The notes beneath the pieces were generated by a model. That model was not told the origin of the DNA. It saw nothing but the letters and a program-made list of their open reading frames with translations, and did no database searches. From sequence record PZ445446.1: DNA of 64,000 nt. One strand, given 5' to 3'. The translations under genes were made by a program, and so were the position numbers. Below, piece by piece: positions 1-64,000 of the stretch. Origin of the DNA: a phage. Numbering within the stretch: the stretch's first letter is position 1; every line of letters begins with the position of its first letter.

Positions 1-13
1 AAGGCGGCGAGAT

Positions 14-700
14 ATGGCAGAGATTAAGTCGGATGTTAACCACATCCACACTCTGCCAGATTTTGTTCAGGGAGGTCTTGACTACCTACCTGGAGATTTT
101 CTGGCTGAGAAGGTTAATTTAGTCACATTCTTAACCGTATACCTTAAAAGGTTGGAGGATGTTGATAAGATGCTGGTAGGTTTGGCTGAAGGAAGATTGC
201 TTAACAATGCCAGCGGAAGATACCTTGACGAAGTTGGTAATCAGCTTGGTATTCTTAGGAATGGACTTTCAGATGCTGATTTTCGTGCCACACTAATTAT
301 TCAGCAGGCTGCAGCATCAAGGGGCGGGACTCGCGAAGATGTCATCTCCACCTTGCGACAATTGTTCGGAAGAGACAATTTCGATACGTGGAAAGGAGAC
401 AACTTCAGGTTTGACATAAATATTAGAAAAACTTGCTTTGACATATTGCAGTCTATCGATCAGATCTTAGATATGCTACCATTACCTTGTCATTTGCGTC
501 TTACAGAATCGCAAGGGCAAGCTTTTGGTTTTGAAGGGGACTCTACAGCTCTTGGCTTCGGATCAGTGTGGGAAGAAAGCCAATTCGGAGTTGGTGGGCT
601 GGCTACTTTGCTATATGTTCCTGACGTAAGACCTGATTGGGACACCACAACCATTTATTGTGAAAGTATTACAGTAAACGCAACTAGACAGGAGGGTTAA
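14..700 (+). CDS. putative tail/baseplate structural protein
   Basis: 228-aa ORF heading a co-directional block of fiber genes; no catalytic motif; structural role inferred from context. Confidence 0.45.
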   Translation: MAEIKSDVNHIHTLPDFVQGGLDYLPGDFLAEKVNLVTFLTVYLKRLEDVDKMLVGLAEGRLLNNASGRYLDEVGNQLGILRNGLSDADFRATLIIQQAAASRGGTREDVISTLRQLFGRDNFDTWKGDNFRFDINIRKTCFDILQSIDQILDMLPLPCHLRLTESQGQAFGFEGDSTALGFGSVWEESQFGVGGLATLLYVPDVRPDWDTTTIYCESITVNATRQEG

Positions 701-2772
701 TGGCAACAGCTGTTTTTAAACCTTACCGTGATTACTCTACAATGGCTGCACAGTTTCATTACCGAACAGTTCAGGATACTGCCGTTCCTGGTAGGGATTA
801 TAATCATGTTGAGGGCGATATAACTATCCCAGTTGGGGCAACAAGTATTGAGATCCCCGTGGAAATTGTTGACAAATTACCCAACAGGTTGCCAAGAAGC
901 TTCTTTATGGAGTTTTCATCAAAATCCCAAGGGGTAATGATTGGAACACAAAGGGCGAAATGTACAATAGTTTCAGATGAGAATCTTGACAGGATATCTT
1001 GGGATACTGTTGAGGAGAGAATGTTTCACCCAAGGTATTGGGTTACAACTACTCAGCAGACTGAAAGTACCTGTATTGTTGCAGATAACAACTGTTGTAT
1101 TAACCGTTTAGTGTCAAGAACATATGGAGGTATGGCTGGGTGTATTTGGGAAACAGTTGACAAGTATGACCATTTCGGCATTGGGTTTGATGATCACTAT
1201 GAGATGAGAAACACCAAGCTCTGGTTCAGAATGTCAATAACCAACGCCAGCAACTTCTCCACTCCTGAAAAGATGATTATGACTGTAGACCTTGTTGATG
1301 GCACAATCATCTATGTTCCTTTAGCTCAATATGCTGTCAGCATCTCAGAGGATAAGAATGTTGCAGAAATTCATATTGATTTTGAGGACTGCGTCGGGAT
1401 GGACCAGAACAACAACATGATGGGTGTTGATCCTCGGCAGGTGAGAAGGATTTTAATACCACTCATGCCTAAAGACTGGGTAAGTAATAGCACAGACCCG
1501 AGAACGGAAAATGTAGAGTGTGAGTTGCGCCTAGATCTGCTTCAGCCAGACACAGGCTGGAAAATGATGCAACTTAACAATATTCAGGTTAAAGAGCACG
1601 ACGTTGGGATCTGCACCGCATATGACGATATGTGGAACGTATCTCCTTTAAGGGTGTTGAACAATATCAAGCGTCTGGGCTATACCGGAACCATAAACCA
1701 TTATGTTGGTATGAGTCATTATTATGACTACACATGGTCAGGAACCCAATGGTCTATAAACAGAACAGGGGCGCTAAACGCTGCAGCTTATAAATGGCAT
1801 GATGATTTTATGTACAATGCCAAACGACATAACTTCGACGTTATGCAATCTGTAAGTTTTGAGCTTTTCAGCGATGCCTGCCCGTTGGAATGGACCCAAA
1901 GAGACTGGAACGATAACTACGCTAAAACAGGGTATACACCCTGTAGCTACCTCCTGTCTCCAACCATTGAAGAGGGTATGAATTTCCTTACTGCAGTATT
2001 TAAGAATTTTGCATCAGCCGCTATGAGAAACAACCTGCCAGTGATTATGCAGGTTGGTGAACCGTGGTGGTGGTACAATACCGATACTCGTAGACCTTGT
2101 ATTTATGATTACCCTACAAAACAGGCGTTTTATGATGAGACAGGAGAGTATGCATTAGATATTGGGACTATTGACGATCCTAAAACTGGCGGTGTTTACG
2201 ATAAGTATGTAGCATTTTGTCGTGGTAAGCTTGGCGCTCGTATTGCGGCTATTTCAAAGGCAATAAAGGCACACGCTGCATCAGCTCAGATGACAGCTCT
2301 GCTGTTTTTCCCAACCATTATGGAAACCGAGCTTACGCAAAAGCTTAACCTTGCTGACCAATATAAAAAGGAAGCAGGTGCTCTTGATTTCTTCTGCACC
2401 GAGTGCTACGATTGGGTGATGCAGGGAGGTATTGAAAAGGCAAAAGAGTCTGTAAACATACCTATCGTTAAGTTAGGTTGGCAACCGTCTGAAATACAAT
2501 ACCTTGCAGGGTTCGTTCCTAGTAAAGAGCTTGCTCCGGTATATGGTTACGACCCAACCAGGAATTACCAAGAATTTTTATGGAGATGTATTTGCGGAAA
2601 CATGGCAACTATAGAGTATAGATATCCTGAGGTAAAACAGTATGTGTGGGCATACCCGCAAGTAATGTCTGACAGCATCACTGTTACCGCTAGAGATTCT
2701 ACCGTGCTTCATATGGGGCAGGTTGCTCTGAAAGGGTATGTAGAAGATGTTGTCCCGCCAGACTTCTCATAA
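700..2772 (+). CDS. putative tail structural protein
   Basis: 690-aa ORF, start overlaps upstream stop; W/Y/N/T-rich composition; lies in fiber module. Confidence 0.45.
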   Translation: MATAVFKPYRDYSTMAAQFHYRTVQDTAVPGRDYNHVEGDITIPVGATSIEIPVEIVDKLPNRLPRSFFMEFSSKSQGVMIGTQRAKCTIVSDENLDRISWDTVEERMFHPRYWVTTTQQTESTCIVADNNCCINRLVSRTYGGMAGCIWETVDKYDHFGIGFDDHYEMRNTKLWFRMSITNASNFSTPEKMIMTVDLVDGTIIYVPLAQYAVSISEDKNVAEIHIDFEDCVGMDQNNNMMGVDPRQVRRILIPLMPKDWVSNSTDPRTENVECELRLDLLQPDTGWKMMQLNNIQVKEHDVGICTAYDDMWNVSPLRVLNNIKRLGYTGTINHYVGMSHYYDYTWSGTQWSINRTGALNAAAYKWHDDFMYNAKRHNFDVMQSVSFELFSDACPLEWTQRDWNDNYAKTGYTPCSYLLSPTIEEGMNFLTAVFKNFASAAMRNNLPVIMQVGEPWWWYNTDTRRPCIYDYPTKQAFYDETGEYALDIGTIDDPKTGGVYDKYVAFCRGKLGARIAAISKAIKAHAASAQMTALLFFPTIMETELTQKLNLADQYKKEAGALDFFCTECYDWVMQGGIEKAKESVNIPIVKLGWQPSEIQYLAGFVPSKELAPVYGYDPTRNYQEFLWRCICGNMATIEYRYPEVKQYVWAYPQVMSDSITVTARDSTVLHMGQVALKGYVEDVVPPDFS

Positions 2773-2784
2773 TCAGGAGATAAA

Positions 2785-3825
2785 ATGTCAAAACCTAGTT
2801 TTCCATTAGAGATTTGGGCAGAGGAGGATCAGGTTCTGCCTAACACCCACAGACAGAACAGGCTACGCCCGATTGATGATTTGTGGAGAAAAGGTTGGGA
2901 TCTTGGTCAAAAGCCCTCATGTGAAGAACTTAACTATATTTTCAATATGCTCGGAACTTGGGCAAAATACATTGCTGACGAGCAGATCCCCGCTCAAGAA
3001 GGCCGTTATCTGGTACGTGATAATAACTTGAGTGATCTTTTGAACATTCCTGTTGCCCGTAGAAACCTTGGGATTATTACTAAGGAAGAGGCAGACGCCA
3101 GGTATGTAAAAGTTACAGGTGATACAATGACAGGCCCATTGGGTTTGCAACGTATCAACTTTAAAGCTGCCGAGTCAGATAAGGCTTGGATAGAGACAAC
3201 TATTGGCCCAGATAAGACAACTCTCGACTTTGGGTTAAGTGATAATACCGGGTCGTTTGATGATGGTGGTACATCTACAGTGGATGCGTTCCGTTGGAGA
3301 TTCCAGCCAACTCAGCCGGATATTAATCCAGAGTTCACTTTGATGTACCTTAACGCGATCACGGCTAACCGTGCGCTGTTGAAAGTGGTAGGCAATGTTG
3401 AAGTTGTCGATAACATGAGGTGCAATAACCTTACTATCAGCAATACAGCGACATTCACCAACTGTAATGTGGCTAGTCAGTTGACGGCTGGGTCAGTGTA
3501 TGTTAATGGTGGTGCAAGTTGTGACAGTATGGTTGTAAGAAGCCAGCACTGTGTTGTCGGTAACAGAAATGTGGTTCGCTCTGTGAACGGAGTGACGGCT
3601 AACGGTAACGGTGATGTAACGATCACTATCCCGCAGACAGGTGTGCAAGACATCAGAATCGGTGCAAGACTTGTGGACGGAGTTTCTGAATCTCCAATCC
3701 GCAACGGCTACGTTGTCACAGGCTGGCATTTCGGTGACAAAAAAGAGATGCGTGGTTCAACCTACTGGGCAGGACCTTTACAAAAACTTGTAAATGGTCA
3801 ATGGATCACTGTTAATTATGCATAG
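2785..3825 (+). CDS. tail fiber protein (paralog A)
   Basis: 346 aa; N-terminus (FPLEIWAEEDQVL) and C-terminus (QKLVNGQWITVNYA) conserved with ORF 4837-5883; G/N/T/V-rich repeats typical of fibers. Confidence 0.6.
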   Translation: MSKPSFPLEIWAEEDQVLPNTHRQNRLRPIDDLWRKGWDLGQKPSCEELNYIFNMLGTWAKYIADEQIPAQEGRYLVRDNNLSDLLNIPVARRNLGIITKEEADARYVKVTGDTMTGPLGLQRINFKAAESDKAWIETTIGPDKTTLDFGLSDNTGSFDDGGTSTVDAFRWRFQPTQPDINPEFTLMYLNAITANRALLKVVGNVEVVDNMRCNNLTISNTATFTNCNVASQLTAGSVYVNGGASCDSMVVRSQHCVVGNRNVVRSVNGVTANGNGDVTITIPQTGVQDIRIGARLVDGVSESPIRNGYVVTGWHFGDKKEMRGSTYWAGPLQKLVNGQWITVNYA

Positions 3826-3839
3826 ATCGGAGGACTAGC

Positions 3840-4424
3840 ATGAAAATACTTCAAGAGTTTAAACTTTACCAACCGGGATCTGGCGAATACCGCACCAACA
3901 AGGAAACCAAGGAGCTGACCCCTCAAGAGGTTGAGGATTACACAGCATACACTGGGTATTTTTTACGTAATGATGATGGCGATTGGTATGTGCAGTCACG
4001 AACATTACGACAAGAAAATCCGGGGTGTATCTTCCTACTTGTTGACGAGAAGGGAATTCTTAAGACATCTACAGAAGAACCTGATGCCTTATGGCCTGCT
4101 CCAGGTCTTCGTGTGGTTATCGCCAAAAAAGAAGAGGTACCAGAAAACATTATGCTTCACCACGACGCTTTGCGTTTAGTTGGTGATGAATTTGTCACAG
4201 ACAATGAATTCTTTGTTCAACAGGCAGAGGGTGTCATAGAGACAGAACTTGCTTGGGCTACTGCTAGAATTGGTGCCTATCAAGACATGATTGACCTTGA
4301 ATATGATCTTACTGATGACCAGAAACGTAACATCAGAGATTTGAAAATGTACAGGGTAAAACTTCTTGAAATAGATACATCTAAAGCCCCTGACATTTTC
4401 TTCCCGGAGCGACCTACCCTCTAA
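3840..4424 (+). CDS. putative tail fiber assembly/chaperone protein
   Basis: 194 aa directly downstream of fiber gene; role inferred from position only. Confidence 0.35.
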   Translation: MKILQEFKLYQPGSGEYRTNKETKELTPQEVEDYTAYTGYFLRNDDGDWYVQSRTLRQENPGCIFLLVDEKGILKTSTEEPDALWPAPGLRVVIAKKEEVPENIMLHHDALRLVGDEFVTDNEFFVQQAEGVIETELAWATARIGAYQDMIDLEYDLTDDQKRNIRDLKMYRVKLLEIDTSKAPDIFFPERPTL

Positions 4425-4435
4425 GAGGAGGTGTT

Positions 4436-4750
4436 GTGGAGTTGGATTTGGCGGCATTGTACGGTATCTGCATGGGTACCGTTGTCCCGATCTGTGTATG
4501 GGCTTTCAACCAGTGGCACACCAAATGGAAAGGCATTTCCAAGAGGTTGGATGAACTGGAGAAAGACCTCATCTTAGTGAAAAACAGTATGGTTACAAAA
4601 GATAAACTTGATTCCGTTATCGAGACCCGGTTAAGCAAGCTAGAGGCCGATATTAACGACCTTAAGCAGGATGTCAGGACAGATGTCTCCGGCATCCGAG
4701 CTGATGTACAAAAGATTTTGCACATGCTCGTAGAGCATAGTAAAAGGTAA
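4436..4750 (+). CDS. membrane-anchored coiled-coil protein (GTG start)
   Basis: 104 aa; GAGGAGG RBS before GTG; N-terminal hydrophobic segment then heptad-like coiled coil; i-spanin-like or fiber-associated. Confidence 0.4.
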   Translation: MELDLAALYGICMGTVVPICVWAFNQWHTKWKGISKRLDELEKDLILVKNSMVTKDKLDSVIETRLSKLEADINDLKQDVRTDVSGIRADVQKILHMLVEHSKR

Positions 4751-4757
4751 ACAAAGG

Positions 4758-4795
4758 TCAGAACGGAAAGGACTCCGTTCTTGCATTTTGTTCTC
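4758..4795 (+). terminator. putative intrinsic terminator
   Basis: AGAACGG/CCGTTCT stem then T-rich tract after stop of 4436-4750. Confidence 0.45.
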
Positions 4796-4836
4796 TAAAG
4801 TGTTAAAATAGTCCTAAGGAATTTTCTCAGGAGAAC

Positions 4837-5883
4837 GTGATGACTAAACCAGTTATCCCTCTTGATATTTGGGCCAATCAGGATGTTGTGCTTGAAAATA
4901 CGGGAGAGTTGAATAAATCTCAACCAAAAAAAGAAGAGAGATTGAAAGGTTGGGATATGACACAAAGAATGGCATGTGAAGTTGTTAACTTTGAACTTCA
5001 CATGCTTTCTGCGTGGTTGAAGCATTTAACAGAAGATGTTGTCCCAGGATGGGATAATAGATTCTTAAGGGTCACTAATAATCTAGCAGACGTTCCAGAC
5101 AAAGCTGCTGCACGTCAAGTTCTCAATGTATACTCACCTGAAGAAATGGACGATCTATATGTTGACAAGTCTGGAGACATAATGACTCAGACTCAAACTT
5201 TAGGTCTTCAAAGAATCGAGTTTGCATCTGCGTCAACAGACAGTGCGGCAATATATACCACCATAACTCCAGACAAGACGACGATGGATTTCTGGATTAT
5301 GGACAACATCGGTGGTGCTGACGGCACAGACCTTGATGATCCTTCTCACCAAATAGATGGGTTCCGTTGGAGATTTCAACCTTCTGGTGGGCAGCCTGTG
5401 TTTTCAGCTATGAAGCTCAATGCTATAACTGCCAACCGTGCAAGACTGGCTATCCAAGGAAATCTTGAATGCAACGATGCAAAAAGTTCCTCTGCAAATG
5501 CCAATGCGGTCACGATACCAAGAGCCACTGTTAATGGACAACAATCCTGCGGAAGCGCTCAAATAGGTGGAAGAGTTGATTGTAACGATGAAACCGTCAG
5601 GGGCCAATATGCAACAGTTGGTGGAAGAAACGTGGTCCGCAGGGTAAATGGTAACGGCGCAGACAGTAGCGGTAACCTTACTATCCCTATGCCTAGCAGA
5701 GGGGTTGATGATGTAAGGATAGCAAACCGTTTTAAAACCACCTACAGAGAGTCAAGAGTCTACCCTGGACATGTGATGTGCTCTGGTAACTACGCTTATA
5801 AACACCCTTATCAAGGTGATTACTGGACAGGTGCTATCCAAAAACTTGTAAATGGTCAATGGATCACTATATCTTATGCTTAA
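4837..5883 (+). CDS. tail fiber protein (paralog B)
   Basis: 348 aa; shares N- and C-terminal segments with ORF 2785-3825 (…QKLVNGQWITISYA), central region diverged. Confidence 0.6.
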   Translation: MMTKPVIPLDIWANQDVVLENTGELNKSQPKKEERLKGWDMTQRMACEVVNFELHMLSAWLKHLTEDVVPGWDNRFLRVTNNLADVPDKAAARQVLNVYSPEEMDDLYVDKSGDIMTQTQTLGLQRIEFASASTDSAAIYTTITPDKTTMDFWIMDNIGGADGTDLDDPSHQIDGFRWRFQPSGGQPVFSAMKLNAITANRARLAIQGNLECNDAKSSSANANAVTIPRATVNGQQSCGSAQIGGRVDCNDETVRGQYATVGGRNVVRRVNGNGADSSGNLTIPMPSRGVDDVRIANRFKTTYRESRVYPGHVMCSGNYAYKHPYQGDYWTGAIQKLVNGQWITISYA

Positions 5884-5894
5884 AAAGAGGGTAA

Positions 5895-6161
5895 ATGAAA
5901 CTAACTCAGTTTTTATGGGGACTGGTTGCGGCATCTGATGACCCTACGAAAGTGTCCCAATCTAAGCTATGGTCGAACATAGGCATGGCGGTGATGACTG
6001 GGGTGTTTATTCATATGGGGTATAATGATACGCTTCCTGAATGGTATGCGTGGATATACGCGCCTTCAGTAGCTTGCCCCCAGCTTATTAGCAAATTCAT
6101 CTCGCTCCGGTGGGGTTGCCAGCACCCTGACCACGTTAAAAACGAAGAGCAAAAAGCTTAA
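5895..6161 (+). CDS. small hydrophobic protein
   Basis: 88 aa with hydrophobic stretches (MAVMTGVFIHMGY); downstream of fiber gene. Confidence 0.35.
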   Translation: MKLTQFLWGLVAASDDPTKVSQSKLWSNIGMAVMTGVFIHMGYNDTLPEWYAWIYAPSVACPQLISKFISLRWGCQHPDHVKNEEQKA

Positions 6162-6170
6162 GGAGAAATC

Positions 6171-7916
6171 ATGGCGCAAGACATGACAAGCTTTGAGCAG
6201 GCGGTAGATCAAGTAATTGTTGATTCTGAACGTTTGCACCTGATTGTCAACGGTAACGCTGTGGATGAAGTTGTCGTAGAGGATGGGACCACCATCCCTA
6301 CGGTACGAAAAGCCATGCTTGACACCCTTTATTTTAAAACGCCACCGATCCCTTGGGCGTATGGTGCATCCACAACAGTTTTTAACCAGCTGTACGAGTT
6401 TAAAGGGGACACAGGCCCTCAGTGGTGGTACGCTCCCGCAGCATCAAAATCTAACCCGGTTAGAATGCCAGCAGATCCTTCACAATCTCCAAACTGGAGA
6501 TTATATACCGATTCTGCAGTAATGGCAAAATACTACGCAAAACTTAACAGTCCGAGGTTCGAAGGTGACCCGCGAGTACCTACGCCTCCAATGGACGACA
6601 AATCCGAGTCTATAGCAAACACAGAGTTTGTTGTTGACTATGTGGATAGCATATTTGAAGCCATGGAGGGAATGAAAGTTACTGTAGGGTCTTTGGTGGT
6701 AAAAGGTCTTACAGAACTTGCTAACACTATAGTTGGTGGCACACTCACCTTACATGGGCCTGTTAATGGAGCAGATTCTACTGCACGCTTCAGGAACCTA
6801 ATCCTCACGGCAAATACTTCTACACTTACTTTTGCGTGGAGTGATCCTAAGCATGCAGACTGGAGAAGCACAGAGCTGCAACCTCATGAAGTGTCCACCC
6901 ACAGGGTTATAGCTGACACTATAACTTCTGGGAAACCAGTGGCTAATAATAACGATGTGCATTTTGATGGTCTAGGTAATAACTTTTTTGACTACGTGTA
7001 CATTCGTGGTAATGCCATGAAGGCAGCAACCGAACCGACATTGCAGGTAGATGGAACCACCAGGGTTAAGAACCTTGAGGTGACAGGCACTGTTACAGGG
7101 ATAACCTACTCTGTCGATGGCACCATGATTTACCCTAGCTATATTGAAAGCACGGGGGACGCATTAATAAATGGTGATTTAGAAGTTGGCGGATCTGTAG
7201 TTATTCGAGGTACAGCCTCTATCCAAAACATAGCTCTGAATACCCTAAGAGTCAATGAGCGTGCAACTTTTGAAGGGAAAGGGCTTACAGCCAACAAAGG
7301 TGTAATTACCGAGCTGACAACCACTACTTTAACTGCAACAACTGCAAACTCTGAAAACTGCAACGTTACCAGAAACTTACAGGTAAATGGAGATGTTAGT
7401 TTAAACGCAGCAGGGACGGGCACCACCTACCTTCACAACCTTGAAATATCCGGCACAGTGACTGGGTGGCTGCCAGACTTCTCTAATGTCAACTTTGTTT
7501 GTAATGGCATTAACTCCAGTGGCAAGATAACCACCTCTCAAGAAATTGAGGCGGGTAAAACCATTACTGCCCCTACTTTCCACGCAGGAAAGGTAGATTT
7601 TGATTTAGAGGAGGTTGACGCGTCCAGTGGGACATGGACACCTAACGGGCAGGCCAGTATGTATGTTGTCCACGCGAAAGGGGATTTTACAATAGGACAA
7701 TGGCCTGGTACATCAGCGGAAGATAAACCTTATCCATTCACTGCGGTTATCTATGTCATTCAGGATGCTGTAGGTCACAACGTGACTTTGCACGATAAGT
7801 ATGCTATCCTGTCGGCAACGCCTGTTATTAATAACAAGGCTAATAGTGTTACCTTGCTGCAATTAACATATTGTGGTGTTGGTGATATCGTAGACGTAGT
7901 AATTGCACAACGTTAA
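6171..7916 (+). CDS. tail fiber/tailspike protein
   Basis: 581 aa; long G/T/N/V-rich beta-repeat region; AGGAGA RBS. Confidence 0.55.
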   Translation: MAQDMTSFEQAVDQVIVDSERLHLIVNGNAVDEVVVEDGTTIPTVRKAMLDTLYFKTPPIPWAYGASTTVFNQLYEFKGDTGPQWWYAPAASKSNPVRMPADPSQSPNWRLYTDSAVMAKYYAKLNSPRFEGDPRVPTPPMDDKSESIANTEFVVDYVDSIFEAMEGMKVTVGSLVVKGLTELANTIVGGTLTLHGPVNGADSTARFRNLILTANTSTLTFAWSDPKHADWRSTELQPHEVSTHRVIADTITSGKPVANNNDVHFDGLGNNFFDYVYIRGNAMKAATEPTLQVDGTTRVKNLEVTGTVTGITYSVDGTMIYPSYIESTGDALINGDLEVGGSVVIRGTASIQNIALNTLRVNERATFEGKGLTANKGVITELTTTTLTATTANSENCNVTRNLQVNGDVSLNAAGTGTTYLHNLEISGTVTGWLPDFSNVNFVCNGINSSGKITTSQEIEAGKTITAPTFHAGKVDFDLEEVDASSGTWTPNGQASMYVVHAKGDFTIGQWPGTSAEDKPYPFTAVIYVIQDAVGHNVTLHDKYAILSATPVINNKANSVTLLQLTYCGVGDIVDVVIAQR

Positions 7917-7924
7917 TATATATC

Positions 7925-7955
7925 TAACCGCTCCTGACGGGGCGGTTTTCTTATC
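7925..7955 (+). terminator. putative intrinsic terminator
   Basis: AACCGCTCC-tgac-GGGGCGGTT hairpin then TTCTT between fiber gene and giant gene. Confidence 0.45.
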
Positions 7956-7966
7956 TGGAGAACACA

Positions 7967-10900
7967 ATGCTTCCAATCCCTTTGCTAAAACTTGGTCGTC
8001 ATTTCCTCGATAAGAGGGGTGGAATTAAGGAACTTGCTGTTCTGTCATACCCAATAGACAACAGTGATGGTACAAGCAACACAGTATCCTATGTAAATAG
8101 CTTAGCTATACTTTTTGATGATGGTCAGCTTAATATTACTGGCTATAATAGGTTCGGAGAGTGTCGGACTGGAGATCTTGATACAATAAACTATCCTAAT
8201 GAGGCAGCTTGGAACGTAGACCATGTTTGGAGAGCTGACCGTGCATTTGTAATCCGCACATTCGATAATAAATTTTTCTATATTGGTTGCACAGCTGGTC
8301 TTATCGGATCGGAGGCAGCAGGTGGAAACGATGTTTGTGTCAGAGAGTGGACACCTTTGCCGGAACAGATCGTAACAGGGTTGCATTTGGACACCCATCC
8401 TGAGAGACTTGTTGAAGTAATGGGTGGCGTAAACAATACAGTGTGGGTAATTGCTGCACCAGAGGCTGATGGTATGCTTCACCTGTACGGCTCTGGCAAT
8501 AATACTTACGGCTCTCTTCATGTTGACAAAAATCAGCATGCAACCCCTGTAAAGATTGGTGAGACATCGGAAAATCCTGAAACAGGTCCTTGGAAAAACC
8601 CAAGCATCAACTGCGAGGTGCATGACAACTCTGTTATTTTCGGTGGTCCTAGAGGTTTCTGGATTGCTGGATACGACTTTCTGAGAAATAACAGTAGAAA
8701 CGACCTTGTTTGGCCTCCTGTGCAGATTACTCGTAACGATTTGAGGGGCATTCCTGCAGATGAGGAGTGGAAAGGGTTTATGTGCGGTCCTAACGGGGCA
8801 ATAATTGCCACACAGAGGATGCATAGACCCGATGACCAGCAGCTTGTTAACGTATTTTATGGTCAAAACATTTGGGGAGATGATACATGGCGGGAACTGA
8901 ATATCACCTACACCCATGAGGTAATAATGGCTCGTGGGTACGGCACAAGTGGCATTTTCTTCAATAATGGCACCAAGCAGTATCGTGGATTCTCTCGCAA
9001 CTTGTGTAATGATATTGGTGCACAATCTGCAAACAATAGTCCTAGGTCCGATTTTATCCACTATCAAGCTCTTGCTACAGCTAAATATGTTGAGCAACGC
9101 CTGCCAGTTAGCTGGACAGAGAGTGTTTATTTCCAAGGCATCCATAGAGAAGGTTTCTTAGGGACCTTTACTGTTGTTAATGGTAAACTTTGGTGGTCAG
9201 GCATCCCAAGGGGAAGTTTTGCAGGCTCTAACAACCTGTTTGGAGGCAGACTTAATAGCCAGGGGTTCACAGAGGTTCCTGAGAATTGGTATAAAAATGT
9301 CCCGGTAGACAGTTGGGGTGTTGAGGATATTTTCGACGTTAACGGTGTTAGCAGCGTTAGCAATATTTACATTGGTGACACGGTCAAGATGAAGTTGAAG
9401 CCTCAGCCAGAGGGGGCTACGTTCATTATTGACAAGATTGAACTGGTAAATGCTGCAGGTACGGTTGTTACAGATGCAAATTACCAATTCTCCACCAACT
9501 GGAACCACGGCGGGGCCAACGAAGTTGTTGTTACCCAGTATAACAGAAATGTTAACAGACGTGGCCTGTACTCTGTAAAAATAACCTATCATGACAAGCA
9601 TGGCACAGGCAGAACCCATACGACAAGGACTTTGAACTGGAACACCATAGTTCCTGCGTATCCGTCCAACGGCAAGTGGCATACTGTCGGTAGAAACAAA
9701 CAGTTCCATGTCAACGATACTGTATACTTCGGGCTTAACGCAGCTCAACCTGCTGTAGAAGGCGATACATCGTATATAGTACGACTCCATAGAATGGATG
9801 CCGGGTCTGTAACCTACGATGTGACTCAGGAGATCTACGATCAGAGACGTACCACGTATGACAATGTTGTGAAAACACAAGCCTTGTGGGAGTTCAACCC
9901 TAACGGCAGAGGCGGTAAAATGTTGCAGGTCAACGAGCAAAACGGGACATCGTTGACTGTCCATGAACATCCAGATCCTTGGCCTGATCCTGGAAAACCT
10001 AACTCTGGTGCTCGTACACTGAAAATTGTTAGCCATGATGCAGGATATTTCGGAATACGCTGGGAAGCCACAGTAAGATATGCCGACGGGACAACAAACA
10101 ACATAGGGATCACCCTTGATGGCACTAGTGAGGATAACTCCCTGAAAATTGCCTACACCCCTAGGGGCATCTCTATTGACAACATAGATGTTGTTCGCAA
10201 CGGTTACGGCGATGTGAATGTCAAAGTTACTCTTGGCGAACATCTTGGTGGGGAAAGGATCATCATGTATGCCTTTGATCATGATCCGCGCACCAATGGG
10301 ACTTATGCAAATCAGGCATGGAGTTATCTGATAAATGCACCTGAGCCGAATACTAAAGAGTTCTACTACGGTATGAAGCGAGATGTGTGCAAGAAAACAG
10401 GAACACATGACTGGATTGCTATCTGCGTTAAAGATGAGCGCACAGCTTGGGATGAGCCTGTTAACAGATGGTTCATAGGTATTCCTACCAGAAGTGATAA
10501 GTATGTCGCAGAATATATTGTATGCATGGGCGGTACCAACCTAAACATGTGTTGGAACGAAGATGTAAACAAATACTCTGATTATGACTATATGAGGGAT
10601 TACTCTTGTAATTTGTGGTTTAACCAAACTACAGGTTACCCTCCGCGTCAGGCAAGGGTAAATCCTGCAATCTTTACAGATACGCAGGTTTTCTTGACAA
10701 AACAGGCCAACGAGGTCCAGACCTTCAAGAACAAATACGACCCTAATAAGTGGTTCTATAACTGCTATGGGGCATTTTTCTGGGGACCTGGAGAATTACC
10801 TGGTGGTGGCTCTTGTTTTGAGGCTGCAACTTACGCCAGTGACAGATTTATGGGCCAGGTCAAGAAATACAAGATAATTCCAGGGCCTGAAACTTTAGGC

Positions 10901-13603
10901 AACGCTGTCGACCCCTATATCATCATGAGTGATCTAAGATCGAACATGGATGGAACATCCATATCTATGCAAGTTCCGGTAACAAACGGATACAAGCGTG
11001 TTGTGATGATCATTAAGTGCGATCTGATAGGTAAGCAAGTTCTTGCAGAGAACGGAACTTCCACCCACCTATTTGAGACTGCTCTGCACTATCAGTTTGC
11101 TGATTCACCTTTTGCAGGGGATAAGAGAATATCTGACACAGACGCTGTGCGATGCAAGAAATTTATGCTAGGTGGTGGGTGGTGGTGGTATGAATTTGAC
11201 TTAACAGACAAATTCACCGACACGTCTAAAGTAGTGACGGGGCTTCGTCTAGACCTTGGCGAAAACATGCACAAAAGTGTTTGTGATGGCACCTACGGTG
11301 ACCCAACAATCTACTTAAAGTATGTCTCTTTTGAGCACCCAGAGGATGTTGTTTATGGTCCAAAACTGAGACTGTTTGGCAATTGGATTGCTAAAGACAG
11401 GGTAGGTATGGGCAAGAAGGTAAGAGGCTTCTTAATGGATGCCGGTACAGAGGACATGCTAGTCAATGCAGTGTGGCCTGAATTACCTGGGACTCAGTGG
11501 AACAACTCAGCCAAATCTATAAACTGGTTCAATATCCACAGGGCTATGTGGACAACCAACTGTTACCTGTGGAAAGAGCTGAATGACGGCGCTTTCGGGT
11601 TCACAGGCGGCAGAAGAATGGCAATCATTTGCTGGACAACGTTGCAAAGATGTTATGACCATGACTACGAGATTGGAGGTAGGGCATGGAAAAATATTAG
11701 GGATAGAATCATAACCAACTTTGCAGATCCTAACGGTGGTGGAGCGTATGGCTTCGACTGCAGCAGGCTCATCCATTTGAACGGATCCTCTGCCTACAAG
11801 AAAGAAGGTTACTCTGGGTCTATGATAGAATGGGGCCTGGTGAAAGATGCTCGCGTGCTGATGGGTCAACAACTTGCTGCTGCAATAGGTCCTAATGCAG
11901 TGCAATCTGTTAAACCTGCGTGGTTTGATATCCCATTGTGGTCATCCGGTACACCAGGAACTGCTGCAATCAACCCTACCACGGGGGATCTGGAAATCTC
12001 TTGGGAGGACTTGAAGCAGGTTGGAGGCTGGGATAAAACAGGGTATCAGGTCCAGTGGTGGAGGGCTGATGGATCTTTAGCCGCTGATGAGTTTGTTAAG
12101 GACAATTTCTACACCATGTCCTCTGCAAAAGCACAGCAATTATTTGGTCAGGCCACTCCGTCAACGATCACCATGTCTATGTGCTGTAAAGACAACAGGA
12201 CTGGAGCTTTGGGGCCAAGGGTTGCTAAGGTTTTCTCAGGTATTAAATGGAATCTCCCTGTTCAAAGTGTTTCATGGAAGCAAATAGGTGATAACAAGCT
12301 GCTGGTTACCCCTGCCTGTCAGTTCAACGCAACTCTTAACGTTGATCCTGCTGTTGCGGCAAACTCAGCTAAAGCTTCTGACTTCTCTGTGTCTAACACT
12401 GCTATGGCAGATGTGAGGAAGATTGACACACTGAACGCCAGAATTACCTGTAAAAACACTTATGGCACATTCCAAATCATCAACAACTTCACAGATGCTG
12501 ATTCTAAGGTAGTAAGGACAGCAAGCCAGACTCTGAGTTTAGGGACTCTGGCCTATGCGGCCCTGATCACCGAACAGTCGGCAACACTCCAAGGAGGCGG
12601 TGTAGGCAAGTCCATTGCAACACCTGTGTGGAAGCCGAATGAGTGGGTTGTGTTTGATTTGACTGTGGACTTCTCCAGTGATAATAACTGGACATGGGTA
12701 AGGAATTGTTTGTCACAGTTGATGGGCGGTCCAAGCTCCATTAGCGATAGTCACGACTCTACTGACCCGAGCGTGTTCCAGGTGGGTAAAACTCACCCAG
12801 AGACTGGAGAAACGTTGCCTGACAGGAAGTATGCTTTGGTTTGCATCTCTTACGGGAAGGCAGATGTCACCTTCTCAGGGACACACACTTATAACGGAAC
12901 CTACAACTTCTCAAGGAAGTATAGTCTCAAAGCAGGGAACATTGTAGACGAGGTTGGTGTGCTGTATAATCCAGGTAACGGCATAGGGATTGTGGGTGGT
13001 AAACTGCAGATGCAGGAACCTTCTATTACCCCTTCCAACGTATCCGGTATTAGAAAGACTTGGGAAAGTAGTAATACCAACATTGCAACAGTGGATGCTG
13101 CCACAGGGCTGGTAACATTTAAAGCTACTGGGAATGTCACCATAAAGTTTGTAGTTACAGATGATGCAGGGCGCAAAACGTCTTCAACATCTTTTACTGT
13201 CAAACAGATGGCACCACAGTGGAGAATGTGGATAGGTACAGCAACAAACGGGGCATACCCTAATCCGGCAGGTACTTCTGGTATGAAGACTTTCTCTACA
13301 AGCAAACCGATGGAGTACGGCAGCGGTCCTAAGGTAGGGCAGATGGTGTACTTTGGTGCGTATATTCCTGAAATTATAGGGCTTCCGAGAAGTCAGCTTC
13401 AGTTGCTGTTTGGGGCTGGTGTTGACGATCTTGCCACTTTCGGGTATAGCGACAACATCGAGGCTGCAAGGAGTTCAGGATGGGTAGGGTTCAGAATGGA
13501 GTCTGGAAAGGAAGGCAGGATTCTAGGGACAGCCTCTATAGGTGTTATGTTCCCTGGTGACCAGCAGTATCGTCTAGAAGCCTACGCAACCTTTTCTCGT
13601 TAA
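7967..13603 (+). CDS. giant tail-associated structural protein with Ig-like domain
   Basis: 1878 aa; beta-rich W/Y/N/G composition; C-proximal segment resembling bacterial Ig-like (Big_2-type) fold; followed by strong terminator. Confidence 0.55.
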   Translation: MLPIPLLKLGRHFLDKRGGIKELAVLSYPIDNSDGTSNTVSYVNSLAILFDDGQLNITGYNRFGECRTGDLDTINYPNEAAWNVDHVWRADRAFVIRTFDNKFFYIGCTAGLIGSEAAGGNDVCVREWTPLPEQIVTGLHLDTHPERLVEVMGGVNNTVWVIAAPEADGMLHLYGSGNNTYGSLHVDKNQHATPVKIGETSENPETGPWKNPSINCEVHDNSVIFGGPRGFWIAGYDFLRNNSRNDLVWPPVQITRNDLRGIPADEEWKGFMCGPNGAIIATQRMHRPDDQQLVNVFYGQNIWGDDTWRELNITYTHEVIMARGYGTSGIFFNNGTKQYRGFSRNLCNDIGAQSANNSPRSDFIHYQALATAKYVEQRLPVSWTESVYFQGIHREGFLGTFTVVNGKLWWSGIPRGSFAGSNNLFGGRLNSQGFTEVPENWYKNVPVDSWGVEDIFDVNGVSSVSNIYIGDTVKMKLKPQPEGATFIIDKIELVNAAGTVVTDANYQFSTNWNHGGANEVVVTQYNRNVNRRGLYSVKITYHDKHGTGRTHTTRTLNWNTIVPAYPSNGKWHTVGRNKQFHVNDTVYFGLNAAQPAVEGDTSYIVRLHRMDAGSVTYDVTQEIYDQRRTTYDNVVKTQALWEFNPNGRGGKMLQVNEQNGTSLTVHEHPDPWPDPGKPNSGARTLKIVSHDAGYFGIRWEATVRYADGTTNNIGITLDGTSEDNSLKIAYTPRGISIDNIDVVRNGYGDVNVKVTLGEHLGGERIIMYAFDHDPRTNGTYANQAWSYLINAPEPNTKEFYYGMKRDVCKKTGTHDWIAICVKDERTAWDEPVNRWFIGIPTRSDKYVAEYIVCMGGTNLNMCWNEDVNKYSDYDYMRDYSCNLWFNQTTGYPPRQARVNPAIFTDTQVFLTKQANEVQTFKNKYDPNKWFYNCYGAFFWGPGELPGGGSCFEAATYASDRFMGQVKKYKIIPGPETLGNAVDPYIIMSDLRSNMDGTSISMQVPVTNGYKRVVMIIKCDLIGKQVLAENGTSTHLFETALHYQFADSPFAGDKRISDTDAVRCKKFMLGGGWWWYEFDLTDKFTDTSKVVTGLRLDLGENMHKSVCDGTYGDPTIYLKYVSFEHPEDVVYGPKLRLFGNWIAKDRVGMGKKVRGFLMDAGTEDMLVNAVWPELPGTQWNNSAKSINWFNIHRAMWTTNCYLWKELNDGAFGFTGGRRMAIICWTTLQRCYDHDYEIGGRAWKNIRDRIITNFADPNGGGAYGFDCSRLIHLNGSSAYKKEGYSGSMIEWGLVKDARVLMGQQLAAAIGPNAVQSVKPAWFDIPLWSSGTPGTAAINPTTGDLEISWEDLKQVGGWDKTGYQVQWWRADGSLAADEFVKDNFYTMSSAKAQQLFGQATPSTITMSMCCKDNRTGALGPRVAKVFSGIKWNLPVQSVSWKQIGDNKLLVTPACQFNATLNVDPAVAANSAKASDFSVSNTAMADVRKIDTLNARITCKNTYGTFQIINNFTDADSKVVRTASQTLSLGTLAYAALITEQSATLQGGGVGKSIATPVWKPNEWVVFDLTVDFSSDNNWTWVRNCLSQLMGGPSSISDSHDSTDPSVFQVGKTHPETGETLPDRKYALVCISYGKADVTFSGTHTYNGTYNFSRKYSLKAGNIVDEVGVLYNPGNGIGIVGGKLQMQEPSITPSNVSGIRKTWESSNTNIATVDAATGLVTFKATGNVTIKFVVTDDAGRKTSSTSFTVKQMAPQWRMWIGTATNGAYPNPAGTSGMKTFSTSKPMEYGSGPKVGQMVYFGAYIPEIIGLPRSQLQLLFGAGVDDLATFGYSDNIEAARSSGWVGFRMESGKEGRILGTASIGVMFPGDQQYRLEAYATFSR

Positions 13604-13616
13604 CAAGGGGGTAAAT

Positions 13617-13646
13617 AAAAAGGGGCCAAACGGCCCCTTTCTTTTT
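13617..13646. terminator. bidirectional intrinsic terminator
   Basis: AAAAA-GGGGCC-aaac-GGCCCC-TTTCTTTTT between convergent genes. Confidence 0.7.
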
Positions 13647-13650
13647 ATAG

Positions 13651-13851
13651 TTAGTAATACTCCCAACATGCCCCATCTTCAGACGGCTTGACGCGCTTAC
13701 CTTTATGGTCAACATAGGTATAGCCACAACCTTCACAAATAACAGGTGCTGCATAGCCTTCCTTCCACTGATCCTCAGTGATCAATCCTTTCAGATCTCC
13801 GCAGTCACGACCAAACAACTCTTCAGAACAGTCTTTACAAAAATCAGCCAT
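13651..13851 (-). CDS. small zinc-ribbon protein
   Basis: 66 aa with CxxC…CxxC pairs (CKDC…CEGC). Confidence 0.4.
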   Translation of the reverse strand: MADFCKDCSEELFGRDCGDLKGLITEDQWKEGYAAPVICEGCGYTYVDHKGKRVKPSEDGACWEYY

Positions 13852-13920
13852 CTCTATCAGTCTCCATATTTAACCAATCTATATTACATATTGCCGAAGA
13901 AACAGTATTTCATTTCATCA

Positions 13921-14139
13921 TCACAGATCTCCAACAACTTCCCAAATACCCCAGTGAGCATCTATATCCTTGATAAAGTATCTTTCTCCACGGTTTGTCC
14001 ACACACCTATCCCAACTTTACCATCTATCCCATTGTATACATCTGCCTCATACTCTTTGCCCGGTGTAAAGTGTACACCCATCATAAGGGCTGTTATTCC
14101 ATTAGGATTTTTAAATTTAACAAATTTTACTTTGCTCAT
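13921..14139 (-). CDS. hypothetical protein
   Basis: 72-aa ORF in tight minus-strand array. Confidence 0.4.
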   Translation of the reverse strand: MSKVKFVKFKNPNGITALMMGVHFTPGKEYEADVYNGIDGKVGIGVWTNRGERYFIKDIDAHWGIWEVVGDL

Positions 14140-14140
14140 A

Positions 14141-14470
14141 TTACTTAATCCTTGCAGTTACAGTAGCGCTATACCCCATGTAGTTATGAGACATAAAGAA
14201 TGTAAGCCCTTTAAGTTCAGGATTCTTTCTAAGAAATCGTTTCAATTTTCGAATGCAATTAACACCATGATCATAGTTTGAGAAATTAAATTTAATACCC
14301 TGCTCCATCATAGTGCACACTTCTTCATGGGTATGCCATTGTCTATCGTGGTCACAAAACCAGTAACCAATACCTTCTTTTTCTTGGATATGCAATCCCC
14401 AAAATACTTTATGCATTGGATATTTTGGTTTTCTACCATGATAATGTAGTTTAATATTCACATGTGCCAT
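14141..14470 (-). CDS. hypothetical protein
   Basis: 109-aa ORF; His/Cys-rich; promoter-like region upstream on minus strand. Confidence 0.4.
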   Translation of the reverse strand: MAHVNIKLHYHGRKPKYPMHKVFWGLHIQEKEGIGYWFCDHDRQWHTHEEVCTMMEQGIKFNFSNYDHGVNCIRKLKRFLRKNPELKGLTFFMSHNYMGYSATVTARIK

Positions 14471-14639
14471 TTTTTTGTTACTCCGTTCTATATCTGTGAT
14501 AATGAGAATAGCAAACTGGGGTGTGTGCTGTCAACAACATTTTTAAGCGTTTTGGGGAAGTTTTTTGAAAGGTGGGTGTAATCACAAGAGAGGGTGGAGT
14601 TATTGAAGGCACAGGCCTCTTTTGAGGCCTTAAAATCGA

Positions 14640-15020
14640 TTATGACACTTTGACGTAGCGCTCTGACAGAGCTGGAAAGCCAAAAGCAGTACCTATACTA
14701 CCGTATGCTACCCACCATTGAAGTTCATCGTGACACCATTTTCCGATCAGGAAGGTGCTGGGGTAGCGGGTCAGTATTTTGGCATAAGCTTTAGGGTCTG
14801 CATCTTCTGGGATAATGATACTTGGAACATCTTTGTTATGGCCACAGCAGCAGTTTAGAGTTTTCAATCCTGCCGCCCATAGACTCATGATAGGCTTAGC
14901 CATGCACTTATCAAGGCACACACGTTTTTTGCCGTCACGGAGCTTTTTAGGCACATCAACGATAACATTTTGATGCTTGGCACCTTTCACTTTCCAATTA
15001 TAGGATTTACACTTGCACAT
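14640..15020 (-). CDS. hypothetical Cys-rich protein
   Basis: 126 aa with several Cys clusters (CKCK, CLDKC, NCCCGH); possible metal-binding. Confidence 0.4.
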   Translation of the reverse strand: MCKCKSYNWKVKGAKHQNVIVDVPKKLRDGKKRVCLDKCMAKPIMSLWAAGLKTLNCCCGHNKDVPSIIIPEDADPKAYAKILTRYPSTFLIGKWCHDELQWWVAYGSIGTAFGFPALSERYVKVS

Positions 15021-15217
15021 TTAATCAGTCTCCATCTAGAAAGCAATACTTTACTTAAAATCTTTGTCACCTATTACGATTGCACGAATCCACTCATTGT
15101 GATGTTCAATGGCGGTAAGGTGTAACATAATGCAGTGATTGTCATTACCAAACACGGTGCGGTAAGCTTTAGCAGCACCATGATATAACTTCCACATCAG
15201 GTAATGATATCTTCGCC

Positions 15218-15697
15218 TCATGGCTCTTTCTCCGGTTCAGGATCTGGGTAATCTTCAATAATAAAGGGCCATCCGTTCCGCTTAGCCTCAGACTTGTACT
15301 CAATCTCCTTCATTGCAAACTCTAACTGATTTTTAGCCGGAATACATGCCGGAGAATCATCAACCCAGATATCTGGGTAGATATCAAACTGCGCCAGGTA
15401 GGCTGCCTTCTGAACACCGCCAGTATAAAACACACCAACATCGAGCTCCTTGCGCCAATACTCAATGTCCACATTGTCTTGAGTAATGAATCGGAAAGTC
15501 ACAAGGTATACTGTCCACCCCTCCTTCTTCAGGTCCCTGATCAGGCGGGAGAAGATGAAAGGGCTCGCATTAAACGTTCCATCAAAGTCAATGGCAATGA
15601 TGTGAGTGCCGTGGCGAGTCTCATATGGATTGCTTGTGGTAAGATTGCTGTAGTTAAAAGGGACCTCTTCCCCGCAGTAGCTGTAGTCCATATTCAC
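15218..15697 (-). CDS. HAD-superfamily phosphatase (5'-nucleotidase-like)
   Basis: 159 aa; motif I IAIDFDGT (DxDGT) and C-terminal WVDD; HAD-type nucleotidase pattern. Confidence 0.55.
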   Translation of the reverse strand: MNMDYSYCGEEVPFNYSNLTTSNPYETRHGTHIIAIDFDGTFNASPFIFSRLIRDLKKEGWTVYLVTFRFITQDNVDIEYWRKELDVGVFYTGGVQKAAYLAQFDIYPDIWVDDSPACIPAKNQLEFAMKEIEYKSEAKRNGWPFIIEDYPDPEPEKEP

Positions 15698-15969
15698 ACC
15701 TTCTCGTTGATAAATTTACGGGCGGTTTGGTGAGTTGTTTCTGCTGTCTTCAGAATAATATTAATTTTATCGTCAAGATCATTCATCTCAGCAGTTAATT
15801 CAGGAATCTCTCCGGCATGCATAGTGAAATCATACATAGACATGCCAAGAATCTCATTGATTCGGCGGTTGCATTCTGCAGCACGCTGGTTCATTTTCCA
15901 AGCTAACACCAGAGCCTCTTGCGTAGCCTCCAGTGCAAAGTCTAATACGTCAGCTTCTTCTTTCGTCAT
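15694..15969 (-). CDS. hypothetical protein
   Basis: 91-aa ORF, stop/start overlap with neighbour. Confidence 0.4.
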   Translation of the reverse strand: MTKEEADVLDFALEATQEALVLAWKMNQRAAECNRRINEILGMSMYDFTMHAGEIPELTAEMNDLDDKINIILKTAETTHQTARKFINEKV

Positions 15970-16024
15970 CTCAGTCTCTCTTGTTGTATTGTTGGTAGGT
16001 GCATGAACACCTTATATCTCACTT

Positions 16025-16591
16025 TTATTCAAACTGCAATAGTAAGTCCACCACCGCGCTAGGTCTGTCAACAAATTCCCCAGGTCCACATGCCCACAGA
16101 GGGTATCCGTCTACATACCGCCAAATCCAACCTGCAGTGTGTAGCTCAAGCAGGGCAGTACCGTCCTTACTGTCAACCACTCTTTCCCACAGTGTTGGGC
16201 AGCGAAGCTTGAGAATCGGATCACCTCCCTTATACCCGTCCATATAGATACCCATTGCAAAGTTCAGCATCATCTTTTTGTGCACTGATCTCTTACTGAG
16301 AGTGCTCATCACTTCCTCTTTGTGAATGTTTGTAAGCTTCTCTTTGGCTACCCGCAGATCGTTGCAACCATTGTTCAGCAGATCTTCCAGACACTTGATC
16401 CGAAGGTCGTGAATGTCTTTGTCGTGTACCGTTGGCACAGGGTCGTAGCGGTATAGCACTGTTGATACAAGGTTGCTCGGGTGTGGGTCTGACAGCAACC
16501 CATAACCCCAATACTCTTCTGTATCTGAAAGGACAAGACACCCAATGTCTCTGTCAAGCTTTCCTGTGTTGTAAGCCACATTGACCGCCAT
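16025..16591 (-). CDS. hypothetical protein
   Basis: 188-aa ORF in minus-strand array. Confidence 0.45.
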   Translation of the reverse strand: MAVNVAYNTGKLDRDIGCLVLSDTEEYWGYGLLSDPHPSNLVSTVLYRYDPVPTVHDKDIHDLRIKCLEDLLNNGCNDLRVAKEKLTNIHKEEVMSTLSKRSVHKKMMLNFAMGIYMDGYKGGDPILKLRCPTLWERVVDSKDGTALLELHTAGWIWRYVDGYPLWACGPGEFVDRPSAVVDLLLQFE

Positions 16592-16593
16592 GA

Positions 16594-16839
16594 CTATAGC
16601 TCCACTAACAAAGTGCTTTCAAAGTGCCGTTCATGCAGACCGTTGTAAGGGACCACTTCTACAACGCCATCACGGACATATGGGGCCATCATGGTGGTAT
16701 AATCTCCAAACGGGTTGGTATTGTCACTAACCACAACCACCTTCTGCCCTTCCTTGGCAGAGTGCCAAATAGATCTGCACTTCATCAGGTGTTCTAGAGC
16801 TCCAGGTAAAATTTTGTTACGTTCTTTACGGGTCTTCAT
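16594..16839 (-). CDS. hypothetical protein
   Basis: 81-aa ORF, tightly packed. Confidence 0.4.
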   Translation of the reverse strand: MKTRKERNKILPGALEHLMKCRSIWHSAKEGQKVVVVSDNTNPFGDYTTMMAPYVRDGVVEVVPYNGLHERHFESTLLVEL

Positions 16840-17285
16840 AACAGGTATAGCTCCTTATGAAAGTGGTCTTTTAATTTCTCACTGAGAAACCTCTTGATAC
16901 CTTCCTCTAAAGTGTTTTCGATGTAGTCCAGCTTAACCGCTTCGATGGACATATCATAGATCGCCAGCTCTAAGCTGTCAAGTCCCATCATAGCATGAAC
17001 CATAAGATTTTCATCTTCAGATACATTCAGGGGACTTCCTATAACATCTGTAGGTAGGATAGTTTCCCAATTATTCTGGGGGGTAGTTCTCCCACCCTCC
17101 ACTTTACGGCGCAGTTCGAAGGTGTTCTTAGTGTAGAACACTTCATAAGAAACGATACGACTATCGCTCTCATAATAAACGAAGTTCAGGTAGGAGCCTA
17201 GCCGCAGTCGGCAAACTTCTACCCCAAACCATTGTTTCTTATAAGAATTCAGGCTAATGCTGTCGCATTCACGCTTGCTCAACAC
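16836..17285 (-). CDS. hypothetical protein
   Basis: 149-aa ORF, overlapping stop/start. Confidence 0.45.
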   Translation of the reverse strand: MLSKRECDSISLNSYKKQWFGVEVCRLRLGSYLNFVYYESDSRIVSYEVFYTKNTFELRRKVEGGRTTPQNNWETILPTDVIGSPLNVSEDENLMVHAMMGLDSLELAIYDMSIEAVKLDYIENTLEEGIKRFLSEKLKDHFHKELYLL

Positions 17286-17301
17286 GGCTATCTCCTTTTT
17301 G

Positions 17302-17535
17302 TTAATCTTCGTAAATCAGGATCTCTGCTTTAGGTTTTCGTGCTTTCAGGTCCAGCTCTATCCAGTGCACCATAGCTGTTTCAAGAAAAACAGCCTGTAT
17401 GCATCCGTCTTCAGCGTGCCCTACCAGCATAACAAGATCTTCACCTTCATCATCTGCATCACGAACATACAAAATCTCTCCAGATTCAAAGTCTTTCACA
17501 ACCTGATTGCTGGATAATTTACGAATTTTTGCCAT
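17302..17535 (-). CDS. hypothetical small acidic protein
   Basis: 77-aa ORF. Confidence 0.4.
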   Translation of the reverse strand: MAKIRKLSSNQVVKDFESGEILYVRDADDEGEDLVMLVGHAEDGCIQAVFLETAMVHWIELDLKARKPKAEILIYED

Positions 17536-17536
17536 A

Positions 17537-17800
17537 TCAGAAACCCTCTAAAAAGCTCTTGTAGAAAATAATCTCAGTATCCACACCAGTCACGATCTTG
17601 TCGTTCCTGATTTCATCTGTAAGATAGGTGTCAAAACGCAGCACCTGTGTGGTATTGTCACACATCCACTCGGCTGTGACCATGGCAAAAATCTTAGCAT
17701 CTTCATTATCCGGTGTGAATGTTACCACCTCACCGCATTTAAACTTTTCGATAGGTTGCGTGTTAGCTTTTGGTTCTGCAATAGTGATTTTTGTAGTCAT
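17537..17800 (-). CDS. hypothetical small protein
   Basis: 87-aa ORF. Confidence 0.4.
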   Translation of the reverse strand: MTTKITIAEPKANTQPIEKFKCGEVVTFTPDNEDAKIFAMVTAEWMCDNTTQVLRFDTYLTDEIRNDKIVTGVDTEIIFYKSFLEGF

Positions 17801-18066
17801 TACTCTTCCTTCATAGTTTCACCAAATACTTCGATACGAGCGTCAAGCTCTGTTGCTTTCAGCTCCCCAACAAAATCTTTTAGTTCTTTCTCGTCCAGAT
17901 CGTAAGCCCACACACAAGAAGAACATGCAGATTTCACAATCAGCAGCGTAGATACACGACCTGACTCTGTGATCATGCTCACAATGGTTCCCACAGGGAA
18001 CGTGTTGATAGCTTTTTTAACTGGGCGTTCAGCTTTAATTACTACCTCTGTTGCCATAAATAACAT
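17800..18066 (-). CDS. hypothetical small protein
   Basis: 88-aa ORF. Confidence 0.4.
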   Translation of the reverse strand: MLFMATEVVIKAERPVKKAINTFPVGTIVSMITESGRVSTLLIVKSACSSCVWAYDLDEKELKDFVGELKATELDARIEVFGETMKEE

Positions 18067-18072
18067 CCTCTC

Positions 18073-19554
18073 TTACTTAGCGTACTCGATTAATTCCACA
18101 GTTTTACCAAAGCTAGGGATATAATTTTTATTATACCCTTCGGTGAGAACCCATAAAGTATCGTACTTTTTCCACTTGTTGTCAACAGCCTTTTGTTCAA
18201 AGTTATGCTCAAAGTATAGGTCGGTCAGGACGATGACATCTTTTGCATTTGGTATGTTGGCATCTAGATACTCGAACACGCAAGCAGCTGTTGTGCCCCA
18301 TGTTGAGTGGACCTCATAGTTGATCATTTCGTCTATGTTGCCGCGAGTATATACTTTAACCTCTCCGACTTCAGTTGACCAACAGAACATTGTAACCTTA
18401 AACTCTTTATACAGATTGCACAATCCGGTGATTTCATTGAACATTTTCTTTAAAGTTCTTTGAGAGATTGAGCCAGAAACGTCTAAAGCTACCACAATAT
18501 CTATGGTGTTTTCCGGATTACGACCAGGAACAATAACGTGCTGGTTCTTGTTTATAGCCCCAACTTTTCGCATTGTGCTGGTCAAAGACCCAGATCGGCG
18601 ACCAGGTTTTCTGTAGGTCAGTTCAGCCTTTCGTTTAGACAATATGCGTTGCTTAATAATGTCTATATAGTTGATTACAGGCTTACCTCTGTTCTTGACG
18701 AACTCACGCACCGCCTCAGGGCAACGACCTCCGGAAGCTTGCATTGCTGCCTCCAGCATGTCACCAGAGTCCTGCATGGCCTGATCTTTATCAGATTGGC
18801 TGATTACAGGTTGTGGCTGATCATACCCCATAGCCTTTCCAAGATCATCACTGGTGCCACCGTTCCCACTCATGTGATCATCGGTTTGTCGCTTATCCCC
18901 TTGAGAGTTCTCACCTTTACCGCTCTTACTTTTACCGTTATTCTGATCTCTTTGCTTATCAAGAACTGCATAAACGTTCTCAGCAATCCATCCATGAAAC
19001 TTCATGTCGCAGTAGCAGCTGGCTAAGAAGCCAAAAGGCTTACCTTCCACAAACGTAGTGCTTTTCCCCTTCGGGAAGAAAACACAAGGAGGCTTACTAA
19101 AGTCAACCACAAGACCTGTGTTGATAACGTGATCACAAGCAATATTGAACAGTTCCGGCTCAAAACTTTTACCACGGACCAGGTGATCACAGATAATATG
19201 CCCCACCTCATGTGACAGAAGAAAGGCCACCTCCTTCACAGATTTGGGGGAATAGAAAACCTCAGCCATCCCAAACTGTTCGTCAGTTAGAGAAGCCTTA
19301 AGAATAGCCCTGCGTTCATCAGCCAATCCCATAATGAACTCAGGACTGTAATAGATGCGTTTATGGTCGGTTGCCATGGTAGAGCACCATGTGTGGTTTT
19401 CTACAAACTGCAACCCTGACAGTAGCGTGCCATAAAACGGCAGCTTTTCAAGGAGATACATACGTGCAGCCTGCAACATTCTCAGGGCATCATCTTTCTG
19501 TGAGGCAATGATTTCTGAACTTCTGCTATCCATTAAAACTCCAGAAGGGGCCAA
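18073..19554 (-). CDS. zincin-like metallopeptidase / von Willebrand factor A domain protein
   Basis: 493 aa; HExxH (HEVGHIICDH) in N-terminal half; MIDAS-like VVALDVSGSIS in C-terminal half. Confidence 0.6.
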   Translation of the reverse strand: MAPSGVLMDSRSSEIIASQKDDALRMLQAARMYLLEKLPFYGTLLSGLQFVENHTWCSTMATDHKRIYYSPEFIMGLADERRAILKASLTDEQFGMAEVFYSPKSVKEVAFLLSHEVGHIICDHLVRGKSFEPELFNIACDHVINTGLVVDFSKPPCVFFPKGKSTTFVEGKPFGFLASCYCDMKFHGWIAENVYAVLDKQRDQNNGKSKSGKGENSQGDKRQTDDHMSGNGGTSDDLGKAMGYDQPQPVISQSDKDQAMQDSGDMLEAAMQASGGRCPEAVREFVKNRGKPVINYIDIIKQRILSKRKAELTYRKPGRRSGSLTSTMRKVGAINKNQHVIVPGRNPENTIDIVVALDVSGSISQRTLKKMFNEITGLCNLYKEFKVTMFCWSTEVGEVKVYTRGNIDEMINYEVHSTWGTTAACVFEYLDANIPNAKDVIVLTDLYFEHNFEQKAVDNKWKKYDTLWVLTEGYNKNYIPSFGKTVELIEYAK

Positions 19555-19566
19555 TGGCCCCTGTCA

Positions 19567-20610
19567 TTATTTAACGTGTTTGAAAATACCTGCCAACTCG
19601 GTCATTGTCATGCGGGTGGTCTTCATAAGATCTGTCATAGCTTTCTCCATAATTGGAGATACTACCATAAAGTTACCTTTGGTGAAACCTTTATTCCAGT
19701 CGGTCACTAACAGGGGCTTAAGTCCAGCTCCGAGACGTTCACCAGTTAAAGCACAGCATTTGCGAACATACGAACTCTTAAATTGGCTGAACGACAGATC
19801 AACTTTCATACCTGCATCGTAGAACGTTTGACAATAGAAAGTGTAAGCCTTAGCAACCTCAACATCATCAGGCAGTGCAGGAACCTCTTCTGCAATCTCC
19901 TCTTCGACCTCCTGAGGCTCTTTTTCCTCTTCAGAGTTCTGTTCTCCAATTTCTTCTGTCACAGTTTCGTTTACGATGTCTGAAATGTGTTTGTTGGCTG
20001 CACGATCAGCCATGAAATTTTTAAAGTCCTGCATTGGTGACATATCTTCTTCCTCTTCGTCAAAAAGTGCTAGTTTATCTTCTTCTGTCCCGTATTGCAA
20101 GATGAAATCTTCAAAAGTATAATCACCTTTCAATTTCTCCATACGCTCTTCGCTCAGGTGAAGCATCATCTGCTGGACAATTTTTCGATCAGTTTTGTCT
20201 TTTATCAATATTGCAGTCTTTTTATCTACCAGACAGTCTTTCAGAGCGTTGCACCTCAACCCTACCACACAACAATTGTCAATTGCGTAAGGACCTTCAT
20301 CATCTATCCGCTCCAGAGATGGGTAGAAAGGATTCCCCAGCCCGTTTTCATCTGTGTGCATGTCGAAAGGTATAAGAGTATAGTCGCATACCCCCTCTCC
20401 TAAAAGTTTTTTACCAAATAGGAGGTATTCTTCCCATGACAGGTTGAACTCTATATCTCGTTTCCGTGCATTATTTTGTTTGCGTCTGTATTTTTTGAGC
20501 AGGCGCTCTAACTCTTCTGGTGTATAATATTTTTCAAGATTCATGAGTTGTCTCTCGTGCTCTGTAGGTGAAGAAATCTTATCAAGTGCCTCGACAGATG
20601 TCAACCTCAA
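19567..20610 (-). CDS. hypothetical protein with acidic central region (possible His-Me finger nuclease-like motif)
   Basis: 347 aa; Glu/Asp-rich low-complexity centre; segment …NPFYPSLERIDDEGPYAIDNC… faintly HNH-like (uncertain). Confidence 0.4.
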   Translation of the reverse strand: MRLTSVEALDKISSPTEHERQLMNLEKYYTPEELERLLKKYRRKQNNARKRDIEFNLSWEEYLLFGKKLLGEGVCDYTLIPFDMHTDENGLGNPFYPSLERIDDEGPYAIDNCCVVGLRCNALKDCLVDKKTAILIKDKTDRKIVQQMMLHLSEERMEKLKGDYTFEDFILQYGTEEDKLALFDEEEEDMSPMQDFKNFMADRAANKHISDIVNETVTEEIGEQNSEEEKEPQEVEEEIAEEVPALPDDVEVAKAYTFYCQTFYDAGMKVDLSFSQFKSSYVRKCCALTGERLGAGLKPLLVTDWNKGFTKGNFMVVSPIMEKAMTDLMKTTRMTMTELAGIFKHVK

Positions 20611-20617
20611 AAACGTG

Positions 20618-20646
20618 TTGACTTTACTATAAATCTACGATATAGT
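20618..20646 (+). promoter_or_regulatory. sigma70-type promoter TTGACT-N17-TATAGT
   Basis: In divergent intergenic region before the first rightward gene. Confidence 0.55.
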
Positions 20647-20686
20647 GCACCCATTCGAAAGAAAACGAACACAGGAGCACTTAATC

Positions 20687-21586
20687 ATGGCAAATCTTAA
20701 CAGCTTTAGCACTCGGTGGAAACAAGATATCACAACCAATCTCTCAGCAGGTGATATCCTTTCTGCAATTTACGAGGCTTTGGATGATAAAGCTACTTCA
20801 AAATCGGTTTGTACCAACCCGCTAATTCCTATAGTAATGAAGGTTATTGAGCGTAGGCTGGTATCCGGATCTGATAAGTGGACATATCTGGATAATGGAG
20901 GCCACACTTACTCCAACGGCTATGTCGATATAAAAGTAGAATATGCGGTATCATATCGCCGGAGCGGCTCTGTAACTTTCAACTTTTCTGGAGGTTTCCG
21001 ATCTCTGGCAACTTCACCTTTTGTTTCCTCAGAGGAGAGGTTTGAACTTCCGTTCCTTTGGATGATGGCTAACGCGACAGGCAAAACCCCTGTAAGCATT
21101 CGCGTAAAATACAACTACAACGGATCTAGTAAGATCTATGCCGAGAGTGTCTCAGCAAGTTTTTATTTTGTGATGGGGGATGGAATCCTCAAACATATAA
21201 AGATGTGTGATATGCATGATGTTATAAATGAAGTGACTGATAAGAATGTTCTGGTGAAGGATCTCAACAATTTTTATACACCGGGAGACTATTACGTCAA
21301 CCGTCCACTGTGCATCTTTAATGCTGCACACCCTTTAGGTGAGTATTTGATTGCCAATAGTGATATTGCCAATAACCGCTTCGAGGTAGCAAGAGTACAG
21401 AATGAGGTATTGACATCTTGCAAGAGTGGTGATAAGTTCACCGAAGAAGAGATGGGCGTTTTAGAAATGATGGGATATAAGTGTAGCCTTTGGGTAGATG
21501 AGGTGTTTAATGACGGCATCTATGGACAGGATATTTACCCGTTAAAGAAGTATACTGATTCCAGTTTAATTTACGCGGAGATTTGA
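20687..21586 (+). CDS. hypothetical protein
   Basis: ATG with AGGAG RBS downstream of TTGACT-N17-TATAGT promoter; track ORF extends upstream to GTG 20645 but that overlaps the -10. Confidence 0.5.
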   Translation: MANLNSFSTRWKQDITTNLSAGDILSAIYEALDDKATSKSVCTNPLIPIVMKVIERRLVSGSDKWTYLDNGGHTYSNGYVDIKVEYAVSYRRSGSVTFNFSGGFRSLATSPFVSSEERFELPFLWMMANATGKTPVSIRVKYNYNGSSKIYAESVSASFYFVMGDGILKHIKMCDMHDVINEVTDKNVLVKDLNNFYTPGDYYVNRPLCIFNAAHPLGEYLIANSDIANNRFEVARVQNEVLTSCKSGDKFTEEEMGVLEMMGYKCSLWVDEVFNDGIYGQDIYPLKKYTDSSLIYAEI

Positions 21587-21861
21587 CTATGATGAAGGCA
21601 TGTGGTAATGTATATTACGTCGGTGAACATGTTCAGGCAGACAGTGTGTGGAAATCTATTAAGTCCACCACTGACGATGCCTTTCTGAGTGGACTATGTT
21701 TCCCCAACCCTGGAGACATCCTCCCTCACCCTGGAGATTTTGTTGTTAACAAGATGGACGGTTATACCGTGTGCCTGATGGTTGAAAAAATCTTTTTAGA
21801 CACTAGACACAATCACCGTCTTGTGTTAAAATTTCAAGAATGTAAAATGACAATTGCCTAA
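21583..21861 (+). CDS. hypothetical protein
   Basis: 92-aa ORF, ATGA stop/start overlap. Confidence 0.4.
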   Translation: MTMMKACGNVYYVGEHVQADSVWKSIKSTTDDAFLSGLCFPNPGDILPHPGDFVVNKMDGYTVCLMVEKIFLDTRHNHRLVLKFQECKMTIA

Positions 21862-21874
21862 GGAGGCCTTACCG

Positions 21875-22231
21875 ATGTCTAAAGTTACTTATCGTGCAGC
21901 TATTTACTGCAATGAACACCCAATCAATAATGATGGTCACTGTCTTTTTAAAGAAAATCAGTTGGGCTGTATTGTCCTCCCTGATGAAGGGAAAGGTTAT
22001 CTGATTGCATTGACAGGGTTTGAGCCTGAAGCTTTGGAAGCCAATCTGGACTACCTGGTAGAAGAGGGTGCTGCAGACCTGGTTGCCAATGGCCTCTCCA
22101 TAAACCTTGACGAAGTGGAGCGCTTCATGGGCAATTACCGTGTAGTGCGTGAGTTCACTATCGAGGTGGAAACTCCAGAGTGGGGTAGCTCTGAAACTAA
22201 TGCCGAAGAAAAAGAAGAGGAGGTAGAATAA
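21875..22231 (+). CDS. hypothetical protein, acidic C-terminus
   Basis: Internal ATG with AAGGAGG RBS chosen over track start 21854; ends EEKEEEVE. Confidence 0.45.
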   Translation: MSKVTYRAAIYCNEHPINNDGHCLFKENQLGCIVLPDEGKGYLIALTGFEPEALEANLDYLVEEGAADLVANGLSINLDEVERFMGNYRVVREFTIEVETPEWGSSETNAEEKEEEVE

Positions 22232-22488
22232 TGAAAGTGCAGATCTTGACCAATGCCGAGAAGATGTTTATTGAAGATACACCTTTTGAAGCTGGTGAGC
22301 TACAGTTCATTTATTTTGTTGACTTAGATAAGGTGTTCCCTGCACTGAATATGGGTCTGGATGAAGTTCCTCATAAGGTTTTGTGCCAAGTTGTTCGTGC
22401 CTTAGCGGCAGATGGGGAGTTCCACACTCTTGAAGATATCCAGACCTACGGGTATCTTGAACTACAACGAGAAGAAGAGGTGGACTGA
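22231..22488 (+). CDS. hypothetical acidic protein
   Basis: 85-aa ORF, stop/start overlap. Confidence 0.45.
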   Translation: MKVQILTNAEKMFIEDTPFEAGELQFIYFVDLDKVFPALNMGLDEVPHKVLCQVVRALAADGEFHTLEDIQTYGYLELQREEEVD

Positions 22489-22490
22489 TA

Positions 22491-22871
22491 ATGGCCCGGT
22501 GGAAGACAACAGTTGACCTGCATGATCAGTGGTTAGGACGCATCACTGAAGACGGGAAGCTAGTGGAGTGGGACAATAAGCATGTTAGCGAGTTGGCAAG
22601 TATTGTGGCTGGTAAGTTACGCTCCAAGTTCCCTGAACAACTGGATCCTGATAGTTCAAAGTTCGATCCTGAGTTGGAGGATGTTGTATACTACTTCGAT
22701 ACCGTGGATGACTACGATGCGTGGTTTGCAGCACGGGAGCTTTACCCACAAGGCTCTGCTATGCGCCAGATGGAAGAAGATTATCCTCCGTGTGAGCAAT
22801 TCAATAGTGCAATGACTTGCCTCTATGATTGGGCAGATAAGAACCTTGTCTGGATTCGGACTGCATTCTAG
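22491..22871 (+). CDS. hypothetical protein
   Basis: 126-aa ORF. Confidence 0.45.
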   Translation: MARWKTTVDLHDQWLGRITEDGKLVEWDNKHVSELASIVAGKLRSKFPEQLDPDSSKFDPELEDVVYYFDTVDDYDAWFAARELYPQGSAMRQMEEDYPPCEQFNSAMTCLYDWADKNLVWIRTAF

Positions 22872-22915
22872 TGGGCAGGAATGGCGGCAAGGATGCTGCT
22901 TAAGGAGTAGTAGAG

Positions 22916-23185
22916 ATGTTATACCAGCAATATGAACTTCGTGCAGAAAAAGAGTTAAATTTTGACAAAGATATTCACAGATATTATTATGGGAAAGTTA
23001 GAGGGCAAGCAAGAAAGTGTACTCCAACACTCTTTTATGCCAGCAGACGACTAGCGCCAGAAGAGGCAACAGCAGAAAGGGTTGCGTTCAACTGGAAAGT
23101 CACGTATAATATTGACAGATCCGATGTGATATCTGTTTTGGAAAACTTTGAAAACACTTACACACAAGTAGAGGACTTTTACTAA
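22916..23185 (+). CDS. hypothetical protein
   Basis: 89-aa ORF. Confidence 0.4.
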   Translation: MLYQQYELRAEKELNFDKDIHRYYYGKVRGQARKCTPTLFYASRRLAPEEATAERVAFNWKVTYNIDRSDVISVLENFENTYTQVEDFY

Positions 23186-24369
23186 TGTCAAGAAACGTAT
23201 TCGAAAGTGGTCAAATCACTGTCCGTGAGTTGCCAGCTATTATTCAGTTTGCCCAACGTCATAGCCGATCTGTCCTAATTTTGGGACCAATGGGTGTGGG
23301 TAAAAGCCAGGTGATGAAGCAGATCGCTGATAATATGTTCGGTGAGCGAGATGACAACCTTGTTGACGTGCGACTGTCAGATAAAGATCCTGCCGACTTA
23401 TCTGGGCTACCTATCCCTGTAGAAGCGGATGGAACTACACGTACAGTGTTTGCAATTCCAGAATTTTGGCCTGCGGATCCTGACTGGAGCGGAATTATCT
23501 TTCTGGATGAGCTCACTCATGCAGATAACTACCTGCAAAAGGTTGCAATGCAAATTATGCTTGACCACAAGTGCGGCACCTATGCATTCCCTAAGGGTTC
23601 TGTTTTTGTGGCTGCGGGTAACCGTTCTACAGATGGTGCGGTTCTTTCGGCGCTCGAAGCCCCTCTGGCTAACCGTTTTATCATTGTAGAAGTTACAAGC
23701 AATGCAGAGGTGTTTATTGAGGACTACGCATTCCTCAATGGGGTGCACTCCTCTGTAATTGGGTATCTGAAAAGAGTTCCATCAGCTATCGATAATTATG
23801 AGGCTATGGCTGAGATTAATTGTCCATCTTTTGCCACACCGCGATCTTGGGTTGCTGCATCTGACATCTTGCACGATTTTGACAGCGGTATTATTTCTGA
23901 CGCTATGGCCCGTGTTCTTCTGCAAGGTGCTATTGGTCACACTGCAGCGGTAGAGATCTGGACCTACCACACCAAGAAACGCAACTTACCGGAAATCGGT
24001 CGGATTATGGCAGGGGGTTGCAAAGAATACATAGGTCCTAAACAGCCAGACATCTTGTGGATTCTTGGGTCTGAAGGTTGTATCGCTATTCGTAATATGA
24101 TGGAAAATGCAAGTATCTCCGACGAAGATCTTGTTAGCTGTGTAGCAAACTTCCTCGATTTCCTTTGGGAAAATTTCAAGGACGAGAACCGAGATTTTGT
24201 ATTCTCAGTCTTTATGGCGATGATGAAACCTAATGCCTTAGGAAATGCCTTGCTTATCGGTAAAGGGCGTGACAAGATCGTTGCTCAACTGATCAAAGCG
24301 TACCCAAACCTGATGAAGATTGTAAAAGAGTTTGGTGAAGAGTTTAGCGCCATTTTAGCTAAAGCTTAA
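23185..24369 (+). CDS. AAA+ ATPase (MoxR/CobS-like)
   Basis: 394 aa; Walker A LILGPMGVGKSQ, Walker B IIFLDELTHAD. Confidence 0.65.
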   Translation: MSRNVFESGQITVRELPAIIQFAQRHSRSVLILGPMGVGKSQVMKQIADNMFGERDDNLVDVRLSDKDPADLSGLPIPVEADGTTRTVFAIPEFWPADPDWSGIIFLDELTHADNYLQKVAMQIMLDHKCGTYAFPKGSVFVAAGNRSTDGAVLSALEAPLANRFIIVEVTSNAEVFIEDYAFLNGVHSSVIGYLKRVPSAIDNYEAMAEINCPSFATPRSWVAASDILHDFDSGIISDAMARVLLQGAIGHTAAVEIWTYHTKKRNLPEIGRIMAGGCKEYIGPKQPDILWILGSEGCIAIRNMMENASISDEDLVSCVANFLDFLWENFKDENRDFVFSVFMAMMKPNALGNALLIGKGRDKIVAQLIKAYPNLMKIVKEFGEEFSAILAKA

Positions 24370-24378
24370 GGGGGTTGT

Positions 24379-24759
24379 ATGGCTAAAGTAGGTAAGCGGG
24401 GAAATTACCGGGTGGTATTGACCGAGGAGCCGGAGAAGGAGTACGAATGCAGCTCCACTTGCGTGATTGATATCCGAGAAAAAGGTGTAGATGAAATCTG
24501 GTTTAAAATATTGGACGCTTGCGATAGCAGTGATTATTTCTTCATCTATGTCAACGATAAGGCTGGGTTCTTCCATGACGACGGAGAGTTGCCGTATGAA
24601 ATCTATGAACTTGTAGAGGCTTGCCATCGTGGAGATGCGGAGTTGTTTGGCTTACGGCTGAAAAGCGGTAAATTCTTCTATCAAGATGAGTGCATGAATC
24701 TTCATAACTTTGTAGAGGGAACTTGCAACGATGGAGAGATTTTGGCACACTACGATTAA
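24379..24759 (+). CDS. hypothetical protein
   Basis: 126-aa ORF followed by hairpin terminator. Confidence 0.45.
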   Translation: MAKVGKRGNYRVVLTEEPEKEYECSSTCVIDIREKGVDEIWFKILDACDSSDYFFIYVNDKAGFFHDDGELPYEIYELVEACHRGDAELFGLRLKSGKFFYQDECMNLHNFVEGTCNDGEILAHYD

Positions 24760-24771
24760 TTTCTAAGACCT

Positions 24772-24795
24772 CCCCCGCTTCGGCGGGGATTTTCT
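24772..24795 (+). terminator. intrinsic terminator (UUCG tetraloop)
   Basis: CCCCGC-ttcg-GCGGGG then ATTTT after stop 24759. Confidence 0.55.
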
Positions 24796-24808
24796 ATTTG
24801 GAGTCATT

Positions 24809-25309
24809 GTGAAAATTAAGATCTTTGCTATTATTTTGAGCGCACTTTTATCGCTACCTGTTGTTGCAGCACCAAAACAAAAAGTATATCATACTTGCAA
24901 GCCATCAGATACTAAGGAAAACATTCTGGCATGCAATATCTACAGGGAAGCTAGAGGAGATGGCACGATGGGTATGCTGGCATCTGGGTTTGCCACACTA
25001 AACAGGAAATCCCACCCTAAATACCCAGACACTATAAGAAAGATTGTCTACCAACCTAACCAGTTTTCGTGGACAAACCACGGCAAAACTTTTAAGGTGA
25101 CAGAAAAAGATTCATGGGATCACGCTAAAAGTCTTGCAAAGATGCTTCTAAAGGTCTATAATAACAACCATGTTGCATACATGGCTATGGATATAACAGG
25201 TGGAGCAACACACTACCATACAACCAAAGTACGACCGAAGTGGGCAAAAAAGATGCAGAGGACAGCTCAATTCGGGAGTCATATCTACTACAAGGAGCGC
25301 AATAAATGA
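24809..25309 (+). CDS. secreted cell-wall hydrolase (SleB/CwlJ-like), candidate endolysin
   Basis: GTG start after GGAG; N-terminal signal peptide (MKIKIFAIILSALLSLPVVAA); NIYREARGDG…TLNR…QPNQFSWTN resembles Hydrolase_2 family. Confidence 0.55.
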   Translation: MKIKIFAIILSALLSLPVVAAPKQKVYHTCKPSDTKENILACNIYREARGDGTMGMLASGFATLNRKSHPKYPDTIRKIVYQPNQFSWTNHGKTFKVTEKDSWDHAKSLAKMLLKVYNNNHVAYMAMDITGGATHYHTTKVRPKWAKKMQRTAQFGSHIYYKERNK

Positions 25310-27288
25310 TTGTAAACAGTAATGAAACTAAAGCGGTACTGACCGGGAATATGGAGGTCACCAGGGGCTCAATTTCTCTGAACAAAGAGACTTTTGGGCT
25401 AATCATTAAAGGGATTTACGAAGACAAGGTGCTGGCAAGCTGCCGTGAACCAATCTTCAATGCCGTGGACTCTCATGTTGAGTCTGGACGGGGTGATGTA
25501 CCGATCATCATTCACTCTCCTACAGACCTTGAACCATACTTCTTTGTGCAGGACGTTGGATTGGGCATGTCAGAAGAGATGGTCCGCAACACTTTCATGA
25601 ACCTCGGGGAGTCAACCAAGCGCAACAGCAACGCTCTGGTAGGTAATAAAGGTGTTGGTTCAAAGGCTCCGTTCAGCATGGTGGACACTTTCGATGTTAT
25701 CAGTGTGCACAATGGTGTTGAAAGCACATATCTATTGTTCTTGGATCAGGGTATCCCAAACGTTACCAAGATCCGTGAGCGGAAGACTGAAGAGCACAAC
25801 GGGGTAAAAGTTCAGTTCCATGTTAAGAAAGAGCATGTCCTGAAATATCGCACTGCTATTGCATCGTGCTTACGCTATGCGAAGTTTCCGTTCATCGTCA
25901 CCGATCCTATGACCAGTAAGATGTTAGAAGGTGACAAGGTTGAGGCACAGTATCATTACGAGAAGGATGGCTGGAAAATGACCATCCTGAAAGGTTATAC
26001 CAGTTCTGATGAGAGCCGTGTTGTGATGGGTCACCAACCTTACCGCTCCAAGTTCCTGGAGACATTGACCGATTACCCTGCAATCTGCGTGGAAATTCCT
26101 ATTGGGGATTGCAATATTAACCCTGGGCGTGAATGGACCATAGAGGGCCATGACGACGGTGGATTCCAGGATCGCCTGGAGGCCTTTGTCAAAGAAGGTA
26201 TACGTCTTCGCGGGGCAGAAGTTGTTGCAGAACTGGAGACGGCAAAAACCTCCGCAGAAGCACGTGAAATGATGAAGAATAGTGGAGTGTTCGGACACAT
26301 CTTCGGCAAAAACTTTATGTGGAACCGTTGGGAAGAAACAGGGCTTGGCGACTTAGGCGATTGTGAAATTTTCGCTGGCGGCTTAAATAAAGGCCGCATA
26401 GGCTATGCTCGTTACGGAAAGTCGGAGTTCTTACGAGGTGTATACCTTGTATTTAACGACGGAGACGGCAAATATAACCGGAATAAGTGTAACTACTTAA
26501 GCGAGATCACCGGACGCAACGTTTTCTATTGCCGGAACACGGATCTGGTGAAAGAGTTTAAAGAGGCGGCACACCATCCGTTCTTTGCAGATACGGTCAA
26601 ATTGTTATCGGAGCTTCCACGCCGACCTGCGAAGAAAGGTGAAACCAAAACTCGTTACGAGCCAGGCTACTGGGTTAAGAAGCTTAGAGAGGATGGCTAC
26701 TTCCATCGTGAGCGCCTCACGAAGGCAGAGTTCAAGAAGATTAAGCATTGCATCCCTTATGAGGGGGATATCCAACGGGGAAGCTGCTGGCTGGGCCAGA
26801 TGAGTAACATCTACCAGCAAAATTATGACCGTGTGCGTGCTGCACTCCAGATTCCTGAAGGTGAAGATCTGTACCTGGTATCAGAATCTCGTCTGCTTTG
26901 GACTGATCCTGATTGCCAGTATGTTACAGAGAAGAATGTGGAACATTTGTTGAAAGAGGATGCTTGGAAATTCTTACTGACTCGCGCAGCAAATGAAACT
27001 TCATATGACAGCCTGTATAGACAATTAGGGAAAATTATCCCCATGCAGGATTTTGGAAATTATCGGCCACATTTCCACAAGTGGGAAGGTAACACCGCGT
27101 GGAAGCACAGTGAGCTAAATCATCGTGCCAAAATCTTAATCGCCAACCGGGTTAAGTGCGGGAAGGCCTATATTGCAAGATTGGAAAAGAAATATCCACT
27201 TTTGAAGCATGTGGGCTTGAAATATTGGGACACTCCTGCTATGATTGAATACCGTGAACTGATTGATACAAAGAATAACATCAAATAA
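25306..27288 (+). CDS. GHKL-type ATPase, rIIA-like
   Basis: 660 aa; N-box EPIFNAVDS, G1 DVGLGM, G2 GNKGVGSKAPF of HATPase_c fold at N-terminus, as in phage rIIA. Confidence 0.5.
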   Translation: MIVNSNETKAVLTGNMEVTRGSISLNKETFGLIIKGIYEDKVLASCREPIFNAVDSHVESGRGDVPIIIHSPTDLEPYFFVQDVGLGMSEEMVRNTFMNLGESTKRNSNALVGNKGVGSKAPFSMVDTFDVISVHNGVESTYLLFLDQGIPNVTKIRERKTEEHNGVKVQFHVKKEHVLKYRTAIASCLRYAKFPFIVTDPMTSKMLEGDKVEAQYHYEKDGWKMTILKGYTSSDESRVVMGHQPYRSKFLETLTDYPAICVEIPIGDCNINPGREWTIEGHDDGGFQDRLEAFVKEGIRLRGAEVVAELETAKTSAEAREMMKNSGVFGHIFGKNFMWNRWEETGLGDLGDCEIFAGGLNKGRIGYARYGKSEFLRGVYLVFNDGDGKYNRNKCNYLSEITGRNVFYCRNTDLVKEFKEAAHHPFFADTVKLLSELPRRPAKKGETKTRYEPGYWVKKLREDGYFHRERLTKAEFKKIKHCIPYEGDIQRGSCWLGQMSNIYQQNYDRVRAALQIPEGEDLYLVSESRLLWTDPDCQYVTEKNVEHLLKEDAWKFLLTRAANETSYDSLYRQLGKIIPMQDFGNYRPHFHKWEGNTAWKHSELNHRAKILIANRVKCGKAYIARLEKKYPLLKHVGLKYWDTPAMIEYRELIDTKNNIK

Positions 27289-27298
27289 GGAGACCAAG

Positions 27299-28504
27299 AT
27301 GATTTTCATTTACGAACACTTCAAAACTCGTAAAGAAGCACGTGACCGCCGTGCAGAACTTGAGAAGAAGGGTTTCACATGTGCCATTGAGAAAGGTGAC
27401 ACAACCTGGACACTGGCAGTGGGTGCCCCAGAGTTGTTCGATCCTGACCGTGACAGCGTCTGCTACACCCGTGAGGATTTTGAAACCCGTGAAGAGGCCC
27501 GTTTATTTCGATATGGGCTGGAAGATAACGGTAAGTACGCCATGATCTTAGACTTGGGCGAAGGTTCCGTTAAACGTTGGGGCGTGGTATACCCACTGTG
27601 TGTTGTTCACGGTGTGGGGTTCACTGGGGTGGCAATCAAGTCAGAAGGACCTTTAGTAGAAGTCAAAGATCCGGTGCTGGAGGTGGTGAGCAGTGTGTCT
27701 CAGCAACAGACTCGAAGCATCGAGCCTTTAGTAGTTATTTGTGGAGAACTCCTCCAGATCACCTGCAACGAAGGTATTTTTGAAATTCGCCGCAGTGAAA
27801 GTGAGGAAGTTTACCAGAAAGTCTTCGACCATATCTCTGTTCAGGAATATGACGAGGCAATTGGTGAAATCCTTGTCTGGTTGGAACGCAAGAATGAGTT
27901 CACCACACTTGCAGACAACCTGATCATGAAGGATGGTAAGCTCTACTACTACGGTGTAGAGATGCGATCCACCATTGCAAAGAAAATTGAGAAAGATTAT
28001 GCAGACGGAACACTGGATGACCGCTATGTGAAATTCCTAGTTCGCCTGCTACGCAATCCTTCTGCAAAATCTGTAAACATGCTCTACGATTTTATGCAGG
28101 CCAACGATATCCAGATTGCAGAAGATGGTCGAATCATTTGCTACAAAGGGGTTCAGTTTAACGGCAGCAAGTGGGTGGATTGGCACAGTGGTAAAGTTCC
28201 ACAATACCAGGGTGCTTTTGTATCCATGCCTCGTAACTTTGTAGAGGATGATCCGGAAGCTGCGTGCTCCTATGGCTTACACTGCGCCAGCAAAGAGTAT
28301 GCAAAGAGCTACGGCACTGTAATGACTGTTATGGTTGATCCTGCAGATGTGGTTAGTGTGCCATACCAACACAATAGCGCTAAGTGCCGTGCATGCCGCT
28401 ATGAGATTGTGGTAGCTCCGGAAGCACGCAAAGATGGAGACCCTATTGAATATGTAGTTGATCGTGACGGCAACACTATCGACATTCTTTACGAGGAGGC
28501 GTAA
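27299..28504 (+). CDS. hypothetical protein (possible rIIB-like partner)
   Basis: ATG with AAGGAGA RBS just after rIIA-like stop; rIIB assignment rests on adjacency only. Confidence 0.35.
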   Translation: MIFIYEHFKTRKEARDRRAELEKKGFTCAIEKGDTTWTLAVGAPELFDPDRDSVCYTREDFETREEARLFRYGLEDNGKYAMILDLGEGSVKRWGVVYPLCVVHGVGFTGVAIKSEGPLVEVKDPVLEVVSSVSQQQTRSIEPLVVICGELLQITCNEGIFEIRRSESEEVYQKVFDHISVQEYDEAIGEILVWLERKNEFTTLADNLIMKDGKLYYYGVEMRSTIAKKIEKDYADGTLDDRYVKFLVRLLRNPSAKSVNMLYDFMQANDIQIAEDGRIICYKGVQFNGSKWVDWHSGKVPQYQGAFVSMPRNFVEDDPEAACSYGLHCASKEYAKSYGTVMTVMVDPADVVSVPYQHNSAKCRACRYEIVVAPEARKDGDPIEYVVDRDGNTIDILYEEA

Positions 28505-29874
28505 TGGAAAAAGGGCAGTATGATGTAGGCACAGATGCTGCCCTCGTTGCAATCATGAGCGGTGAGAATGTCTTCGTTTCAGGACCCGCAGGTTGTGGGA
28601 AGACGTACCTCATCAACATGATCCAGTCAATGTATGGAGACTCTTGCATAACGGTTGCCCCGACAGGGGTTGCCGCTTTAAACGTTAATGGAGCAACAGC
28701 ACACCGAACCTTCGATCTTGCAGCAGGTGTGAGCATGGAGTCAGACTGGACTGCAATAAGGGCAAAAACAGCAAAGCCTTTGAAAAGCAAGGCATTTACC
28801 ATCCTAATTATCGATGAAATCTCTATGATCCGTGCTGATAAGTTTATAGAGATGGATAGGAAACTCCGCTTCCTTCGAAAAAATGACAAACCTTTCGGAG
28901 GCATACAGGTCATATTGTTTGGCGATTTTTACCAGGCACCTCCTGTTGTCTCTTCTATGGAGAAGGAAGCCTACTTCAACTTCTACCATACGGATCTGTG
29001 TTGCTATACCGAATCTTGGAAAGAGCTTGACCTCCACAACATAGCCCTAATAGATCAGTTCCGACAGGAGTCTATTCGATTTGCCACAATGCTCAACTGT
29101 GTTCGTGAAGGTCGCCGCATAAAAGAGGTTGTAGCAGAACTTAATGCTCGCTGTTACAAAGGTGGTGTACCAACAGATGCTCTCACAATTTGCGCCACCA
29201 ACAAACAAGCAGAGGAAGTGAACAGAAGGTTCTATGATGCCATCAACGCCCCAGAGAAGGTATACACTGGGGAAATGAAGGGTAAGTTTCCCTCCACCCT
29301 GCCAGTTGAGCAGGAGATGAAGTTGAAAATTGGCATGAAAGTTATGATAACCGCCAACGATGTTGACCCGACGCACAAAGTACCTTATTATGTTAACGGA
29401 ACACGTGCCACAATTGTTAAATTTAAGAACAAGGCGGTGGTGGTAGAGCTTGAAGATGGAACACAGGTTGACATAGAGCAGAGGTTGTGGGAGAATAACG
29501 AGTATAAGCCCTCTCAGAGATACAACATTGCAGAAAGGAAGATGGAGAAGTTTATAGAGAGGGTGGTGATTGGGTCATACAAGCAACTTCCTCTAAAATC
29601 CGGGTACGCCGTAACATCTCATAAAAGTCAAGGACTTACGCTAGATTGTTACAACCTAGACCTTGGAAAGAACGGAGCTTTCTCTCCTGGGATGACGTAT
29701 GTTGCTTTGAGTCGAGTTAAGACAATACAAGGAATAAACTTGTTGCGTCCACTAAGAGAAGTTGACATTATTGTTGACCCGCGAGTCGTAGAGTTTTACA
29801 ATACAACATTCCCTGACTTAGACAAAATTGTCAGGAAAGATTTTGAAACCAGAGCTGAAGAGGGGGACGTATGA
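28504..29874 (+). CDS. SF1B DNA helicase (Dda/RecD/Pif1-like)
   Basis: 456 aa; Walker A VSGPAGCGKTY, Walker B LIIDEISM, C-terminal AVTSHKSQGLTLD. Confidence 0.7.
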   Translation: MEKGQYDVGTDAALVAIMSGENVFVSGPAGCGKTYLINMIQSMYGDSCITVAPTGVAALNVNGATAHRTFDLAAGVSMESDWTAIRAKTAKPLKSKAFTILIIDEISMIRADKFIEMDRKLRFLRKNDKPFGGIQVILFGDFYQAPPVVSSMEKEAYFNFYHTDLCCYTESWKELDLHNIALIDQFRQESIRFATMLNCVREGRRIKEVVAELNARCYKGGVPTDALTICATNKQAEEVNRRFYDAINAPEKVYTGEMKGKFPSTLPVEQEMKLKIGMKVMITANDVDPTHKVPYYVNGTRATIVKFKNKAVVVELEDGTQVDIEQRLWENNEYKPSQRYNIAERKMEKFIERVVIGSYKQLPLKSGYAVTSHKSQGLTLDCYNLDLGKNGAFSPGMTYVALSRVKTIQGINLLRPLREVDIIVDPRVVEFYNTTFPDLDKIVRKDFETRAEEGDV

Positions 29875-30212
29875 GTTTGTGGAGAAATATAGTTAACTAC
29901 GTGTGTGGCAATCCAACTCCTGAAGAGAAGGATGTTGTGATTCACGATTTTACTAAAAGATCCCGTGAAAAAGATCTACTGTTAACAAAGGTGACTGATA
30001 AAGACCCTGCAGTAGGGGACTGGGCAGGTTTTGCGTTTACATCGGACAAATACACCTTTAACAAAGGTGACTACCTTGTTGTGGATTTTAACGAAGACAT
30101 TGAGGGTGCTGAACCTTACTATCAGACCCTTATTGTTGCAGGGTGTGTTGATCTCTCTGCAGGTATGCACAGTTTGATTCTTTTTGAGCTTGACTCTGAA
30201 GACCTCCAGTAG
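29871..30212 (+). CDS. hypothetical protein
   Basis: 113-aa ORF followed by GGGGAGG/CCTCCCC hairpin. Confidence 0.4.
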   Translation: MSLWRNIVNYVCGNPTPEEKDVVIHDFTKRSREKDLLLTKVTDKDPAVGDWAGFAFTSDKYTFNKGDYLVVDFNEDIEGAEPYYQTLIVAGCVDLSAGMHSLILFELDSEDLQ

Positions 30213-30273
30213 TAAGATGTAAGTATAAAGGGGAGGCACTCCTCCCCACAAAAACTAAGGAGAGCACCAAACG

Positions 30274-31599
30274 ATGAGTAAAACCAAATTAGAACTTACC
30301 TGGATAGGTAAAAACGAGCGCAAAAAGTTAGAGCCGCACATTTTGTTAGAAGATTCTAGCAAGTCTTACCACAGCCAGAAAGTGACCGAAAACGATATTT
30401 TTGATAATAAACTGATTTTTGGAGATAACTTATTAGCATTGAAGGCGCTAGAGCAAGAGTACGCAGGCAAAGTGAAGTGTGTTTACATAGACCCACCATT
30501 CAATACCGGGAGGGCTTTTGAGCACTACGATGATAGCCTGGAGCATTCCATTTGGCTGGGCTTAATGAGGGATAGGTTAGAAATAATTCGTAATCTTCTA
30601 AGTGATGATGGGGTAATATTCGTTCACTTAGATGATTGCGAAATGGCGTATTTAAAAGTTTTGATGGACGAGATTTTTGGTCGTGCAAATCAGTTAAATA
30701 CCATATCGATGACCACAAATTCCCCTTCGGGATTTAAGGCAACGGGAGCCACAGTTTTCTCCACAGCAAACTTTTTGCTTGTATATGCAAAAGATCGCAC
30801 CCAGAAACCGCTTAACAAAATCTATATACCTAAAGGGTATGATACCGGATATAACAAATACCTATTAAACCCGGATGATCATTATAAAAATTGGACGTGG
30901 TGCGGTATTGCCGATGCGTTTGCAAAGGCCAATGGCTATAAAGATGCAAAAGAAGCCAAGAAAAAACTGCCTGACACATTCGATGATGAATTAGCACAAT
31001 TTGCAATTGATAATGCAGAACGTGTATTTCAATCTGTTGCAATTGGTGGTGGTGCTAAAATAAAGAGAAAAGAAACTATAGAGAAGTCAAAGAAAGATAG
31101 GGATAAGGTTTATGTACATCCAAATGAGGATGTTGAAGGATTTTATATCGCAAATGGTAGGCAAATGGTCTTTTACTCCAACAGGCTTTTGGAAATTGAC
31201 GGTGATATGCAACCTGCGGAACTAATAACTGATGTTTGGACAGACATTAGTTGGAATGGAATAGCAAATGAAGGCGGCGTTAGTTTCAAAAATGGGAAAA
31301 AACCAGAAGCGCTTTTGAAGCGGATTTTCGAAATGTGTACGCGAGAAGGTGATTTGGTATTGGATTCATTCGGTGGTTCGGGAACTACTGCCGCTGTAGC
31401 TCACAAGATGAAAAGACGTTGGATCTCCATCGAGATTGGTGATCATTGCCATACCCATATTATTCCGCGCTTGGAAAAAGTGATCGATGGGGAAGATCAA
31501 GGTGGTATTTCTAAGTCTGTAAACTGGCAAGGTGGTGGTGGCTTCCGTTATTACAAACTTGCCCCGACCTTAATTGCGAAAGATAAGTCTGATCAATAA
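30274..31599 (+). CDS. DNA N6-adenine (or N4-cytosine) methyltransferase
   Basis: 441 aa; catalytic DPPF (YIDPPFNTG) precedes SAM motif VLDSFGGSGTT (beta-class order). Confidence 0.7.
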   Translation: MSKTKLELTWIGKNERKKLEPHILLEDSSKSYHSQKVTENDIFDNKLIFGDNLLALKALEQEYAGKVKCVYIDPPFNTGRAFEHYDDSLEHSIWLGLMRDRLEIIRNLLSDDGVIFVHLDDCEMAYLKVLMDEIFGRANQLNTISMTTNSPSGFKATGATVFSTANFLLVYAKDRTQKPLNKIYIPKGYDTGYNKYLLNPDDHYKNWTWCGIADAFAKANGYKDAKEAKKKLPDTFDDELAQFAIDNAERVFQSVAIGGGAKIKRKETIEKSKKDRDKVYVHPNEDVEGFYIANGRQMVFYSNRLLEIDGDMQPAELITDVWTDISWNGIANEGGVSFKNGKKPEALLKRIFEMCTREGDLVLDSFGGSGTTAAVAHKMKRRWISIEIGDHCHTHIIPRLEKVIDGEDQGGISKSVNWQGGGGFRYYKLAPTLIAKDKSDQ

Positions 31600-31918
31600 A
31601 GAGTACAATCAAATGATGAAACGTTATAAACCATACACTTTTGAAATCGATTTCGAACTTGACGATATGTTCACTGTAGAAGCTCAGGCAGTTGTCCAGT
31701 TGCCAGACCCGGAGTGCCGTGATTCTGATGTTGACTATTACGGATTTAGACAGATCACTGATGTGCATGTTTACCACAACGGTGAAGAGGTGGACTTCCA
31801 CCAACTGCCAAACGATATTCGCCACTCAATTTACAAACGTGCAGCCCGTGAACTAGAGTCCTATCTGGATGCAGCGACGACAGCAGCTGCATTTGCCGAA
31901 GAAGTGGGAGGTTTCTGA
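31574..31918 (+). CDS. hypothetical protein (start uncertain)
   Basis: Track ORF overlaps MTase 3' end; internal ATG near 31613 may be true start. Confidence 0.35.
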   Translation: MRKISLINKEYNQMMKRYKPYTFEIDFELDDMFTVEAQAVVQLPDPECRDSDVDYYGFRQITDVHVYHNGEEVDFHQLPNDIRHSIYKRAARELESYLDAATTAAAFAEEVGGF

Positions 31919-32316
31919 TGATTACAGGTGTGAAGATTCTCCAATACCACTTAACCAAATTGGAAGATGCTGAAAAAGAGCTTGCAGAAGTTCTGAATAG
32001 TGGATATACTTTGCTATCATGCGCCTGCTCAGACACCTACGTTGTGTGGACACTTATCCGGAAGGAAGAGCCTGCAGGGATCTTGGTGCCAAACCCTAAG
32101 ATTATTAGTGAGGTGGATGACTATTCCCAGGACGGCCTGCCAGAAGGCTGGGAAGTATGGGAAGGTGGTGAAAACCCTGCACCAGGTAAGTGGGTAAAAT
32201 ATAAACTACGTAGTGGTGCACAGTACGCTGACTACTCTGATGACCTAGACTGGAGTCATTCTTCACCAGGATCGTCTGCAAGTTCATATGATATCGTTGC
32301 TTTTCAGGAAGAATAA
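31918..32316 (+). CDS. hypothetical protein
   Basis: 132-aa ORF, ATGA overlap. Confidence 0.4.
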   Translation: MITGVKILQYHLTKLEDAEKELAEVLNSGYTLLSCACSDTYVVWTLIRKEEPAGILVPNPKIISEVDDYSQDGLPEGWEVWEGGENPAPGKWVKYKLRSGAQYADYSDDLDWSHSSPGSSASSYDIVAFQEE

Positions 32317-32328
32317 GGAGATAGTGTT

Positions 32329-32811
32329 ATGTCAGATTTTATGTGGAAAGTAGGTTACGCAGCTCCTGAAATGTGTGAGGCTTGCTTTGTGAAAATAGGC
32401 CGCGAGGATATCGACAAAGTGATCCTTAAGTTTCGTGATGTGGCTGTGATCGGCAACCGAGTGCTTAAGCACTTAAAGAATCTGAAGCTCACTAAAAAGA
32501 AATTCTTCGGGCTTTTCGAAGAGAAAGTTGATGCTTGGACCCATTGCATTCAGGAAGCTAAATCTCACTACAGTGCTATCGTTACCCCAGAACGGGTAGC
32601 CAAGATGGAAGGACTCATCAACAGCACAGAGTTTGAGTGTCTGAAAGCTGCACTCGATAGTTATCCGAAATGCCTCAAGCACTTGGACAAGTATGTAGAA
32701 AAGGATGGGGAAATGTATCTCACCCTGAACGCATATTATGAGATGCAAGAAATTTTAAATTTAGATTTGACATTGGTATCCACCGAGTATACAATAGGTA
32801 TCCGGGTTTAA
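32329..32811 (+). CDS. hypothetical protein
   Basis: 160-aa ORF followed by GAAA-tetraloop terminator. Confidence 0.45.
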   Translation: MSDFMWKVGYAAPEMCEACFVKIGREDIDKVILKFRDVAVIGNRVLKHLKNLKLTKKKFFGLFEEKVDAWTHCIQEAKSHYSAIVTPERVAKMEGLINSTEFECLKAALDSYPKCLKHLDKYVEKDGEMYLTLNAYYEMQEILNLDLTLVSTEYTIGIRV

Positions 32812-32817
32812 CACTAG

Positions 32818-32844
32818 GCCCTGCCCGAAAGGGTGGGGCTTTTT
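32818..32844 (+). terminator. intrinsic terminator (GAAA tetraloop), copy 1
   Basis: gccctgcccGAAAgggtggggc + TTTTT; same 22-nt hairpin recurs at 42964. Confidence 0.65.
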
Positions 32845-32862
32845 GCATTAGGAGACAGCAAA

Positions 32863-33627
32863 TTGAAATTTATCTACAAAGAACACTACCACAAAGGTGT
32901 TGTGTGGAGCCTATTTGACGGATCTGGTGGTGCAGTCATTGACTGGGCAAAAGCTGGATATCTGTGCCTGTGCTTTAACGCAAAAGGTGCTGACCACGGC
33001 AGTTATGCAGAGGTGATCACCGATCATCCAAATATTCACTATGTAGATTATTGGATTGATCCATGGTTCCCTCAGGAAACTTTCTGCATGTACCCAGCTC
33101 CGGACTTTGTTCTTGCATTTCCTCCGTGCACCCACTTAGCGGTGTCAGGTGCTGCACACTTTAAGAAGAAGCTGGCTAAGGACCCGTTGATCCAGATTAA
33201 TGCTGTAAAGGATGCTCGGGTTGCAGAAGAGTTGGGAGAGATTTACGATTGCCCGTGGCATGTAGAGAATCCTGTGGGTGTTATGTCCACACTGTGGCGC
33301 AAACCTGATTACCGTTTTCACCCTTCTGACTATGGCGGGTATTTACCGGAGGATGATGTAAACCCCTGGTTTCCTGAATTTATAGCTCCACGTGATGCCT
33401 ATCCAAAAATAACTTGCGGCTGGATAGGTAATGGATTTATAATCCCGGCCACAAAACCTGTCCCGCAAATAGTTGACGCGGTTAGCGGGTATTCCATGCA
33501 ACACGCCAAGCTGGGTGGAAAGAGTGCAAGAACGAAGATGATCCGAAGCCTCACACCACGTGGCTGGGCAAAAGCCGTATTCTTAGCAAACGAGCCTGTA
33601 GTAAGGAGCAGAATTAATGGGAAGTAA
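32863..33627 (+). CDS. DNA cytosine-5 methyltransferase-like protein
   Basis: Motif I LFDGSGGAVIDWAKAG, PC motif FPPCTHLAVSG, ENV-like HVENPVG; TTG start after AGGAGA chosen because track GTG 32833 lies inside the upstream terminator. Confidence 0.45.
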   Translation: MKFIYKEHYHKGVVWSLFDGSGGAVIDWAKAGYLCLCFNAKGADHGSYAEVITDHPNIHYVDYWIDPWFPQETFCMYPAPDFVLAFPPCTHLAVSGAAHFKKKLAKDPLIQINAVKDARVAEELGEIYDCPWHVENPVGVMSTLWRKPDYRFHPSDYGGYLPEDDVNPWFPEFIAPRDAYPKITCGWIGNGFIIPATKPVPQIVDAVSGYSMQHAKLGGKSARTKMIRSLTPRGWAKAVFLANEPVVRSRINGK

Positions 33628-35695
33628 ATTTATGGCATCTGCATACAACCGTTTCGGTGAGCCAAACCCGAAAGCAACTAAGTATAAAAGTGGGGGAAGT
33701 GTGAAACGAGACTATCGTGATGAAAAAGAGGTTGAAACTGTAGAGACTGTTTTAGAAAATACTAAAATTGTCCCTGTTCCACAACAAAATATCGGTCTGA
33801 TGGCTGCACAATATTTTGGTGTGCGATCAGCATTGTCTCAAGAAGACGGTGTGACAGTTACTGCAACATATTTCCCATATTACGACCGCTACGGAAATCT
33901 GTCAGGTTTCAAAAAGCGTGACTGGACGATTCCTAAAGAGCAAAGGGGCCATTTCTCAGTTGTTGGCATAGTAAAGGCTAACTCTCAGATGTTTGGGCAA
34001 AAGCTGTGTGCATCTTCCAACAACCGTAAGCAAATTAACGTTTGTGAGGGGGAAGGTGATGTTATTGCAGCATGGCAGGCTGCATATCAGATACAAGTAA
34101 AAGGGATTCTCACCAACGCTAAAGCCCCGGCAAAGGTGAAGCAGTGGGCTAAAGAGGTCCAGGACGGGATCGATGCAGTTATCAACGGTGGTGATCTGGC
34201 AGGAAAACCCTGCCTACCTTTTGTTGGAATTAACTGTGGATGTGCAAACGCAGTAGATACTTTTGCAAACAATGAGAAGTTTATCCGTAGCTATGGAACA
34301 GTTGTGCTGGCAATGGATAACGATGCAGCTAACGAGGTAGAGAAGCAAAAACACGTCATTAAAGGTGTCGAGGCCACGCACAATATCGCAGCATTTTTGA
34401 TGGCTGATAACGTTTACCACGTAGAATACCCTGGTGAAGTAAACGACCCTGACGGTGTAAAAGATATCCGAGACATGCTGAAGGCTAAAAAGCTGGAAGA
34501 TATTGTCAACATGTTCCGGCATCCTGTTAAATATGTGCCTGATGCTGTGTCGGATTTAGAAGACTTCTCTATCGAGTCTTTGCGGAAAAAGACTTCCAAC
34601 GGGGTAGATATCAGCGCAGAGTTCCCAAAACTGCAAAAAATGCTAAAAGGCTTGCACAAAGGTACACTCGTAATGCTTACAGGCCCATCAGGTGGCGGTA
34701 AAACAACCGTAGCTAAAAAACTGGAACACTGTATTGCAAGATACCTAATGGACCCGACATGCCCGAAGGCTGATGACTATGAAGAGGATGATCGTCTATG
34801 TATGATCCATCTTGAGGAGGACCCAGAGGAAGCAATTAACTCCTTGTATGCAAACCAGTTAGGGTTTGATGTTAAAGAGTTTGTTGAAGATCCTAGCCAG
34901 TTTTTAACTGATCAAGAACACGCAGAGATTCATCAGTCATGGGCAAAAGCTGGAAAAATCAAAGTGTTCAAACATTTCGGGTCTATTCCGGTGGATGAGT
35001 TGATTACCAAGCTTAAGCAAATGGTTTGCCTGTACCATTGCCGTTATATTGTGCTGGATCACCTGTCCATGGTAATTTCAGGGCTTAATGTTAAGGATGA
35101 GCGAAAAGAACTGGACATGGCTATGACCCAACTGGCTGCGTTTTGTAAGCAGTTTAATGTGTTTATCTTGGTGATCGCTCACCTCAAACGTACAGAGATT
35201 GTGCCTCCTAAGGACAAGGATGGTAACCCGTTACCTTTCTGGTATCCTGTGCGAAAAGAGAATTTGCGAGGATCGGCTGGGCTTGAACAGTTGAGTTGGG
35301 TAGTTATAGGTGTCGAGGCCGAAGAAATGGTGGATCGTTCTCGTGGGCGTGTCCGTCTGGTAGGTCTTAAAAACCGTCCAGCAAAAACTTTAGGTATTGC
35401 TGACACTTTAGTTATGGACCCGCACACAGGTAAGTTCCATGATGCCAGTAACTGGTACTGGGACAAAGAAATGCAAATGTTTACAGACGGAGAAGGTGGG
35501 GAGGTTGTTTGGAGACCTCAGGCTATGTTTGAGGATCAGGAGCATGCAGTTGTAGAAACACCTATGGGCAAGGTTGTGGCTGATAAGGTTGTAACTCCTA
35601 CTGTTAAGCCTGTTGACACGCAGGAAGACCTCCAGTACGATGATCCGTCCTCTGACCATGTTCCTGGTTTTGAGGATGATGAAACACCTTTTTAA
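33617..35695 (+). CDS. DNA primase/helicase (Toprim + DnaB-family helicase)
   Basis: 692 aa; Toprim-like CEGEGD and LAMDNDAAN; Walker A LTGPSGGGKTT, Walker B IVLDHLSM. Confidence 0.7.
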   Translation: MGSKFMASAYNRFGEPNPKATKYKSGGSVKRDYRDEKEVETVETVLENTKIVPVPQQNIGLMAAQYFGVRSALSQEDGVTVTATYFPYYDRYGNLSGFKKRDWTIPKEQRGHFSVVGIVKANSQMFGQKLCASSNNRKQINVCEGEGDVIAAWQAAYQIQVKGILTNAKAPAKVKQWAKEVQDGIDAVINGGDLAGKPCLPFVGINCGCANAVDTFANNEKFIRSYGTVVLAMDNDAANEVEKQKHVIKGVEATHNIAAFLMADNVYHVEYPGEVNDPDGVKDIRDMLKAKKLEDIVNMFRHPVKYVPDAVSDLEDFSIESLRKKTSNGVDISAEFPKLQKMLKGLHKGTLVMLTGPSGGGKTTVAKKLEHCIARYLMDPTCPKADDYEEDDRLCMIHLEEDPEEAINSLYANQLGFDVKEFVEDPSQFLTDQEHAEIHQSWAKAGKIKVFKHFGSIPVDELITKLKQMVCLYHCRYIVLDHLSMVISGLNVKDERKELDMAMTQLAAFCKQFNVFILVIAHLKRTEIVPPKDKDGNPLPFWYPVRKENLRGSAGLEQLSWVVIGVEAEEMVDRSRGRVRLVGLKNRPAKTLGIADTLVMDPHTGKFHDASNWYWDKEMQMFTDGEGGEVVWRPQAMFEDQEHAVVETPMGKVVADKVVTPTVKPVDTQEDLQYDDPSSDHVPGFEDDETPF

Positions 35696-35753
35696 TGTTT
35701 AACAAAGAGTGGGAGGGGTAGTACAACCGCCTCCCCTTTAAGGAGAACTGTAT

Positions 35754-38531
35754 ATGAGCATGTGGTCGTTCGATTTTGAGTCATCCGGTTTGCTGGAAGA
35801 CCCAGATCTTTATTATCACTGCGGCCTGTTTAAAGAGCTGAATAAGAACCGTTTTATGCTGTTCCTTCCTCTGAATGACCGCACACACTACTCCGAGGAG
35901 GATATAGAGAAGGCCAAGAACTTTATTCTGGCAAAGAAAACTCTTTATAAGGATTTTGAAGTTCGCATAGCAGATTTTTCGGAGTTGGAAGGTTGGCTTA
36001 CAGGAAATTCTGACTGGTCACCAACAGCTTTGAACTGCCATAACTGCTACAGTTATGACTTTATGCTGATGGAGAGATTATCCGGTATTCATTTTGATAT
36101 GTTCCGTGATCCTAAATGCATGGGGACTATCAACGACCACCAGGTTAACCTGTTTGATACGTTGGCGATGAGCAGAATCTTGTGGCCTGATCGCCCTTTA
36201 CCAAAAGGTTGTCCGGACTCTGTATTCAACCCGGTTACTAAGAAAATGCAGCCTGTTGGTCCTCACGGCCTTATGGCATGGGGCTACGCCCTTGGTAACC
36301 AGAAAGTTCAAATTGATGACTGGCGCGATCTTCCGTTGTGGAAGTATGTGGATCGTGTATTCGAGGACGTTATCATCCAGGAGCTGCTCTGGAAAGAGCT
36401 GGTAGCGGAATCAAAAGGTGTATTCTACGGCAAATCTGACATGCAGAACTTTATGTACGATCCAGCCAAAGAGAAGCCGAAAGGGTTCAAGAAAATCACC
36501 TGGAAGAACGCATTACGCCGAGGCATGCTGCAGCACTTCCTGATGGAGCTGCAGGCCCGTCAGGGTGTGTATTTCGACATAGATGGGGCTATTGCTTTAC
36601 GTGACCGTTGCGATGCGTGGATGAAAGAGATCGCTGATCGTGTTGAACCTCAACTTCCTTTAAAAGAGTTGTCAATGTCTCAGCGACCCAAGTTCCCTGA
36701 AAAGCCGTTTAACCAAGATGGGACAATCTCCAATAATGGTTGGAAATGGTTAAAAGATAAGCTTGGCTATCCTGTAGACATGAGCGCTTTAGAATTCAAA
36801 GCCCCGCCTAAGCGAGCATTTACCTCCACAGGAGATGTCAGCAAGATGGGGATAAAATGGTGCGAAGAGATGGGCTGCAAAGACCCCGACAAGATGGCTG
36901 ATTTCTTGAGAGGTTATATTAAGGGCACCTCCACACCACAACCTTTACCTAAAGAGCTGATGGATCAGGCAATAAGTGATCTGCAGCAGAAGCGAATGCC
37001 TGACTGCAAGATACCTATGAAAATCAGCAATCAGGACGACATTAAGCGATACCTGATCAGTGCTGGTTGGCTTCCGACAATGTGGAGAACTAAGGATGTA
37101 ACTAAGGACAGCAAGAAGAAAGCTCTACCTGATGCAGATGTTGATGCACGAGTATATGCATACATGGACGAGCTTTTAGAGTCAGAGTATTGTGACCTAA
37201 TTATCAACTTCTGGAACAAAACTGATGCTAAGTTTCAGACAACAGTGCACAAGTTCCGAAGCTTTCCTAACTCCGAAAGGATTAAAAAGGAAGTGTTCGG
37301 GAAAATACGCAGAAAAGCCAGGGCACTTATTACTTCTCCGCAACTGAAAGATACGTTTGGACACCTATGTCCGAATCTTGAAAAATTGAACGGAGAGATG
37401 GCTAAAGATATCGTCTTGTGGTTATCATTGCGAAACCGCAGATCGGTCCTTGATCCAATCAAGGAGGATAAGGTTGATACTGGTCTTCTTAATCACCCAC
37501 GTTTGAAGATTGACCATAAGCTTCCTGCTAAAAGCTCTGGATTAACAAACACTTCCCGACAGAAACACAGTATTTGTGCAAACATGCCTAAACCATCTCC
37601 TAAAGTGGTTATGGGTAAAGAGATGCGTAGCTTGTGGGGTGTTCCTCCTGGATATTTTGAGATCGGTATTGACGGGTCCAACTTAGAGCAGCTTATCGGG
37701 GCTTGGGGTGCCTTTGAGTTCGACAACGGCTTGTACTATGATGTTGTAAGTAACGGAGACGCACACCAAAACAATGCTGAGGCATATACAAAAGTAGCAG
37801 GCAGAGAGGTGTCTCGTAACGACGGTAAACCTATCACGTATGGGGTTATGTACGGGGCACAAAAAGATAAAGTTGCAGATATGCTGGATATCTCCCCAGA
37901 GTTGGGGCAAAGGGTGATCGATGCACTTTGGGATGCCAACCCCGGTCTTAAGGGGCGCAAAGAGGATCTGGAGAAATTCTGGGAAGCAACAGGTAAGAAG
38001 TTTATCTACTCTTTTGATGGTCATGCTATCTGGACCCGATCTAAACACTCTTTACTTAATGCATACCAACAAAATGGTGGTGCATCGCTGTGTGACTTAG
38101 TTGGGATACTCATGCACCACCAAATGGTGAAGCGTGGGTGGTACGATGAAGGTGTCCGTCGTATTATTTATTACCATGATGAGTACCAACTTCAGGTCCC
38201 TGACACACCTAAGTATAAGACTGTGTACACCTTCGACACAATTGAAGAATTGGAAGCATTTAAGGCAGAGCAGGAGGCCAAACTTCATGTGTTCGACGGT
38301 CATAAGTACAAAAAGGCACGCAAGGATGAAAACGGAAACGAAGTGGTTGACAGAGACGGAAACACGGTGTACGATCCTATCCTGAACGATGACGGAAAGC
38401 TTGAACTTATCTGGAGCCCTGTGGGTGAAATGGTGGTGCATTGCTTCTGGCAAGCTTCTAAAATGATGGGCGTTCCATTCCAGATCACAGGTGAATACTT
38501 GTGCGGTCGTAACTGGGGTGATTGTCACTAA
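35754..38531 (+). CDS. DNA polymerase, family A, with 3'-5' exonuclease domain
   Basis: 925 aa; Exo I FDFESSG; Pol motif A DGSNLEQ, motif B RNDGKPITYGVMYGA, motif C YHDEYQL. Confidence 0.85.
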   Translation: MSMWSFDFESSGLLEDPDLYYHCGLFKELNKNRFMLFLPLNDRTHYSEEDIEKAKNFILAKKTLYKDFEVRIADFSELEGWLTGNSDWSPTALNCHNCYSYDFMLMERLSGIHFDMFRDPKCMGTINDHQVNLFDTLAMSRILWPDRPLPKGCPDSVFNPVTKKMQPVGPHGLMAWGYALGNQKVQIDDWRDLPLWKYVDRVFEDVIIQELLWKELVAESKGVFYGKSDMQNFMYDPAKEKPKGFKKITWKNALRRGMLQHFLMELQARQGVYFDIDGAIALRDRCDAWMKEIADRVEPQLPLKELSMSQRPKFPEKPFNQDGTISNNGWKWLKDKLGYPVDMSALEFKAPPKRAFTSTGDVSKMGIKWCEEMGCKDPDKMADFLRGYIKGTSTPQPLPKELMDQAISDLQQKRMPDCKIPMKISNQDDIKRYLISAGWLPTMWRTKDVTKDSKKKALPDADVDARVYAYMDELLESEYCDLIINFWNKTDAKFQTTVHKFRSFPNSERIKKEVFGKIRRKARALITSPQLKDTFGHLCPNLEKLNGEMAKDIVLWLSLRNRRSVLDPIKEDKVDTGLLNHPRLKIDHKLPAKSSGLTNTSRQKHSICANMPKPSPKVVMGKEMRSLWGVPPGYFEIGIDGSNLEQLIGAWGAFEFDNGLYYDVVSNGDAHQNNAEAYTKVAGREVSRNDGKPITYGVMYGAQKDKVADMLDISPELGQRVIDALWDANPGLKGRKEDLEKFWEATGKKFIYSFDGHAIWTRSKHSLLNAYQQNGGASLCDLVGILMHHQMVKRGWYDEGVRRIIYYHDEYQLQVPDTPKYKTVYTFDTIEELEAFKAEQEAKLHVFDGHKYKKARKDENGNEVVDRDGNTVYDPILNDDGKLELIWSPVGEMVVHCFWQASKMMGVPFQITGEYLCGRNWGDCH

Positions 38532-38580
38532 TGTAAACTATCAGCACAGGGAGGTGCTGTTGAGCAAAGAGGAGACTTTT

Positions 38581-38865
38581 ATGGTAGTAGAGCCAACAAA
38601 AACATTTACATCCATGACCATTCCTGTTATTATGCAGGTGGAGTGTGTTCAGGTATCTCAAGTGTGGCCTGGCACCAAAATCCCAACAGGGCCTGATTTC
38701 TTTCAGGTTGGGAAAGTGTACAATGTCTGGAAGGCACCAGATTGTTACCCTTTCATTAAAGATGACCGTGGGATGCTGTGGTATCTTGGAAATGACTTGA
38801 CACTGCACCTTGGGAATGCTATTATTGCAGTATTCAGACTTAACAAGAAGGAGACCGATCAATGA
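38581..38865 (+). CDS. small protein, KDDxGxxW paralog family
   Basis: ATG after AGGAGA RBS; C-terminal IKDDRGMLWYLGNDL shared with neighbours. Confidence 0.45.
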   Translation: MVVEPTKTFTSMTIPVIMQVECVQVSQVWPGTKIPTGPDFFQVGKVYNVWKAPDCYPFIKDDRGMLWYLGNDLTLHLGNAIIAVFRLNKKETDQ

Positions 38866-39089
38866 CGACTTTGGTTAAAGCTACCTTTGTAGAAGAAAAG
38901 ATGACAGACCTGTCATTCTTTAAAGAAGGAAAGACCTACGAGGTTTATTACGATAAAGCTCGTGCAAACAAAATGATTAAAGACGAGGAAGGGGTTGCCT
39001 GGTATATCTCTCACCTGGCAAACGGTGAGTATCATATCTACGGAACCACTTTGCTTGCCAAGTTTGTAGTTGTTGAAGAGGACCTATGA
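38862..39089 (+). CDS. small protein, KDDxGxxW paralog family
   Basis: 75 aa; IKDEEGVAWYISHLANG; ATGA overlap. Confidence 0.45.
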   Translation: MTTLVKATFVEEKMTDLSFFKEGKTYEVYYDKARANKMIKDEEGVAWYISHLANGEYHIYGTTLLAKFVVVEEDL

Positions 39090-39280
39090 AAGTAAAGTAT
39101 CTTGCTGAAGGTATGAATAGGTATTTTACCCTTGGTGAAGAATATTGGCCCTTTACAAACAACGGTGATGTCTACGTGAAAGATAATTTCGGCACGCCGT
39201 GGTTTCTGCACTCTAATGGGCTGGGATACTCCATTTACTGCGGTGCAGTGAACAACACAACTCTTGCAGAGTTCGTTTAG
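39086..39280 (+). CDS. small protein, KDDxGxxW paralog family
   Basis: 64 aa; VKDNFGTPWFLHSNGLG. Confidence 0.45.
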   Translation: MKVKYLAEGMNRYFTLGEEYWPFTNNGDVYVKDNFGTPWFLHSNGLGYSIYCGAVNNTTLAEFV

Positions 39281-39290
39281 AGGAGGTAGG

Positions 39291-39662
39291 ATGTTAGTAA
39301 AAGGTACCCATACAGTCAAACAACGTATTGAAGTTGAGATTGATGATTGTGAGCTGAAGCATATTTTACGGTCATGCTCCAACGTTTTGCTCCTTAGTAT
39401 TCTCCAGGAGCGAGCGGAGAACGAGTTCTTAAATGCACTGGCAGGCCGCCCTGGTGATTTCTGTGTGCGTAAGCGTGGTGACAACAAGTCATGGCTGTGG
39501 GAGATAGACGCAGAATGGGATTACCATAAAAATGAGGGTATAGATGAACCTATTCGTGAATTGACGGACAACGAGGTTCAGATGTACAATGAAGTTTGTC
39601 AGTGGGCAAAAAGTCAACAAACTTATCTTGATCCTTGGTGGATGATCGAAAATAGTCGTTGA
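39291..39662 (+). CDS. hypothetical protein
   Basis: ATG after GAGGAGG RBS (track start 39264 trimmed); weak variant RKRGDNKSWLWEID. Confidence 0.45.
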   Translation: MLVKGTHTVKQRIEVEIDDCELKHILRSCSNVLLLSILQERAENEFLNALAGRPGDFCVRKRGDNKSWLWEIDAEWDYHKNEGIDEPIRELTDNEVQMYNEVCQWAKSQQTYLDPWWMIENSR

Positions 39663-39738
39663 CAGGAAGTAAGATTAGATATAAGATGCTTCACACAAAC
39701 AGAGCGTTGATTGTTTAACACTTAAGGAGACCGCTAAG

Positions 39739-39993
39739 ATGAAAATTACTCTGAAGCCAGAATGCGTTGAAAATGACCGAGCTTTTAAAGATTGCACAAT
39801 CGGTGCAATTTATGAAGCAGAGTTTTGTGAGAACCCTTTGGTAAAAGCCCTTCTGGAAGAAGGAGCTCCTCTATCACAGGAAGAGCTTGATGAGTTGGAA
39901 AACTCAGCACAGTGCCTTACCTTTAAAGATGATGAAGGAGACTCTGTCTGGTGCACTGTTAATGAAGTAGTTTTTGTAAAACCTGAACATTAA
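39739..39993 (+). CDS. small protein, KDDxGxxW paralog family
   Basis: 84 aa; FKDCTIGAIY … FKDDEGDSVWCTV; paralog of 40057-40329. Confidence 0.5.
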   Translation: MKITLKPECVENDRAFKDCTIGAIYEAEFCENPLVKALLEEGAPLSQEELDELENSAQCLTFKDDEGDSVWCTVNEVVFVKPEH

Positions 39994-40056
39994 TGCTTGA
40001 CAACAGTCATAGGGCCTACTATAATGGCCCTATCAAAACGGAAGGGGACCACAGCA

Positions 40057-40329
40057 ATGACCAAACAATATCAACGAATTAAAGCCAAGGTTAAGCCAGA
40101 CTATCTGGAGAAGGACTCTGCTTTTCGGGACTGCACAGCTGACAAAGTTTACACAGGGGCCGTCCTGTTGAACGATGAACTTGAAGTAGATATTCTGGGT
40201 AAAGAGGCCACTATTAAGGACGACCAAGGCGATTATGTTTGCTGCACCACACGTGAGCTAGAAATCTTAGAATACTTCGGTGAAATCTTCACCTCTCTTG
40301 ATGATTACTTAGATGATGAGGAAGCGTGA
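40057..40329 (+). CDS. small protein, KDDxGxxW paralog family
   Basis: Internal ATG after GGAAGGGG; FRDCTADKVY … IKDDQGDYVCCTT. Confidence 0.45.
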   Translation: MTKQYQRIKAKVKPDYLEKDSAFRDCTADKVYTGAVLLNDELEVDILGKEATIKDDQGDYVCCTTRELEILEYFGEIFTSLDDYLDDEEA

Positions 40330-40718
40330 TGAAAAATATTTGGGATATCGATATCTTTGAAGCCTCTAAGCTTGATGGTGCTGATGGAGTGATTATGGTG
40401 TCTGATGGCAAGGCAACACTAACTTCTGGGGATATCATCTATGCCTTGGACGAGCTGGCGCTTCTGAAATCTACCGGTAACACTTTAGAGGAGCGTCTTC
40501 AAGGCTTCGCCTTCAAAGAAGGCACAAATACCGCCATGATGTGCACCACACGGACAGTTCAAGTTGGTAACGGTGTCTATATGATCATTGCTGTGTGTCC
40601 TAAATTCAGCAACGTCAACAAAGATGATGCTGACGCTGTCAACGATGTGGTTGTTCTCTTCGTGGGTGACGCTATGGCAGATCTGATGAATGCAGGAGAA
40701 GCAGCAAATGAAGACTGA
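40326..40718 (+). CDS. hypothetical protein
   Basis: 130-aa ORF, ATGA overlap. Confidence 0.45.
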   Translation: MMKNIWDIDIFEASKLDGADGVIMVSDGKATLTSGDIIYALDELALLKSTGNTLEERLQGFAFKEGTNTAMMCTTRTVQVGNGVYMIIAVCPKFSNVNKDDADAVNDVVVLFVGDAMADLMNAGEAANED

Positions 40719-41010
40719 AAACATCACCCCCGCAGGGTTCTTAAAAGTATACCGTGAACTGCTATATACTACAGAGGACAGTGTTCTAGAGTATCCAGAA
40801 TATCTTTTGCTGTATAAGTATCTGCAGGAGGCTGGTGAAAATCTGCCAGTTAGTGCAGAAGGTGGTCCGAACTGGATATACAGCGCATGGAGAAAGGTTG
40901 ACATTCTCCCCGACCCAGGTAAAGATATGGTAGTTTGGCAGCTTATTAACAACATCGGGATTCCAATCTTTGATGAAGCTGTTAAAATCTATTTTGAACT
41001 TGACGATTAA
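40708..41010 (+). CDS. hypothetical protein
   Basis: ATG after AGGAGAAG (track start 40690 trimmed). Confidence 0.4.
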   Translation: MKTENITPAGFLKVYRELLYTTEDSVLEYPEYLLLYKYLQEAGENLPVSAEGGPNWIYSAWRKVDILPDPGKDMVVWQLINNIGIPIFDEAVKIYFELDD

Positions 41011-41027
41011 TATCAGGAGACCTTAAG

Positions 41028-41273
41028 ATGACTGAAGTAGTTGCTCGCGCAGGACAGAAAGTACGTTGTGTTGAAGTAGGTTTTGGTGGCAAAGGGTGTC
41101 AAAACTTGACTCAAGGTAAGGAATACGCTGTTATTTCTGGTGGTGGCGACGAAAGTATTGTGTTCGAGGGCCACATCCTGGATGCTGAAAACTTTGAAAT
41201 CTTTGACGACGATGGAGATCCGATCACCTGCCTGCTGGACGGGAATTGGGGAACTTTCGAAGTGATTGGCTAA
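41028..41273 (+). CDS. hypothetical small protein
   Basis: 81 aa; AGGAGA RBS; FDDDGDPITCLLDGNWG weakly related to paralog family. Confidence 0.45.
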   Translation: MTEVVARAGQKVRCVEVGFGGKGCQNLTQGKEYAVISGGGDESIVFEGHILDAENFEIFDDDGDPITCLLDGNWGTFEVIG

Positions 41274-41356
41274 CAAATACCTATTGTAATTTACAGAAGG
41301 GGATGCTAAAATAGTGTCTCCTTCTATGTTGTTCAAATAAAATCGGAGATTCCATA

Positions 41357-41722
41357 ATGGAACAAATGAACGATCAAGCGTCGGTTGCGATGAACGAGCA
41401 AGAACAACCTCAAGAATTTTTCTTAGGGTTAAGTAAAGATCAAGTGTCTCTTCTGCTAGTGCTTTCTTCTTTCATGGGAAGACTTCAGGAGCTCACACAA
41501 CAGCCAGAGGCTGAACAATTATTCCAAGCTTTGCGTGAAGAAGAAAAATATCGTCGTTTGGACTATGCCTTAGGTTGGGTAGCTCAACAACGAGATATGC
41601 TGATGGCCCTCTCTGGGACCACAAGTTTTGCAATGGGCCTGCTGGCTCAAGTTCAGGACAAATTAATTCAAGCAGGGTTTGCACACACGGCAAACACTAA
41701 CGAAGAACAAGGAGACAAATAA
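41357..41722 (+). CDS. hypothetical protein
   Basis: 121-aa ORF with RBS. Confidence 0.45.
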   Translation: MEQMNDQASVAMNEQEQPQEFFLGLSKDQVSLLLVLSSFMGRLQELTQQPEAEQLFQALREEEKYRRLDYALGWVAQQRDMLMALSGTTSFAMGLLAQVQDKLIQAGFAHTANTNEEQGDK

Positions 41723-42948
41723 TGAGCGTTATTCAACAATTTGCTAACCCGATGAATCCGCGTGAAACTGTTTTACTGGCTCACGGCATGATTAAACGTG
41801 TCAGCATCAAACCTATCAAAGGTGCTGATCCTACAACAGGTATTAAAACCACTGTGTGGCAAGGTAAGAAAATTGAGTCCAGCCACACCATCTCTTTACT
41901 GATTTCTGAACTGGATTCCTCTGATAACCTGCTTCAAGGTGGTGAAGAAGTCTGGATCAGTATGGGTGATAAACTGCTTAAACCGGGTCATCAAGACTCT
42001 GTCTCTGTTAAAATTGATGACAAGTGGGAAACCGTAACACCGGGATGGATCGTAAATATCCCTTTGAAGGCAAACGAGCATAACGGTAAGACCTATTACA
42101 AAGGCTCACTGGCTAAGATGGTCAAGCTGGGGGCAGGAGAGGCTCCAGCAGCGACTCAGCAGCAAAAACAGCAACAAGGTGCACAATCACAAGGCCAGAA
42201 GCAGAAACCTCAGCAGAATGCCAATCAGGACGTTTTACGCATCTATGGTGATGTGACTCAGATTGTTGGCAACGTGGTTACTGTTAATGACCACAAGATT
42301 GGCGAAGGTGCTATGGTTGTCACTGATGAGCAGCTTAAAGACCTGGTGGTAGGTGGTCGTGTTGCAGCCATTGTTGACAAAGACACCGGAAACATTATCA
42401 GTGGTTTCAAAGCCTATCCACCTAAGTCAGAGAACGGCACCCAAGGCTCTGGTGGCAAGCGTAAATCCTCTTACGACCCTATTGGTGTGGAGACGGGACA
42501 TAGCATCAATGCGTTGCAAATCATCCTAGATCGCGGGTTTAAGGTGGACGACCCACTAAGCGTGGCTAAAACACTGCACGTAGTCACCATTGAGCTTAAG
42601 AAAGAGTATGCTCAAGCCACCAACCGAACTGAGGATGAAGTAGGTGCCAGTGTCGGTAATGCGGTGTTGAACGCTTGTCGCCGTATTGACAAGAAAACGA
42701 AAGTTGATGATTTTGCAGCGGCAATTACTGCAGAAGCAAAAGATGTCTTGACTAATCTGGCTGAGCCGTTGTACGATTGGATCAAGAACGGTGCTGGGTC
42801 AACTGACCATCAAGAACCTCAGGCTGCCAAACAGGAAGCAGCTCCACAGCAAAATACTGTAGACGCTCCTCCTGTAAATGATGAGGAAGATGACCCGATG
42901 GATCAGAATCCAGCACAGTACGCCTTTGATGATGACATCCCATTCTAA
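41722..42948 (+). CDS. ssb: single-stranded DNA-binding protein with acidic C-terminal tip
   Basis: 408 aa; Q-rich linker; terminal …AFDDDIPF matches the bacterial SSB C-terminal tip; OB-fold assumed N-terminal. Confidence 0.6.
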   Translation: MSVIQQFANPMNPRETVLLAHGMIKRVSIKPIKGADPTTGIKTTVWQGKKIESSHTISLLISELDSSDNLLQGGEEVWISMGDKLLKPGHQDSVSVKIDDKWETVTPGWIVNIPLKANEHNGKTYYKGSLAKMVKLGAGEAPAATQQQKQQQGAQSQGQKQKPQQNANQDVLRIYGDVTQIVGNVVTVNDHKIGEGAMVVTDEQLKDLVVGGRVAAIVDKDTGNIISGFKAYPPKSENGTQGSGGKRKSSYDPIGVETGHSINALQIILDRGFKVDDPLSVAKTLHVVTIELKKEYAQATNRTEDEVGASVGNAVLNACRRIDKKTKVDDFAAAITAEAKDVLTNLAEPLYDWIKNGAGSTDHQEPQAAKQEAAPQQNTVDAPPVNDEEDDPMDQNPAQYAFDDDIPF

Positions 42949-42963
42949 CATATAGTTAACATA

Positions 42964-42991
42964 GCCCTGCCCGAAAGGGTGGGGCATTTTT
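42964..42991 (+). terminator. intrinsic terminator (GAAA tetraloop), copy 2
   Basis: Same hairpin after SSB stop, then ATTTTTG. Confidence 0.65.
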
Positions 42992-43010
42992 GTATAAGGA
43001 GATCTGAAAA

Positions 43011-43427
43011 ATGACATTAGAAGATATCATTGTTAAGCCTGAGAACTATGACCAATACAACCTGTCAACTCAATCTGTAGACCTTGGATGCGCCACGGTC
43101 AGTGCGTGGCTGGTTAACGGAAAAGAGCTGGATAAATGCTTAGAAGCTCACATGTCTATTAACAAGTTTCTGGATGAAAATACTCACTGGCTTGAGGGTG
43201 CAGGCGTATATGCTTCATGGTTGGAGAGTATGGGATTCGACTACCAATCTGAAGAGGGGTGGTGGAGCTATTTAGCTATCTGCCCAGAGACGCTGCAATG
43301 CTTCATGAAATATTCTGAAGATTTAGAGTATCGCGCTGTGGTTGACAGTGCTATTGCCCGTTATAGCCGTAAACCTTTTTCCCACGACATTAAAACTGTG
43401 GAAGAATTTGTTGAAGTTTTCTGTTGA
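43011..43427 (+). CDS. hypothetical protein
   Basis: 138-aa ORF after terminator and AGGAGA RBS. Confidence 0.45.
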   Translation: MTLEDIIVKPENYDQYNLSTQSVDLGCATVSAWLVNGKELDKCLEAHMSINKFLDENTHWLEGAGVYASWLESMGFDYQSEEGWWSYLAICPETLQCFMKYSEDLEYRAVVDSAIARYSRKPFSHDIKTVEEFVEVFC

Positions 43428-43523
43428 CACAGGTTGAAAGGTGTGCAATTATAACTTCATAGAACGGGAGGACGTGATGAACGAAGAAAACTGGGATGTA
43501 TAACTAACAGGAGGCCACTGCCC

Positions 43524-43721
43524 ATGATTTATCGAATCCGTGTAAGAGAAGATGCACCAGGCTGTTACTTTGACTGGCGTGGGTGGTGGTTTCTCCACCC
43601 GATGGATGGACTCACAGATAGAATGCTGGATGCTGCCCTTTATACAGATACCGACATAGAATATAATCTCTATCTGAAGGACGGTATAGATAACGGTCTA
43701 TTTGAAGCAATTCCTGTGTAA
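43524..43721 (+). CDS. hypothetical small protein
   Basis: 65 aa; AGGAGG RBS. Confidence 0.4.
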   Translation: MIYRIRVREDAPGCYFDWRGWWFLHPMDGLTDRMLDAALYTDTDIEYNLYLKDGIDNGLFEAIPV

Positions 43722-43789
43722 GAGACTGTGATAGCCATGTTTTATGATCTTCCTGTAGCACCACCACCTGTTGAACCTGGAGAACTAAG

Positions 43790-44215
43790 ATGATCTATGA
43801 AATGCCAAAACTGATTCGTGACGATGCCCAAAACGCTCACACCATTATTATGGGCAAACGCATGGATATTATTTGTCATAAAGATTTCTGGGAAGGAAGT
43901 TACTTCACAGAGTATTTTGGTAAACTGGACAATGGTCTGCTGATCCAGTTCTACACCGATGCGGAAAACAACATTCACTGGGAGTTCGAAACTGAAGATA
44001 TCCATAAACTTTTCACCTTCCTCGGTATTAAGGTTGAGGCCAAGTTTGAAGAAGGTGAGTGCGACGATTGTGGATTCTATGAGGTAACAGATTTCTACCT
44101 TCCAAGTGGTAAAAATCTCTACTACGAAAGCCACTTCGGCAACTCAAATATGCCACAGGGTTGGGATGAGTTTTTGGAAATTGCAGAAGAGGAGCTGAAA
44201 TACCGTGATTATTGA
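43790..44215 (+). CDS. hypothetical protein
   Basis: 141-aa ORF, overlaps next gene start. Confidence 0.45.
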   Translation: MIYEMPKLIRDDAQNAHTIIMGKRMDIICHKDFWEGSYFTEYFGKLDNGLLIQFYTDAENNIHWEFETEDIHKLFTFLGIKVEAKFEEGECDDCGFYEVTDFYLPSGKNLYYESHFGNSNMPQGWDEFLEIAEEELKYRDY

Positions 44216-44663
44216 TACTGTAAAGGGAGATCTAATCTCCATTTTCAAGAAAGGGTCAGGCCACATGATCCACGGTTGTAACTGCTTTCACACAATGGGT
44301 GCAGGTATAGCGAAAGATATTGCCCGTGAGTTCCCTCAAGCACTGGCAGCCGACAAAGAGACTGCTTATGGTAATCTAGACAAGCTGGGTATGTTTTCTT
44401 GTTGGGAGCATTTTGCCAAGACCAGGGTCGTATATGGAATCAACCTGTATACCCAGTTCTACCCAGGGCCCAATGCTGAATACTTCTCAATCATGAAAGG
44501 TTTTGAGCGAGTCAACGAGGTATTCAAAGGTATGTCATTGCCGTTCTACATTCCTAAAATCGGATGCGGTATTGGAGGTCTAAAGTGGGAACATGTAGAA
44601 GATGTAATTAATCTTGCAACCACAGATATTGATGTGGTTGTAGTAGAGTACAAAAAGTGTTGA
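44205..44663 (+). CDS. macrodomain protein (TARG1/DarG-like ADP-ribose hydrolase fold)
   Basis: 152 aa; HGCNCFHTMGAGIAKDIA and PKIGCGIGGLKWEHV resemble the glycine-rich ADP-ribose-binding loops of TARG1/OARD1-type macrodomains. Confidence 0.55.
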   Translation: MIIDTVKGDLISIFKKGSGHMIHGCNCFHTMGAGIAKDIAREFPQALAADKETAYGNLDKLGMFSCWEHFAKTRVVYGINLYTQFYPGPNAEYFSIMKGFERVNEVFKGMSLPFYIPKIGCGIGGLKWEHVEDVINLATTDIDVVVVEYKKC

Positions 44664-44717
44664 CGACCATCTTCTGAGGTGATATAGTTTCCACAACAAC
44701 TAAAAGAGGAGAGCACT

Positions 44718-44888
44718 GTGGAGACTAAAATCTTAATTCTTGCTGTGGTAGATACAACCGAAGGAGCTATATTCGAATCTGCAGGAGGGTATTTCTACCT
44801 ACCATACGGAAAAAGAACTTCCGAGCCAAGTAAAGATTCAATCCTCAAAGTGTTCCCGTGTGCTTTCTGGCTGGAGATTTTGGTATAA
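44718..44888 (+). CDS. hypothetical small protein (below 60-aa track cutoff)
   Basis: 56 codons from GTG, preceded by AGAGGAGAG RBS; fills gap between annotated ORFs. Confidence 0.35.
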   Translation: METKILILAVVDTTEGAIFESAGGYFYLPYGKRTSEPSKDSILKVFPCAFWLEILV

Positions 44889-44914
44889 GATTGCAGATGA
44901 TTTGGGAGAGAATT

Positions 44915-45109
44915 ATGAGAAACAAGAAAGAACTTTACTCTGGTGAGTGGATCAACGATCAACAGGTGGGAGAGGTAACCTGCTTCCGATGTTTTACCAG
45001 GTACAATCTTAAAACTGCACCAAAAAGTGTTCCAAAGACTGATGGTTATTATATAAAAGAACCTCATTGCCCAAAATGTAAATGCCGATTGTACTGGAGC
45101 AATCTGTAA
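44915..45109 (+). CDS. small zinc-ribbon protein
   Basis: ATG after GGGAGAG; CFRC…CPKCKC Cys pairs. Confidence 0.45.
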   Translation: MRNKKELYSGEWINDQQVGEVTCFRCFTRYNLKTAPKSVPKTDGYYIKEPHCPKCKCRLYWSNL

Positions 45110-45112
45110 GAG

Positions 45113-45141
45113 GTTGACATCTGAAAACTGCAGTGTATAAT
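45113..45141 (+). promoter_or_regulatory. sigma70-type promoter TTGACA-N17-TATAAT
   Basis: Consensus hexamers about 30 nt upstream of ATG 45173. Confidence 0.6.
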
Positions 45142-45172
45142 ATACGCATAAACTAACAGAGAGCGATGTATT

Positions 45173-45364
45173 ATGGTAATTTTTAACCGGGATGGTATCA
45201 TAGTTAGACAGCACCCGTTCCTTGAATACTATCAAATTGAGCAATGGTGCTACGGGGATTGCAGTCACTCCTATGGGCAAAGTTGGGGATACCGTACAGT
45301 TTTTGAATCCACAGACCTTGACAAAGTAAGACAGAAAGTTTTAGAACTTATTAACAACAAGTGA
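45173..45364 (+). CDS. hypothetical small protein
   Basis: 63 aa; downstream of TTGACA-N17-TATAAT promoter. Confidence 0.5.
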   Translation: MVIFNRDGIIVRQHPFLEYYQIEQWCYGDCSHSYGQSWGYRTVFESTDLDKVRQKVLELINNK

Positions 45365-45371
45365 GTATGAT

Positions 45372-45704
45372 ATGGTAACATTAGAAAGACGTAAAGCTAT
45401 TGCCGCCACACTGGCAGACATCTTTTGGGATTGTAATTTAAAATCTACCCGAAATTGTGGCGCATCTGTAGATGTATTATTCCCACGGCCTACTATTGTT
45501 GCAATGGGCAACCTTCTTGATGTGGTATATGGAGCATGGGACAAGGAAGGTGGATTCTATATCTGGCAACCTGACTACGGGACTTGGAAAGAGGTTAGTG
45601 GTTCTACGGACTTCACTCCTGCAGTGGCTAAAATGGATGGCTGGAAAATCTATGTCGGTAACGACATGGAACTGAAAGGCGAAATTGTTTACTGGTTACC
45701 TTAA
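45372..45704 (+). CDS. hypothetical protein
   Basis: 110-aa ORF. Confidence 0.45.
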   Translation: MVTLERRKAIAATLADIFWDCNLKSTRNCGASVDVLFPRPTIVAMGNLLDVVYGAWDKEGGFYIWQPDYGTWKEVSGSTDFTPAVAKMDGWKIYVGNDMELKGEIVYWLP

Positions 45705-45724
45705 GAAAGTGCAGGAGATAAAGT

Positions 45725-45970
45725 ATGAACAAAGGGTGGACATTTGTAGACGGCGTTGAAAACATGCCTCTAGGAAAGTATATTGTAGCCATGGCAGATG
45801 AGAATGGCAAGGTTGATTTCGGAGCTTGCGAGATTGTTCTTGCAGGATCTGGTGACCATGTGCACAAAACTGGGATAATTAACGGTCATTTCTACTTTGA
45901 TTACAACCCTGTTGTGGCGTATATGGCTATGCCAGAGTTAGAGCTCCCAAAGGAGGGTGCAGATGTTTAA
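45725..45970 (+). CDS. hypothetical small protein
   Basis: 81 aa; AGGAGA RBS. Confidence 0.45.
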   Translation: MNKGWTFVDGVENMPLGKYIVAMADENGKVDFGACEIVLAGSGDHVHKTGIINGHFYFDYNPVVAYMAMPELELPKEGADV

Positions 45971-46160
45971 GCTTAAATCTGCATGGAACATCGCTGTGGG
46001 GGATGAGATCCGCATCCCAGGTGGAAAGACCATTATGAAGATATCACGTATCGAGTATGAAGGTGATCGTGTATTTCATATCTTTGCAGAAGATGGTCGA
46101 GAAATTTATATACAGGCAGGCTCTCACATCTATATCAGTAAGAAAGGGGACGACAAATGA
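45957..46160 (+). CDS. hypothetical small protein
   Basis: 67 aa, overlaps neighbours. Confidence 0.4.
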   Translation: MQMFKLKSAWNIAVGDEIRIPGGKTIMKISRIEYEGDRVFHIFAEDGREIYIQAGSHIYISKKGDDK

Positions 46161-46489
46161 CAGAGATCATCGTTTCAACTGCAGGGTATGTATTCCTGAC
46201 AATCATTGCGTTGGCTATTCTGGTGGCGGTGTATGGATTTGTTATCCTGCCTATTCTTGAGACATTTAGCTTGTGTCGGTGTTGGAGAAAAGCTTACGGA
46301 CCACAACCGTGGAAAGACTGGTTTCATTTGGTGCGTATAGCGTTCTCTTATGCCTATGATCACTCCAGCAGTGCATGCGTAACCGGGTACCATGCCTACA
46401 ACTGGAACTGGGAAGGGCTTGGGAGATGGACTGTTACAAAAACTATACCCTTACGGTTGTATAAAGGAAAGAACACACTGGGAGCCTGA
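46157..46489 (+). CDS. membrane protein
   Basis: 110 aa; N-terminal hydrophobic helices (YVFLTIIALAILVAVYGFVILPIL). Confidence 0.45.
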   Translation: MTEIIVSTAGYVFLTIIALAILVAVYGFVILPILETFSLCRCWRKAYGPQPWKDWFHLVRIAFSYAYDHSSSACVTGYHAYNWNWEGLGRWTVTKTIPLRLYKGKNTLGA

Positions 46490-46799
46490 TATTTTAAGTT
46501 ATCAGATTGCCAGAGATCAGGAGGATTTCTAAAATGGATTTCCTCCTTTTGATATTTTACCTACCAGGATATTTTAAAATCCTTAGAAAATCAGAAAATG
46601 GATCGAAAACTAAAATGGATTTTTCAGAGCAGGCACGACGAGATGAACCACTCATCCTATCGTCTGCACCATATTCCAGACCACCATTACAGATTTCCCG
46701 CACATGCTCACACCCTTCTACTAGAACTTCCCCCACTTACCCTTGACCTTTTATAGTAATAATCCAACCACTACCTTGAAGTTGTGGCGCAGCTTTCCA

Positions 46800-46887
46800 A
46801 GTACTCGATCTGTTTTTCGTTTCAAAGATTGAATTTTCTGAAAATTTTTCTCGATAAATTTCTCAGTACTCGATCTGTTTTTCGTTT
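46800..46887. repeat. 23-bp perfect direct repeat pair (agtactcgatctgtttttcgttt)
   Basis: Copies at 46800-46822 and 46865-46887; partial third copy near 46947-46963. Confidence 0.65.
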
Positions 46888-47090
46888 TCTGAATCGGATT
46901 TTCTGGAAATCGTTCCGGCTCTCGACCTGAAATTTTTGGGGACGAAATCGATTTTTCGTTTTCAGAAATGGATTTTTAAAATTTCTATATGGGAATATTT
47001 TAGTGGATACTATTTTATAGGAAATTGTTACGGAGGATAATTAGCGTGCTAATTAAATTTATTAAATGCGAGGAGTTCTCATTTAGAATT

Positions 47091-47109
47091 TTGAATGATA
47101 ATCATTCTC
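47091..47109. promoter_or_regulatory. Fur-box-like operator (15 of 19 to GATAATGATAATCATTATC)
   Basis: ttgaatgataatcattctc; overlaps candidate -10 hexamers. Confidence 0.5.
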
Positions 47110-47122
47110 GTTTGCAGAATAA

Positions 47123-47165
47123 CGGGCAGGCCCGGTGATTGTCTCCCGGCCCCTACTGCCCCGGC
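47123..47165. repeat. GC-rich structured repeat, copy 1 (core CCGGTGATTGTCTCCC)
   Basis: Follows Fur box A; flanking GGGCAG/CTGCCC can pair around core. Confidence 0.5.
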
Positions 47166-47226
47166 TTGTTATTATAGTAACACACAGGACAAAGAAAGCA
47201 AGAAGTTTTTGCATAAATTTTTAGAC

Positions 47227-47245
47227 GATAATGATAATCGTTCTC
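47227..47245. promoter_or_regulatory. Fur-box-like operator (17 of 19 to consensus)
   Basis: gataatgataatcgttctc; preceded by TTGCAT about 17 nt upstream, so box overlaps a candidate -10. Confidence 0.55.
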
Positions 47246-47254
47246 ATTTCATGC

Positions 47255-47300
47255 AGCGCCCATCCCCGGTGGTTGTCTCCCCCGTCACCGGTGCCTGCCG
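47255..47300. repeat. GC-rich structured repeat, copy 2 (core CCGGTGGTTGTCTCCC)
   Basis: Follows Fur box B; CCGGTG/CACCGG stem. Confidence 0.5.
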
Positions 47301-47509
47301 TCCTTTCGATAGGTATATTTTGCCACCTGGCGGGGCCGCTGTCAACACTTTTCAAAAAAAAAAAAAATTCTAACCTGATGCGCTGACCGCTGCAACCTGG
47401 CGGGGCCAGCCTGGCAGGGCCTAACTGACCAGGTAGGAGAGAATGAAGGCTTGCAAACCTGGTGGGCCTATGCTATAGGATAGGTAACAATTGAAGAGGA
47501 GGTACAAAA

Positions 47510-47647
47510 ATGGAAGGTAATATGATCCCCCTGGTTGAAAAGGCTATGGCGGGAGCGTTGGAACATAAAGAAGAGTACGAAAAAATGATGGTTAACCTGG
47601 CAGGGGCGGCGGCTGGAGAATTCTACCCAAAAAATAATTTTAACTAA
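47510..47647 (+). CDS. hypothetical small protein (45 aa)
   Basis: ATG 7 nt after GAAGAGGAGG RBS; first gene after the 1-kb noncoding region; absent from track. Confidence 0.35.
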   Translation: MEGNMIPLVEKAMAGALEHKEEYEKMMVNLAGAAAGEFYPKNNFN

Positions 47648-47650
47648 TGG

Positions 47651-47679
47651 TTGACAGCTCGGACAGTTCTTGTTATTCT
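47651..47679 (+). promoter_or_regulatory. sigma70-type promoter TTGACA-N17-TATTCT
   Basis: Just after stop of 47510-47647, upstream of 47733. Confidence 0.5.
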
Positions 47680-47732
47680 TATCCTCACAAGGTGAACAAC
47701 ACCACACCAATTAACAGAGAGGATAAAAAATC

Positions 47733-47930
47733 ATGAACGCCTACGGAATTAAAGTACGTCGCAACACTCGCCAGGTGGTCACCAATCAAGTGATTTGCCG
47801 GGTGGATGTAACCATCAACAACGGGCAAGGCCTTTATAAATTTCGTCGCGGTCATAGCTATACCCTGCAACAGCTTAACCGTTGCGCCCTGACAAAAGGT
47901 CAGATCAACCACTGGTTTAATAAAAAATAA
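47733..47930 (+). CDS. hypothetical small basic protein
   Basis: 65 aa; promoter upstream. Confidence 0.45.
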   Translation: MNAYGIKVRRNTRQVVTNQVICRVDVTINNGQGLYKFRRGHSYTLQQLNRCALTKGQINHWFNKK

Positions 47931-47932
47931 TG

Positions 47933-47961
47933 TTGACATATGGTCTGACACAAAATACACT
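47933..47961 (+). promoter_or_regulatory. sigma70-type promoter TTGACA-N17-TACACT
   Basis: 3 nt after stop at 47930; gene starts 47994. Confidence 0.55.
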
Positions 47962-47993
47962 GAAATCACAAAAGACACTAAGAGGATAAAATC

Positions 47994-48392
47994 ATGAAAA
48001 CCACTACCTTTAATTTTGATAATGCGGACTTTTCTTTTTCTGATGTCAAGAACTGCCGCCGTGATCGTGGATTTTACAAGGCTTATAATCTGGTGGGCCT
48101 GGACGATGACAATAATTTGCACGAAGTAGCTGAGATCCGGTATTATGCCGCCGCCAGTGGTAACACTCACTACTGCGTGTTTTGGATTCACGACAACAAG
48201 AACAATAAGTACGGTTATACTGGCGGCAAGGCGAGCGGTCACGGTTACGATAAAGCTAACGCAGCACTTGAGAGCGCATTAAATGCTATGGGGATCACTG
48301 CCGACGGCTGGATCTACGAAGAAGAGTTTTTGTCGGCACTTGCTGACCACCTGGGCTATAAAAAGCACATTGTGACATGCGCCCACGAATAA
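47994..48392 (+). CDS. hypothetical protein
   Basis: 132 aa; AAGAGGA RBS after TTGACA-N17-TACACT promoter. Confidence 0.5.
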   Translation: MKTTTFNFDNADFSFSDVKNCRRDRGFYKAYNLVGLDDDNNLHEVAEIRYYAAASGNTHYCVFWIHDNKNNKYGYTGGKASGHGYDKANAALESALNAMGITADGWIYEEEFLSALADHLGYKKHIVTCAHE

Positions 48393-48398
48393 AAATCA

Positions 48399-48426
48399 TT
48401 GACACGCTGCAAAATTTAAGTAAACT
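48399..48426 (+). promoter_or_regulatory. sigma70-type promoter TTGACA-N16-TAAACT with leader hairpin
   Basis: Followed by GGCGGGAA/TTCCCGCC hairpin (about 48437-48455) before ATG 48476. Confidence 0.5.
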
Positions 48427-48475
48427 AGACACAAAAGGCGGGAATGTTTCCCGCCAGCACAAAGGAAAAAAGATC

Positions 48476-48871
48476 ATGAATAAGAACGTACGCCGCATCA
48501 TGAACGAACTGGCAAACGATGAAAAAATTATTGACATGCATTTAGTCAACATTTGCCGCCGTTGTGTAACATATAACAACCGCGCCGCAAAAGCGCGTGA
48601 GATGAACGCAAAAGGCACCTTAAAGCCCTTTCAGGTGGTTGTAAAATCTATAACCAGTGCAGCAGGCCAGGCGCATGACCACAACAACGGGAGCACTAAT
48701 ATTGATCCGTCTTACGTAATGAAACGGATCCGGACTTGCAAGAATAAAGAGCAGGTGTATAATGTCATAGACTGGTTGGATTCTATGGGCGATGTGGTTT
48801 ACAATAGGTTTTCTGCAGCTATCGAGATCCAGCTTGACAGGTTGGACGGTAAAGTACTGAAAACTTACTAA
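48476..48871 (+). CDS. hypothetical protein
   Basis: Internal ATG chosen because track start 48377 overlaps promoter and leader hairpin. Confidence 0.45.
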   Translation: MNKNVRRIMNELANDEKIIDMHLVNICRRCVTYNNRAAKAREMNAKGTLKPFQVVVKSITSAAGQAHDHNNGSTNIDPSYVMKRIRTCKNKEQVYNVIDWLDSMGDVVYNRFSAAIEIQLDRLDGKVLKTY

Positions 48872-48919
48872 GATTATTTTTAGATGGCCTTGACTTCAGG
48901 GCCATCAATAAAGTAAACT
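48872..48919 (+). repeat. 48-bp inverted-repeat element, copy 1 (GATGGCC-N10-GGCCATC with embedded TTGACT-N18-TAAACT)
   Basis: Starts at stop codon of 48476-48871; near-identical to copies at 49503 and 53243. Confidence 0.7.
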
Positions 48920-48951
48920 AATCCCAGTTAAGCGAAAAAGGAGGCTTGAAG

Positions 48952-49071
48952 ATGAGCACTACACGCCAACACACAAAGGTAACGATTATCGTTTGCATCA
49001 TTGGTTACATCCTGGCGCAAATGTTGATGGGTAGCGCCAATGATTTCGCAAAATTTTTCTTAGACTTTTAA
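48952..49071 (+). CDS. small hydrophobic peptide (39 aa)
   Basis: ATG after AAAAAGGAGG RBS, downstream of repeat element 1; hydrophobic core TIIVCIIGYILAQMLMG; absent from track. Confidence 0.35.
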   Translation: MSTTRQHTKVTIIVCIIGYILAQMLMGSANDFAKFFLDF

Positions 49072-49099
49072 TTGACAAGCTAACTTAAATCAGTATAAT
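49072..49099 (+). promoter_or_regulatory. sigma70-type promoter TTGACA-N16-TATAAT with leader hairpin
   Basis: Consensus hexamers; GGGAAAACTTCCC hairpin in leader before ATG 49152. Confidence 0.6.
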
Positions 49100-49151
49100 A
49101 CTAAGCACATAAACGGGAAAACTTCCCAGAACACCAAAAGGAGAAAACATT

Positions 49152-49502
49152 ATGAATACTTCCATCACTATGACCGCCGAAGAAAAAGCCCTGCAGATCG
49201 CCGCTCTGAAAAAACAGATTGCAGAACTTGAAGACAAGATCGACAATTTTGAAATCGACGAAGACAAGTACGACGATAAATATGATGAATGGTTAGACGA
49301 GATCTACGGCGAAATTATGATCGGAAACATTTCTTTTCTTCCGTCGCGTATCCTCAAGGAGCTAGATCCTATCGCTTACCGCTGCGGATTTAGCGACTAC
49401 ATCGACAGCCTGGATATTGAGGACGATGAAGAATACCAGGAATTACAGACAGAGTTAGAAGAAGCAAAAGAAGAGCTTGCAGAACTGGAAGAAAACGAGT
49501 AA
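49152..49502 (+). CDS. highly acidic protein (DNA-mimic candidate)
   Basis: 116 aa; Asp/Glu-rich, coiled-coil-like ends; TTGACA-N16-TATAAT promoter upstream. Confidence 0.5.
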   Translation: MNTSITMTAEEKALQIAALKKQIAELEDKIDNFEIDEDKYDDKYDEWLDEIYGEIMIGNISFLPSRILKELDPIAYRCGFSDYIDSLDIEDDEEYQELQTELEEAKEELAELEENE

Positions 49503-49550
49503 GATTATTTTTAGATGGCCTTGACTCCAGGGCCATCAATAAAGTAAACT
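49503..49550 (+). repeat. 48-bp inverted-repeat element, copy 2
   Basis: Immediately after stop of 49152-49502; identical core to copy 3. Confidence 0.7.
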
Positions 49551-49591
49551 TTATACTGTTAACACTGAACTAATGCATAGGAGTTAAAACC

Positions 49592-49837
49592 ATGGCAGCA
49601 CTAATCACCAAATATTATGCCCCTACCAACACCAAAAGCGCCCGTATCATGGTAAAAGGCTTCGGACGTAAAAAGGTGTACACCTGGGATTATGCCTTAG
49701 ACACGGAAGACAACTACACCAACGCGATGACCGATTTTATTAATGATCTGAACACGCGGATCTTGACAAATTATAAAATTACCGATATTGCCTATATAGG
49801 GGAAGGCGGGATCTGTTTTGTCGGTATCGTCAAATAA
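49592..49837 (+). CDS. hypothetical small protein
   Basis: 81 aa; downstream of repeat element 2. Confidence 0.5.
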   Translation: MAALITKYYAPTNTKSARIMVKGFGRKKVYTWDYALDTEDNYTNAMTDFINDLNTRILTNYKITDIAYIGEGGICFVGIVK

Positions 49838-49845
49838 GCTGTTTT

Positions 49846-49892
49846 TTCGGTGGTCCTGGTAGCAGGGCCATCTATAAAGATAGTTTATCAAT
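49846..49892 (+). repeat. degenerate fourth copy of inverted-repeat element
   Basis: ggtggtcctggtagcagggccatctataaagatagtttat keeps the 3' arm and AATAAAG-like tail but lacks TTGAC. Confidence 0.4.
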
Positions 49893-49912
49893 ACAATGAA
49901 AGGAGAAAGTAC

Positions 49913-50266
49913 ATGATCAGCGGGGCAAGTTTTATTATTGGCGCTATTGCTACGGCTTTAATTGTAAACAAGATCCAATCTAAAAACGAAAAAGATAGCA
50001 ACGCCCTTACAGAATACCCGTTTTGGGTATTCAACGACAATGAAGACTATATTATCAAGTACAAGAATGAGAAGGGCGACCAGGTAACACCGCGACCGAT
50101 CCCGGCTTACAAGATGCAAGAAACACTATACCGCCTAAAGGCTGGAGGCGCAAAAATCGTAGACTTTTGGGGATACGATCACACAGATCAGGAAGTTATA
50201 AAGCGCCGTATCCGGGCTATTCAGGCCAATATTGAAGTTAGCAAGGGGGGAATATATGAAGATTAA
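49913..50266 (+). CDS. membrane-anchored protein
   Basis: ATG after AAAGGAGAAAG; N-terminal TM (ISGASFIIGAIATALIV); track start 49850 trimmed. Confidence 0.45.
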   Translation: MISGASFIIGAIATALIVNKIQSKNEKDSNALTEYPFWVFNDNEDYIIKYKNEKGDQVTPRPIPAYKMQETLYRLKAGGAKIVDFWGYDHTDQEVIKRRIRAIQANIEVSKGGIYED

Positions 50267-50453
50267 TTTTGAGAAGATTGTAAAGCGATCTCATGCTTCC
50301 GAAGAGCTGCCGGAACGCCGCCAGCGCAACAATAAACTGAATAAGCCAAAAAGATTTGGGAAGATCTGGCGGAATCATTATGATCGCAAATTACCGGGCC
50401 TGCTTTTGGAACGTGAACGACAGGCGGAACGATACCGCCACAAAGGCAAATAA
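50256..50453 (+). CDS. hypothetical small basic protein
   Basis: ATG after AAGGGGGG; Arg/Lys-rich; followed by terminator. Confidence 0.35.
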   Translation: MKINFEKIVKRSHASEELPERRQRNNKLNKPKRFGKIWRNHYDRKLPGLLLERERQAERYRHKGK

Positions 50454-50462
50454 CAACCAACG

Positions 50463-50490
50463 CCCCGCCATTGTGCGGGGCTTTTTATTT
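50463..50490 (+). terminator. intrinsic terminator
   Basis: GCCCCGC-cattgt-GCGGGGC + TTTTTATTT. Confidence 0.65.
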
Positions 50491-50694
50491 CTATCCTACA
50501 AATAGCGCCCCTGGTTGGCCCTGTAAGCGCCAAAAAGGCCCCACCTATGCAATCGCCCCCCTTTAACCTGAAAACATCGCTTAGGGCCGTTTTATGGCGT
50601 TAAAAATATCATTGACAGTGATTTTATTTAAAGCTTGACATCTTAAACAGGTTAGCTATACTAACCACATCAAAGAGAGAAAGGAGTAAACGCC

Positions 50695-50943
50695 ATGCGT
50701 AAATTAAAAAATTTTGATAAAGTTGATGTTGTCCTGAATAATTTTTACTACTGCAACAACAAGGCCATTTGGTGGCGTGATAGTTCCACCGATAAAGTCA
50801 AGGCGCGCTTTCTCCAGGGGCACTGGCAAGGCCGCCCAGTGATTAAAATCATGGGGCAATTGGTAGCGTTTAAAAATTGCCGCCGTGTTGATGACGTTGA
50901 AGAGATCTTGAATATTTTACGCCACAATAATTTAAAAAAATAG
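50695..50943 (+). CDS. hypothetical small protein
   Basis: 82 aa; AAGGAG RBS. Confidence 0.5.
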   Translation: MRKLKNFDKVDVVLNNFYYCNNKAIWWRDSSTDKVKARFLQGHWQGRPVIKIMGQLVAFKNCRRVDDVEEILNILRHNNLKK

Positions 50944-50945
50944 TG

Positions 50946-50973
50946 TTGACAAGTAAATCTCAATAAGTATACT
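50946..50973 (+). promoter_or_regulatory. sigma70-type promoter TTGACA-N16-TATACT with leader hairpin
   Basis: Followed by GGCGGGAAGTTTTCCCGCC hairpin (50984-51002) before ATG 51031. Confidence 0.55.
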
Positions 50974-51030
50974 TAAGCACACAGGCGGGAAGTTTTCCCG
51001 CCACTAACAAAGAAAATAGGAGAAAATATC

Positions 51031-51654
51031 ATGACCACCGTTAACATTACCACAGGTTGCAATTTATCTTTCGACGTGCTGACCGATGAACAAAAAGAAA
51101 AAGCTATTGAAATGGTCCGCGAAAGAGAAGAACACAGCGGAGAGGATTTTTTCGCAGAAAGTGTAATTGAATATTATAAAGAACAAGTTTTTCCAGAGTA
51201 CGGCCTTGAAGATACCGATGTACATTGGTCCGGCTTTTGGTGTCAAGGCGATGGCGCGTCAATTAGTGCTGAAAATGTAGACTTAGAGAAATTCTTGCGT
51301 AAAGTCAAGGCCCTGACCAAGTTCCGATCAATTCGTCACTTGTTCGGAACAATGCACGATGGCGAACTATCAGCCAGTGTTGAACGCGACAAGTACAGCC
51401 ATTACAGCCATGAAAACACTGTAAGCGGATATATTGATACTACCTGGCTAGATCTGACCGCAAAACAAGAAAATAAAGTAGAAGATCTGGAAGAGCTGAT
51501 CACCGAGACGGTACGGGAGCTATCCCGCAAGGTTTATGTAGACCTGGAGGAGGCCTATCTTGAACAGTTTACTACCGAAAACCTGATCGGCCTTATTGAA
51601 GCCAATGATTGGCGGTTTGATGTGGATGAATATGGAGAAATGAGTTTTTCATAA
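51031..51654 (+). CDS. hypothetical protein
   Basis: 207 aa; promoter and leader hairpin upstream. Confidence 0.5.
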   Translation: MTTVNITTGCNLSFDVLTDEQKEKAIEMVREREEHSGEDFFAESVIEYYKEQVFPEYGLEDTDVHWSGFWCQGDGASISAENVDLEKFLRKVKALTKFRSIRHLFGTMHDGELSASVERDKYSHYSHENTVSGYIDTTWLDLTAKQENKVEDLEELITETVRELSRKVYVDLEEAYLEQFTTENLIGLIEANDWRFDVDEYGEMSFS

Positions 51655-51745
51655 ATAAAGTGTTGCAATAATCTAAAAACCTGCTATATTAAAACTTAAG
51701 GGGGAGAGATGACTTGCCCCCACACAAAACAAAGAGGAAAACATC

Positions 51746-52126
51746 ATGAAAAACACTACTAAAGCTATTGACACCGTTATGTTTAACCTGGTTACATTCC
51801 GTGAAGATATGAAAGATCTTCCACGTGAAACAGTGTGCGACCATATCGAAAACTATCGCAAACTAATCAAAGAGTTGCCTTTAAAACGTGACCAGTACGC
51901 GGCTAACGCTATGCTTAACGCCATGATCAAGAAAATGATTCAGTGCGATTTGACTTTAGCTTATGATTATGCAGGTGGTCGTTTTGCAGTATACAATCAG
52001 CCCGTGCCTGGTATGAGCACCACAGAAGAATTGCACGCGTTAAATCTAAAACAAGACGTATGGGATAACATGCCCCGCGTGGTGGTGTGGGCAGAAAGCG
52101 GAAAGATTTACGGCGATAATTTTTAA
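51746..52126 (+). CDS. hypothetical protein
   Basis: 126 aa; AGAGGAAAA RBS; terminator downstream. Confidence 0.5.
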   Translation: MKNTTKAIDTVMFNLVTFREDMKDLPRETVCDHIENYRKLIKELPLKRDQYAANAMLNAMIKKMIQCDLTLAYDYAGGRFAVYNQPVPGMSTTEELHALNLKQDVWDNMPRVVVWAESGKIYGDNF

Positions 52127-52135
52127 TCAGGTAAC

Positions 52136-52163
52136 AGGCGGCATATTTGCCGCCTTATTGTTA
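52136..52163 (+). terminator. intrinsic terminator
   Basis: AGGCGGCA-tatt-TGCCGCCT + TATTGTT. Confidence 0.55.
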
Positions 52164-52190
52164 AACAGAACTGCAAAAGAGGTACATAGA

Positions 52191-52562
52191 ATGGAATTTA
52201 TTATTTTGGCTGTAGTAGTTGCCTTGTTCAACGCCTGGATCGCTGGCAAGATGGGTAGATCCGCTTTTCTATGGTTTGTTATATCTATTTTCCTGGGAGT
52301 GGTTGCAACTATTGTATTGGTTATCCTTGCAATTGTTGACAAGGGGAATAATAGAAAGGGTAAAGTATTTTCAGACCTGTACGACGCTCAAACGTTTGTC
52401 AACGCCTATTATAGTGATCTTCCAGTCTCCCTACGCTGCAGCCTGGCACAACAGGTTTTTGATGAGGCTAAAACCAGAGACCAAGCCCATGAGATATGTT
52501 TAACTGAGGCGGATCGCCTATTTGAGAGGAATAGAAAATATGTGGACCAGCCGTTTAAATAA
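52191..52562 (+). CDS. membrane protein
   Basis: ATG after AAGAGG; two hydrophobic helices; track start 52158 trimmed. Confidence 0.45.
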   Translation: MEFIILAVVVALFNAWIAGKMGRSAFLWFVISIFLGVVATIVLVILAIVDKGNNRKGKVFSDLYDAQTFVNAYYSDLPVSLRCSLAQQVFDEAKTRDQAHEICLTEADRLFERNRKYVDQPFK

Positions 52563-52761
52563 TGCCACGTTAATTAACCCCTTTAGTGAAGATTTGAAGC
52601 CAGCCGCCTGGCGGGATGGATTCAATAACGAAAGCTTTATTTTCAGGCCTGATCTTAAGGAATTTTATAACAATGGATCGAACAACGACAGAGATAATTT
52701 TTCTTGTAATGTGCGTGGTGATAATACTCCTGGGGGCCATTGCAAACCACGTCACTGCTAA
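52540..52761 (+). CDS. hypothetical small protein (uncertain)
   Basis: ATG after GAGAGGA, overlaps upstream gene 3' end; alternative frame 52616-52798 also open. Confidence 0.3.
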   Translation: MWTSRLNNATLINPFSEDLKPAAWRDGFNNESFIFRPDLKEFYNNGSNNDRDNFSCNVRGDNTPGGHCKPRHC

Positions 52762-52781
52762 CAGGAGGAAAGGGGGAGACG

Positions 52782-52901
52782 ATGACACCCAAGGATAAGC
52801 CCCGCACCGATAAGGCGCGCCGTGTTATGGTATGGCTTGAGATCATCGCCCTTGAAATATTGTTAGGCGTAGGGATGTATTTTATCGCTGTAAGTAACTG
52901 A
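52782..52901 (+). CDS. small membrane peptide (39 aa)
   Basis: ATG after CAGGAGGAAAGGGGGAG RBS; hydrophobic WLEIIALEILLGVGMYFIAV; absent from track. Confidence 0.4.
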   Translation: MTPKDKPRTDKARRVMVWLEIIALEILLGVGMYFIAVSN

Positions 52902-53040
52902 TAACGGCCCCGATCCCTGGGGCCTAACTTTTCAAATTTTTTCTCCCTGAGTGTTGCAATCCGATCCAGAATATGGATAATAACAATCAACGGGGAGACA
53001 CTCCCCACCGCATAGACAAAGTTCCAAAAGGAGAAACAAA

Positions 53041-53241
53041 ATGAGCAACAATATCCGCGTTATTAACTTCAAAAAAGAAGAAAAAATTGCCGTGCTGATT
53101 GACGGTCAAGAAATCTTTAAAGGTGATTATGAAGATCATCAAACGGCGATTAGTATCACTCGCGTGATTGGTTACCATAATTTTTACCCTCAAGGCGCTG
53201 AGGCAGCAGTAAAACGAATTAAAGAGATTGTAGGCCTGTAA
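53041..53241 (+). CDS. hypothetical small protein
   Basis: 66 aa; AAGGAGAAA RBS; followed by repeat element 3. Confidence 0.45.
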   Translation: MSNNIRVINFKKEEKIAVLIDGQEIFKGDYEDHQTAISITRVIGYHNFYPQGAEAAVKRIKEIVGL

Positions 53242-53242
53242 A

Positions 53243-53290
53243 ATTTATTTTTAGATGGCCTTGACTCCAGGGCCATCAATAAAGTAAATT
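53243..53290 (+). repeat. 48-bp inverted-repeat element, copy 3
   Basis: Immediately after stop of 53041-53241. Confidence 0.7.
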
Positions 53291-53332
53291 TAAACCCTGT
53301 TAAAATAATCAGTGCAAAAAGGAGTAATGATC

Positions 53333-53632
53333 ATGTTTATCCAGGCTAATAATCTTTATTTCTTTGATGGTCAGATCGTAGACGGCGTGGAGGTGGAAAT
53401 CACCGGGTGCCCTGGCGGTCAGGTTATGACTTTTCGGAATAATGCCTTTGATGATTCTCATATCGTTATGAGAATGGAAGTTAGTAAGCTGGATGACAAG
53501 AAAACACTTATCGACTATTCCGTCAAAGATCATCCAGACTACCACATGATCTATGGTGATTTGTGCATTGTTGACCGTGACAAGGTGGGCGGCATTGTGA
53601 TCGCTATTGTGAACGATGTTTTCTCAAACTAA
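53333..53632 (+). CDS. hypothetical protein
   Basis: ATG 8 nt after AAAGGAG; downstream of repeat element 3. Confidence 0.45.
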   Translation: MFIQANNLYFFDGQIVDGVEVEITGCPGGQVMTFRNNAFDDSHIVMRMEVSKLDDKKTLIDYSVKDHPDYHMIYGDLCIVDRDKVGGIVIAIVNDVFSN

Positions 53633-53649
53633 TTTCAGCAGGTGATTTT

Positions 53650-54000
53650 ATGAAAGTAAAACTATATTACCTTAATGAGCTTAACCCCCTTGCCCAGGTC
53701 CGCGCCCTGGCTAATACCTTGATTTGTGAGAAATCTGTATATTGTGTTGAGCTTAACGCCATGCGTGAACGTCTCAAAGGTGGTTACTTTGACATCCATG
53801 CTGCAATCAACGGCCTGAATATGGAATTTATCCGCTTACGTAACAGCCGCCAGAATCTGGCAAGAATGGAACAAGATCCGGCCCACCTTCGTAAGCTGGT
53901 TATTGAAAATCATCTGATGTTTAATGCCGATGGTGATTATTACCATTTTCACCGCAAACGCTGGTACCGTGGCGGCAATACAGGCAAGAATGCAAAATAA
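53650..54000 (+). CDS. hypothetical protein
   Basis: 116-aa ORF followed by hairpins and terminator. Confidence 0.5.
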   Translation: MKVKLYYLNELNPLAQVRALANTLICEKSVYCVELNAMRERLKGGYFDIHAAINGLNMEFIRLRNSRQNLARMEQDPAHLRKLVIENHLMFNADGDYYHFHRKRWYRGGNTGKNAK

Positions 54001-54037
54001 GGCCCCAGGCAGGGCCTGCAGCGATATAATCACATAA

Positions 54038-54070
54038 AGGCTATGCGGTTGCATGGCCTTTATTATTTTA
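54038..54070 (+). terminator. intrinsic terminator
   Basis: AAGGCTATGC-ggtt-GCATGGCCTT + TATTATTTT. Confidence 0.55.
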
Positions 54071-54201
54071 GCGTTACAGCGGCCCCAAGGCGCTTAAAAA
54101 ATTTTTAAAGAAGTACTTGCATCAAGTCCTACAATATGGATAATAGGACGTGTCAGGGGGGCGGCCCCCAATCATTAACCGGATAGATAGGAGTTAAAAT
54201 C

Positions 54202-54486
54202 ATGGCTATTGTCACCGTTGGCGATGTAGTGGAAATGGAAGCAAAATACTTAAAAGCGGGTATGCATATCCTACGGAATGATCAAGAATTGTTATTAACG
54301 ATGGTAGACTATAATCCCGGCCAGGATTATCCAAGCATCGACTACTTTTTTGAGTATGTTGATGAAGAATTGAAAGAGGATGAGGCTTATCAGGGTGAAT
54401 TCTGCAATTTCTTTTGCCCTGATGAGGTTGTAAAAGTTATCTATCAACCTGGAGTACCTTTCCCGCTGCACGCTATCAATAAATAA
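54202..54486 (+). CDS. hypothetical acidic protein
   Basis: 94 aa; TAGGAG RBS. Confidence 0.5.
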   Translation: MAIVTVGDVVEMEAKYLKAGMHILRNDQELLLTMVDYNPGQDYPSIDYFFEYVDEELKEDEAYQGEFCNFFCPDEVVKVIYQPGVPFPLHAINK

Positions 54487-54540
54487 ACCTGGTGGGGCCG
54501 AAAAGGCCCCAATTATGAAAATAAAGAGAGGTAAATCATC

Positions 54541-54774
54541 ATGATGGAACAAATTAAACGCGCTGAGTCTATTAATGGCAATGTGATCTATTTTGTCAGC
54601 AAAAACGAAAAAGGCGTACCATATGCGGCGGTAATAGTACAACCTGACGGCGATTATTGGTTTACTGTGTACGGCGCTTATTCTTTTGGGCGTCCGGTGC
54701 ATGATAGAATTTTGAAAGTAGCGAACCCTACCGGGAAAAATATTACAGCAGAAAAATTTTTTGAAAATAGTTGA
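54541..54774 (+). CDS. hypothetical small protein
   Basis: 77 aa; AGAGAGG RBS. Confidence 0.5.
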   Translation: MMEQIKRAESINGNVIYFVSKNEKGVPYAAVIVQPDGDYWFTVYGAYSFGRPVHDRILKVANPTGKNITAEKFFENS

Positions 54775-54798
54775 CATGACCATATAAGACTGTAGAAT
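54771..54798 (+). promoter_or_regulatory. sigma70-type promoter TTGACA-N16-TAGAAT
   Basis: Overlaps stop of 54541-54774; leader hairpin GGGGCaacaaGCCCC follows. Confidence 0.5.
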
Positions 54799-54850
54799 AT
54801 AAATCAAAGGGGGCAACAAGCCCCACCAACCACAAAGAGGATAAAAAATC

Positions 54851-55030
54851 ATGGCTATTATTGCAAAGACTGAGATCGTAGGCTTAGATTCTATTCTCCT
54901 CGCATATGAGGAAGCTATAGAAATGTATGTGGTTTCCTATGGTGAATATATCCGTGAATATAAATCTATTGATCTGGCTTTTGAATGTTATATTCGCCAG
55001 GTTAATAAAGCGTACGATGATTATCGTTAA
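54851..55030 (+). CDS. hypothetical small protein (59 aa)
   Basis: ATG after AAAGAGGA, downstream of TTGACA-N16-TAGAAT promoter and GGGGC/GCCCC leader hairpin; below track cutoff. Confidence 0.45.
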   Translation: MAIIAKTEIVGLDSILLAYEEAIEMYVVSYGEYIREYKSIDLAFECYIRQVNKAYDDYR

Positions 55031-55120
55031 AATAGCTTGACAACAAACAACCATCTAACAAAGCATAATACATAAGGCGGTGGAATGGTCCGCCACCTGG
55101 AACAAGAAGAGGAAAACAAG

Positions 55121-55225
55121 ATGAAACAGAAATTAATTGATGCGGTGATCCTGGTTATTGCCCTGGGTATTGGCCTGATTGCAACCATGTCTAATATGAT
55201 CTTGTCTTCCAACGGTATCGGGTGA
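55121..55225 (+). CDS. small membrane peptide (34 aa)
   Basis: ATG after AAGAAGAGGAAAA; single hydrophobic helix; absent from track. Confidence 0.4.
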   Translation: MKQKLIDAVILVIALGIGLIATMSNMILSSNGIG

Positions 55226-55234
55226 GGTTGGCAA

Positions 55235-55450
55235 ATGATCACTAACAAAACAGGCAAAACAGAATTTTTACGCAACTTACAGATCGGCAAGCCTGAGATC
55301 TGGTATTGCACTAAAACACCACGTGACGAAATGAAAGACTTCACCGCCACGCTGCAACGGGTAAAGATATCCATCACGCAGAAAAAGGCCTTATTAGTGG
55401 TGGAAGGTGAGATCCCCCAAACCGTTGTTATAGTTGGGCGTACAGCATAG
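55235..55450 (+). CDS. hypothetical small protein
   Basis: 71 aa; GAGGT RBS. Confidence 0.45.
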   Translation: MITNKTGKTEFLRNLQIGKPEIWYCTKTPRDEMKDFTATLQRVKISITQKKALLVVEGEIPQTVVIVGRTA

Positions 55451-55541
55451 TTTAATTTATACCGATACCCGAAAATTAACCAACAAAGCATAAACAGGCG
55501 GTTACCGCCGCCTTAAACGTAGCAGAAAGAGGATAGACACA

Positions 55542-55826
55542 ATGAAAAAGATGATCGCAGTGGTTGCCCTGGTTGTTGGACTTAATGCGCCTGTAATGGC
55601 TAAAGAGCTGGCAAAAGAGGTTAATCTAACGGATATTCATGCCGTCAATCAAATAGGGGTTACTTATCGCTTATGCCTTGCCGCTAAAACTTTTAAGGAC
55701 GGCACGACAGAGTACTACGGATTCGAGGGTATCCGGTGCGGTGAGCTTGCTCGCGACCTTAAGGAAGATCCAGACCTGGAAGATCTGCCCATAACCGTGA
55801 ACGGGAAAACTTACGTAAACCGTTAA
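55542..55826 (+). CDS. secreted/periplasmic small protein
   Basis: 94 aa; signal-peptide-like N-terminus (MKKMIAVVALVVGLNAPVMA); AGAGGA RBS. Confidence 0.5.
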   Translation: MKKMIAVVALVVGLNAPVMAKELAKEVNLTDIHAVNQIGVTYRLCLAAKTFKDGTTEYYGFEGIRCGELARDLKEDPDLEDLPITVNGKTYVNR

Positions 55827-55828
55827 CC

Positions 55829-55963
55829 ATGAGAAAGATAATTATCACCTTGGGGATTGTGGCGGGATCGCTGGCGCTCTTTCCCCTTATGGTTAGATAT
55901 GTGCTGATCAGTATTGTCCTGATAGTCAGTGATCTATTGGAAACGGTTGGCACCTTGTTTTAA
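55829..55963 (+). CDS. small membrane peptide (44 aa, uncertain)
   Basis: Hydrophobic ORF right after upstream stop; weak RBS. Confidence 0.3.
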   Translation: MRKIIITLGIVAGSLALFPLMVRYVLISIVLIVSDLLETVGTLF

Positions 55964-55975
55964 AGAGCGGTAAAA

Positions 55976-56167
55976 ATGAATATCGAACAAGTTAGAAAGG
56001 TATTAGCAGTACTGCGTTATCATAATCATAGAAAGGTTATAGACGATCCTGATTATGTTGATTCAAGTCTGGAAGGGGATACACTGCAAGCCATAAGCAA
56101 CATGCAAGAATTGCTAAAGCGCATGACAGAGAAAAACCGACCGGACTACATAGGCGAAAAAATATAA
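55976..56167 (+). CDS. hypothetical small protein
   Basis: 63 aa; terminator downstream. Confidence 0.45.
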   Translation: MNIEQVRKVLAVLRYHNHRKVIDDPDYVDSSLEGDTLQAISNMQELLKRMTEKNRPDYIGEKI

Positions 56168-56226
56168 TCCTTATAAACTACAAAACAGGGCTTGCAATGG
56201 TCCTGTTTTTTGTTATACTTGTTTCA

Positions 56227-56273
56227 CGGCAGGCACCTGGCGACGGGGGGAGACAATCACCGGGTGTGCCTGC
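56227..56273. repeat. GC-rich structured repeat, copy 3 (inverted orientation)
   Basis: Reverse complement gives cacccggtgattgtctcccccc…ggtgcctgccg, matching copy 2; GGCAGGCAC/GTGCCTGC stem. Confidence 0.5.
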
Positions 56274-56295
56274 TATATAAAAATTATAAAAACCG

Positions 56296-56324
56296 TTGAC
56301 ATCTGCCAGGTGGTGGGGTAGCAT
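56296..56324 (+). promoter_or_regulatory. sigma70-type promoter TTGACA-N17-TAGCAT
   Basis: Upstream of ATG 56380; leader GGGGGCaaaaGCGCCC hairpin. Confidence 0.5.
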
Positions 56325-56379
56325 TTATCTCGAAGGGGGCAAAAGCGCCCACACAACAACCGGAAGAGAGGAAAACGCC

Positions 56380-56652
56380 ATGTTAAGCTGGATTAACCAA
56401 GAAGTTGAATCACGTTTTAATGCTATTTGGGATCTCATCGAAAAAGAGGACGGAACATCAAGCCCTTATCTCAATAATCTTGAATTCCATTTCGTGGAAG
56501 CGATGAACGCAGAACATGATCACGAAGGTGGTGCGGATGAATTCGCTAAAGGATATGGCTTCAACAATGCCAACGAAATGATCGAGGCGGTTGTACTCCA
56601 GGCTGAGGAAGATTATCAATTAAAAACGCTTGAATTCTGCCGCCGTAAGTAA
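56380..56652 (+). CDS. hypothetical acidic protein
   Basis: Internal ATG after GGAAGAGAGGAAAA; track start 56296 coincides with the promoter -35. Confidence 0.5.
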   Translation: MLSWINQEVESRFNAIWDLIEKEDGTSSPYLNNLEFHFVEAMNAEHDHEGGADEFAKGYGFNNANEMIEAVVLQAEEDYQLKTLEFCRRK

Positions 56653-56712
56653 TAAGATAATGACACGGGCCAAAAGGCCCACTAATCAGAACCGCACAAA
56701 GAGGTAAACATC

Positions 56713-56976
56713 ATGAAACGTCTTGATCAGCTCAAATTAGTTCAATATATGGCTTATCGTGTTCTTGAAGTCCAGAAAGGTAGCAAAAAAGAGGTTTGCG
56801 AGAAAGCTTATAAGATCTTCACTCGCAAAAAAGATGACTGGATGCTGCGCCAGACTAAAAAGGCTGACATCTTGGGGTACCTGGAAGAAGAGATCCGCCT
56901 TGAAGAGCAAGAAGAGATCCGCCGTAGTGAGGCAGATTATCAGGCAGCTTGGGAAAACTGGATGAGCAACAAATAA
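56713..56976 (+). CDS. hypothetical small protein
   Basis: 87 aa; AAGAGG RBS. Confidence 0.5.
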   Translation: MKRLDQLKLVQYMAYRVLEVQKGSKKEVCEKAYKIFTRKKDDWMLRQTKKADILGYLEEEIRLEEQEEIRRSEADYQAAWENWMSNK

Positions 56977-57042
56977 TACAACAAGTTACATGGTCAGGGG
57001 CAATAAAGCCCCTTGATCACATAAAAATTATGCTATCCCTGG

Positions 57043-57071
57043 TTGACAGGGATCGGCAGTTTTGCTATATT
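57043..57071 (+). promoter_or_regulatory. sigma70-type promoter TTGACA-N17-TATATT
   Basis: 78 nt upstream of ATG 57121. Confidence 0.55.
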
Positions 57072-57120
57072 CTTTTTTGAAGGGAAGTTGTAAGAAAATT
57101 AACTAAGAGGTAAAAACACC

Positions 57121-57540
57121 ATGAACATTAAATCTAATAATCCGGCATATAGCTTTGATAACGCTTTTTGTCACGGTCCGGCGGCGAAAGGATTCGAAAT
57201 CGATGGTAAACTAATTATTGTCAATGTTGACGGGGAAGAGGTTGCAGTATATCCGGTGGCAGACGTAAAAAGCCGTTTACAATGCCGCATGGATGTTACC
57301 GCCTATCAGCTTGATCCGGTCCGCATAGTTGCCCTGGTCCTGGAAGAAGAAATTAAAGCCATGCACCATAGCAACAGATTTATTGGTGACGCGCAGGATA
57401 ATATGAAAGTATGCCGCCATAAAGTTAATGAAGTGCTTAAAGAGTACGGCTATAAAGATCTTATGATCAAACGTGAGGAAAAATTCCGCTACCGTAACGA
57501 CCTGGCAAATCGGATTTTTGAAATATACGAATCATTATAA
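57121..57540 (+). CDS. hypothetical protein
   Basis: 139 aa; AAGAGG RBS after TTGACA-N17-TATATT promoter; strong terminator follows. Confidence 0.5.
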   Translation: MNIKSNNPAYSFDNAFCHGPAAKGFEIDGKLIIVNVDGEEVAVYPVADVKSRLQCRMDVTAYQLDPVRIVALVLEEEIKAMHHSNRFIGDAQDNMKVCRHKVNEVLKEYGYKDLMIKREEKFRYRNDLANRIFEIYESL

Positions 57541-57557
57541 TTTTTTAACTGAATTAT

Positions 57558-57586
57558 CAAGGGGCTTAGGCCCCTTTCTTTTTGTC
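57558..57586 (+). terminator. intrinsic terminator ending rightward small-gene module
   Basis: AAGGGGC-ttag-GCCCCTT + TCTTTTTG after stop 57540. Confidence 0.7.
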
Positions 57587-58200
57587 TGCTCTTCTCCTAC
57601 CATAAACGGCCCTACCTGGCAAGTGGAATAATTGACTAGCCATCAATCCCACATACTGTACAAATATACATGGAAAATAACTATTGCATAATTTTTCATT
57701 GTGTGGTAGCAAGTCCATTTTTACCCGTTTTCTCTCCCAAAAGTGCACGTAATGCCGCTATTGCACAAATTTTAACCTGATGCACATCTCCAATATCTTG
57801 TCAACAACTAAAAATCTTTATAAGTCATACACTTACACAGCATCGAAAGCGTGTTCTACGCGAAAAATCGAGTATAACTATAGCCGCCAGATCTCAGAAT
57901 TCACGTACGCACGCCATTCTATAGCCTGCAAAGTATTTATTCCAACCACAGAATAACGGAATAGTCAATACCTGCATAAAATAATTATTCGTGTAAACTG
58001 CATAACATAAATCAGCTCAGGTGTCAACATTTTTCGTAAACAGTCCGAAATTATCACGATGAGCTATCATAAACAGAGAAATATTTAGTCGTCTAATGTT
58101 TACTGTACATTACTATACTGACTGGAATCATTAGATGACTAAGAGAAAGATAAGAAATAATTAATAATGTAATTATTTTACCTGTAACAATAAGGCAACT

Positions 58201-58494
58201 ATGCAAACGAATGGCATGGCGCGACGGAGTCGCGACATAATATAAAAGCAGTAACCATCACCCCCGTGATAGTTTGTCTGCAAACTATTAATCAGATCAT
58301 AGTTGCCTTGTATTTAGTTAATCATGACATAACAAGCAAGGCAACTATAGATCTTCTAATAGTTGCCCTGCTTTTATATTATGTCATAGGAACGCCCGAA
58401 GGGGTGACCTAGTCACCTGGTATAGCCAGCGAAAGATTATTAACTTGTCGATTGTTATCTTGTTAATTGTTTTCATGCAAACGAATGGCATGGC
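58201..58494. repeat. 20-bp direct repeat pair (atgcaaacgaatggcatggc)
   Basis: Copies at 58201-58220 and 58475-58494. Confidence 0.6.
58234..58387. repeat. 18-bp perfect inverted repeat pair (gacataatataaaagcag / ctgcttttatattatgtc)
   Basis: Arms at 58234-58251 and 58370-58387. Confidence 0.6.
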
Positions 58495-60060
58495 TTATCA
58501 TCTATGCGTGAACAGTGAGGCATGCAATAGTAACAATTGTTATTGTATCCAGTGTGTTGAGTATGCCCAGTGTGTCACTATTATGTCATATTATGTCACA
58601 GTATGTCAGACAAGTTTTCCTCCTCTTTGTCAAGTGCTGCATGAAAAATTTACAAGCTTGTATGGTAGCATTTTTGCGGCCCTGTTTACATTCAGTGTTG
58701 TATGTATAATCCTTGTTGTGTGGGCGTTTAGACGTCTGGACGGTCAGAAGTTTGCAGGTCAATATCTAATCTATTGGCTGCTAACTATATCCCCCACAAA
58801 TAATAAGAAATATAATTGTTATGTGCGTAAACAGTAACCCATGTTATCAATCCCTGTATGTATCGCCAGTGGTGCGCATAATGGGTATTATGTTAAATTG
58901 CCCGTAATGATAACAGTTCTCACAATGATAGGTATTCTCATTCATCCACACAAAATAGGTTGCAAATGTTGTGCCACTGTGTGAACGGCCTGGCCTATTA
59001 ATTTCTCTCACTGCCTCGATATTTGAGAATTGTTATAAGAATGAGAAGTATTCCCATTCCGTCCGCCTGGCAGCACTCCAGTAGCTACCGGCTCCTGACA
59101 GGGCAGCACTCCTGTAGGTCAGGTCAAAATCGTGGTAGAATTGGGCCTGTTCAGATATTTCTGACTGACTCTTCAGATCTGTGTGGGAAAAGCCAACCTC
59201 TCCGGAGGGGCAGGGGAGGTCAATTAAAAAATTTACGTGGTGTATGAAGCGCTCTTCAGGTAAGGCATGTATTATGGGATGAAACCCTCTTCAGGCAATG
59301 ATATTTGTGGGTGTGATATTTGCTGGAAAGCCAGATATGACGGGACTCCCGGCGGGGATGGGGTAGTACAGACAGGGAAAATATGGGGATGTAGTTGGGT
59401 AAATTGATCAGACAGGTAGAGTATGGAATATGTTACAAGTATGTTAAATAGGGAGGATGAATATCTGCAGGATTTGTGTGTAAAATCAAAGACTTAAGTG
59501 GTGTTGTGGTATTTTCTATAAATAATTCAAGTTTAATAGGTAATATTTGTCTCTATCCACTTTGTGTGGTAAACAGATTCAGATGAAATTGGTTTACAAG
59601 TGTATACATAATATACAAATTAAAGATACAAGAAACCCCCCTCCCCCTTCGGCTACCATTCACCTTTTCCTCTGACTGGTACTTAAACACTTATTCAGAC
59701 TCTTCAGGTTATCACCCATATATCATATGGCAGTGACTGGTGTCCTCCGGCCCCTCTTTCGTCACCCGTCCGCTTCGCCATGCTAATGCCATAGCCAATG
59801 GTTCGGTTGTTCACTCTGTTCACTCAGGTGTATCTCCATACCCCTTCAAACCGAAGAGAACAGAAAACCCGAATTACTCGGTAAAAGAAAAGAGAAGAAC
59901 TTAATTTTATCAGGATAGGCAAGAATGTCAAGGCATGACTGCTCACTAAACAAGCAAACAGTCATGTGTGGAAGGTAAGTGATTGTGGTGGTGGGAAATT
60001 TAGTTGAAAGATGTGTTATAGGTGCGCTTCCAGCACTTTGGCCGGGCAGCTAATTGTGTG

Positions 60061-60276
60061 TCAGTCCAGCGGTTCATCCTCTACTTCACTGAAATCAATG
60101 TTCATGGTCTCCTCCCAACCATCGATCTCAGCACAAGAGTGGAGTTCTTTAGGGTTTACTCCCAAAGCCTCAGCAACAGAGTCTATATTTAACACCTCTG
60201 GCAGGTATGATTCATCGAATTCAAGGTAAATCAGGCCACGAGTGTTGTCAGCTCCACCAAATATCTCTATCTTCAT
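60061..60276 (-). CDS. small acidic protein
   Basis: 71 aa, Asp/Glu-rich; last gene of leftward array. Confidence 0.45.
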   Translation of the reverse strand: MKIEIFGGADNTRGLIYLEFDESYLPEVLNIDSVAEALGVNPKELHSCAEIDGWEETMNIDFSEVEDEPLD

Positions 60277-60397
60277 GAAATCTCCTCTGGAAATGAGAGT
60301 GTGAACAGGGTTTTATACGTTCTAATGCACAGGAATTATACACGTTTGCCTCTTCAGGCCATGCTTTAGCATGAGGAACCTGTGTGGGCTCGGTGCT

Positions 60398-60610
60398 TCA
60401 TAGTCTACCACCTCTGAACTCTTCGTGCTCAGGCATAATAGAGAACCAGATATCTACGATGTCCTCCCACGTCAGGTCATCAGCCTCAGGATCTGTCTGG
60501 GACGAAGATGAAGAGTCCTCAGAATCTAAGTTTTCCTCTTTAACTGGCTCATCCAAGGGACATATGGTCACTCCTTCGGATGTCTCTTCAGATGCATGTG
60601 TGTTGATCAT
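60398..60610 (-). CDS. small acidic Ser-rich protein
   Basis: 70 aa; poly-Ser and D/E-rich. Confidence 0.45.
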   Translation of the reverse strand: MINTHASEETSEGVTICPLDEPVKEENLDSEDSSSSSQTDPEADDLTWEDIVDIWFSIMPEHEEFRGGRL

Positions 60611-60708
60611 GTTCCCCCCGTGAGTATTCCGGCAACAGCCGCTATGGAAGTAATGATCATCAGGATCACCACTAAAACTTCAGACAATGTTCTCATTGTA
60701 TATTCCAT
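60607..60708 (-). CDS. small membrane peptide (33 aa, uncertain)
   Basis: Hydrophobic ORF whose TGA overlaps the ATG of the next gene (ATGA); GGAGA upstream; minus-strand promoter just upstream. Confidence 0.3.
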   Translation of the reverse strand: MEYTMRTLSEVLVVILMIITSIAAVAGILTGGT

Positions 60709-60728
60709 ATTCTCCAAACTGTGTGTGG

Positions 60729-60757
60729 ATACTATCACGGGAGCGGTAATGTGTCAA
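60729..60757 (-). promoter_or_regulatory. sigma70-type promoter (minus strand) TTGACA-N17-TAGTAT
   Basis: Read on minus strand; upstream of the 60607-60708 / 60398-60610 pair; overlaps the GTGGATACTAT 11-mer. Confidence 0.45.
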
Positions 60758-60916
60758 CAGCAACGCCGCGAGGGTTTGGTTAAAATCCGAGCGTATGGTG
60801 ATTTGGGTCAAAACGGACGTGCGTTCTCGCTACGCTCGAAAGAGAGACTTGTTTGTAGAAAGCTCTTAAACGCTCTGTAACGAGATTATCTGTCCAAGGT
60901 ATGCAATCGTGCACCA

Positions 60917-60946
60917 GATAAAGAAAAGGACGCCACAGAGCGTCCT
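60917..60946 (-). terminator. intrinsic terminator (minus strand)
   Basis: On minus strand AGGACGC-tctgtg-GCGTCCT + TTTTCTTTAT downstream of 60971-61282. Confidence 0.55.
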
Positions 60947-60970
60947 AGGTGTCTTAAATTTGATATTTTG

Positions 60971-61282
60971 CTATACCCATGAGGGCTTATCAAGGTTGGA
61001 GTAGCTGAAAGGTGTCAAAAGGTGACTGTCAAAATCCCTCAAACTATCCAAATCTTTTTCCTCGTCCTGACACCATCTGTGCCTACATTTATTGTTGTAG
61101 TGCATAGAATGCATAGCGTTCTGCAACTTAACAGGTACAAGTGATTCAGGAGTAGATAGTATTGTTGGGTATGCCAGAATCACCTCAAACAGTGGAAACA
61201 CATCGAAACTAAAGTCTATCTCTGCAGAGGTTGATGGCATATAGGAGTATTTAGCCGCCTTTGTAGACATAATCCACCTCAC
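60971..61282 (-). CDS. hypothetical protein
   Basis: 103-aa ORF followed on minus strand by hairpin/U-tract terminator. Confidence 0.45.
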   Translation of the reverse strand: MRWIMSTKAAKYSYMPSTSAEIDFSFDVFPLFEVILAYPTILSTPESLVPVKLQNAMHSMHYNNKCRHRWCQDEEKDLDSLRDFDSHLLTPFSYSNLDKPSWV

Positions 61283-61605
61283 ACAGGTTTGATAATACCT
61301 TTACCGAATAATTCTTCGTATCTAATCTTATCCGGATCCCACTCTTGGATAATTTCGAAGACAATATCCAACCCAGGGATAATCACTTCTCCAGTGTCAA
61401 GTTTGGCAAGAACAAAACCAGAAGGCTGAATGGTTTCCCAGTTGCGCCGATTGGAATAGAAGACCTCGAAAATATCGCCGACCTTTATCTGTTGATCAAG
61501 ATGTTCAAGATTCTCTTTCATATAGACGCAGCGGATTTTTCGTGCAGGCCAGAGACCACCTGCATCACGTTCATTTAGCTCTTTTACAGTAATCGGTATA
61601 CCCAT
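61279..61605 (-). CDS. hypothetical protein
   Basis: 108-aa ORF, overlaps neighbour. Confidence 0.45.
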   Translation of the reverse strand: MGIPITVKELNERDAGGLWPARKIRCVYMKENLEHLDQQIKVGDIFEVFYSNRRNWETIQPSGFVLAKLDTGEVIIPGLDIVFEIIQEWDPDKIRYEELFGKGIIKPV

Positions 61606-61627
61606 CTCAAATCTCCTTCATAGATAG

Positions 61628-61655
61628 TAAAAAGAGGGGCCCAAGCCCCCCTCTT
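61628..61655 (-). terminator. putative hairpin terminator/attenuator (minus strand)
   Basis: GAGGGGCC…GCCCCCCTC hairpin between two leftward genes; weak U-tract. Confidence 0.35.
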
Positions 61656-61660
61656 TGTCA

Positions 61661-61966
61661 TTATTCTACAGAGCGTTTGAACAGAATGTCTGCCTCAGAC
61701 ATGTGCTCAACCTCTTCTTCGATTTTAGCGCGACGTTTTTCAGCCTCATAGCGAATATCGAACTCGGTAGCCACCAGAGATTTGATGAATTTAGGAGAAT
61801 ACAGGTGATCCTGCTTCTCAACGAGAATGATATCCTTAATGGCATCTTTCAGATCTTTAATCTGAAGTTGGAGTTCTACCAGTTCTTCGATTGTTTTGCG
61901 AAGGCGATCACGCTCTGCAGTGTCAGAAGGAAGAGAGGTGAACAGTTCAACTTTAGATTTAGCCAT
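61661..61966 (-). CDS. hypothetical coiled-coil protein
   Basis: 101 aa, charged heptad-like sequence. Confidence 0.45.
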   Translation of the reverse strand: MAKSKVELFTSLPSDTAERDRLRKTIEELVELQLQIKDLKDAIKDIILVEKQDHLYSPKFIKSLVATEFDIRYEAEKRRAKIEEEVEHMSEADILFKRSVE

Positions 61967-61994
61967 AGTAAGAGTCTCCTTATGTTGTTTTAAA

Positions 61995-62246
61995 TTAACG
62001 TTCTACAAAAATACCGTTCAGTTCAATAACCAGGAATTTCTGGTCTTCACTATCGTCTCGTGCCAGCACCTCACAGACGTATCGGTCATCCCCATCATCA
62101 TCGCAGTCAAATACAAGACTGAGGACTTTATCATGGTAAACCTTCGCCACTACCGCCTCGTAAGTATTGCCGATTGTGAATCCAAGATAATCTCCGATGC
62201 ATTTGACAACAACATGGTCTCCAGCATTTAAGTCAATCTTCGTCAT
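61995..62246 (-). CDS. hypothetical small acidic protein
   Basis: Internal ATG after AAGGAGCG RBS chosen over track start 62312. Confidence 0.45.
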   Translation of the reverse strand: MTKIDLNAGDHVVVKCIGDYLGFTIGNTYEAVVAKVYHDKVLSLVFDCDDDGDDRYVCEVLARDDSEDQKFLVIELNGIFVER

Positions 62247-62373
62247 TACTGCGCTCCTTGGGTAATAATACTGTATGTAAAACTTTAACCAGAGATGTGA
62301 ATAACGCCCCAAAACACACCGATAGCGCTAAAACAGACAAGGCCATCATTAAAGCTTCAGTAAAATCAGTCAT
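62233..62373 (-). CDS. small membrane peptide (46 aa, uncertain)
   Basis: ATG after AAGAGGTGAGGA; hydrophobic MMALSVLALSVCFGALF; 3' end overlaps next gene start; absent from track. Confidence 0.3.
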   Translation of the reverse strand: MTDFTEALMMALSVLALSVCFGALFTSLVKVLHTVLLPKERSNDED

Positions 62374-62401
62374 TCCTCACCTCTTGTTAGTCACTGTACT
62401 A

Positions 62402-62665
62402 TCATTTATCCTTGTCGTCAAGAACTTTTTTAAATCTTTCAGGGATATCTCCCGTTCTTAGATAGTTCATGACCTCGCAAGGTTCCCACTTGAATTTCTT
62501 ACAGAGCAGGGCGGCTGAGATTGTTTCATTGCGAAAAGAAAGGATATTAATATCCCACTCTGAGAACCCCAACTTCCGAAGGGTAGCTACAGAAATCCTC
62601 ACCGCAACCCAGCAGCAAAAACATGCAACAAACGCCACTGCTACAACCCACATCAGGATGTTCAT
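62402..62665 (-). CDS. membrane protein
   Basis: 87 aa; N-terminal TM (ILMWVVAVAFVACFCCWVAV). Confidence 0.4.
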   Translation of the reverse strand: MNILMWVVAVAFVACFCCWVAVRISVATLRKLGFSEWDINILSFRNETISAALLCKKFKWEPCEVMNYLRTGDIPERFKKVLDDKDK

Positions 62666-62754
62666 ATAAGCACCTTACTGAAATACAAGACACAGTGTTA
62701 AGGTTACTGACCAGCAAATAATTAACAGTGCCGTTGCAACCTTTGCAAGATTTA

Positions 62755-63042
62755 TCATAGTGCCTCTAAGATTTCATATCCTTCGGGTCGGAATACAAGC
62801 CACTCCGTGGCTCCGTTTGGTCGATACGCTTTATACAGAACAACCTGGTCTCGGCACATGCACATGGCTACATAGTTTTCATCCACACCTGCAGCCTGCA
62901 TTGCATCTTCTTCTCCGGCAACTGCTTTGCTTACAACTTCCTTGGTAGGCAGGTGTGCGATCAGCTCGTCACCATCATTAATTCCAAAATGGCTGAGTTC
63001 GCCGTTGGTATCTTTAATCTTAATCTTAACCAGATCTTTCAT
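62755..63042 (-). CDS. hypothetical small protein
   Basis: 95-aa ORF. Confidence 0.45.
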   Translation of the reverse strand: MKDLVKIKIKDTNGELSHFGINDGDELIAHLPTKEVVSKAVAGEEDAMQAAGVDENYVAMCMCRDQVVLYKAYRPNGATEWLVFRPEGYEILEAL

Positions 63043-63371
63043 TAGTCTTCCCCCAGGTTCAAAGGTCCTAAGATTTCATATGCCAGATTAGAAGTTACAA
63101 GAGGGTCTTCTGCGTCTTTAGTATTATACCACCCGTGAATGACCAGAGTCCCACTTTGTTTCATGTCCAACTGGAACTCTTCTGCCGTTTCCTCATCCAG
63201 CTCCAAGATTTCCATAAGGTATTTGATGTTAGGGAGGTATGCAGCTGTTACAGTCCCCTCTACCAGACCTTCAGGCCAACCTACATCTGGATGACAAGTA
63301 GGAACCAGGTTGGTCAGCTTAATGGTGTACGCTTTTTCTGCACGAGCCTTCAGTAACGGGTCAATCTTCAT
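63042..63371 (-). CDS. hypothetical protein
   Basis: 109-aa ORF, start/stop overlap. Confidence 0.45.
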   Translation of the reverse strand: MKIDPLLKARAEKAYTIKLTNLVPTCHPDVGWPEGLVEGTVTAAYLPNIKYLMEILELDEETAEEFQLDMKQSGTLVIHGWYNTKDAEDPLVTSNLAYEILGPLNLGED

Positions 63372-63721
63372 TATTCGTCCTCCTCTTCGGTACCTGCTTC
63401 CAGTAATAAGTTAAGAATATCTTCTGCACAAGGTTCATAGAACTCTTGGCCTTCATTATCGATGATTTTGTAGTCATCTCCACGAATAATCAGGGGATCA
63501 CTATCAAAATTATCGAGACCTTTAACAACGACAACACGATCGATTGCCATCATTGTAAGAACTTTATCGACATCTTCCTCTGCTACACCATACTGCAGCA
63601 GAATGTCTTTGGTAGGAGGAACAGCATCCACCACAACGCCGTTACCAAAACCTTCTGGAAGTTTAGCTAAAATATCTTCCGGAACCACATTCACATCAAA
63701 ACCGGTAATTTCTACTTTCAT
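63371..63721 (-). CDS. hypothetical acidic protein
   Basis: 116 aa; resembles neighbour 63722-63982. Confidence 0.45.
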   Translation of the reverse strand: MKVEITGFDVNVVPEDILAKLPEGFGNGVVVDAVPPTKDILLQYGVAEEDVDKVLTMMAIDRVVVVKGLDNFDSDPLIIRGDDYKIIDNEGQEFYEPCAEDILNLLLEAGTEEEDE

Positions 63722-63982
63722 TTACAGCACCTCTTCGTCAACTACTTCATAAAAATGGCCTGGGATTGCAATAGCGTTCTCACCTTCACCTACAAACACA
63801 GTTCCGTCAAGAATCAACATCATAAGAATTTCTGTAATATCCTCTTCCGGAACGTTGCCAAAACCTTTAATCAGCTCGTAGGTTGGAATATTTACCTCTA
63901 AGATGTCACCATCTTTAGAACGGAAATCAACACCGTCCTGAATCTCTGCCGTTTCAAGGTTTTTCAATTTAATCTTCATCAA
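63722..63982 (-). CDS. hypothetical acidic protein
   Basis: 86 aa; array continues beyond window. Confidence 0.45.
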   Translation of the reverse strand: MMKIKLKNLETAEIQDGVDFRSKDGDILEVNIPTYELIKGFGNVPEEDITEILMMLILDGTVFVGEGENAIAIPGHFYEVVDEEVL

Positions 63983-64000
63983 TCGGTCCCCTGTCTTGTT

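Follow-up and report, generated by a model that had tools for sequence, protein, structure and literature searches.

A repeated GC-rich motif beside a conserved non-coding region of an rV5-like phage coincides with the spacer of a predicted leftward promoter

Several copies of a short GC-rich motif lie directly upstream of a small gene in a phage DNA stretch of 64,000 nucleotides (sequence record PZ445446.1, here called the window), and this arrangement raises the question of whether the copies are promoter elements, binding sites for a regulator or something else. Between positions 46400 and 48400 the window shares 99.7% identity with Escherichia phage MaxBurger, and 121 phage records match this section, nearly all of which are Vequintavirus (rV5-like) coliphages. 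The genes on either side of the motif region are small early ORFs on the plus strand. A gap of about 1 kb (46490-47509) has no credible genes, and the motif cluster is located at its right end. On the genome map of rV5 an ORF-free box is labelled 'non-coding' (PMC3606486). A first-pass annotation of the window had described the motif as triplicated and had proposed either three stacked promoters that share one spacer operator or three binding sites for a single factor, directly upstream of the ORF at 47510-47647. In the promoter version, three rightward sigma-70 promoters, each with TTGC(A/C)A and the motif as spacer, would feed this ORF.

We found that the repetition is real and goes far beyond chance. 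Two exact 13-mers ACCTGGCGGGGCC are located at the positions reported in the annotation, 47325-47337 (copy 1) and 47395-47407 (copy 2), and they are identical at 13 of 13 nucleotides. The third reported element, ACCTGGTGGGCC, which has one G fewer, is also present (copy 4), but its range was one base off and reads 47457-47468 instead of 47456-47468. The count of three was wrong since two further copies were detected. Copy 3 (GCCTGGCAGGGCC, 47409-47421) had been overlooked and copy 5 (ACCTGGCAGGGGC, 47595-47607) is located within the small ORF, where it corresponds to the codons N-L-A-G-A. Thus, four plus-strand copies precede the small ORF and one resides inside it. Three copies carry a TGC(A/C)A prefix, and the flanking hexamers TTGCCA (47320-47325), TGCAAC (47391-47396) and TTGCAA (47451-47456) are as previously described. 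The copies are direct repeats without dyad symmetry and their spacings are 14, 48 and 70 bp.

Quantification of the enrichment indicated that CCTGGYRGGG occurs six times in the window when 0.51 occurrences are expected, and none of 100 shuffled sequences reached this number. For the 13-mer with up to two mismatches, five matches compare with 0.63 expected. When the genome-wide motif search proposed in the annotation was carried out with the complete 136-kb genome of MaxBurger, we obtained seven matches, all on a single strand, and four of them belong to the cluster. The extended unit TGCMA(N)CCTGG is present four times in the whole MaxBurger genome and three of these sites are at the cluster. 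A scan of IMG/VR with the 16-mer AATGAKAATCATTCTC returned at least 120 contigs, which were mostly unrelated, and since this count is roughly at chance level for a collection of such size, the scan was uninformative. Away from the cluster (window 54487-54510; MaxBurger 88734 and 89222), the motif directly follows stop codons and forms one half of small hairpins, for instance ACCTGGTGGGGCC-GAAAA-GGCCCC, which is not followed by a U-run.

As sigma-70 criteria we used hexamers 16-18 bp apart, a score of at least 9/12, A at -11 and T at -7. A lenient sigma-70 scan did not detect any plus-strand site at 47320-47480. In a second scan, the best rightward candidate at copy 1 (TTGCCA-18-AACACT) did not exceed 8/12 and no rightward -10 hexamer was found at copy 2. 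A weak rightward promoter candidate for the small ORF (TTGCAA-17-TATAGG, 47451-47479, plus strand), which the lenient scan did not list, has copy 4 as the first 12 nt of its spacer; it scores 8/12 and lacks T at -7. JEP1, magaca and slur12 carry an alternative -10 hexamer (TATAAA) without a -35 hexamer. TTGCCA and TTGCAA match the -35 consensus at five of six positions, and copy 4 offers a 17-bp spacer and TATAGG, all of which would fit the proposal of three promoters. However, none of the copies has a rightward site that the scan accepts, and 8/12 was the best score. TTGCCA at copy 1 is accounted for by a leftward promoter (P_L, see below), whose TG-extended -10 element it complements, and relatives do not keep the proposed layout: 49% of the aligned ones have no copy 3, and the -35 hexamer of the copy 4 candidate is deleted in FV3. 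The sequence therefore largely refutes three stacked rightward promoters, and we give this proposal hardly any credence. That the motif is connected with a promoter spacer was correct for copy 1 and may be so for copy 4, but direction and number had been wrong. Among other elements considered, a sigma-54 promoter (TGGCAC-N5-TTGCA) was rejected by inspection of either strand, as the spacing was off by 2 nt or the -12 element was missing. An intrinsic terminator at 47320-47480 was rejected as well (none in the scan, no significant fold, z = -0.75), and of the Chi sequence (GCTGGTGG) copy 4 holds only CCTGGTGG.

The predicted sigma-70-type promoter P_L is located on the minus strand at 47317-47345. 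It consists of TTGACA (47345-47340), a 17-nt spacer GCGGCCCCGCCAGGTGG (47323-47339) and CAAAAT (47322-47317) with a TG extension, and both scans gave a score of 10/12 plus this extension. Motif copy 1 forms the middle of the spacer. The A/T-rich stretch upstream of P_L (47346-47367), which on the minus strand reads T14 followed by GAAAAGTG, is similar to an UP element and to the GTGTTGACA context of early promoters in rV5. A second leftward candidate, which is weak (TTGCAG-17-TAGAAT, 47367-47395, minus strand, 8/12 in the window), has a TTGCAA version scoring 9/12 in ECP26, JEP1 and NHEP1 and is not kept in all relatives. Its -35 hexamer is complementary to the TGCAAC that precedes copy 2.

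In the promoter table of rV5 (PMC3606486, Table S4), the early promoters share the GTGTTGACA context. Its entries P195A and P195 correspond to the window promoters at 47651 and 47933, there is no entry at the motif and P_L is absent from the published lists. For Certrevirus, the early-promoter consensus AAAA-N3-4-TGTTGAC-N17-TATAAT has been reported (PMC7344957). We found no published transcriptome in the literature that covers the locus in any rV5-like phage. With its GTGTTGACA context, its 17-bp spacer, its extended -10 element and its A/T-rich upstream stretch, P_L looks like the sigma-70 early promoters of rV5-like phages. Unlike the published ones, it is directed against the genes and into non-coding DNA, and its spacer is unusually GC-rich with fragments that are repeated nearby.

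P_L was recovered at 10-11/12 in all 14 Vequintavirus genomes examined. Furthermore, a leftward promoter scoring 9-11/12 was present at the homologous position in 15 of 15 distinct sequences from other genera (Phapecoctavirus, Certrevirus, Seunavirus, Mydovirus and one Serratia phage). For this comparison, we used the equivalent regions of phAPEC8, phiTE, CR3, SSE121, KpS8 and Serratia phage Kashira plus relatives from IMG/VR, and a gap of about 1 kb was found at the equivalent place in all of them. The spacer varies in sequence between genera, its G+C content is always 71-94% and it is partly palindromic in several genera. The Mydovirus spacer ACGGCCCCGGCCTGGGT is recognisably the same motif as the spacer of the window. 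Taken together, the conservation of P_L and of its GC-rich spacer across genera indicates that copy 1 is an old, conserved promoter spacer. In an alignment of 13 Vequintavirus genomes, conservation was 97-100% and gap-free from 47091 to the -35 element of P_L. In the Klebsiella phage KpS8, a 12-mer of its own P_L spacer (CCAGGCCGGGGC) is repeated without a mismatch at a distance of 276 bp to the right, and this second occurrence lies within a paralogous leftward promoter-like module that precedes a small leftward ORF. This repeat supports local duplication of pieces of the P_L module, and it would equally fit a motif that is recognised by some factor. A small leftward ORF separates the leftward promoter from the first rightward gene in KpS8, phiTE and Kashira (L022:1527-1790; L018:1560-1790, minus strand). 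In phAPEC8 an unannotated small leftward ORF is located at the same place and in Vequintavirus there is none.

To the right of P_L, identity in the 13-genome alignment is 85-92% and gaps reach 49%. Apart from copy 3, the stretch between copies 3 and 4 is frequently lost (missing in 42% of the aligned relatives), and the number of motif copies per genome varies between 3 and 5. Conservation of copy 2 is 97% vs 91% for its left flank, and this difference is the best argument that the copies may have some function. Six indels end in the repeats: those of FV3, Alma, typing phage 14, ECP26 and phiWec196 and that of the window itself (CCCTGG). In FV3, the end of copy 2 is joined to copy 4, and in Alma copies 2 and 3 are fused. 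The deletion of ECP26 has one end at the GGGG of copy 2 and the other at the copy 4 GGG, and it places the TTGCAA of copy 2 at a distance of 16 bp from the -10 hexamer of copy 4, so that the candidate promoter is rebuilt. In typing phage 14 the deletion follows immediately after copy 3, and in phiWec196 it extends from copy 4 to the in-ORF copy 5, with the consequence that most of the small gene is gone. These alignments document what appears to be a repeat-driven indel hotspot, which can remove an early gene.

Deletion hotspots at short direct repeats (microhomology) are a known phenomenon to which this stretch compares. Another comparable case is the pseudo-ToxI locus of phiTE, for which repeat expansion and contraction by strand slippage has been described (Blower et al. 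2012, PMC3475682). Both loci are composed of non-coding repeats in an rV5-like phage, the copy number varies between isolates and indel endpoints fall in the repeats. Unlike the tandem 36-nt units of pseudo-ToxI, the motif copies are dispersed repeats of 12-18 nt, and there is no mimicry of an RNA antitoxin at the motif cluster. Identity of the two loci was rejected, as the escape locus of phiTE is at 106.7 kb and the motif locus at 39.6 kb.

The small early ORF downstream of the cluster (47510-47647, plus strand) encodes 45 amino acids, is preceded by a strong ribosome binding site (GAGGAGG, 47497-47503) and matches phrog_21957 (E = 1e-21). Compared with MaxBurger, the ORF has lost 39 nt in frame, and the deletion is flanked by two CCCTGG repeats within it. 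In the divergent relative L002, the C-terminal protein sequence is kept through synonymous changes, which marks the ORF as a real gene; motif copy 5 is missing from this relative. Among 14 relatives, six have an impaired version (only 10-13 codons in four, ATG lost in one, deleted in one), and thus the gene is dispensable. Domain searches with the seven flanking ORFs returned only PHROGs of unknown function and neither Pfam nor DNA-binding domains, and an IMG/VR homologue search with the 132-aa neighbour yielded one locus only. No tRNA or tmRNA was found within the window. A 92-aa ORF at 47095-47373, which is open in 13 of 15 genomes, was rejected as a gene. It has no ribosome binding site, it is broken in Alma and L002 and its changes relative to FFH2 are mostly non-synonymous (about 5 vs 2 synonymous), and for these reasons it is probably non-coding. 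The annotations of MaxBurger, FFH2, FV3 and JEP1 list it as a hypothetical protein, and ORF annotation within the gap of about 1 kb differs widely between annotators.

The block that P_L would transcribe (47040-47316) is near-invariant and contains Fur-box-like palindromes, a hairpin (47124-47162) and an inverted repeat. The latter is a 14/15-nt inverted repeat (GGCAGGCCCGGTGA at 47125-47138, TCACCGGTGCCTGCC at 47285-47299) and encloses about 145 nt. For a minus-strand RNA of this block (about 47312-47100), we calculated a fold z-score of -3.65, which was better than 200 of 200 shuffles and is driven by the inverted repeat. The plus strand of the block gave a z-score of -0.68 and is not distinctive. 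The two dyad-symmetric Fur-box-like sites at 47091-47109 and 47227-47245 match the Fur box at 15/19 positions (by inspection) and at 17/19 positions (0.02 expected per window). They come close to the consensus of the E. coli Fur box (GATAATGATAATCATTATC; 7-1-7 TGATAATnATTATCA) and share its dyad symmetry. In related genera, by contrast, the sites have the sequence AATGAGAATCATTCTCATT, which differs by a symmetric T>G change, and they are arrayed every 29 bp. Either Fur or a regulator of the phage might bind such palindromes. Dyad-symmetric 19-mers of the form AATGA(T/G)AATCATTCTCATT were counted seven times in the window (0.16 expected), including 47091-47112 and 47227-47248, and other genera carry arrays of two to four at 29-bp spacing (L018:1154-1261, L020:1108-1226, L022:1205-1256). 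More of them are located at 58906-58942 and 59040-59058 in a second unannotated region near 59 kb. This region (about 58060-60570) comprises about 2.5 kb that are unannotated in MaxBurger (92785-95298), and gene blocks of the plus and minus strand converge there. Among its features are a direct repeat of 20 nt without mismatches (58201/58475), an equally perfect inverted repeat of 18 nt (58234/58368) and, at 59931-59904, a site that resembles a strong leftward promoter (11/12).

The left part of the non-coding gap is characterised by three iteron-like tandem repeats of about 65-74 bp (46791-46976) with the core GTACTCGATCTGTTTTTCGTTT. The core also appears as (G)TNCTCGATC-N-TTTTTC, with exact 22-mers at 46801 and 46866. 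Vequintavirus shares this architecture with CR3, SSE121, phiTE and Kashira, and in the Certrevirus, Seunavirus and Serratia phage architecture the repeats were located at L020:901-1081, L021:944-1152 and L023:926-1174. Over all these sequences, repeat lengths are 63-78 bp. TTTCTAAAATGGATTT has four occurrences between 46526 and 46975. Downstream of the leftward promoter, the sequences of the other genera share a block with GTTAGCCCCGCCTTTNCGCCGTGGGGTGGCG (L022:1350-1455; homologous in L018-L023 and L144-L155). A 31-nt stretch is invariant in all non-Vequintavirus sequences retrieved, and it was this very pattern that had been used for retrieval. On the minus strand, the block carries a GTAAA-N5-GTAAA repeat, which resembles a CpxR box. 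A Shine-Dalgarno-like GGAAGGTGG is shared as well. Vequintavirus does not have the GTTAGCCCCGCCTTTNCGCCGTGGGGTGGCG block, and the second palindrome and the hairpin are found in its place. Consensus folding of the P_L-transcribed block of the other genera gave a weak structure (-20.8 kcal/mol) with one covarying pair (AU:7, GC:7) and most paired columns were invariant. The Rfam 15 covariance models did not match the region, the whole window or six distant loci. A host origin of the region was rejected, as there were no matches in 5,426 E. coli genomes.

The explanation that we consider slightly better supported than an even chance is that the locus contains one conserved leftward early promoter, not three promoters, and that its GC-rich spacer spawned partial copies in an unstable stretch. 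The motif would be the spacer of P_L, a strong-looking early promoter for the host sigma-70 RNA polymerase, which would fire leftward, opposite to the neighbouring genes, into the conserved non-coding region of about 1 kb. It is predicted to yield a structured RNA about 195 nt long. The remaining copies may represent paralogous fragments of the spacer and -10-proximal module of P_L (minus strand GGCCCCRCCAGGT-N-GCA), which are spread across the 190 bp that separate P_L from the first small gene, and a further one is located within this gene. They would not function as independent promoters, and copy 4 would at most be part of a weak rightward one. As short direct repeats, the copies demonstrably serve as breakpoints of recurrent deletions and fusions, leading to length polymorphism and to the occasional loss of the small ORF. 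From the positions and the enrichment of the copies, the conservation of P_L and of its GC-rich spacer, and the indel endpoints, all of which are observations, we infer that P_L is active, that the extra copies came from duplication or slippage and that they are dispensable. Two findings count against fragments: copy 2 is better conserved than its flanks and copies 1 and 2 are identical, both of which would also fit a functional site. Moreover, the similarity from which a duplication is deduced spans only 12-18 nt, and the sequences around the copies share no homology.

The copies might instead be operators for one DNA-binding factor of phage or host, which would occupy the spacers of P_L and of the rightward promoter of the first gene and co-regulate the divergent pair with copies 2-3 as auxiliary sites. 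We regard this as unlikely, and yet several findings speak for it. Copy 1 in the spacer of P_L and copy 4 in that of the rightward candidate both overlap core promoters, the conservation of copy 2 above its flanks would be expected for a binding site, and the spacer motif of KpS8 is likewise present twice. L002 has another rightward promoter (TTGCGC-17-TATAAA) with CCCTGGGG as part of its spacer, and phAPEC8 has CACCTGGTAG in a rightward spacer. The arrangement resembles the OR/OL operator arrays of lambda, where a short repeat overlaps core elements of a divergent pair and extra copies lie in between. Unlike in lambda, the repeats are direct, their number (3-5 copies) and spacing are not conserved and no cognate repressor was found among the flanking ORFs, in which the domain searches detected no DNA-binding domain. 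Copies 3-4 are lost in many viable relatives, the motif is located at opposite spacer ends in the two promoters and other early promoters do not carry it. Modulation of P_L or neighbouring promoters by a Dcm-type methylation cluster, in which only the CCWGG core of the motif matters, appears distinctly improbable. There are seven CCWGG sites in 47320-47610 (291 bp; 0.61 expected, P = 4e-6), but this enrichment follows automatically from repetition of the motif. The phage encodes a Dcm-like C5 methyltransferase (window 32833-33627). CCWGG is present in the spacer of P_L in Vequintavirus, Mydovirus, Seunavirus and Phapecoctavirus, whereas CR3 and Kashira have none there; phiTE has neither the methylase nor a spacer CCWGG. 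CCTGG>CCTAG changes in copy 2 of FFH2 (L003) and in copy 3 of phiWec196 (L009) look like deamination of 5-methylcytosine at Dcm sites. No E. coli protein is known to recognise CCWGG with C5 methylation at promoters.

Origins that combine a promoter with an unwinding element are known from T4 oriF/oriG and ColE1 RNA II, and lambda ori is an iteron origin. The motif copies could belong to such a replication origin if the non-template G-clusters, downstream of rightward promoters or adjacent to P_L, stabilised an R-loop or marked the transition from primer to DNA beside the iterons and the A-tract, and we consider this improbable. Across genera the gap looks origin-like, with three iterons of about 65 bp, two to four regularly spaced 19-bp palindromes, an A14 tract and a strong-looking promoter directed into non-coding DNA. 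A strong-looking promoter into conserved non-coding DNA, repeat arrays and an A-tract are common to the known systems and to our locus. The candidate origin differs from them in that copies 3-4 of the motif are dispensable in relatives. At the equivalent place of other genera there is no G-cluster array, and the published skew analysis of rV5 did not point to this region (PMC3606486). Finally, the repeats might act in RNA, where they could give the small-ORF mRNA a structured 5' leader or be bound by a protein. All copies share the orientation of this mRNA, and elsewhere the motif forms one half of intergenic hairpins. However, the leader (47380-47515) folds no better than shuffled sequences (z = -0.75), large deletions in relatives remove most candidate pairings and there is no Rfam match. 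We regard a role in RNA as very unlikely.

If P_L with its fragmented spacer copies is the correct reading of the locus, its value is first of all corrective, since the apparent triple promoter comes down to one predicted promoter that faces the opposite direction plus unstable paralogous fragments. The indel hotspot lies in a phage genus that is used for therapy and biocontrol. A more speculative picture, which we think is improbable, would have a factor that recognises the motif copies, or a methylation-sensitive switch, couple P_L to the first rightward early promoter. The P_L product would then be a conserved early non-coding RNA, either regulatory or a replication primer, and the gap of about 1 kb with its iterons and Fur-box-like palindromes would be a control or origin region of rV5-like phages, on which the iron status of the host might act. 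Of greater interest than the motif cluster itself is the adjacent conserved non-coding region. At least six genera have a non-coding architecture in common, which comprises iterons, palindrome arrays, a strong-looking leftward early promoter and an obligatorily GC-rich spacer, and this region is a concrete candidate for harbouring the replication origin, which is unmapped in this large phage group, or the gene of an early regulatory RNA.

Follow-up and report, generated by a model that had tools for sequence, protein, structure and literature searches.

Promoter/stem-loop cassettes resembling PeSLs in the variable early region of an rV5-like coliphage

The 5' untranslated region of ompA and the phage T7 gene 10 leader (GGGAGACCACAACGGUUUCCC) are reportedly 5'-terminal stabilising stem-loops, a finding said to go back to Emory, Bouvet and Belasco in 1992 and to Dunn and Studier in 1983. 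A second kind of promoter-proximal hairpin belongs to the PeSLs, the promoter-early stem-loop cassettes of the T4-like phages RB49/phi1, PST and nt-1 (Arbiol et al. 2010, PMC2839356; Comeau et al. 2014, PMC4122927). The DNA analysed here, a stretch of 64,000 nucleotides (the window; record PZ445446.1), comes from a Vequintavirus, an rV5-like coliphage with 98% identity to phage JeffSchatz. An earlier note on this DNA described recurrent hairpins behind promoters; PeSLs (PMC2839356), the closest known kind, did not figure in it.

We propose that the window carries composite promoter/stem-loop units of the PeSL kind in a variable early small-gene region, and we regard the whole explanation, a role in 5'-end-dependent decay included, as evenly balanced between right and wrong. 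As in the hyperplastic small-ORFan regions that house PeSLs, 11 of the 12 leader cassettes lie within 47.6-56.7 kb, where the surrounding hypothetical genes encode 35-207 aa. The remaining one, outside the cluster, is found upstream of an N6-adenine methyltransferase gene, and none of this kind, with a G-first hairpin in the leader, turned up in a scan of another 42 kb of the JeffSchatz genome.

Promoters and hairpins of the window

All features described here are on the plus strand. Each cassette opens with the upstream gene's stop codon and continues with a strong sigma70 promoter, about 10 A-rich nucleotides and a G-arm/C-arm hairpin of 4-10 bp. An unstructured A/C-rich leader then connects the hairpin to a strong Shine-Dalgarno sequence and a start codon. 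Within the early region, a short hairpin of this kind follows most strong host-type promoters at a distance of about 10 nt. The five hairpins of the earlier note are all present (48437-48455, 49115-49127, 50984-51002, 55075-55098 and 55497-55509), and the sigma70-like promoter that it placed ahead of each holds for the first three, where canonical -35/-10 elements coincide with promoters listed for rV5 (Table S4, PMC3606486). Thus TTGACA-16-TAAACT (P194; 48399..48426) precedes GGCGGGAA/tgt/TTCCCGCC at 48437..48455 (-14.6 kcal/mol; loop TGT or ACA in relatives), TTGACA-16-TATAAT (P192; 49072..49099) precedes the weak hairpin GGGAA/aac/TTCCC at 49115..49127 (-5.5 kcal/mol; spacer 15 nt), and TTGACA-16-TATACT (P185; 50946..50973) precedes GGCGGGAA/gtt/TTCCCGCC at 50984..51002 (-14.6 kcal/mol; loop GTT, AAC or CAA in relatives). 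An arm said to be common to three hairpins is complete, as GGCGGGAA, in two only; the third has GGGAA alone in common.

The promoter claim falls short for the other two. Ahead of the fourth, the hexamers TTGACA and CATAAT (55038..55069) stand a non-canonical 21 nt apart (17 nt in A142), and the fifth follows a decayed copy of the same promoter. The arms originally given for the fourth hairpin, GGCGGTGG and CCGCCACC, are not reverse complements; it folds instead as AGG(C)GGTGGA/atgg/TCCGCC(A)CCT at 55075..55098 (one G.U pair, a 1x1 mismatch; -14.0 kcal/mol). The fifth, the GGCGGttaCCGCC hairpin at 55497-55509, has as its alternative fold the stem AGGCGGT/tacc/GCCGCCT at 55496..55513, part of a cassette paralogous to that at 55075, and the entire palindrome is inverted in A142 and HMD-6.

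The claim of recurrence was correct yet too narrow, since hairpins in the same layout were missed both inside and outside the interval of that note (48437-55515). Within it, TTGCAA-16-TATATT with a TG extension (51663..51690) precedes GGGGGAGAG/atga/CTTGCCCCC at 51700..51721 (one mismatch, one G.U), which has 9 distinct orthologous versions, every one of -12 kcal/mol or stronger. TTGCAA-16-GATAAT (52954..52981) is followed by GGGGAG/aca/CTCCCC at 52992..53006; TTGCAT-16-GATAAT (54117..54144) by GGGGG/cgg/CCCCC at 54157..54169, with ten orthologous versions, GGAGGT/GCCTCC among them; and TTGACA-16-TAGAAT (rV5 P174; 54771..54798) by GGGGC/aacaa/GCCCC at 54810..54824, which is annotated as 'terminator' in phage EdH4. 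Outside the interval, TTGACA-17-TATTCT (rV5 P195A; 47651..47679) carries the weak hairpin GGTG/aacaa/CACC at 47691..47703, in which a U.G wobble in one relative leaves pairing in the sense strand only, and TTGACA-17-TAGCAT (rV5 P168; 56296..56324) the imperfect GGGGGC/aaaa/GCGCCC at 56335..56350. Two promoters were assigned by reading the sequence: the probable TTGAAT-17-TAAGAT (56630..56658), ahead of GGGCC/aaaa/GGCCC at 56667..56680, and TTGACT-17-TAAGAT (30190..30218), ahead of GGGGAGG/cact/CCTCCCC at 30230..30247 (11 nt past the -10; -14.1 kcal/mol) and the methyltransferase gene. Further hairpins surround the -35 at 48883, 49514 and 53254 and the -10 at 40009 and 50651, and the strong TGGGGCC/gaaaa/GGCCCCA at 54493..54511 sits directly past a stop codon with neither a recognisable promoter nor a T run. 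The tally comes to 12 hairpins in leaders and 4 each around the -35 and the -10.

The promoters are real, as indicated by hexamer conservation (10% of columns variable vs 31-38% in spacers and flanks) and by the independent prediction of eight of them in rV5; direct reading also revealed AT-rich sequence upstream. Folds of -9 kcal/mol or stronger occur within 34 nt past the -10 at 10 of 24 curated promoters, compared with 5.7% across every position of the window (binomial P 3.5e-7), and the G-arm comes first in 12/12 leader hairpins (P 5e-4); both P values are inflated, because several cassettes are paralogous and so do not count independently. Between -10 and stem, 9/12 leader hairpins have a spacer of 9-12 nt. 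The leader hairpins reach no further than about 25 nt into the predicted transcripts and lie 20-34 nt 5' of the start codon. When full leaders were folded, the hairpin formed with a probability of 0.73-1.0 and the ribosome-binding site was mostly unpaired.

Conservation and recombination among relatives

We compared the hairpins across 16 relatives, which are only 2-15% divergent. The hairpins are kept in these genomes despite loop flips, indels and compensatory changes, with 25% of columns variable in stems and 54% in loops, the most variable part. In four cassettes the loop has flipped to its reverse complement, and compensatory pairs include an inserted C:G pair and a path from G-C through G-U to A-U. 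G.U pairs are biased towards the sense strand (26 vs 9 antisense), and sense RNA is the more stable in 33 of 66 variants, antisense RNA in 6. Loop flips, compensatory stems and sense-biased G.U pairs together indicate RNA structure, and the comparative evidence shows that the hairpins, as predicted folds, are selected as sense-strand RNA structure. This selection appears only moderate, because some orthologues carry weakened hairpins past intact promoters (e.g. -3.8 to -6.9 kcal/mol). The covariance across relatives proposed as a check on the hairpins is thus visible in compensatory changes but formally thin, with 1-2 both-sides-changed pairs per family, a consequence of the low divergence. 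The hairpins at 55075, 55496 and 54493 are conserved though they lack a canonical promoter.

The cassettes, short repeats scattered between ORFans, are also points of recombination for gene gain, loss and swap. Breakpoints between relatives fall inside them at 48919/49502, 54776, 55045/55524, 55080 and 56681-56716, and in V18 the cassette at 50984 is a chimera with the 49115 cassette. In JeffSchatz and rV5 the 56681-56716 leader, just 3' of the 56667 hairpin, has been duplicated, with a copy on either side of an additional gene. Some junctions lie outside cassettes, e.g. 53646/53990.

Possible roles of the leader hairpins

The most likely role of the hairpin would be to slow 5'-end-dependent decay of early mRNAs by limiting the access of RppH and RNase E, with the hairpin folding on its own, as a module that does not occupy the ribosome-binding site. 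This stabiliser role, which the earlier note had suggested, is plausible but unproven. Sense-RNA structure, leader position and an open ribosome-binding site speak for it, as do the autonomous fold and the conservation of structure over sequence, whereas some hairpins lack canonical promoters and the predicted 5' overhang is borderline. With start sites predicted at the 7th-9th nt past the -10, a transcript begun at the cassette's own promoter would have 2-5 unpaired nucleotides ahead of the hairpin. RppH and RNase E require at least 2 unpaired nucleotides and prefer 3 or more, and a 5'-stabilising hairpin requires 0-1 (at most 2) at the 5' end (PMC8833179). Protection would therefore be partial at best and may be weak. 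Scanning RNase E readily gets past a simple stem-loop at an internal position (PMC9943677).

An unlikely but far from negligible alternative is that the hairpins act on read-through transcripts, either as attenuators or insulators between units, as the PeSL authors proposed, or as barriers to 3' exonucleases, which would stabilise the upstream cistron once the A-rich leader has been cleaved. In RB49, most PeSL stem-loops lie within the promoter, around the -10 or in the spacer between it and the -35, where they cannot belong to the promoter's own transcript, and the window has its counterparts around the -35 and -10 as well as the promoterless hairpins at 54493 and 55496. One PeSL stem-loop without a U tract cut downstream lacZ expression like a strong terminator (PMC2839356), which also counts against the stabiliser role, and the EdH4 record annotates two of the leader hairpins discussed here as terminators. 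The sequence past the stems argues otherwise: the tails are A/C-rich and T-poor, with 0, 1, 0, 0, 1, 0, 1, 3, 0, 0, 0 and 2 T in the first 8 nt past the 12 hairpins vs 5-7 at six true terminators of the region, so the hairpins are not intrinsic terminators, and ARNold does not list them in rV5. Furthermore, a terminator 3' of a promoter would stop that promoter's own transcript too, and a role confined to the upstream gene does not explain the narrow 9-12 nt spacing from the -10 in three phage lineages.

We give little credence to a function at the DNA level, in which the inverted repeats would be palindromic operators used by a regulator, of phage or host origin, to shut down early promoters, or else cruciform/hairpin recombination signals. 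Their position, at about +4 to +25, is typical of a repressor operator, recombination junctions lie in or adjoin the repeats, and the loop flips show hairpin formation or template-switching in DNA. The GGCGGGAA-N3-TTCCCGCC palindrome also recurs, twice in the window and, extended by an A:T pair, five times in a Justusliebigvirus; in other, unrelated viral contigs, however, it is mostly an ordinary terminator stem, followed by a T run in 81 of 116 matches. Against operators, stems differ widely between cassettes and orthologues (GGGGAG, GGGGC, GGGCC, GGAGGT and others), with at least 7 unrelated stem sequences between cassettes, and therefore offer no common half-site. Strict G-first polarity would be meaningless for a symmetric operator, and mismatches and G.T pairs confined to one strand are easier to reconcile with RNA than with duplex DNA or a cruciform.

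A similarly small probability attaches to the hairpins being functionless, either leftovers carried along as promoter cassettes were duplicated or one-time terminators minus their T run, persisting because the relatives are young. Duplication is evident: the 49115 and 50984 cassettes are paralogous (72% identity over promoter and leader in rV5), and 55075 and 55496 have promoter-proximal sequence in common. Low divergence among the relatives and the weakened stems of some orthologues would also fit. Yet pairing is kept, through the inserted C:G pair and the G-C to A-U path, while loops and flanks change freely, and Vequintavirus, Justusliebigvirus and RB49 all have a stem at this position although the stems are not homologous. 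Most improbable are sites bound by an RNA-binding regulator of the phage or antitermination signals resembling nut (both offered in the earlier note), which the location in early-operon leaders would suit but not the variable, inverting loops, the unlike stems between cassettes, the lack of a shared linear nut/boxB-type motif alongside or the absence of an Rfam match for the hairpins, and minus-strand terminators against antisense transcription, for which terminator-scan hits at 48455-48437, 53010-52988 and 54824-54810 with T-rich minus-strand tails speak, though such tails occur in only about 4/12 and no minus-strand promoters face the hairpins within the cluster.

Comparison with described systems

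Like the ompA and T7 gene 10 leaders, the cassettes combine a short, GC-rich, G-first hairpin near the 5' end (a predicted one in the window) with an unstructured leader and a strong ribosome-binding site, and structure rather than sequence is conserved. The hairpins of ompA and T7 gene 10 reportedly start 0-2 nt from mapped 5' ends and have measured effects on half-life, whereas the overhang of the window's cassettes is a predicted 2-5 nt. Rho-independent terminators likewise combine a GC-rich 5-9 bp stem with a 3-5 nt loop; unlike them, the cassette hairpins lack the T run and lie 3', not 5', of the next gene's promoter.

PeSLs differ from the cassettes in several respects. The stem-loops of RB49, where 21 intergenic regions were read, lie mostly inside the promoter and those described here mostly in the transcribed leader; the lineage is not T4-like but Vequintavirinae, with cassettes seen also in Stephanstirmvirinae; and terminator and mini-circle activities have been reported for PeSLs, whereas the present cassettes are known from sequence. 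A blastn-short search against 54 kb of RB49 returned promoter-consensus matches only (E of 0.014 or higher). Since the name PeSL describes an architecture, we consider the cassettes analogues rather than homologues. Both kinds possess a sigma70 promoter of consensus type preceded by AT-rich sequence and, adjoining the promoter at a variable position, a stable stem-loop with a G run and then a C run; both lie between small ORFans of a variable early region; and in both, the indel and replacement junctions of close relatives fall in the cassette. A PeSL subclass with the stem-loop 3' of the -10 has been described, as in the leader cassettes of the window. In a Justusliebigvirus, five cassettes are built alike with a spacer of 10-11 nt, and so is the rIIB leader of RB49 itself, with a spacing of 10 nt.

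Cassette layout and genomic setting

Listing every intergenic region of at least 40 nt in the orientation of its gene revealed one order of elements repeated at 47691, 48437, 49115, 50984, 51700, 52992, 54157, 54810, 55075, 56335 and 56667 (hairpin starts), with a further cassette at 30230 preceding a methyltransferase gene. From 5′ to 3′, the upstream stop codon is followed by −35 and −10 hexamers, about 10 A-rich nt, a G-arm, loop and C-arm, and an A/C-rich leader that ends in a AAAGAGGA-type Shine-Dalgarno sequence and then ATG. The first base pair lies 9–12 nt from the −10 in 9 of the 12 leader hairpins, and the stem ends 20–34 nt before the start codon. When 34 nt were folded from 3 nt past the −10 at 24 curated promoters, 10 gave folds of −9 kcal/mol or below, versus 5.7% of all window positions (binomial P 3.5e-7), and the G-rich arm comes first in 12/12 leader hairpins (P 5e-4), both figures being inflated by paralogy among cassettes. 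The stems represent at least seven unrelated sequence types. No other cassette of this type was found in the remaining 42 kb of the genome of Escherichia phage JeffSchatz, and an Rfam scan of 46–58 kb returned nothing beyond one chance sub-threshold match.

The pattern is much wider than the earlier note reported. The five hairpins it listed are all present where it placed them, but the arms written for the fourth do not pair, the actual helix being AGG(C)GGTGGA/atgg/TCCGCC(A)CCT at 55075–55098, and the GGCGGGAA arm ascribed to three hairpins is complete in only two. A promoter had been claimed before each of the five; this holds for the first three, whereas the last two have no canonical promoter. 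The hexamers at 55038–55069 (TTGACA, CATAAT) stand 21 nt apart in the window, rV5, JeffSchatz and V18, and 17 nt apart in the relative A142 owing to a 4-nt deletion; as judged from this spacing, promoter activity may be limited to some of the relatives. The 55496 cassette is a decayed paralogue. The strongest hairpin of the region, TGGGGCC/gaaaa/GGCCCCA at 54493–54511 (−15.6 kcal/mol), begins 6 nt past a stop codon, has neither a recognisable promoter nor a T run, and is conserved in 16/16 relatives with variable flanks.

The 8 kb around the hairpins is 98% identical to JeffSchatz, and its identity to rV5, APECc02 and some 190 further Vequintavirus genomes is 93–97%. Small hypothetical genes occupy 38.3–57.0 kb in a row on the plus strand, downstream of the DNA polymerase gene, and a convergent minus-strand gene cluster lies 3′ of this run, past ~3 kb without annotated genes. 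The gene-free stretch between the convergent clusters (56977–60060, about 3.1 kb) matches the 'non-coding' box drawn in the rV5 paper (PMC3606486). Among relatives, 10% of alignment columns vary in the promoter hexamers versus 31–38% in spacers and flanks, and eight of the promoters were also predicted independently in rV5 (P195, P195A, P194, P192, P186, P185, P174 and P168); the promoters thus look functional. The rV5 paper includes no leader hairpin among its listed terminators and does not comment on these structures (PMC3606486).

Hairpin conservation and turnover among relatives

An IMG/VR search with the 207-aa protein of the gene at 51031–51654 returned only two close relatives, so the comparative set was drawn from GenBank phages: the homologous region of 16 relatives, from which orthologous leaders were extracted. 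About 20 GenBank records titled 'Campylobacter phage' (e.g. MG065655, MG065659 and MG065662) are 92–94% identical to this coliphage region; MG065662, the one fetched, is flagged UNVERIFIED, and mislabelled hosts or contaminated samples are the probable explanation.

The hairpin is retained in nearly every orthologue despite sequence change. Nine versions of the 51700 hairpin and ten of the 54157 hairpin occur, almost all of which still fold well, and the changes among them comprise insertion of a C:G pair and a G-C, G-U, A-U path. Overall, 25% of stem columns vary, as do 54% of loop and 33–38% of flank columns. Comparison of the window with the relatives L004, L002, L014 and L013 revealed exact reverse-complement swaps in four cassettes, involving the loop at 48437 (48445–48447, TGT/ACA), 50984 (50992–50994, GTT/AAC) and 51700 (51709–51712, GACGT/ACGTC) and the whole palindrome at 55496–55513 (AGGCGGTTACCGCCGCCT/AGGCGGCGGTAACCGCCT). 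Small inversions of this sort are an expected product of template switching or DNA hairpin formation. At the V18 orthologue of 54157–54169, a run of 17 G replaces the 5′ arm, perhaps as a hypermutable homopolymer or through an error in sequencing.

To compare strands, 66 distinct hairpin variants were folded alone as sense and antisense RNA, as G/T-rich antisense flanks confound a G·U count made with flanks. Sense folds contained 26 G·U pairs versus 9 in antisense, and a stability lead of more than 0.75 kcal/mol fell to the sense strand in 33/66 variants and to the antisense strand in 6/66. Formal covariation, which the earlier note had proposed to examine, was modest because the relatives are close; RNAalifold on two hairpin families yielded only 1–2 clean compensatory pairs per family, as MAFFT misplaces the indels. 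Together with the strand preference, this turnover fits selection on sense-strand RNA structure without loop-specific recognition. Overall, this is a genuine and recurrent feature whose structure is constrained.

Candidate functions of the leader hairpins

Comparative evidence supports a sense-RNA hairpin within ~25 nt of the predicted 5′ ends, one that folds autonomously (pairing probability 0.73–1.0) and leaves the RBS mostly open. Such a hairpin would stabilise its mRNA, and this 5′-stabiliser idea of the earlier note is the best single functional guess, albeit unproven and borderline on spacing. Assuming a start at the 7th–9th nt past the −10, 2–5 nt would be left unpaired at the 5′ end; for RppH and RNase E the minimum is two unpaired nucleotides, with three or more preferred (PMC8833179), so protection would be partial unless starts lie closer than predicted. 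The narrow spacing may reflect a trade-off, with ~+4 the closest that a GC-rich element could sit outside the region that must melt. We consider it improbable that the hairpins are a dedicated 5′-end shield or structural self-mark on early mRNAs of rV5-like and phi92-like phages, allowing these to survive decay that removes unshielded host messages; that decay would be 5′-end-dependent, via host RppH and RNase E or phage-stimulated host-mRNA shut-off. If the hairpins do lie at 5′ ends, they would form a compact, naturally occurring series of modules, each with promoter, 5′ hairpin and leader, which could explain the stability of many tiny early mRNAs in a large lytic phage and could be reused as expression parts.

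Action on read-through RNA, as attenuators or 3′ barriers, is kept alive by the hairpins at 54493, 55075 and 55496, which are promoterless by canonical standard yet persist. A role for these promoterless hairpins as obstacles to RNase E scanning along read-through transcripts is unlikely, as simple stem-loops are readily bypassed by the scanning enzyme (PMC9943677). Operator, nut-like and antisense-terminator roles are disfavoured, as are the RNA-binding regulator and antitermination signals that the earlier note had offered as alternatives: stems are diverse, loops flip, wobble pairs fall on one strand and the polarity is G-first.

Intrinsic termination by the leader hairpins was rejected on their T-poor tails, the 8 nt past them containing 0–3 T (mean 0.7) and those at six true terminators of the window 5–7. 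An IMG/VR scan for GGCGGGAA-N3-TTCCCGCC gave 116 matches, 81 with a T run behind the palindrome; these 81 are for the most part conventional terminators in unrelated phages, and the stem sequence alone therefore has no diagnostic value. In phage EdH4 (MK327930), the orthologous counterparts of the leader hairpins at 48437 and 54810 (1638–1656 and 7989–8003) are labelled 'putative transcriptional terminator' with no T run behind, and the sequence does not support those labels. In practice, the terminator label, present in at least one GenBank record, should be avoided for these leader hairpins.

Gene exchange at cassettes and relation to PeSLs

Promoter/stem-loop cassettes (PeSLs) were described by Arbiol et al. 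in the T4-like phages RB49 and phi1, where they sit between ORFans of hyperplastic regions, form five subclasses by stem-loop position, one of them downstream of the −10, and mediate indels through recombination (PMC2839356). Other subclasses are also present in the window. A 48–60-nt repeat, TTATTTTTAGATGGCCTTGACTCCAGGGCCATCAATAAAGTAAACT, at least 90% identical among 48872–48919, 49503–49550 and 53243–53290 with a variant at 49838–49885, consists of a T run, a 7-bp hairpin holding a TTGACT −35 in its 10-nt loop, and a TAAACT −10. Hairpins at 40009–40033, 41295–41325, 46519–46547 (with a T run behind) and 50651–50667 surround or overlap the −10 hexamer of a promoter-like site, an arrangement shared with the commonest RB49 subclass.

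Many of the breakpoints that separate the window from its relatives lie in cassettes. The IMG/VR contig L003 lacks two genes between the 48872 and 49503 repeats through recombination between two repeat copies. JeffSchatz, rV5 and APECc02 carry after 56716 a 219-nt gene absent from the window, flanked in JeffSchatz and rV5 by two copies of the 56681–56716 leader. Divergence begins within a hairpin in HMD-6 (55080) and in a −35 hexamer in JEP1 (54776), and another contig joins 55045 to 55524, i.e. the two paralogous cassettes. The V18 50984 cassette is a chimera that takes its 5′ half from the cassette at 49115, the switch falling within the hairpin. Some junctions lie outside cassettes (e.g. 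53646/53990). Cassettes thus mark gene-exchange points among rV5-like phages, and related cassette-plus-gene modules occur, reordered, in a phi92-like phage. The gene at 53650–54000 is missing from rV5, V18, HMD-6 and A142, and gene content varies among near-identical phages (53650–54000; 56681–56716).

No report of PeSLs, leader hairpins or transcription-start maps in rV5-like phages was found in the searchable literature, paywalled papers aside. Across 21 intergenic regions of RB49, stem-loops are likewise G-first and without a U tract; in contrast to the window, most of them are found around the −10 or in the stretch separating it from the −35. The RB49 rIIB leader matches the window layout exactly (TATAAT, 10 nt, GGGCGGC/gata/GTCGCCC). 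No homology to RB49 cassettes was detected beyond the promoter consensus, which makes the window cassettes analogues in another phage lineage. In Justusliebigvirus KKE7M (Stephanstirmvirinae), five cassettes combine a 10–11-nt spacer with GGCGGGAAA/tgg/TTTCCCGCC stems or stems related to these, and three cassette-plus-gene modules of the window recur there in altered order. Overall, the feature is a member of a class known from T4-like phages since 2010, and the PeSL-type promoter/stem-loop architecture is not confined to them.

Follow-up and report, generated by a model that had tools for sequence, protein, structure and literature searches.

The RNase III sites of phage T7 (R0.3, R0.5, R1, R1.1, R4.7 and R18.5) are intercistronic, lie on the sense strand of early operons transcribed by the host RNA polymerase, and are present as several sequence-related copies per genome. 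They fold into a 9- to 10-bp upper stem with G-U pairs, a 3- to 5-nt loop and a lower stem that the upstream stop codon abuts or sits within, and their asymmetric internal loop carries three nucleotides (UAU, AAU or CAU) on its 3' side. These sites are dispensable. The REP/BIME sequences of E. coli are repeated imperfect palindromes inside operons, and can stabilise upstream mRNA. Repeated intergenic cassettes in ORFan-rich early regions are also known from the T4-type phages RB49/phi1, PST and nt-1, where these promoter-early stem-loops (PeSLs) number dozens of copies per genome and recombine with one another to delete or insert ORFs (Arbiol 2010, PMC2839356; Comeau 2014, PMC4122927). PeSLs have been described in T4-like phages only. 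Here we report an intercistronic repeat of a Vequintavirus (rV5-like E. coli phage) that resembles each of these systems in part. Therapy and biocontrol work makes wide use of rV5-like phages, which also figure in the BASEL reference collection.

The element is a 54-nt sequence present in four copies on the + strand of the window, the 64,000-nt stretch of DNA that was analysed (PZ445446.1). Copies 1 (48869..48922), 2 (49500..49553) and 3 (53240..53293) are near-identical and copy 4 (49835..49888) has diverged, with bit scores of 81.3, 81.2, 80.5 and 71.6, respectively. A repeat finder recovered a four-member family of 51 nt starting at 48869, 49500, 49835 and 53240, the last three being 98%, 69% and 90% identical to copy 1. 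A 24-nt core, GATGGCCTTGACTYCAGGGCCATC, is found at 48883-48906, 49514-49537 and 53254-53277, and 100 shuffles gave no match. A first-pass annotation of this DNA had reported three near-identical 48-bp copies at 48872-48919, 49503-49550 and 53243-53290, where we also find them, and a degenerate copy near 49846-49892, which is real and falls in register at 49835-49888. Its observation that the element begins at the stop codon of the upstream gene holds for all four copies, the stops (TAA at 48869-71 and 49500-02, 49835-37, and TAA at 53239-41) lying directly against the element, and the next start codon follows 30 to 45 nt past each folded element. The search for further copies that it proposed found exactly four in the whole ~136-kb genome, which all fall in one 4.4-kb span of the + strand, and the element is restricted to the genus Vequintavirus, with the syntenic set of all four retained in nearly all of 120 genomes. 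No similarity to the element, REP included, was found in 5,426 E. coli genomes, and no Rfam family matched at its gathering score, the best overlapping matches reaching 22-23 bits against thresholds of 50-80.

The region appears to be transcribed as operons from sigma-70-type promoters, and each copy sits in a unit that opens with a promoter and a 5' hairpin and ends with a terminator, one gene coming before the element and one or more after it. A sigma-70-type promoter (TTGACA-16-TAAACT) with a GC-rich 5'-UTR hairpin at 48399..48455 (+) is likely the start of a transcript running through copies 1, 2 and 4 to a canonical intrinsic terminator at 50462..50481 (+), in which seven G-C pairs are followed by TTTTTATTT. 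For copy 3, the 66-aa gene ahead of the element (53041-53241, +) has a promoter-like site (TTGCAA-16-GATAAT) with a 5'-UTR hairpin upstream of it (52954..53010, +), and the unit is closed by a 13-bp hairpin that resembles a terminator and has a U-rich tail (54034..54063, +). The element itself was considered as an intrinsic (Rho-independent) terminator and rejected, because its 3' flank (AAUAAAGU) has no U-tract, an absence that the first-pass annotation had correctly noted for either strand, and the sites are missing from the list produced by a terminator scan of both strands.

On the sense strand the element folds into a two-part hairpin comprising a 10-bp upper stem, a 2x3-nt internal loop and a 7- to 9-bp A-U lower stem. 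In copy 1 (+), the lower stem pairs 48872-80 with 48910-18 and the upper stem 48883-92 with 48897-906, leaving a hairpin loop ACTT (48893-96) and a 3' internal loop AAT (48907-09); the upper stem of copy 2 (+) pairs 49514-23 with 49528-37, and copy 3 (+) has a 9-bp lower stem below an upper stem of 53254-63 with 53268-77. Copy 4 (+) forms 9+10 pairs with a GTAG loop and a 3' internal loop TAT, its fold being intact although it is 31% diverged and has lost TTGAC. The 7-bp inverted-repeat arms annotated earlier are perfect in copies 1 to 3 but too short, as the RNA pairs over 10 bp (one G-U) around a 4-nt loop, and with the outer 7- to 9-bp A-U helix added the proposed 48-bp unit becomes one of about 47-54 nt. 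Fold energies on the + strand are -19.6 to -20.9 kcal/mol (z -4.4 to -5.8), as against -13.6 kcal/mol on the reverse strand.

Covariation was assessed in 56 copies, 33 of them distinct, from 15 genomes. Pairing is preserved in 98.1% of cells across the distinct copies, compared with at most 57% when the partners are slid, and double-sided changes occur at four lower-stem pairs (30 cells), a result equalled in 0 of 500 shuffles; in the upper stem, every change affects one side only and is compatible with G-U pairing. The U9-G46 wobble never varies and U22-G31 almost never does. Both work on the sense strand only and would be A.C mismatches on the opposite strand; the fold is strand-specific. 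Codon third positions have a per-site diversity of 0.09-0.21 and the hairpin loop one of 0.10-0.25, compared with 0.008-0.013 in the upper stem, i.e. the upper stem is 10 to 20 times less variable than neighbouring third positions and the loop is free to vary. The stems are under purifying selection. The diverged copy families have the same 3' arm plus ATAAAG (CAGGGCCATCnATAAAG), base for base.

The first-pass annotation had offered two functions for the element, a co-regulated promoter/operator set bound by one dimeric regulator or an RNA hairpin processing site, and the second is favoured by the evidence: the G-U pairs are strand-specific, there are compensatory changes, and the alignment to T7 sites described below needs no gaps. 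A DNA operator, at which a dimeric phage or host regulator would bind GATGGCC-N10-GGCCATC over the -35 and co-regulate three downstream genes, would fit the perfect 7-bp arms overlapping a -35-like hexamer in copies 1 to 3, and the phage encodes a putative transcriptional regulator. As the shared function of the set it is nevertheless very improbable. The palindrome of copy 4 matches at only 5 of 7 arm positions in DNA and its TTGAC is lost, yet every position pairs in RNA through G-U; an operator has no need of a second A-U-rich helix, which is conserved through compensatory changes; the reverse strand scores about half; and the half-site centres are 17 bp apart, which is not a whole number of helical turns.

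The setting, repetition, stop-codon position and layout given above for the T7 sites all recur in the element. A covariance model trained on seven T7 sites only placed the four copies at ranks 1 to 4 in the window, all on the + strand and aligned over 51 of 51 positions without gaps. Scores were 21.8 (E 0.0087), 21.8 (E 0.0086), 24.8 (E 0.0013) and 21.7 bits (E 0.0094) for copies 1 to 4, these E-values being rough because the calibration was short, and the four hits being paralogs rather than independent observations. In 116 kb of control sequence the best background scores were 12.9 bits (other 75 kb of the genome) and 11.4 bits (41 kb of PVP-SE1). A reciprocal model had the true R1 site as its sole match in T7, at only 11 bits, primary-sequence homology to the T7 sites being undetectable. 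Cleavage coordinates for T7 follow Dunn and Studier (1983); the checks made on them covered where they fall between genes, how the sites fold, and the 11-bp/GCAA/U.C description. Both that description and the need of RNase III for about two helical turns of continuous or quasi-continuous dsRNA are found in PMC1540722. The element provides the two turns, with ~21-22 stacked positions (10 bp, the 2x3 internal loop and 7-9 bp), and has 11 positions from the predicted cut to the tetraloop (10 bp plus an A.A mismatch, C.U in copy 4; determinants as in PMC1540722). Its internal loop, which has three nucleotides on the 3' side and would confine cleavage to one strand, shares the register of six T7 sites. 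The distal box of copies 1 to 3 is likewise in register, UA (U23-A30) followed by UG (U22.G31) in 23 of 24 distinct sequences, and copy 4 has U-A and then C-G in place of U-G at position 2, as in T7 R0.5. For the proximal box the consensus is GC; AU/UA; AU; AU/UA or mismatch, and positions 2 and 4 should not be G-C. The element has A-U at position 2 (G.U in copy 4) and a mismatch at position 4, neither being G-C and both acceptable, but differs from T7 at positions 1 (U-A) and 3 (G-C), which are off consensus. T7 R1 also has C-G at position 3; the R1.1 optimum is G-C and A-U at positions 1 and 3, where departures weaken the binding of minimal substrates. Other differences are that the lower stem of the element is almost pure A-U, and that its phage is an unrelated myovirus without an RNA polymerase of its own.

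We consider the element to be an intercistronic RNase III processing/stability signal, with a probability of roughly 0.55; RNase III as the reader and the exact position of the cut are what we infer. In the sense-strand early mRNA of Vequintavirus, the element would fold into a roughly two-turn interrupted hairpin, which host RNase III would recognise in the manner of the T7 early sites and cut once on the 3' side of the internal loop, between ...CAUC(A/U)AU and AAAG.... The predicted cuts (+) fall between 48909 and 48910 in copy 1, 49540 and 49541 in copy 2, 53280 and 53281 in copy 3, and 49875 and 49876 in copy 4. Such a cut would leave the upstream cistron with a stable 10-bp hairpin at its end as a block to 3' exonucleases, and the cistron or cistrons downstream would be freed as a separate RNA with a fate of their own. 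Besides exact cut sites, the model predicts that in three early operons the first cistron is differentially stable. Should it be confirmed, the T7 way of segmenting early transcripts of the host polymerase would have arisen in an unrelated myovirus, and the four copies would be compact natural RNase III insulator parts.

The RNA-level evidence would serve equally well for a hairpin with another reader and no RNase III cut, which could be a REP-like barrier to 3' exonucleases or the site of a phage-encoded RNA-binding regulator such as an antiterminator or a translational or stability factor. The 3' arm plus ATAAAG shared by the copy families could be a sequence-specific protein contact, and the off-consensus proximal-box positions 1 and 3 could denote binding without cutting, the uncoupling of binding from cleavage having been described for RNase III (PMC1540722). 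We regard a different reader as distinctly unlikely, in that a plain exonuclease barrier needs no conserved lower helix, fixed 2x3 internal loop or UA/UG box in register, and the element has neither similarity to REP or other E. coli sequence nor a match in Rfam. REP/BIME sequences are like the element in being repeated imperfect intercistronic palindromes, but they lack the two-part helix and the features in RNase III register, and match it nowhere in sequence across the 5,426 E. coli genomes.

By a parallel with the PeSLs of T4-type phages, the hairpin would instead attenuate incoming transcription and TTGACN-18-TAAAYT, as a modest sigma-70 promoter with the T-rich tract upstream as UP element, would restart it for the downstream gene. 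The TTGACT, 18-bp spacer and TAAACT/TAAATT reported in the first-pass annotation are present, and the PeSL anatomy is matched: upstream stop codon, AT-rich tract, a G-T stem-loop possibly overlapping the -35, a -10 box, SD and ATG. TTGAC is constant in copies 1 to 3 and the sixth position shows all four bases; the loop bases A25 and C26, invariant in the same copies, are unexplained by a pure hairpin and explained by a -35 box; and in phage Gotham PhagePromoter calls two of three copies promoters. We still find a PeSL-like promoter cassette unlikely. A 9/12 hexamer match with an 18-bp spacer is near chance (35 found vs 22.8 +/- 4.7 expected per 10 kb), outside the three copies TTGACN-18-TAAAYT shows no enrichment (5 found vs 3.7 expected), and copy 4 keeps the fold without a -35 box. 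Real promoters nearby match at 10-12 of 12 positions, have 16- to 17-bp spacers and precede a GC-rich 5'-UTR hairpin, a feature missing from the elements, and the promoters of PeSLs are near-consensus and very strong, in contrast to the weak hexamers and long spacer seen here. Whereas the PeSL stem-loop acted as a terminator in a reporter, the element has a long two-part helix and no U-tract, so termination at its hairpin would be weak, and a role in transcription only leaves the conserved lower A-U helix with its compensatory changes unexplained. A weak promoter may nonetheless overlie copies 1 to 3 because TTGAC itself is invariant there, and T7 RNase III sites also adjoin promoters, so the two functions can coexist.

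In phages magaca and ECP26, a ~630-bp cassette between copies 1 and 2 is gone and a single hybrid copy has the 5' flank of copy 1 and the 3' flank of copy 2, indicating recombination between the repeats, as in PeSLs. Copy 4 of phage V18 is chimeric, and the 3' arm of copy 1 is missing in Gotham, which makes copy 1, at least, dispensable. Such hybrids, cassette loss and tolerated damage would also be expected of functionless scars or linkers of cassette insertion, similar by gene conversion only and with an incidental hairpin. This is most improbable given the 10- to 20-fold reduced variability of the upper stem beside a freely varying loop, the compensatory and wobble changes that preserve pairing between paralogs 31% diverged, and the retention of four syntenic copies in nearly all of the 120 genomes. 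The 54-bp direct repeats are points of crossover at which early-gene cassettes are lost or gained, a side effect that was possibly selected. More tentatively, the elements might be dual-purpose mobile regulatory linkers of a non-T4 myovirus, combining a convergent T7-type RNase III signal, a weak promoter and a preferred crossover point, by which early ORFan cassettes might be excised, lost and exchanged between Vequintavirus lineages. If so, the PeSL concept would reach past T4-like phages and be tied to RNA processing rather than termination. Confirmation of the RNase III signal would also identify the junctions of early accessory-gene cassette gain and loss in Vequintavirus. In the cassette missing from magaca and ECP26 (48923..49499, +), a 39-aa gene (48952-49071) is followed by a consensus sigma-70 promoter (49072-49099), and a 5'-UTR hairpin (49114-49128) then precedes a 116-aa gene (49152-49502), all on the + strand.

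The window comes from the genome of a Vequintavirus (rV5-like myovirus), with Escherichia phage MaxBurger 99.2% identical over the 7 kb tested. The three near-identical repeats described in the first-pass annotation were borne out at the positions given there (copies 1, 2 and 3; in a 54-nt frame, 48869-48922, 49500-49553 and 53240-53293), their 24-nt core having zero matches in shuffled sequence, and the degenerate repeat it had placed beside them (copy 4; 49835-49888) is in register with the others, a repeat finder assigning all four to one family beginning at 48869, 49500, 49835 and 53240. A covariance model built on the four copies identified none beyond these in the window and the remaining 75 kb of MaxBurger; each of the four lies on the + strand, scores for the reverse strand being about half as high. 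BLAST of a 60-mer recovered the element from 120 phage records, exclusively Vequintavirus, usually at three places per genome; the fourth copy is too diverged to be matched. The original observation is both upheld and enlarged. No match was found by BLAST in 5,426 E. coli genomes, which rules out a host-derived or REP-like origin. No analogous hairpin was identified with either this model or a T7-based model (below) in the early region of PVP-SE1, a Seunavirus from another genus of the same subfamily, and Rfam at a permissive threshold returned sub-threshold noise only. Searching viral_contigs for the 14-base core GGGCCATCNATAAAG gave single, unrelated chance matches and was left unused. The element is not listed in the rV5 genome paper or its promoter/terminator table; it appears to be undescribed so far for Vequintavirus and falls within kinds of phage element that are already known.

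As + strand RNA, each copy folds into a two-part hairpin (-19.6 to -20.9 kcal/mol, z about -5), compared with only -13.6 kcal/mol for the reverse strand. The upper stem of 10 bp, GAUGGCCUUG/CAGGGCCAUC, includes a single U.G pair and is capped by a 4-nt hairpin loop; an internal loop with 2 nt in its 5' strand and 3 nt in its 3' strand connects it to an A-U-rich lower stem of 7-9 bp, the 5' strand of which begins directly after the stop codon. Among the four paralogs, four lower-stem pairs have changed on both sides, and three upper-stem changes are each one-sided and each produce a G-U pair. With the syntenic regions of 14 relatives added, an alignment of 56 + strand copies (33 distinct) shows pairing in 98.1% of cells, as against at most 57% when partners are slid by 1-3 columns; double changes occur in 30 cells, a number reached in 0/500 shuffles. 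U9.G46 is invariant in this alignment and U22.G31 nearly so, and both would become A.C mismatches in the antisense strand or a DNA palindrome. Pairing fails only rarely, at one U.U, at one C.A within a chimeric copy, and in copy 1 of phage Gotham (4879-4927), where a 5-nt deletion (GGGCC) takes out the upper-stem 3' arm in this one copy of one phage, indicating that copy 1 is dispensable there for viability. Nucleotide diversity among 12-15 genomes is 0.008-0.013 per site in the upper stem, 0.10-0.25 in the hairpin loop, 0.09-0.21 at flanking codon third positions and 0.06-0.17 in the remaining spacer up to the ATG; the low values in the stem and high values in the loop show selection on the helix rather than the loop.

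The best explanation, at a probability of roughly 0.55, is that the element acts within early polycistronic mRNA as a hairpin for RNase III processing and stability, of the type found in T7. An RNA hairpin processing site had been one of the two readings offered in the first-pass annotation, and it is the one favoured by the fold, the covariation and the match to a T7 model, with cleavage itself being predicted. For the comparison we used the T7 early and late RNase III cleavage coordinates attributed to Dunn and Studier (1983), all of which fall in intergenic gaps of NC_001604; the T7 RefSeq record contains no RNase III site features, and these coordinates were cross-checked by fold and literature. 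Sites R0.3, R0.5, R1, R1.1, R4.7 and R18.5, so placed, fold to the plan of the element: the upper stem is 9-10 bp long and includes G-U pairs, the loop has 3-5 nt, the internal loop has 3 nt in its 3' strand (UAU, AAU or CAU) and ends at the cleavage bond, and a lower stem follows. As in the element, several of these sites have the upstream stop codon within or abutting the lower stem. A covariance model of seven T7 sites only ranks the four elements 1-4 in the 64-kb window, all on the + strand and with 51/51 positions aligned without a gap. They score 21.7-24.8 bits (E 0.0013-0.0094, to be read as rough values), and the best background is 12.9 bits in the other 75 kb of the genome and 11.4 bits in 41 kb of PVP-SE1. 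The reciprocal search of T7 with the element model was not significant, its single match being the true R1 site.

E. coli RNase III targets have an 11-bp helix from scissile bond to tetraloop, a distal box of UA then UG in which the UG pair is stringently required, and a 4-bp proximal box with G-C barred at both position 2 and position 4; which bases form the tetraloop does not matter, and an internal loop limits the cut to one strand so that a protective 3' hairpin remains (Pertzev and Nicholson, PMC1540722). In the element, 10 pairs and an A.A mismatch (C.U in copy 4, as in R1.1) make up the 11 positions, with U23-A30 and U22.G31 in distal-box register. Its proximal box has A-U at position 2 and a mismatch at position 4, and is non-consensus at positions 1 (U-A) and 3 (G-C), which is the main sequence-level reservation about the RNase III reading. 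By analogy, predicted cuts after AAU or UAU would fall between 48909 and 48910, 49540 and 49541, 49875 and 49876, and 53280 and 53281. Nothing usable was found in the literature on Vequintavirus transcriptomes.

The region is partitioned into units by canonical terminators and by sigma-70-type promoters of consensus sequence, after each of which comes a small 5'-UTR hairpin rich in G-C. The first runs from a promoter at 48399 through a gene, copy 1, a 39-aa gene, a promoter at 49072, a gene, copy 2, a gene, copy 4 and two genes to a terminator at 50462; the second runs from a promoter at 52954 through a gene, copy 3 and two genes to a terminator at 54034. This layout suggests that the elements are intercistronic within apparent early operons. 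All surrounding genes are small ORFans on the + strand, and Pfam identified no family for any of 10 flanking proteins. The short hairpins of the strong early promoters (e.g. CGGGAAAACTTCCCAG, GGCGGGAAGTTTTCCCGCC) lie ~10-15 nt past the -10 box, which would place them at the transcript 5' end, and are possibly mRNA-stabilising. This apparently recurrent module of promoter and 5' stem-loop (48399-48455, 49072-49128, 50946-51003, 51663-51720 and 52954-53010) resembles the subclass of T4-type promoter-early stem-loops (PeSLs) with the stem-loop downstream of the -10. The fifth-best match to the T7 model (17.2 bits, E 0.16) is at 54020-54077, AUAAAGGCUAUGC-GGUU-GCAUGGCCUUUAU followed by UAUUUUAG, which reads as a 13-bp intrinsic terminator past the gene at 53650-54000; its 3' arm GGCCUUUAU matches the consensus of the T7 sites exactly. 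At the elements themselves the U-tract is absent, as first observed, ruling out an intrinsic terminator, and the EdH4 annotation marks five terminators nearby, none of them at element sites.

The other initial reading was a shared promoter and operator, with an inverted repeat over a -35 hexamer bound by one regulator. TTGACT-18-TAAACT is indeed present, but at 9/12 hexamer matches it is near chance expectation (35 found versus 22.8 +/- 4.7 expected), and a promoter class TTGACN-18-TAAAYT was rejected because the motif shows no enrichment apart from the three copies (5 occurrences, 3.7 expected). Copy 4 keeps the fold without the hexamers and with a DNA palindrome reduced to 5/7, which speaks against an operator or promoter role common to the copies, and we regard a DNA operator as unlikely. 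TTGAC is invariant in copies 1-3, the sixth position taking all four bases, and PhagePromoter marks two copies in Gotham, a 'promoter' feature that is a software prediction only; together these make a weak overlapping promoter possible. The RNase III hairpin may be combined with such a promoter, similar to T7, where promoters are placed next to RNase III sites.

In phages magaca and ECP26 the ~630-bp cassette that separates copies 1 and 2 (39-aa gene, promoter, 116-aa gene) is missing, and each has a single hybrid copy flanked upstream as copy 1 is and downstream as copy 2 is. Copy 4 of V18 is chimeric, its two halves and flanks coming from different lineages. The element is a demonstrated recombination junction. 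The same behaviour has been described for PeSL cassettes, and their published anatomy is likewise a fit, leading from the upstream stop codon via an AT-rich tract and a G-T-paired stem-loop, which may overlap the -35 box, to SD and ATG. PeSLs, in contrast, carry very strong promoters and terminator-active stem-loops, and they have been described in T4-like phages only (PMC2839356; PMC4122927); a PeSL-like weak promoter as the primary function seems less likely than RNA processing. Distant homologs of the 81-aa protein encoded between copies 2 and 4 (49592-49837), at 31-47% identity, occur solely in siphoviruses that are unrelated (CAjan, slur01 and the like) and in Pseudomonas and Klebsiella phages, with none in other Vequintavirinae genera, a pattern suggesting that an early gene with an element on either side has been exchanged horizontally. 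As these homologs are in unrelated phages, no further element copies were gained through them.

Two 'UNVERIFIED Campylobacter phage' records (MG065666.1 and MG065654.1) are in fact rV5-like coliphage genomes, and their linear sequences start within or exactly at an element copy (positions 1-26 and 1-54, respectively), likely reflecting an assembly break at the repeat; 17 such 'Campylobacter' records have >93% identity to this E. coli phage. Upstream of the elements, ~600 bp (~46450-47090) have no annotated CDS in relatives and probably correspond to the box labelled 'non-coding' in the rV5 paper. This stretch contains three direct repeats of 47-57 nt spaced 65-74 bp apart (46791-46976) and many (A)AATGGATTTT-like motif copies, and could be an origin, an iteron set or a regulator-binding array; PVP-SE1 has a comparable CDS-free gap of 2.2 kb (11551-13793). 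Within the tail-fibre gene region, two direct-repeat pairs (26-62 nt, ~2.06 kb apart, 84-88% identity) link 3283-3824 with 5356-5882, suggesting paralogous fibre domains.
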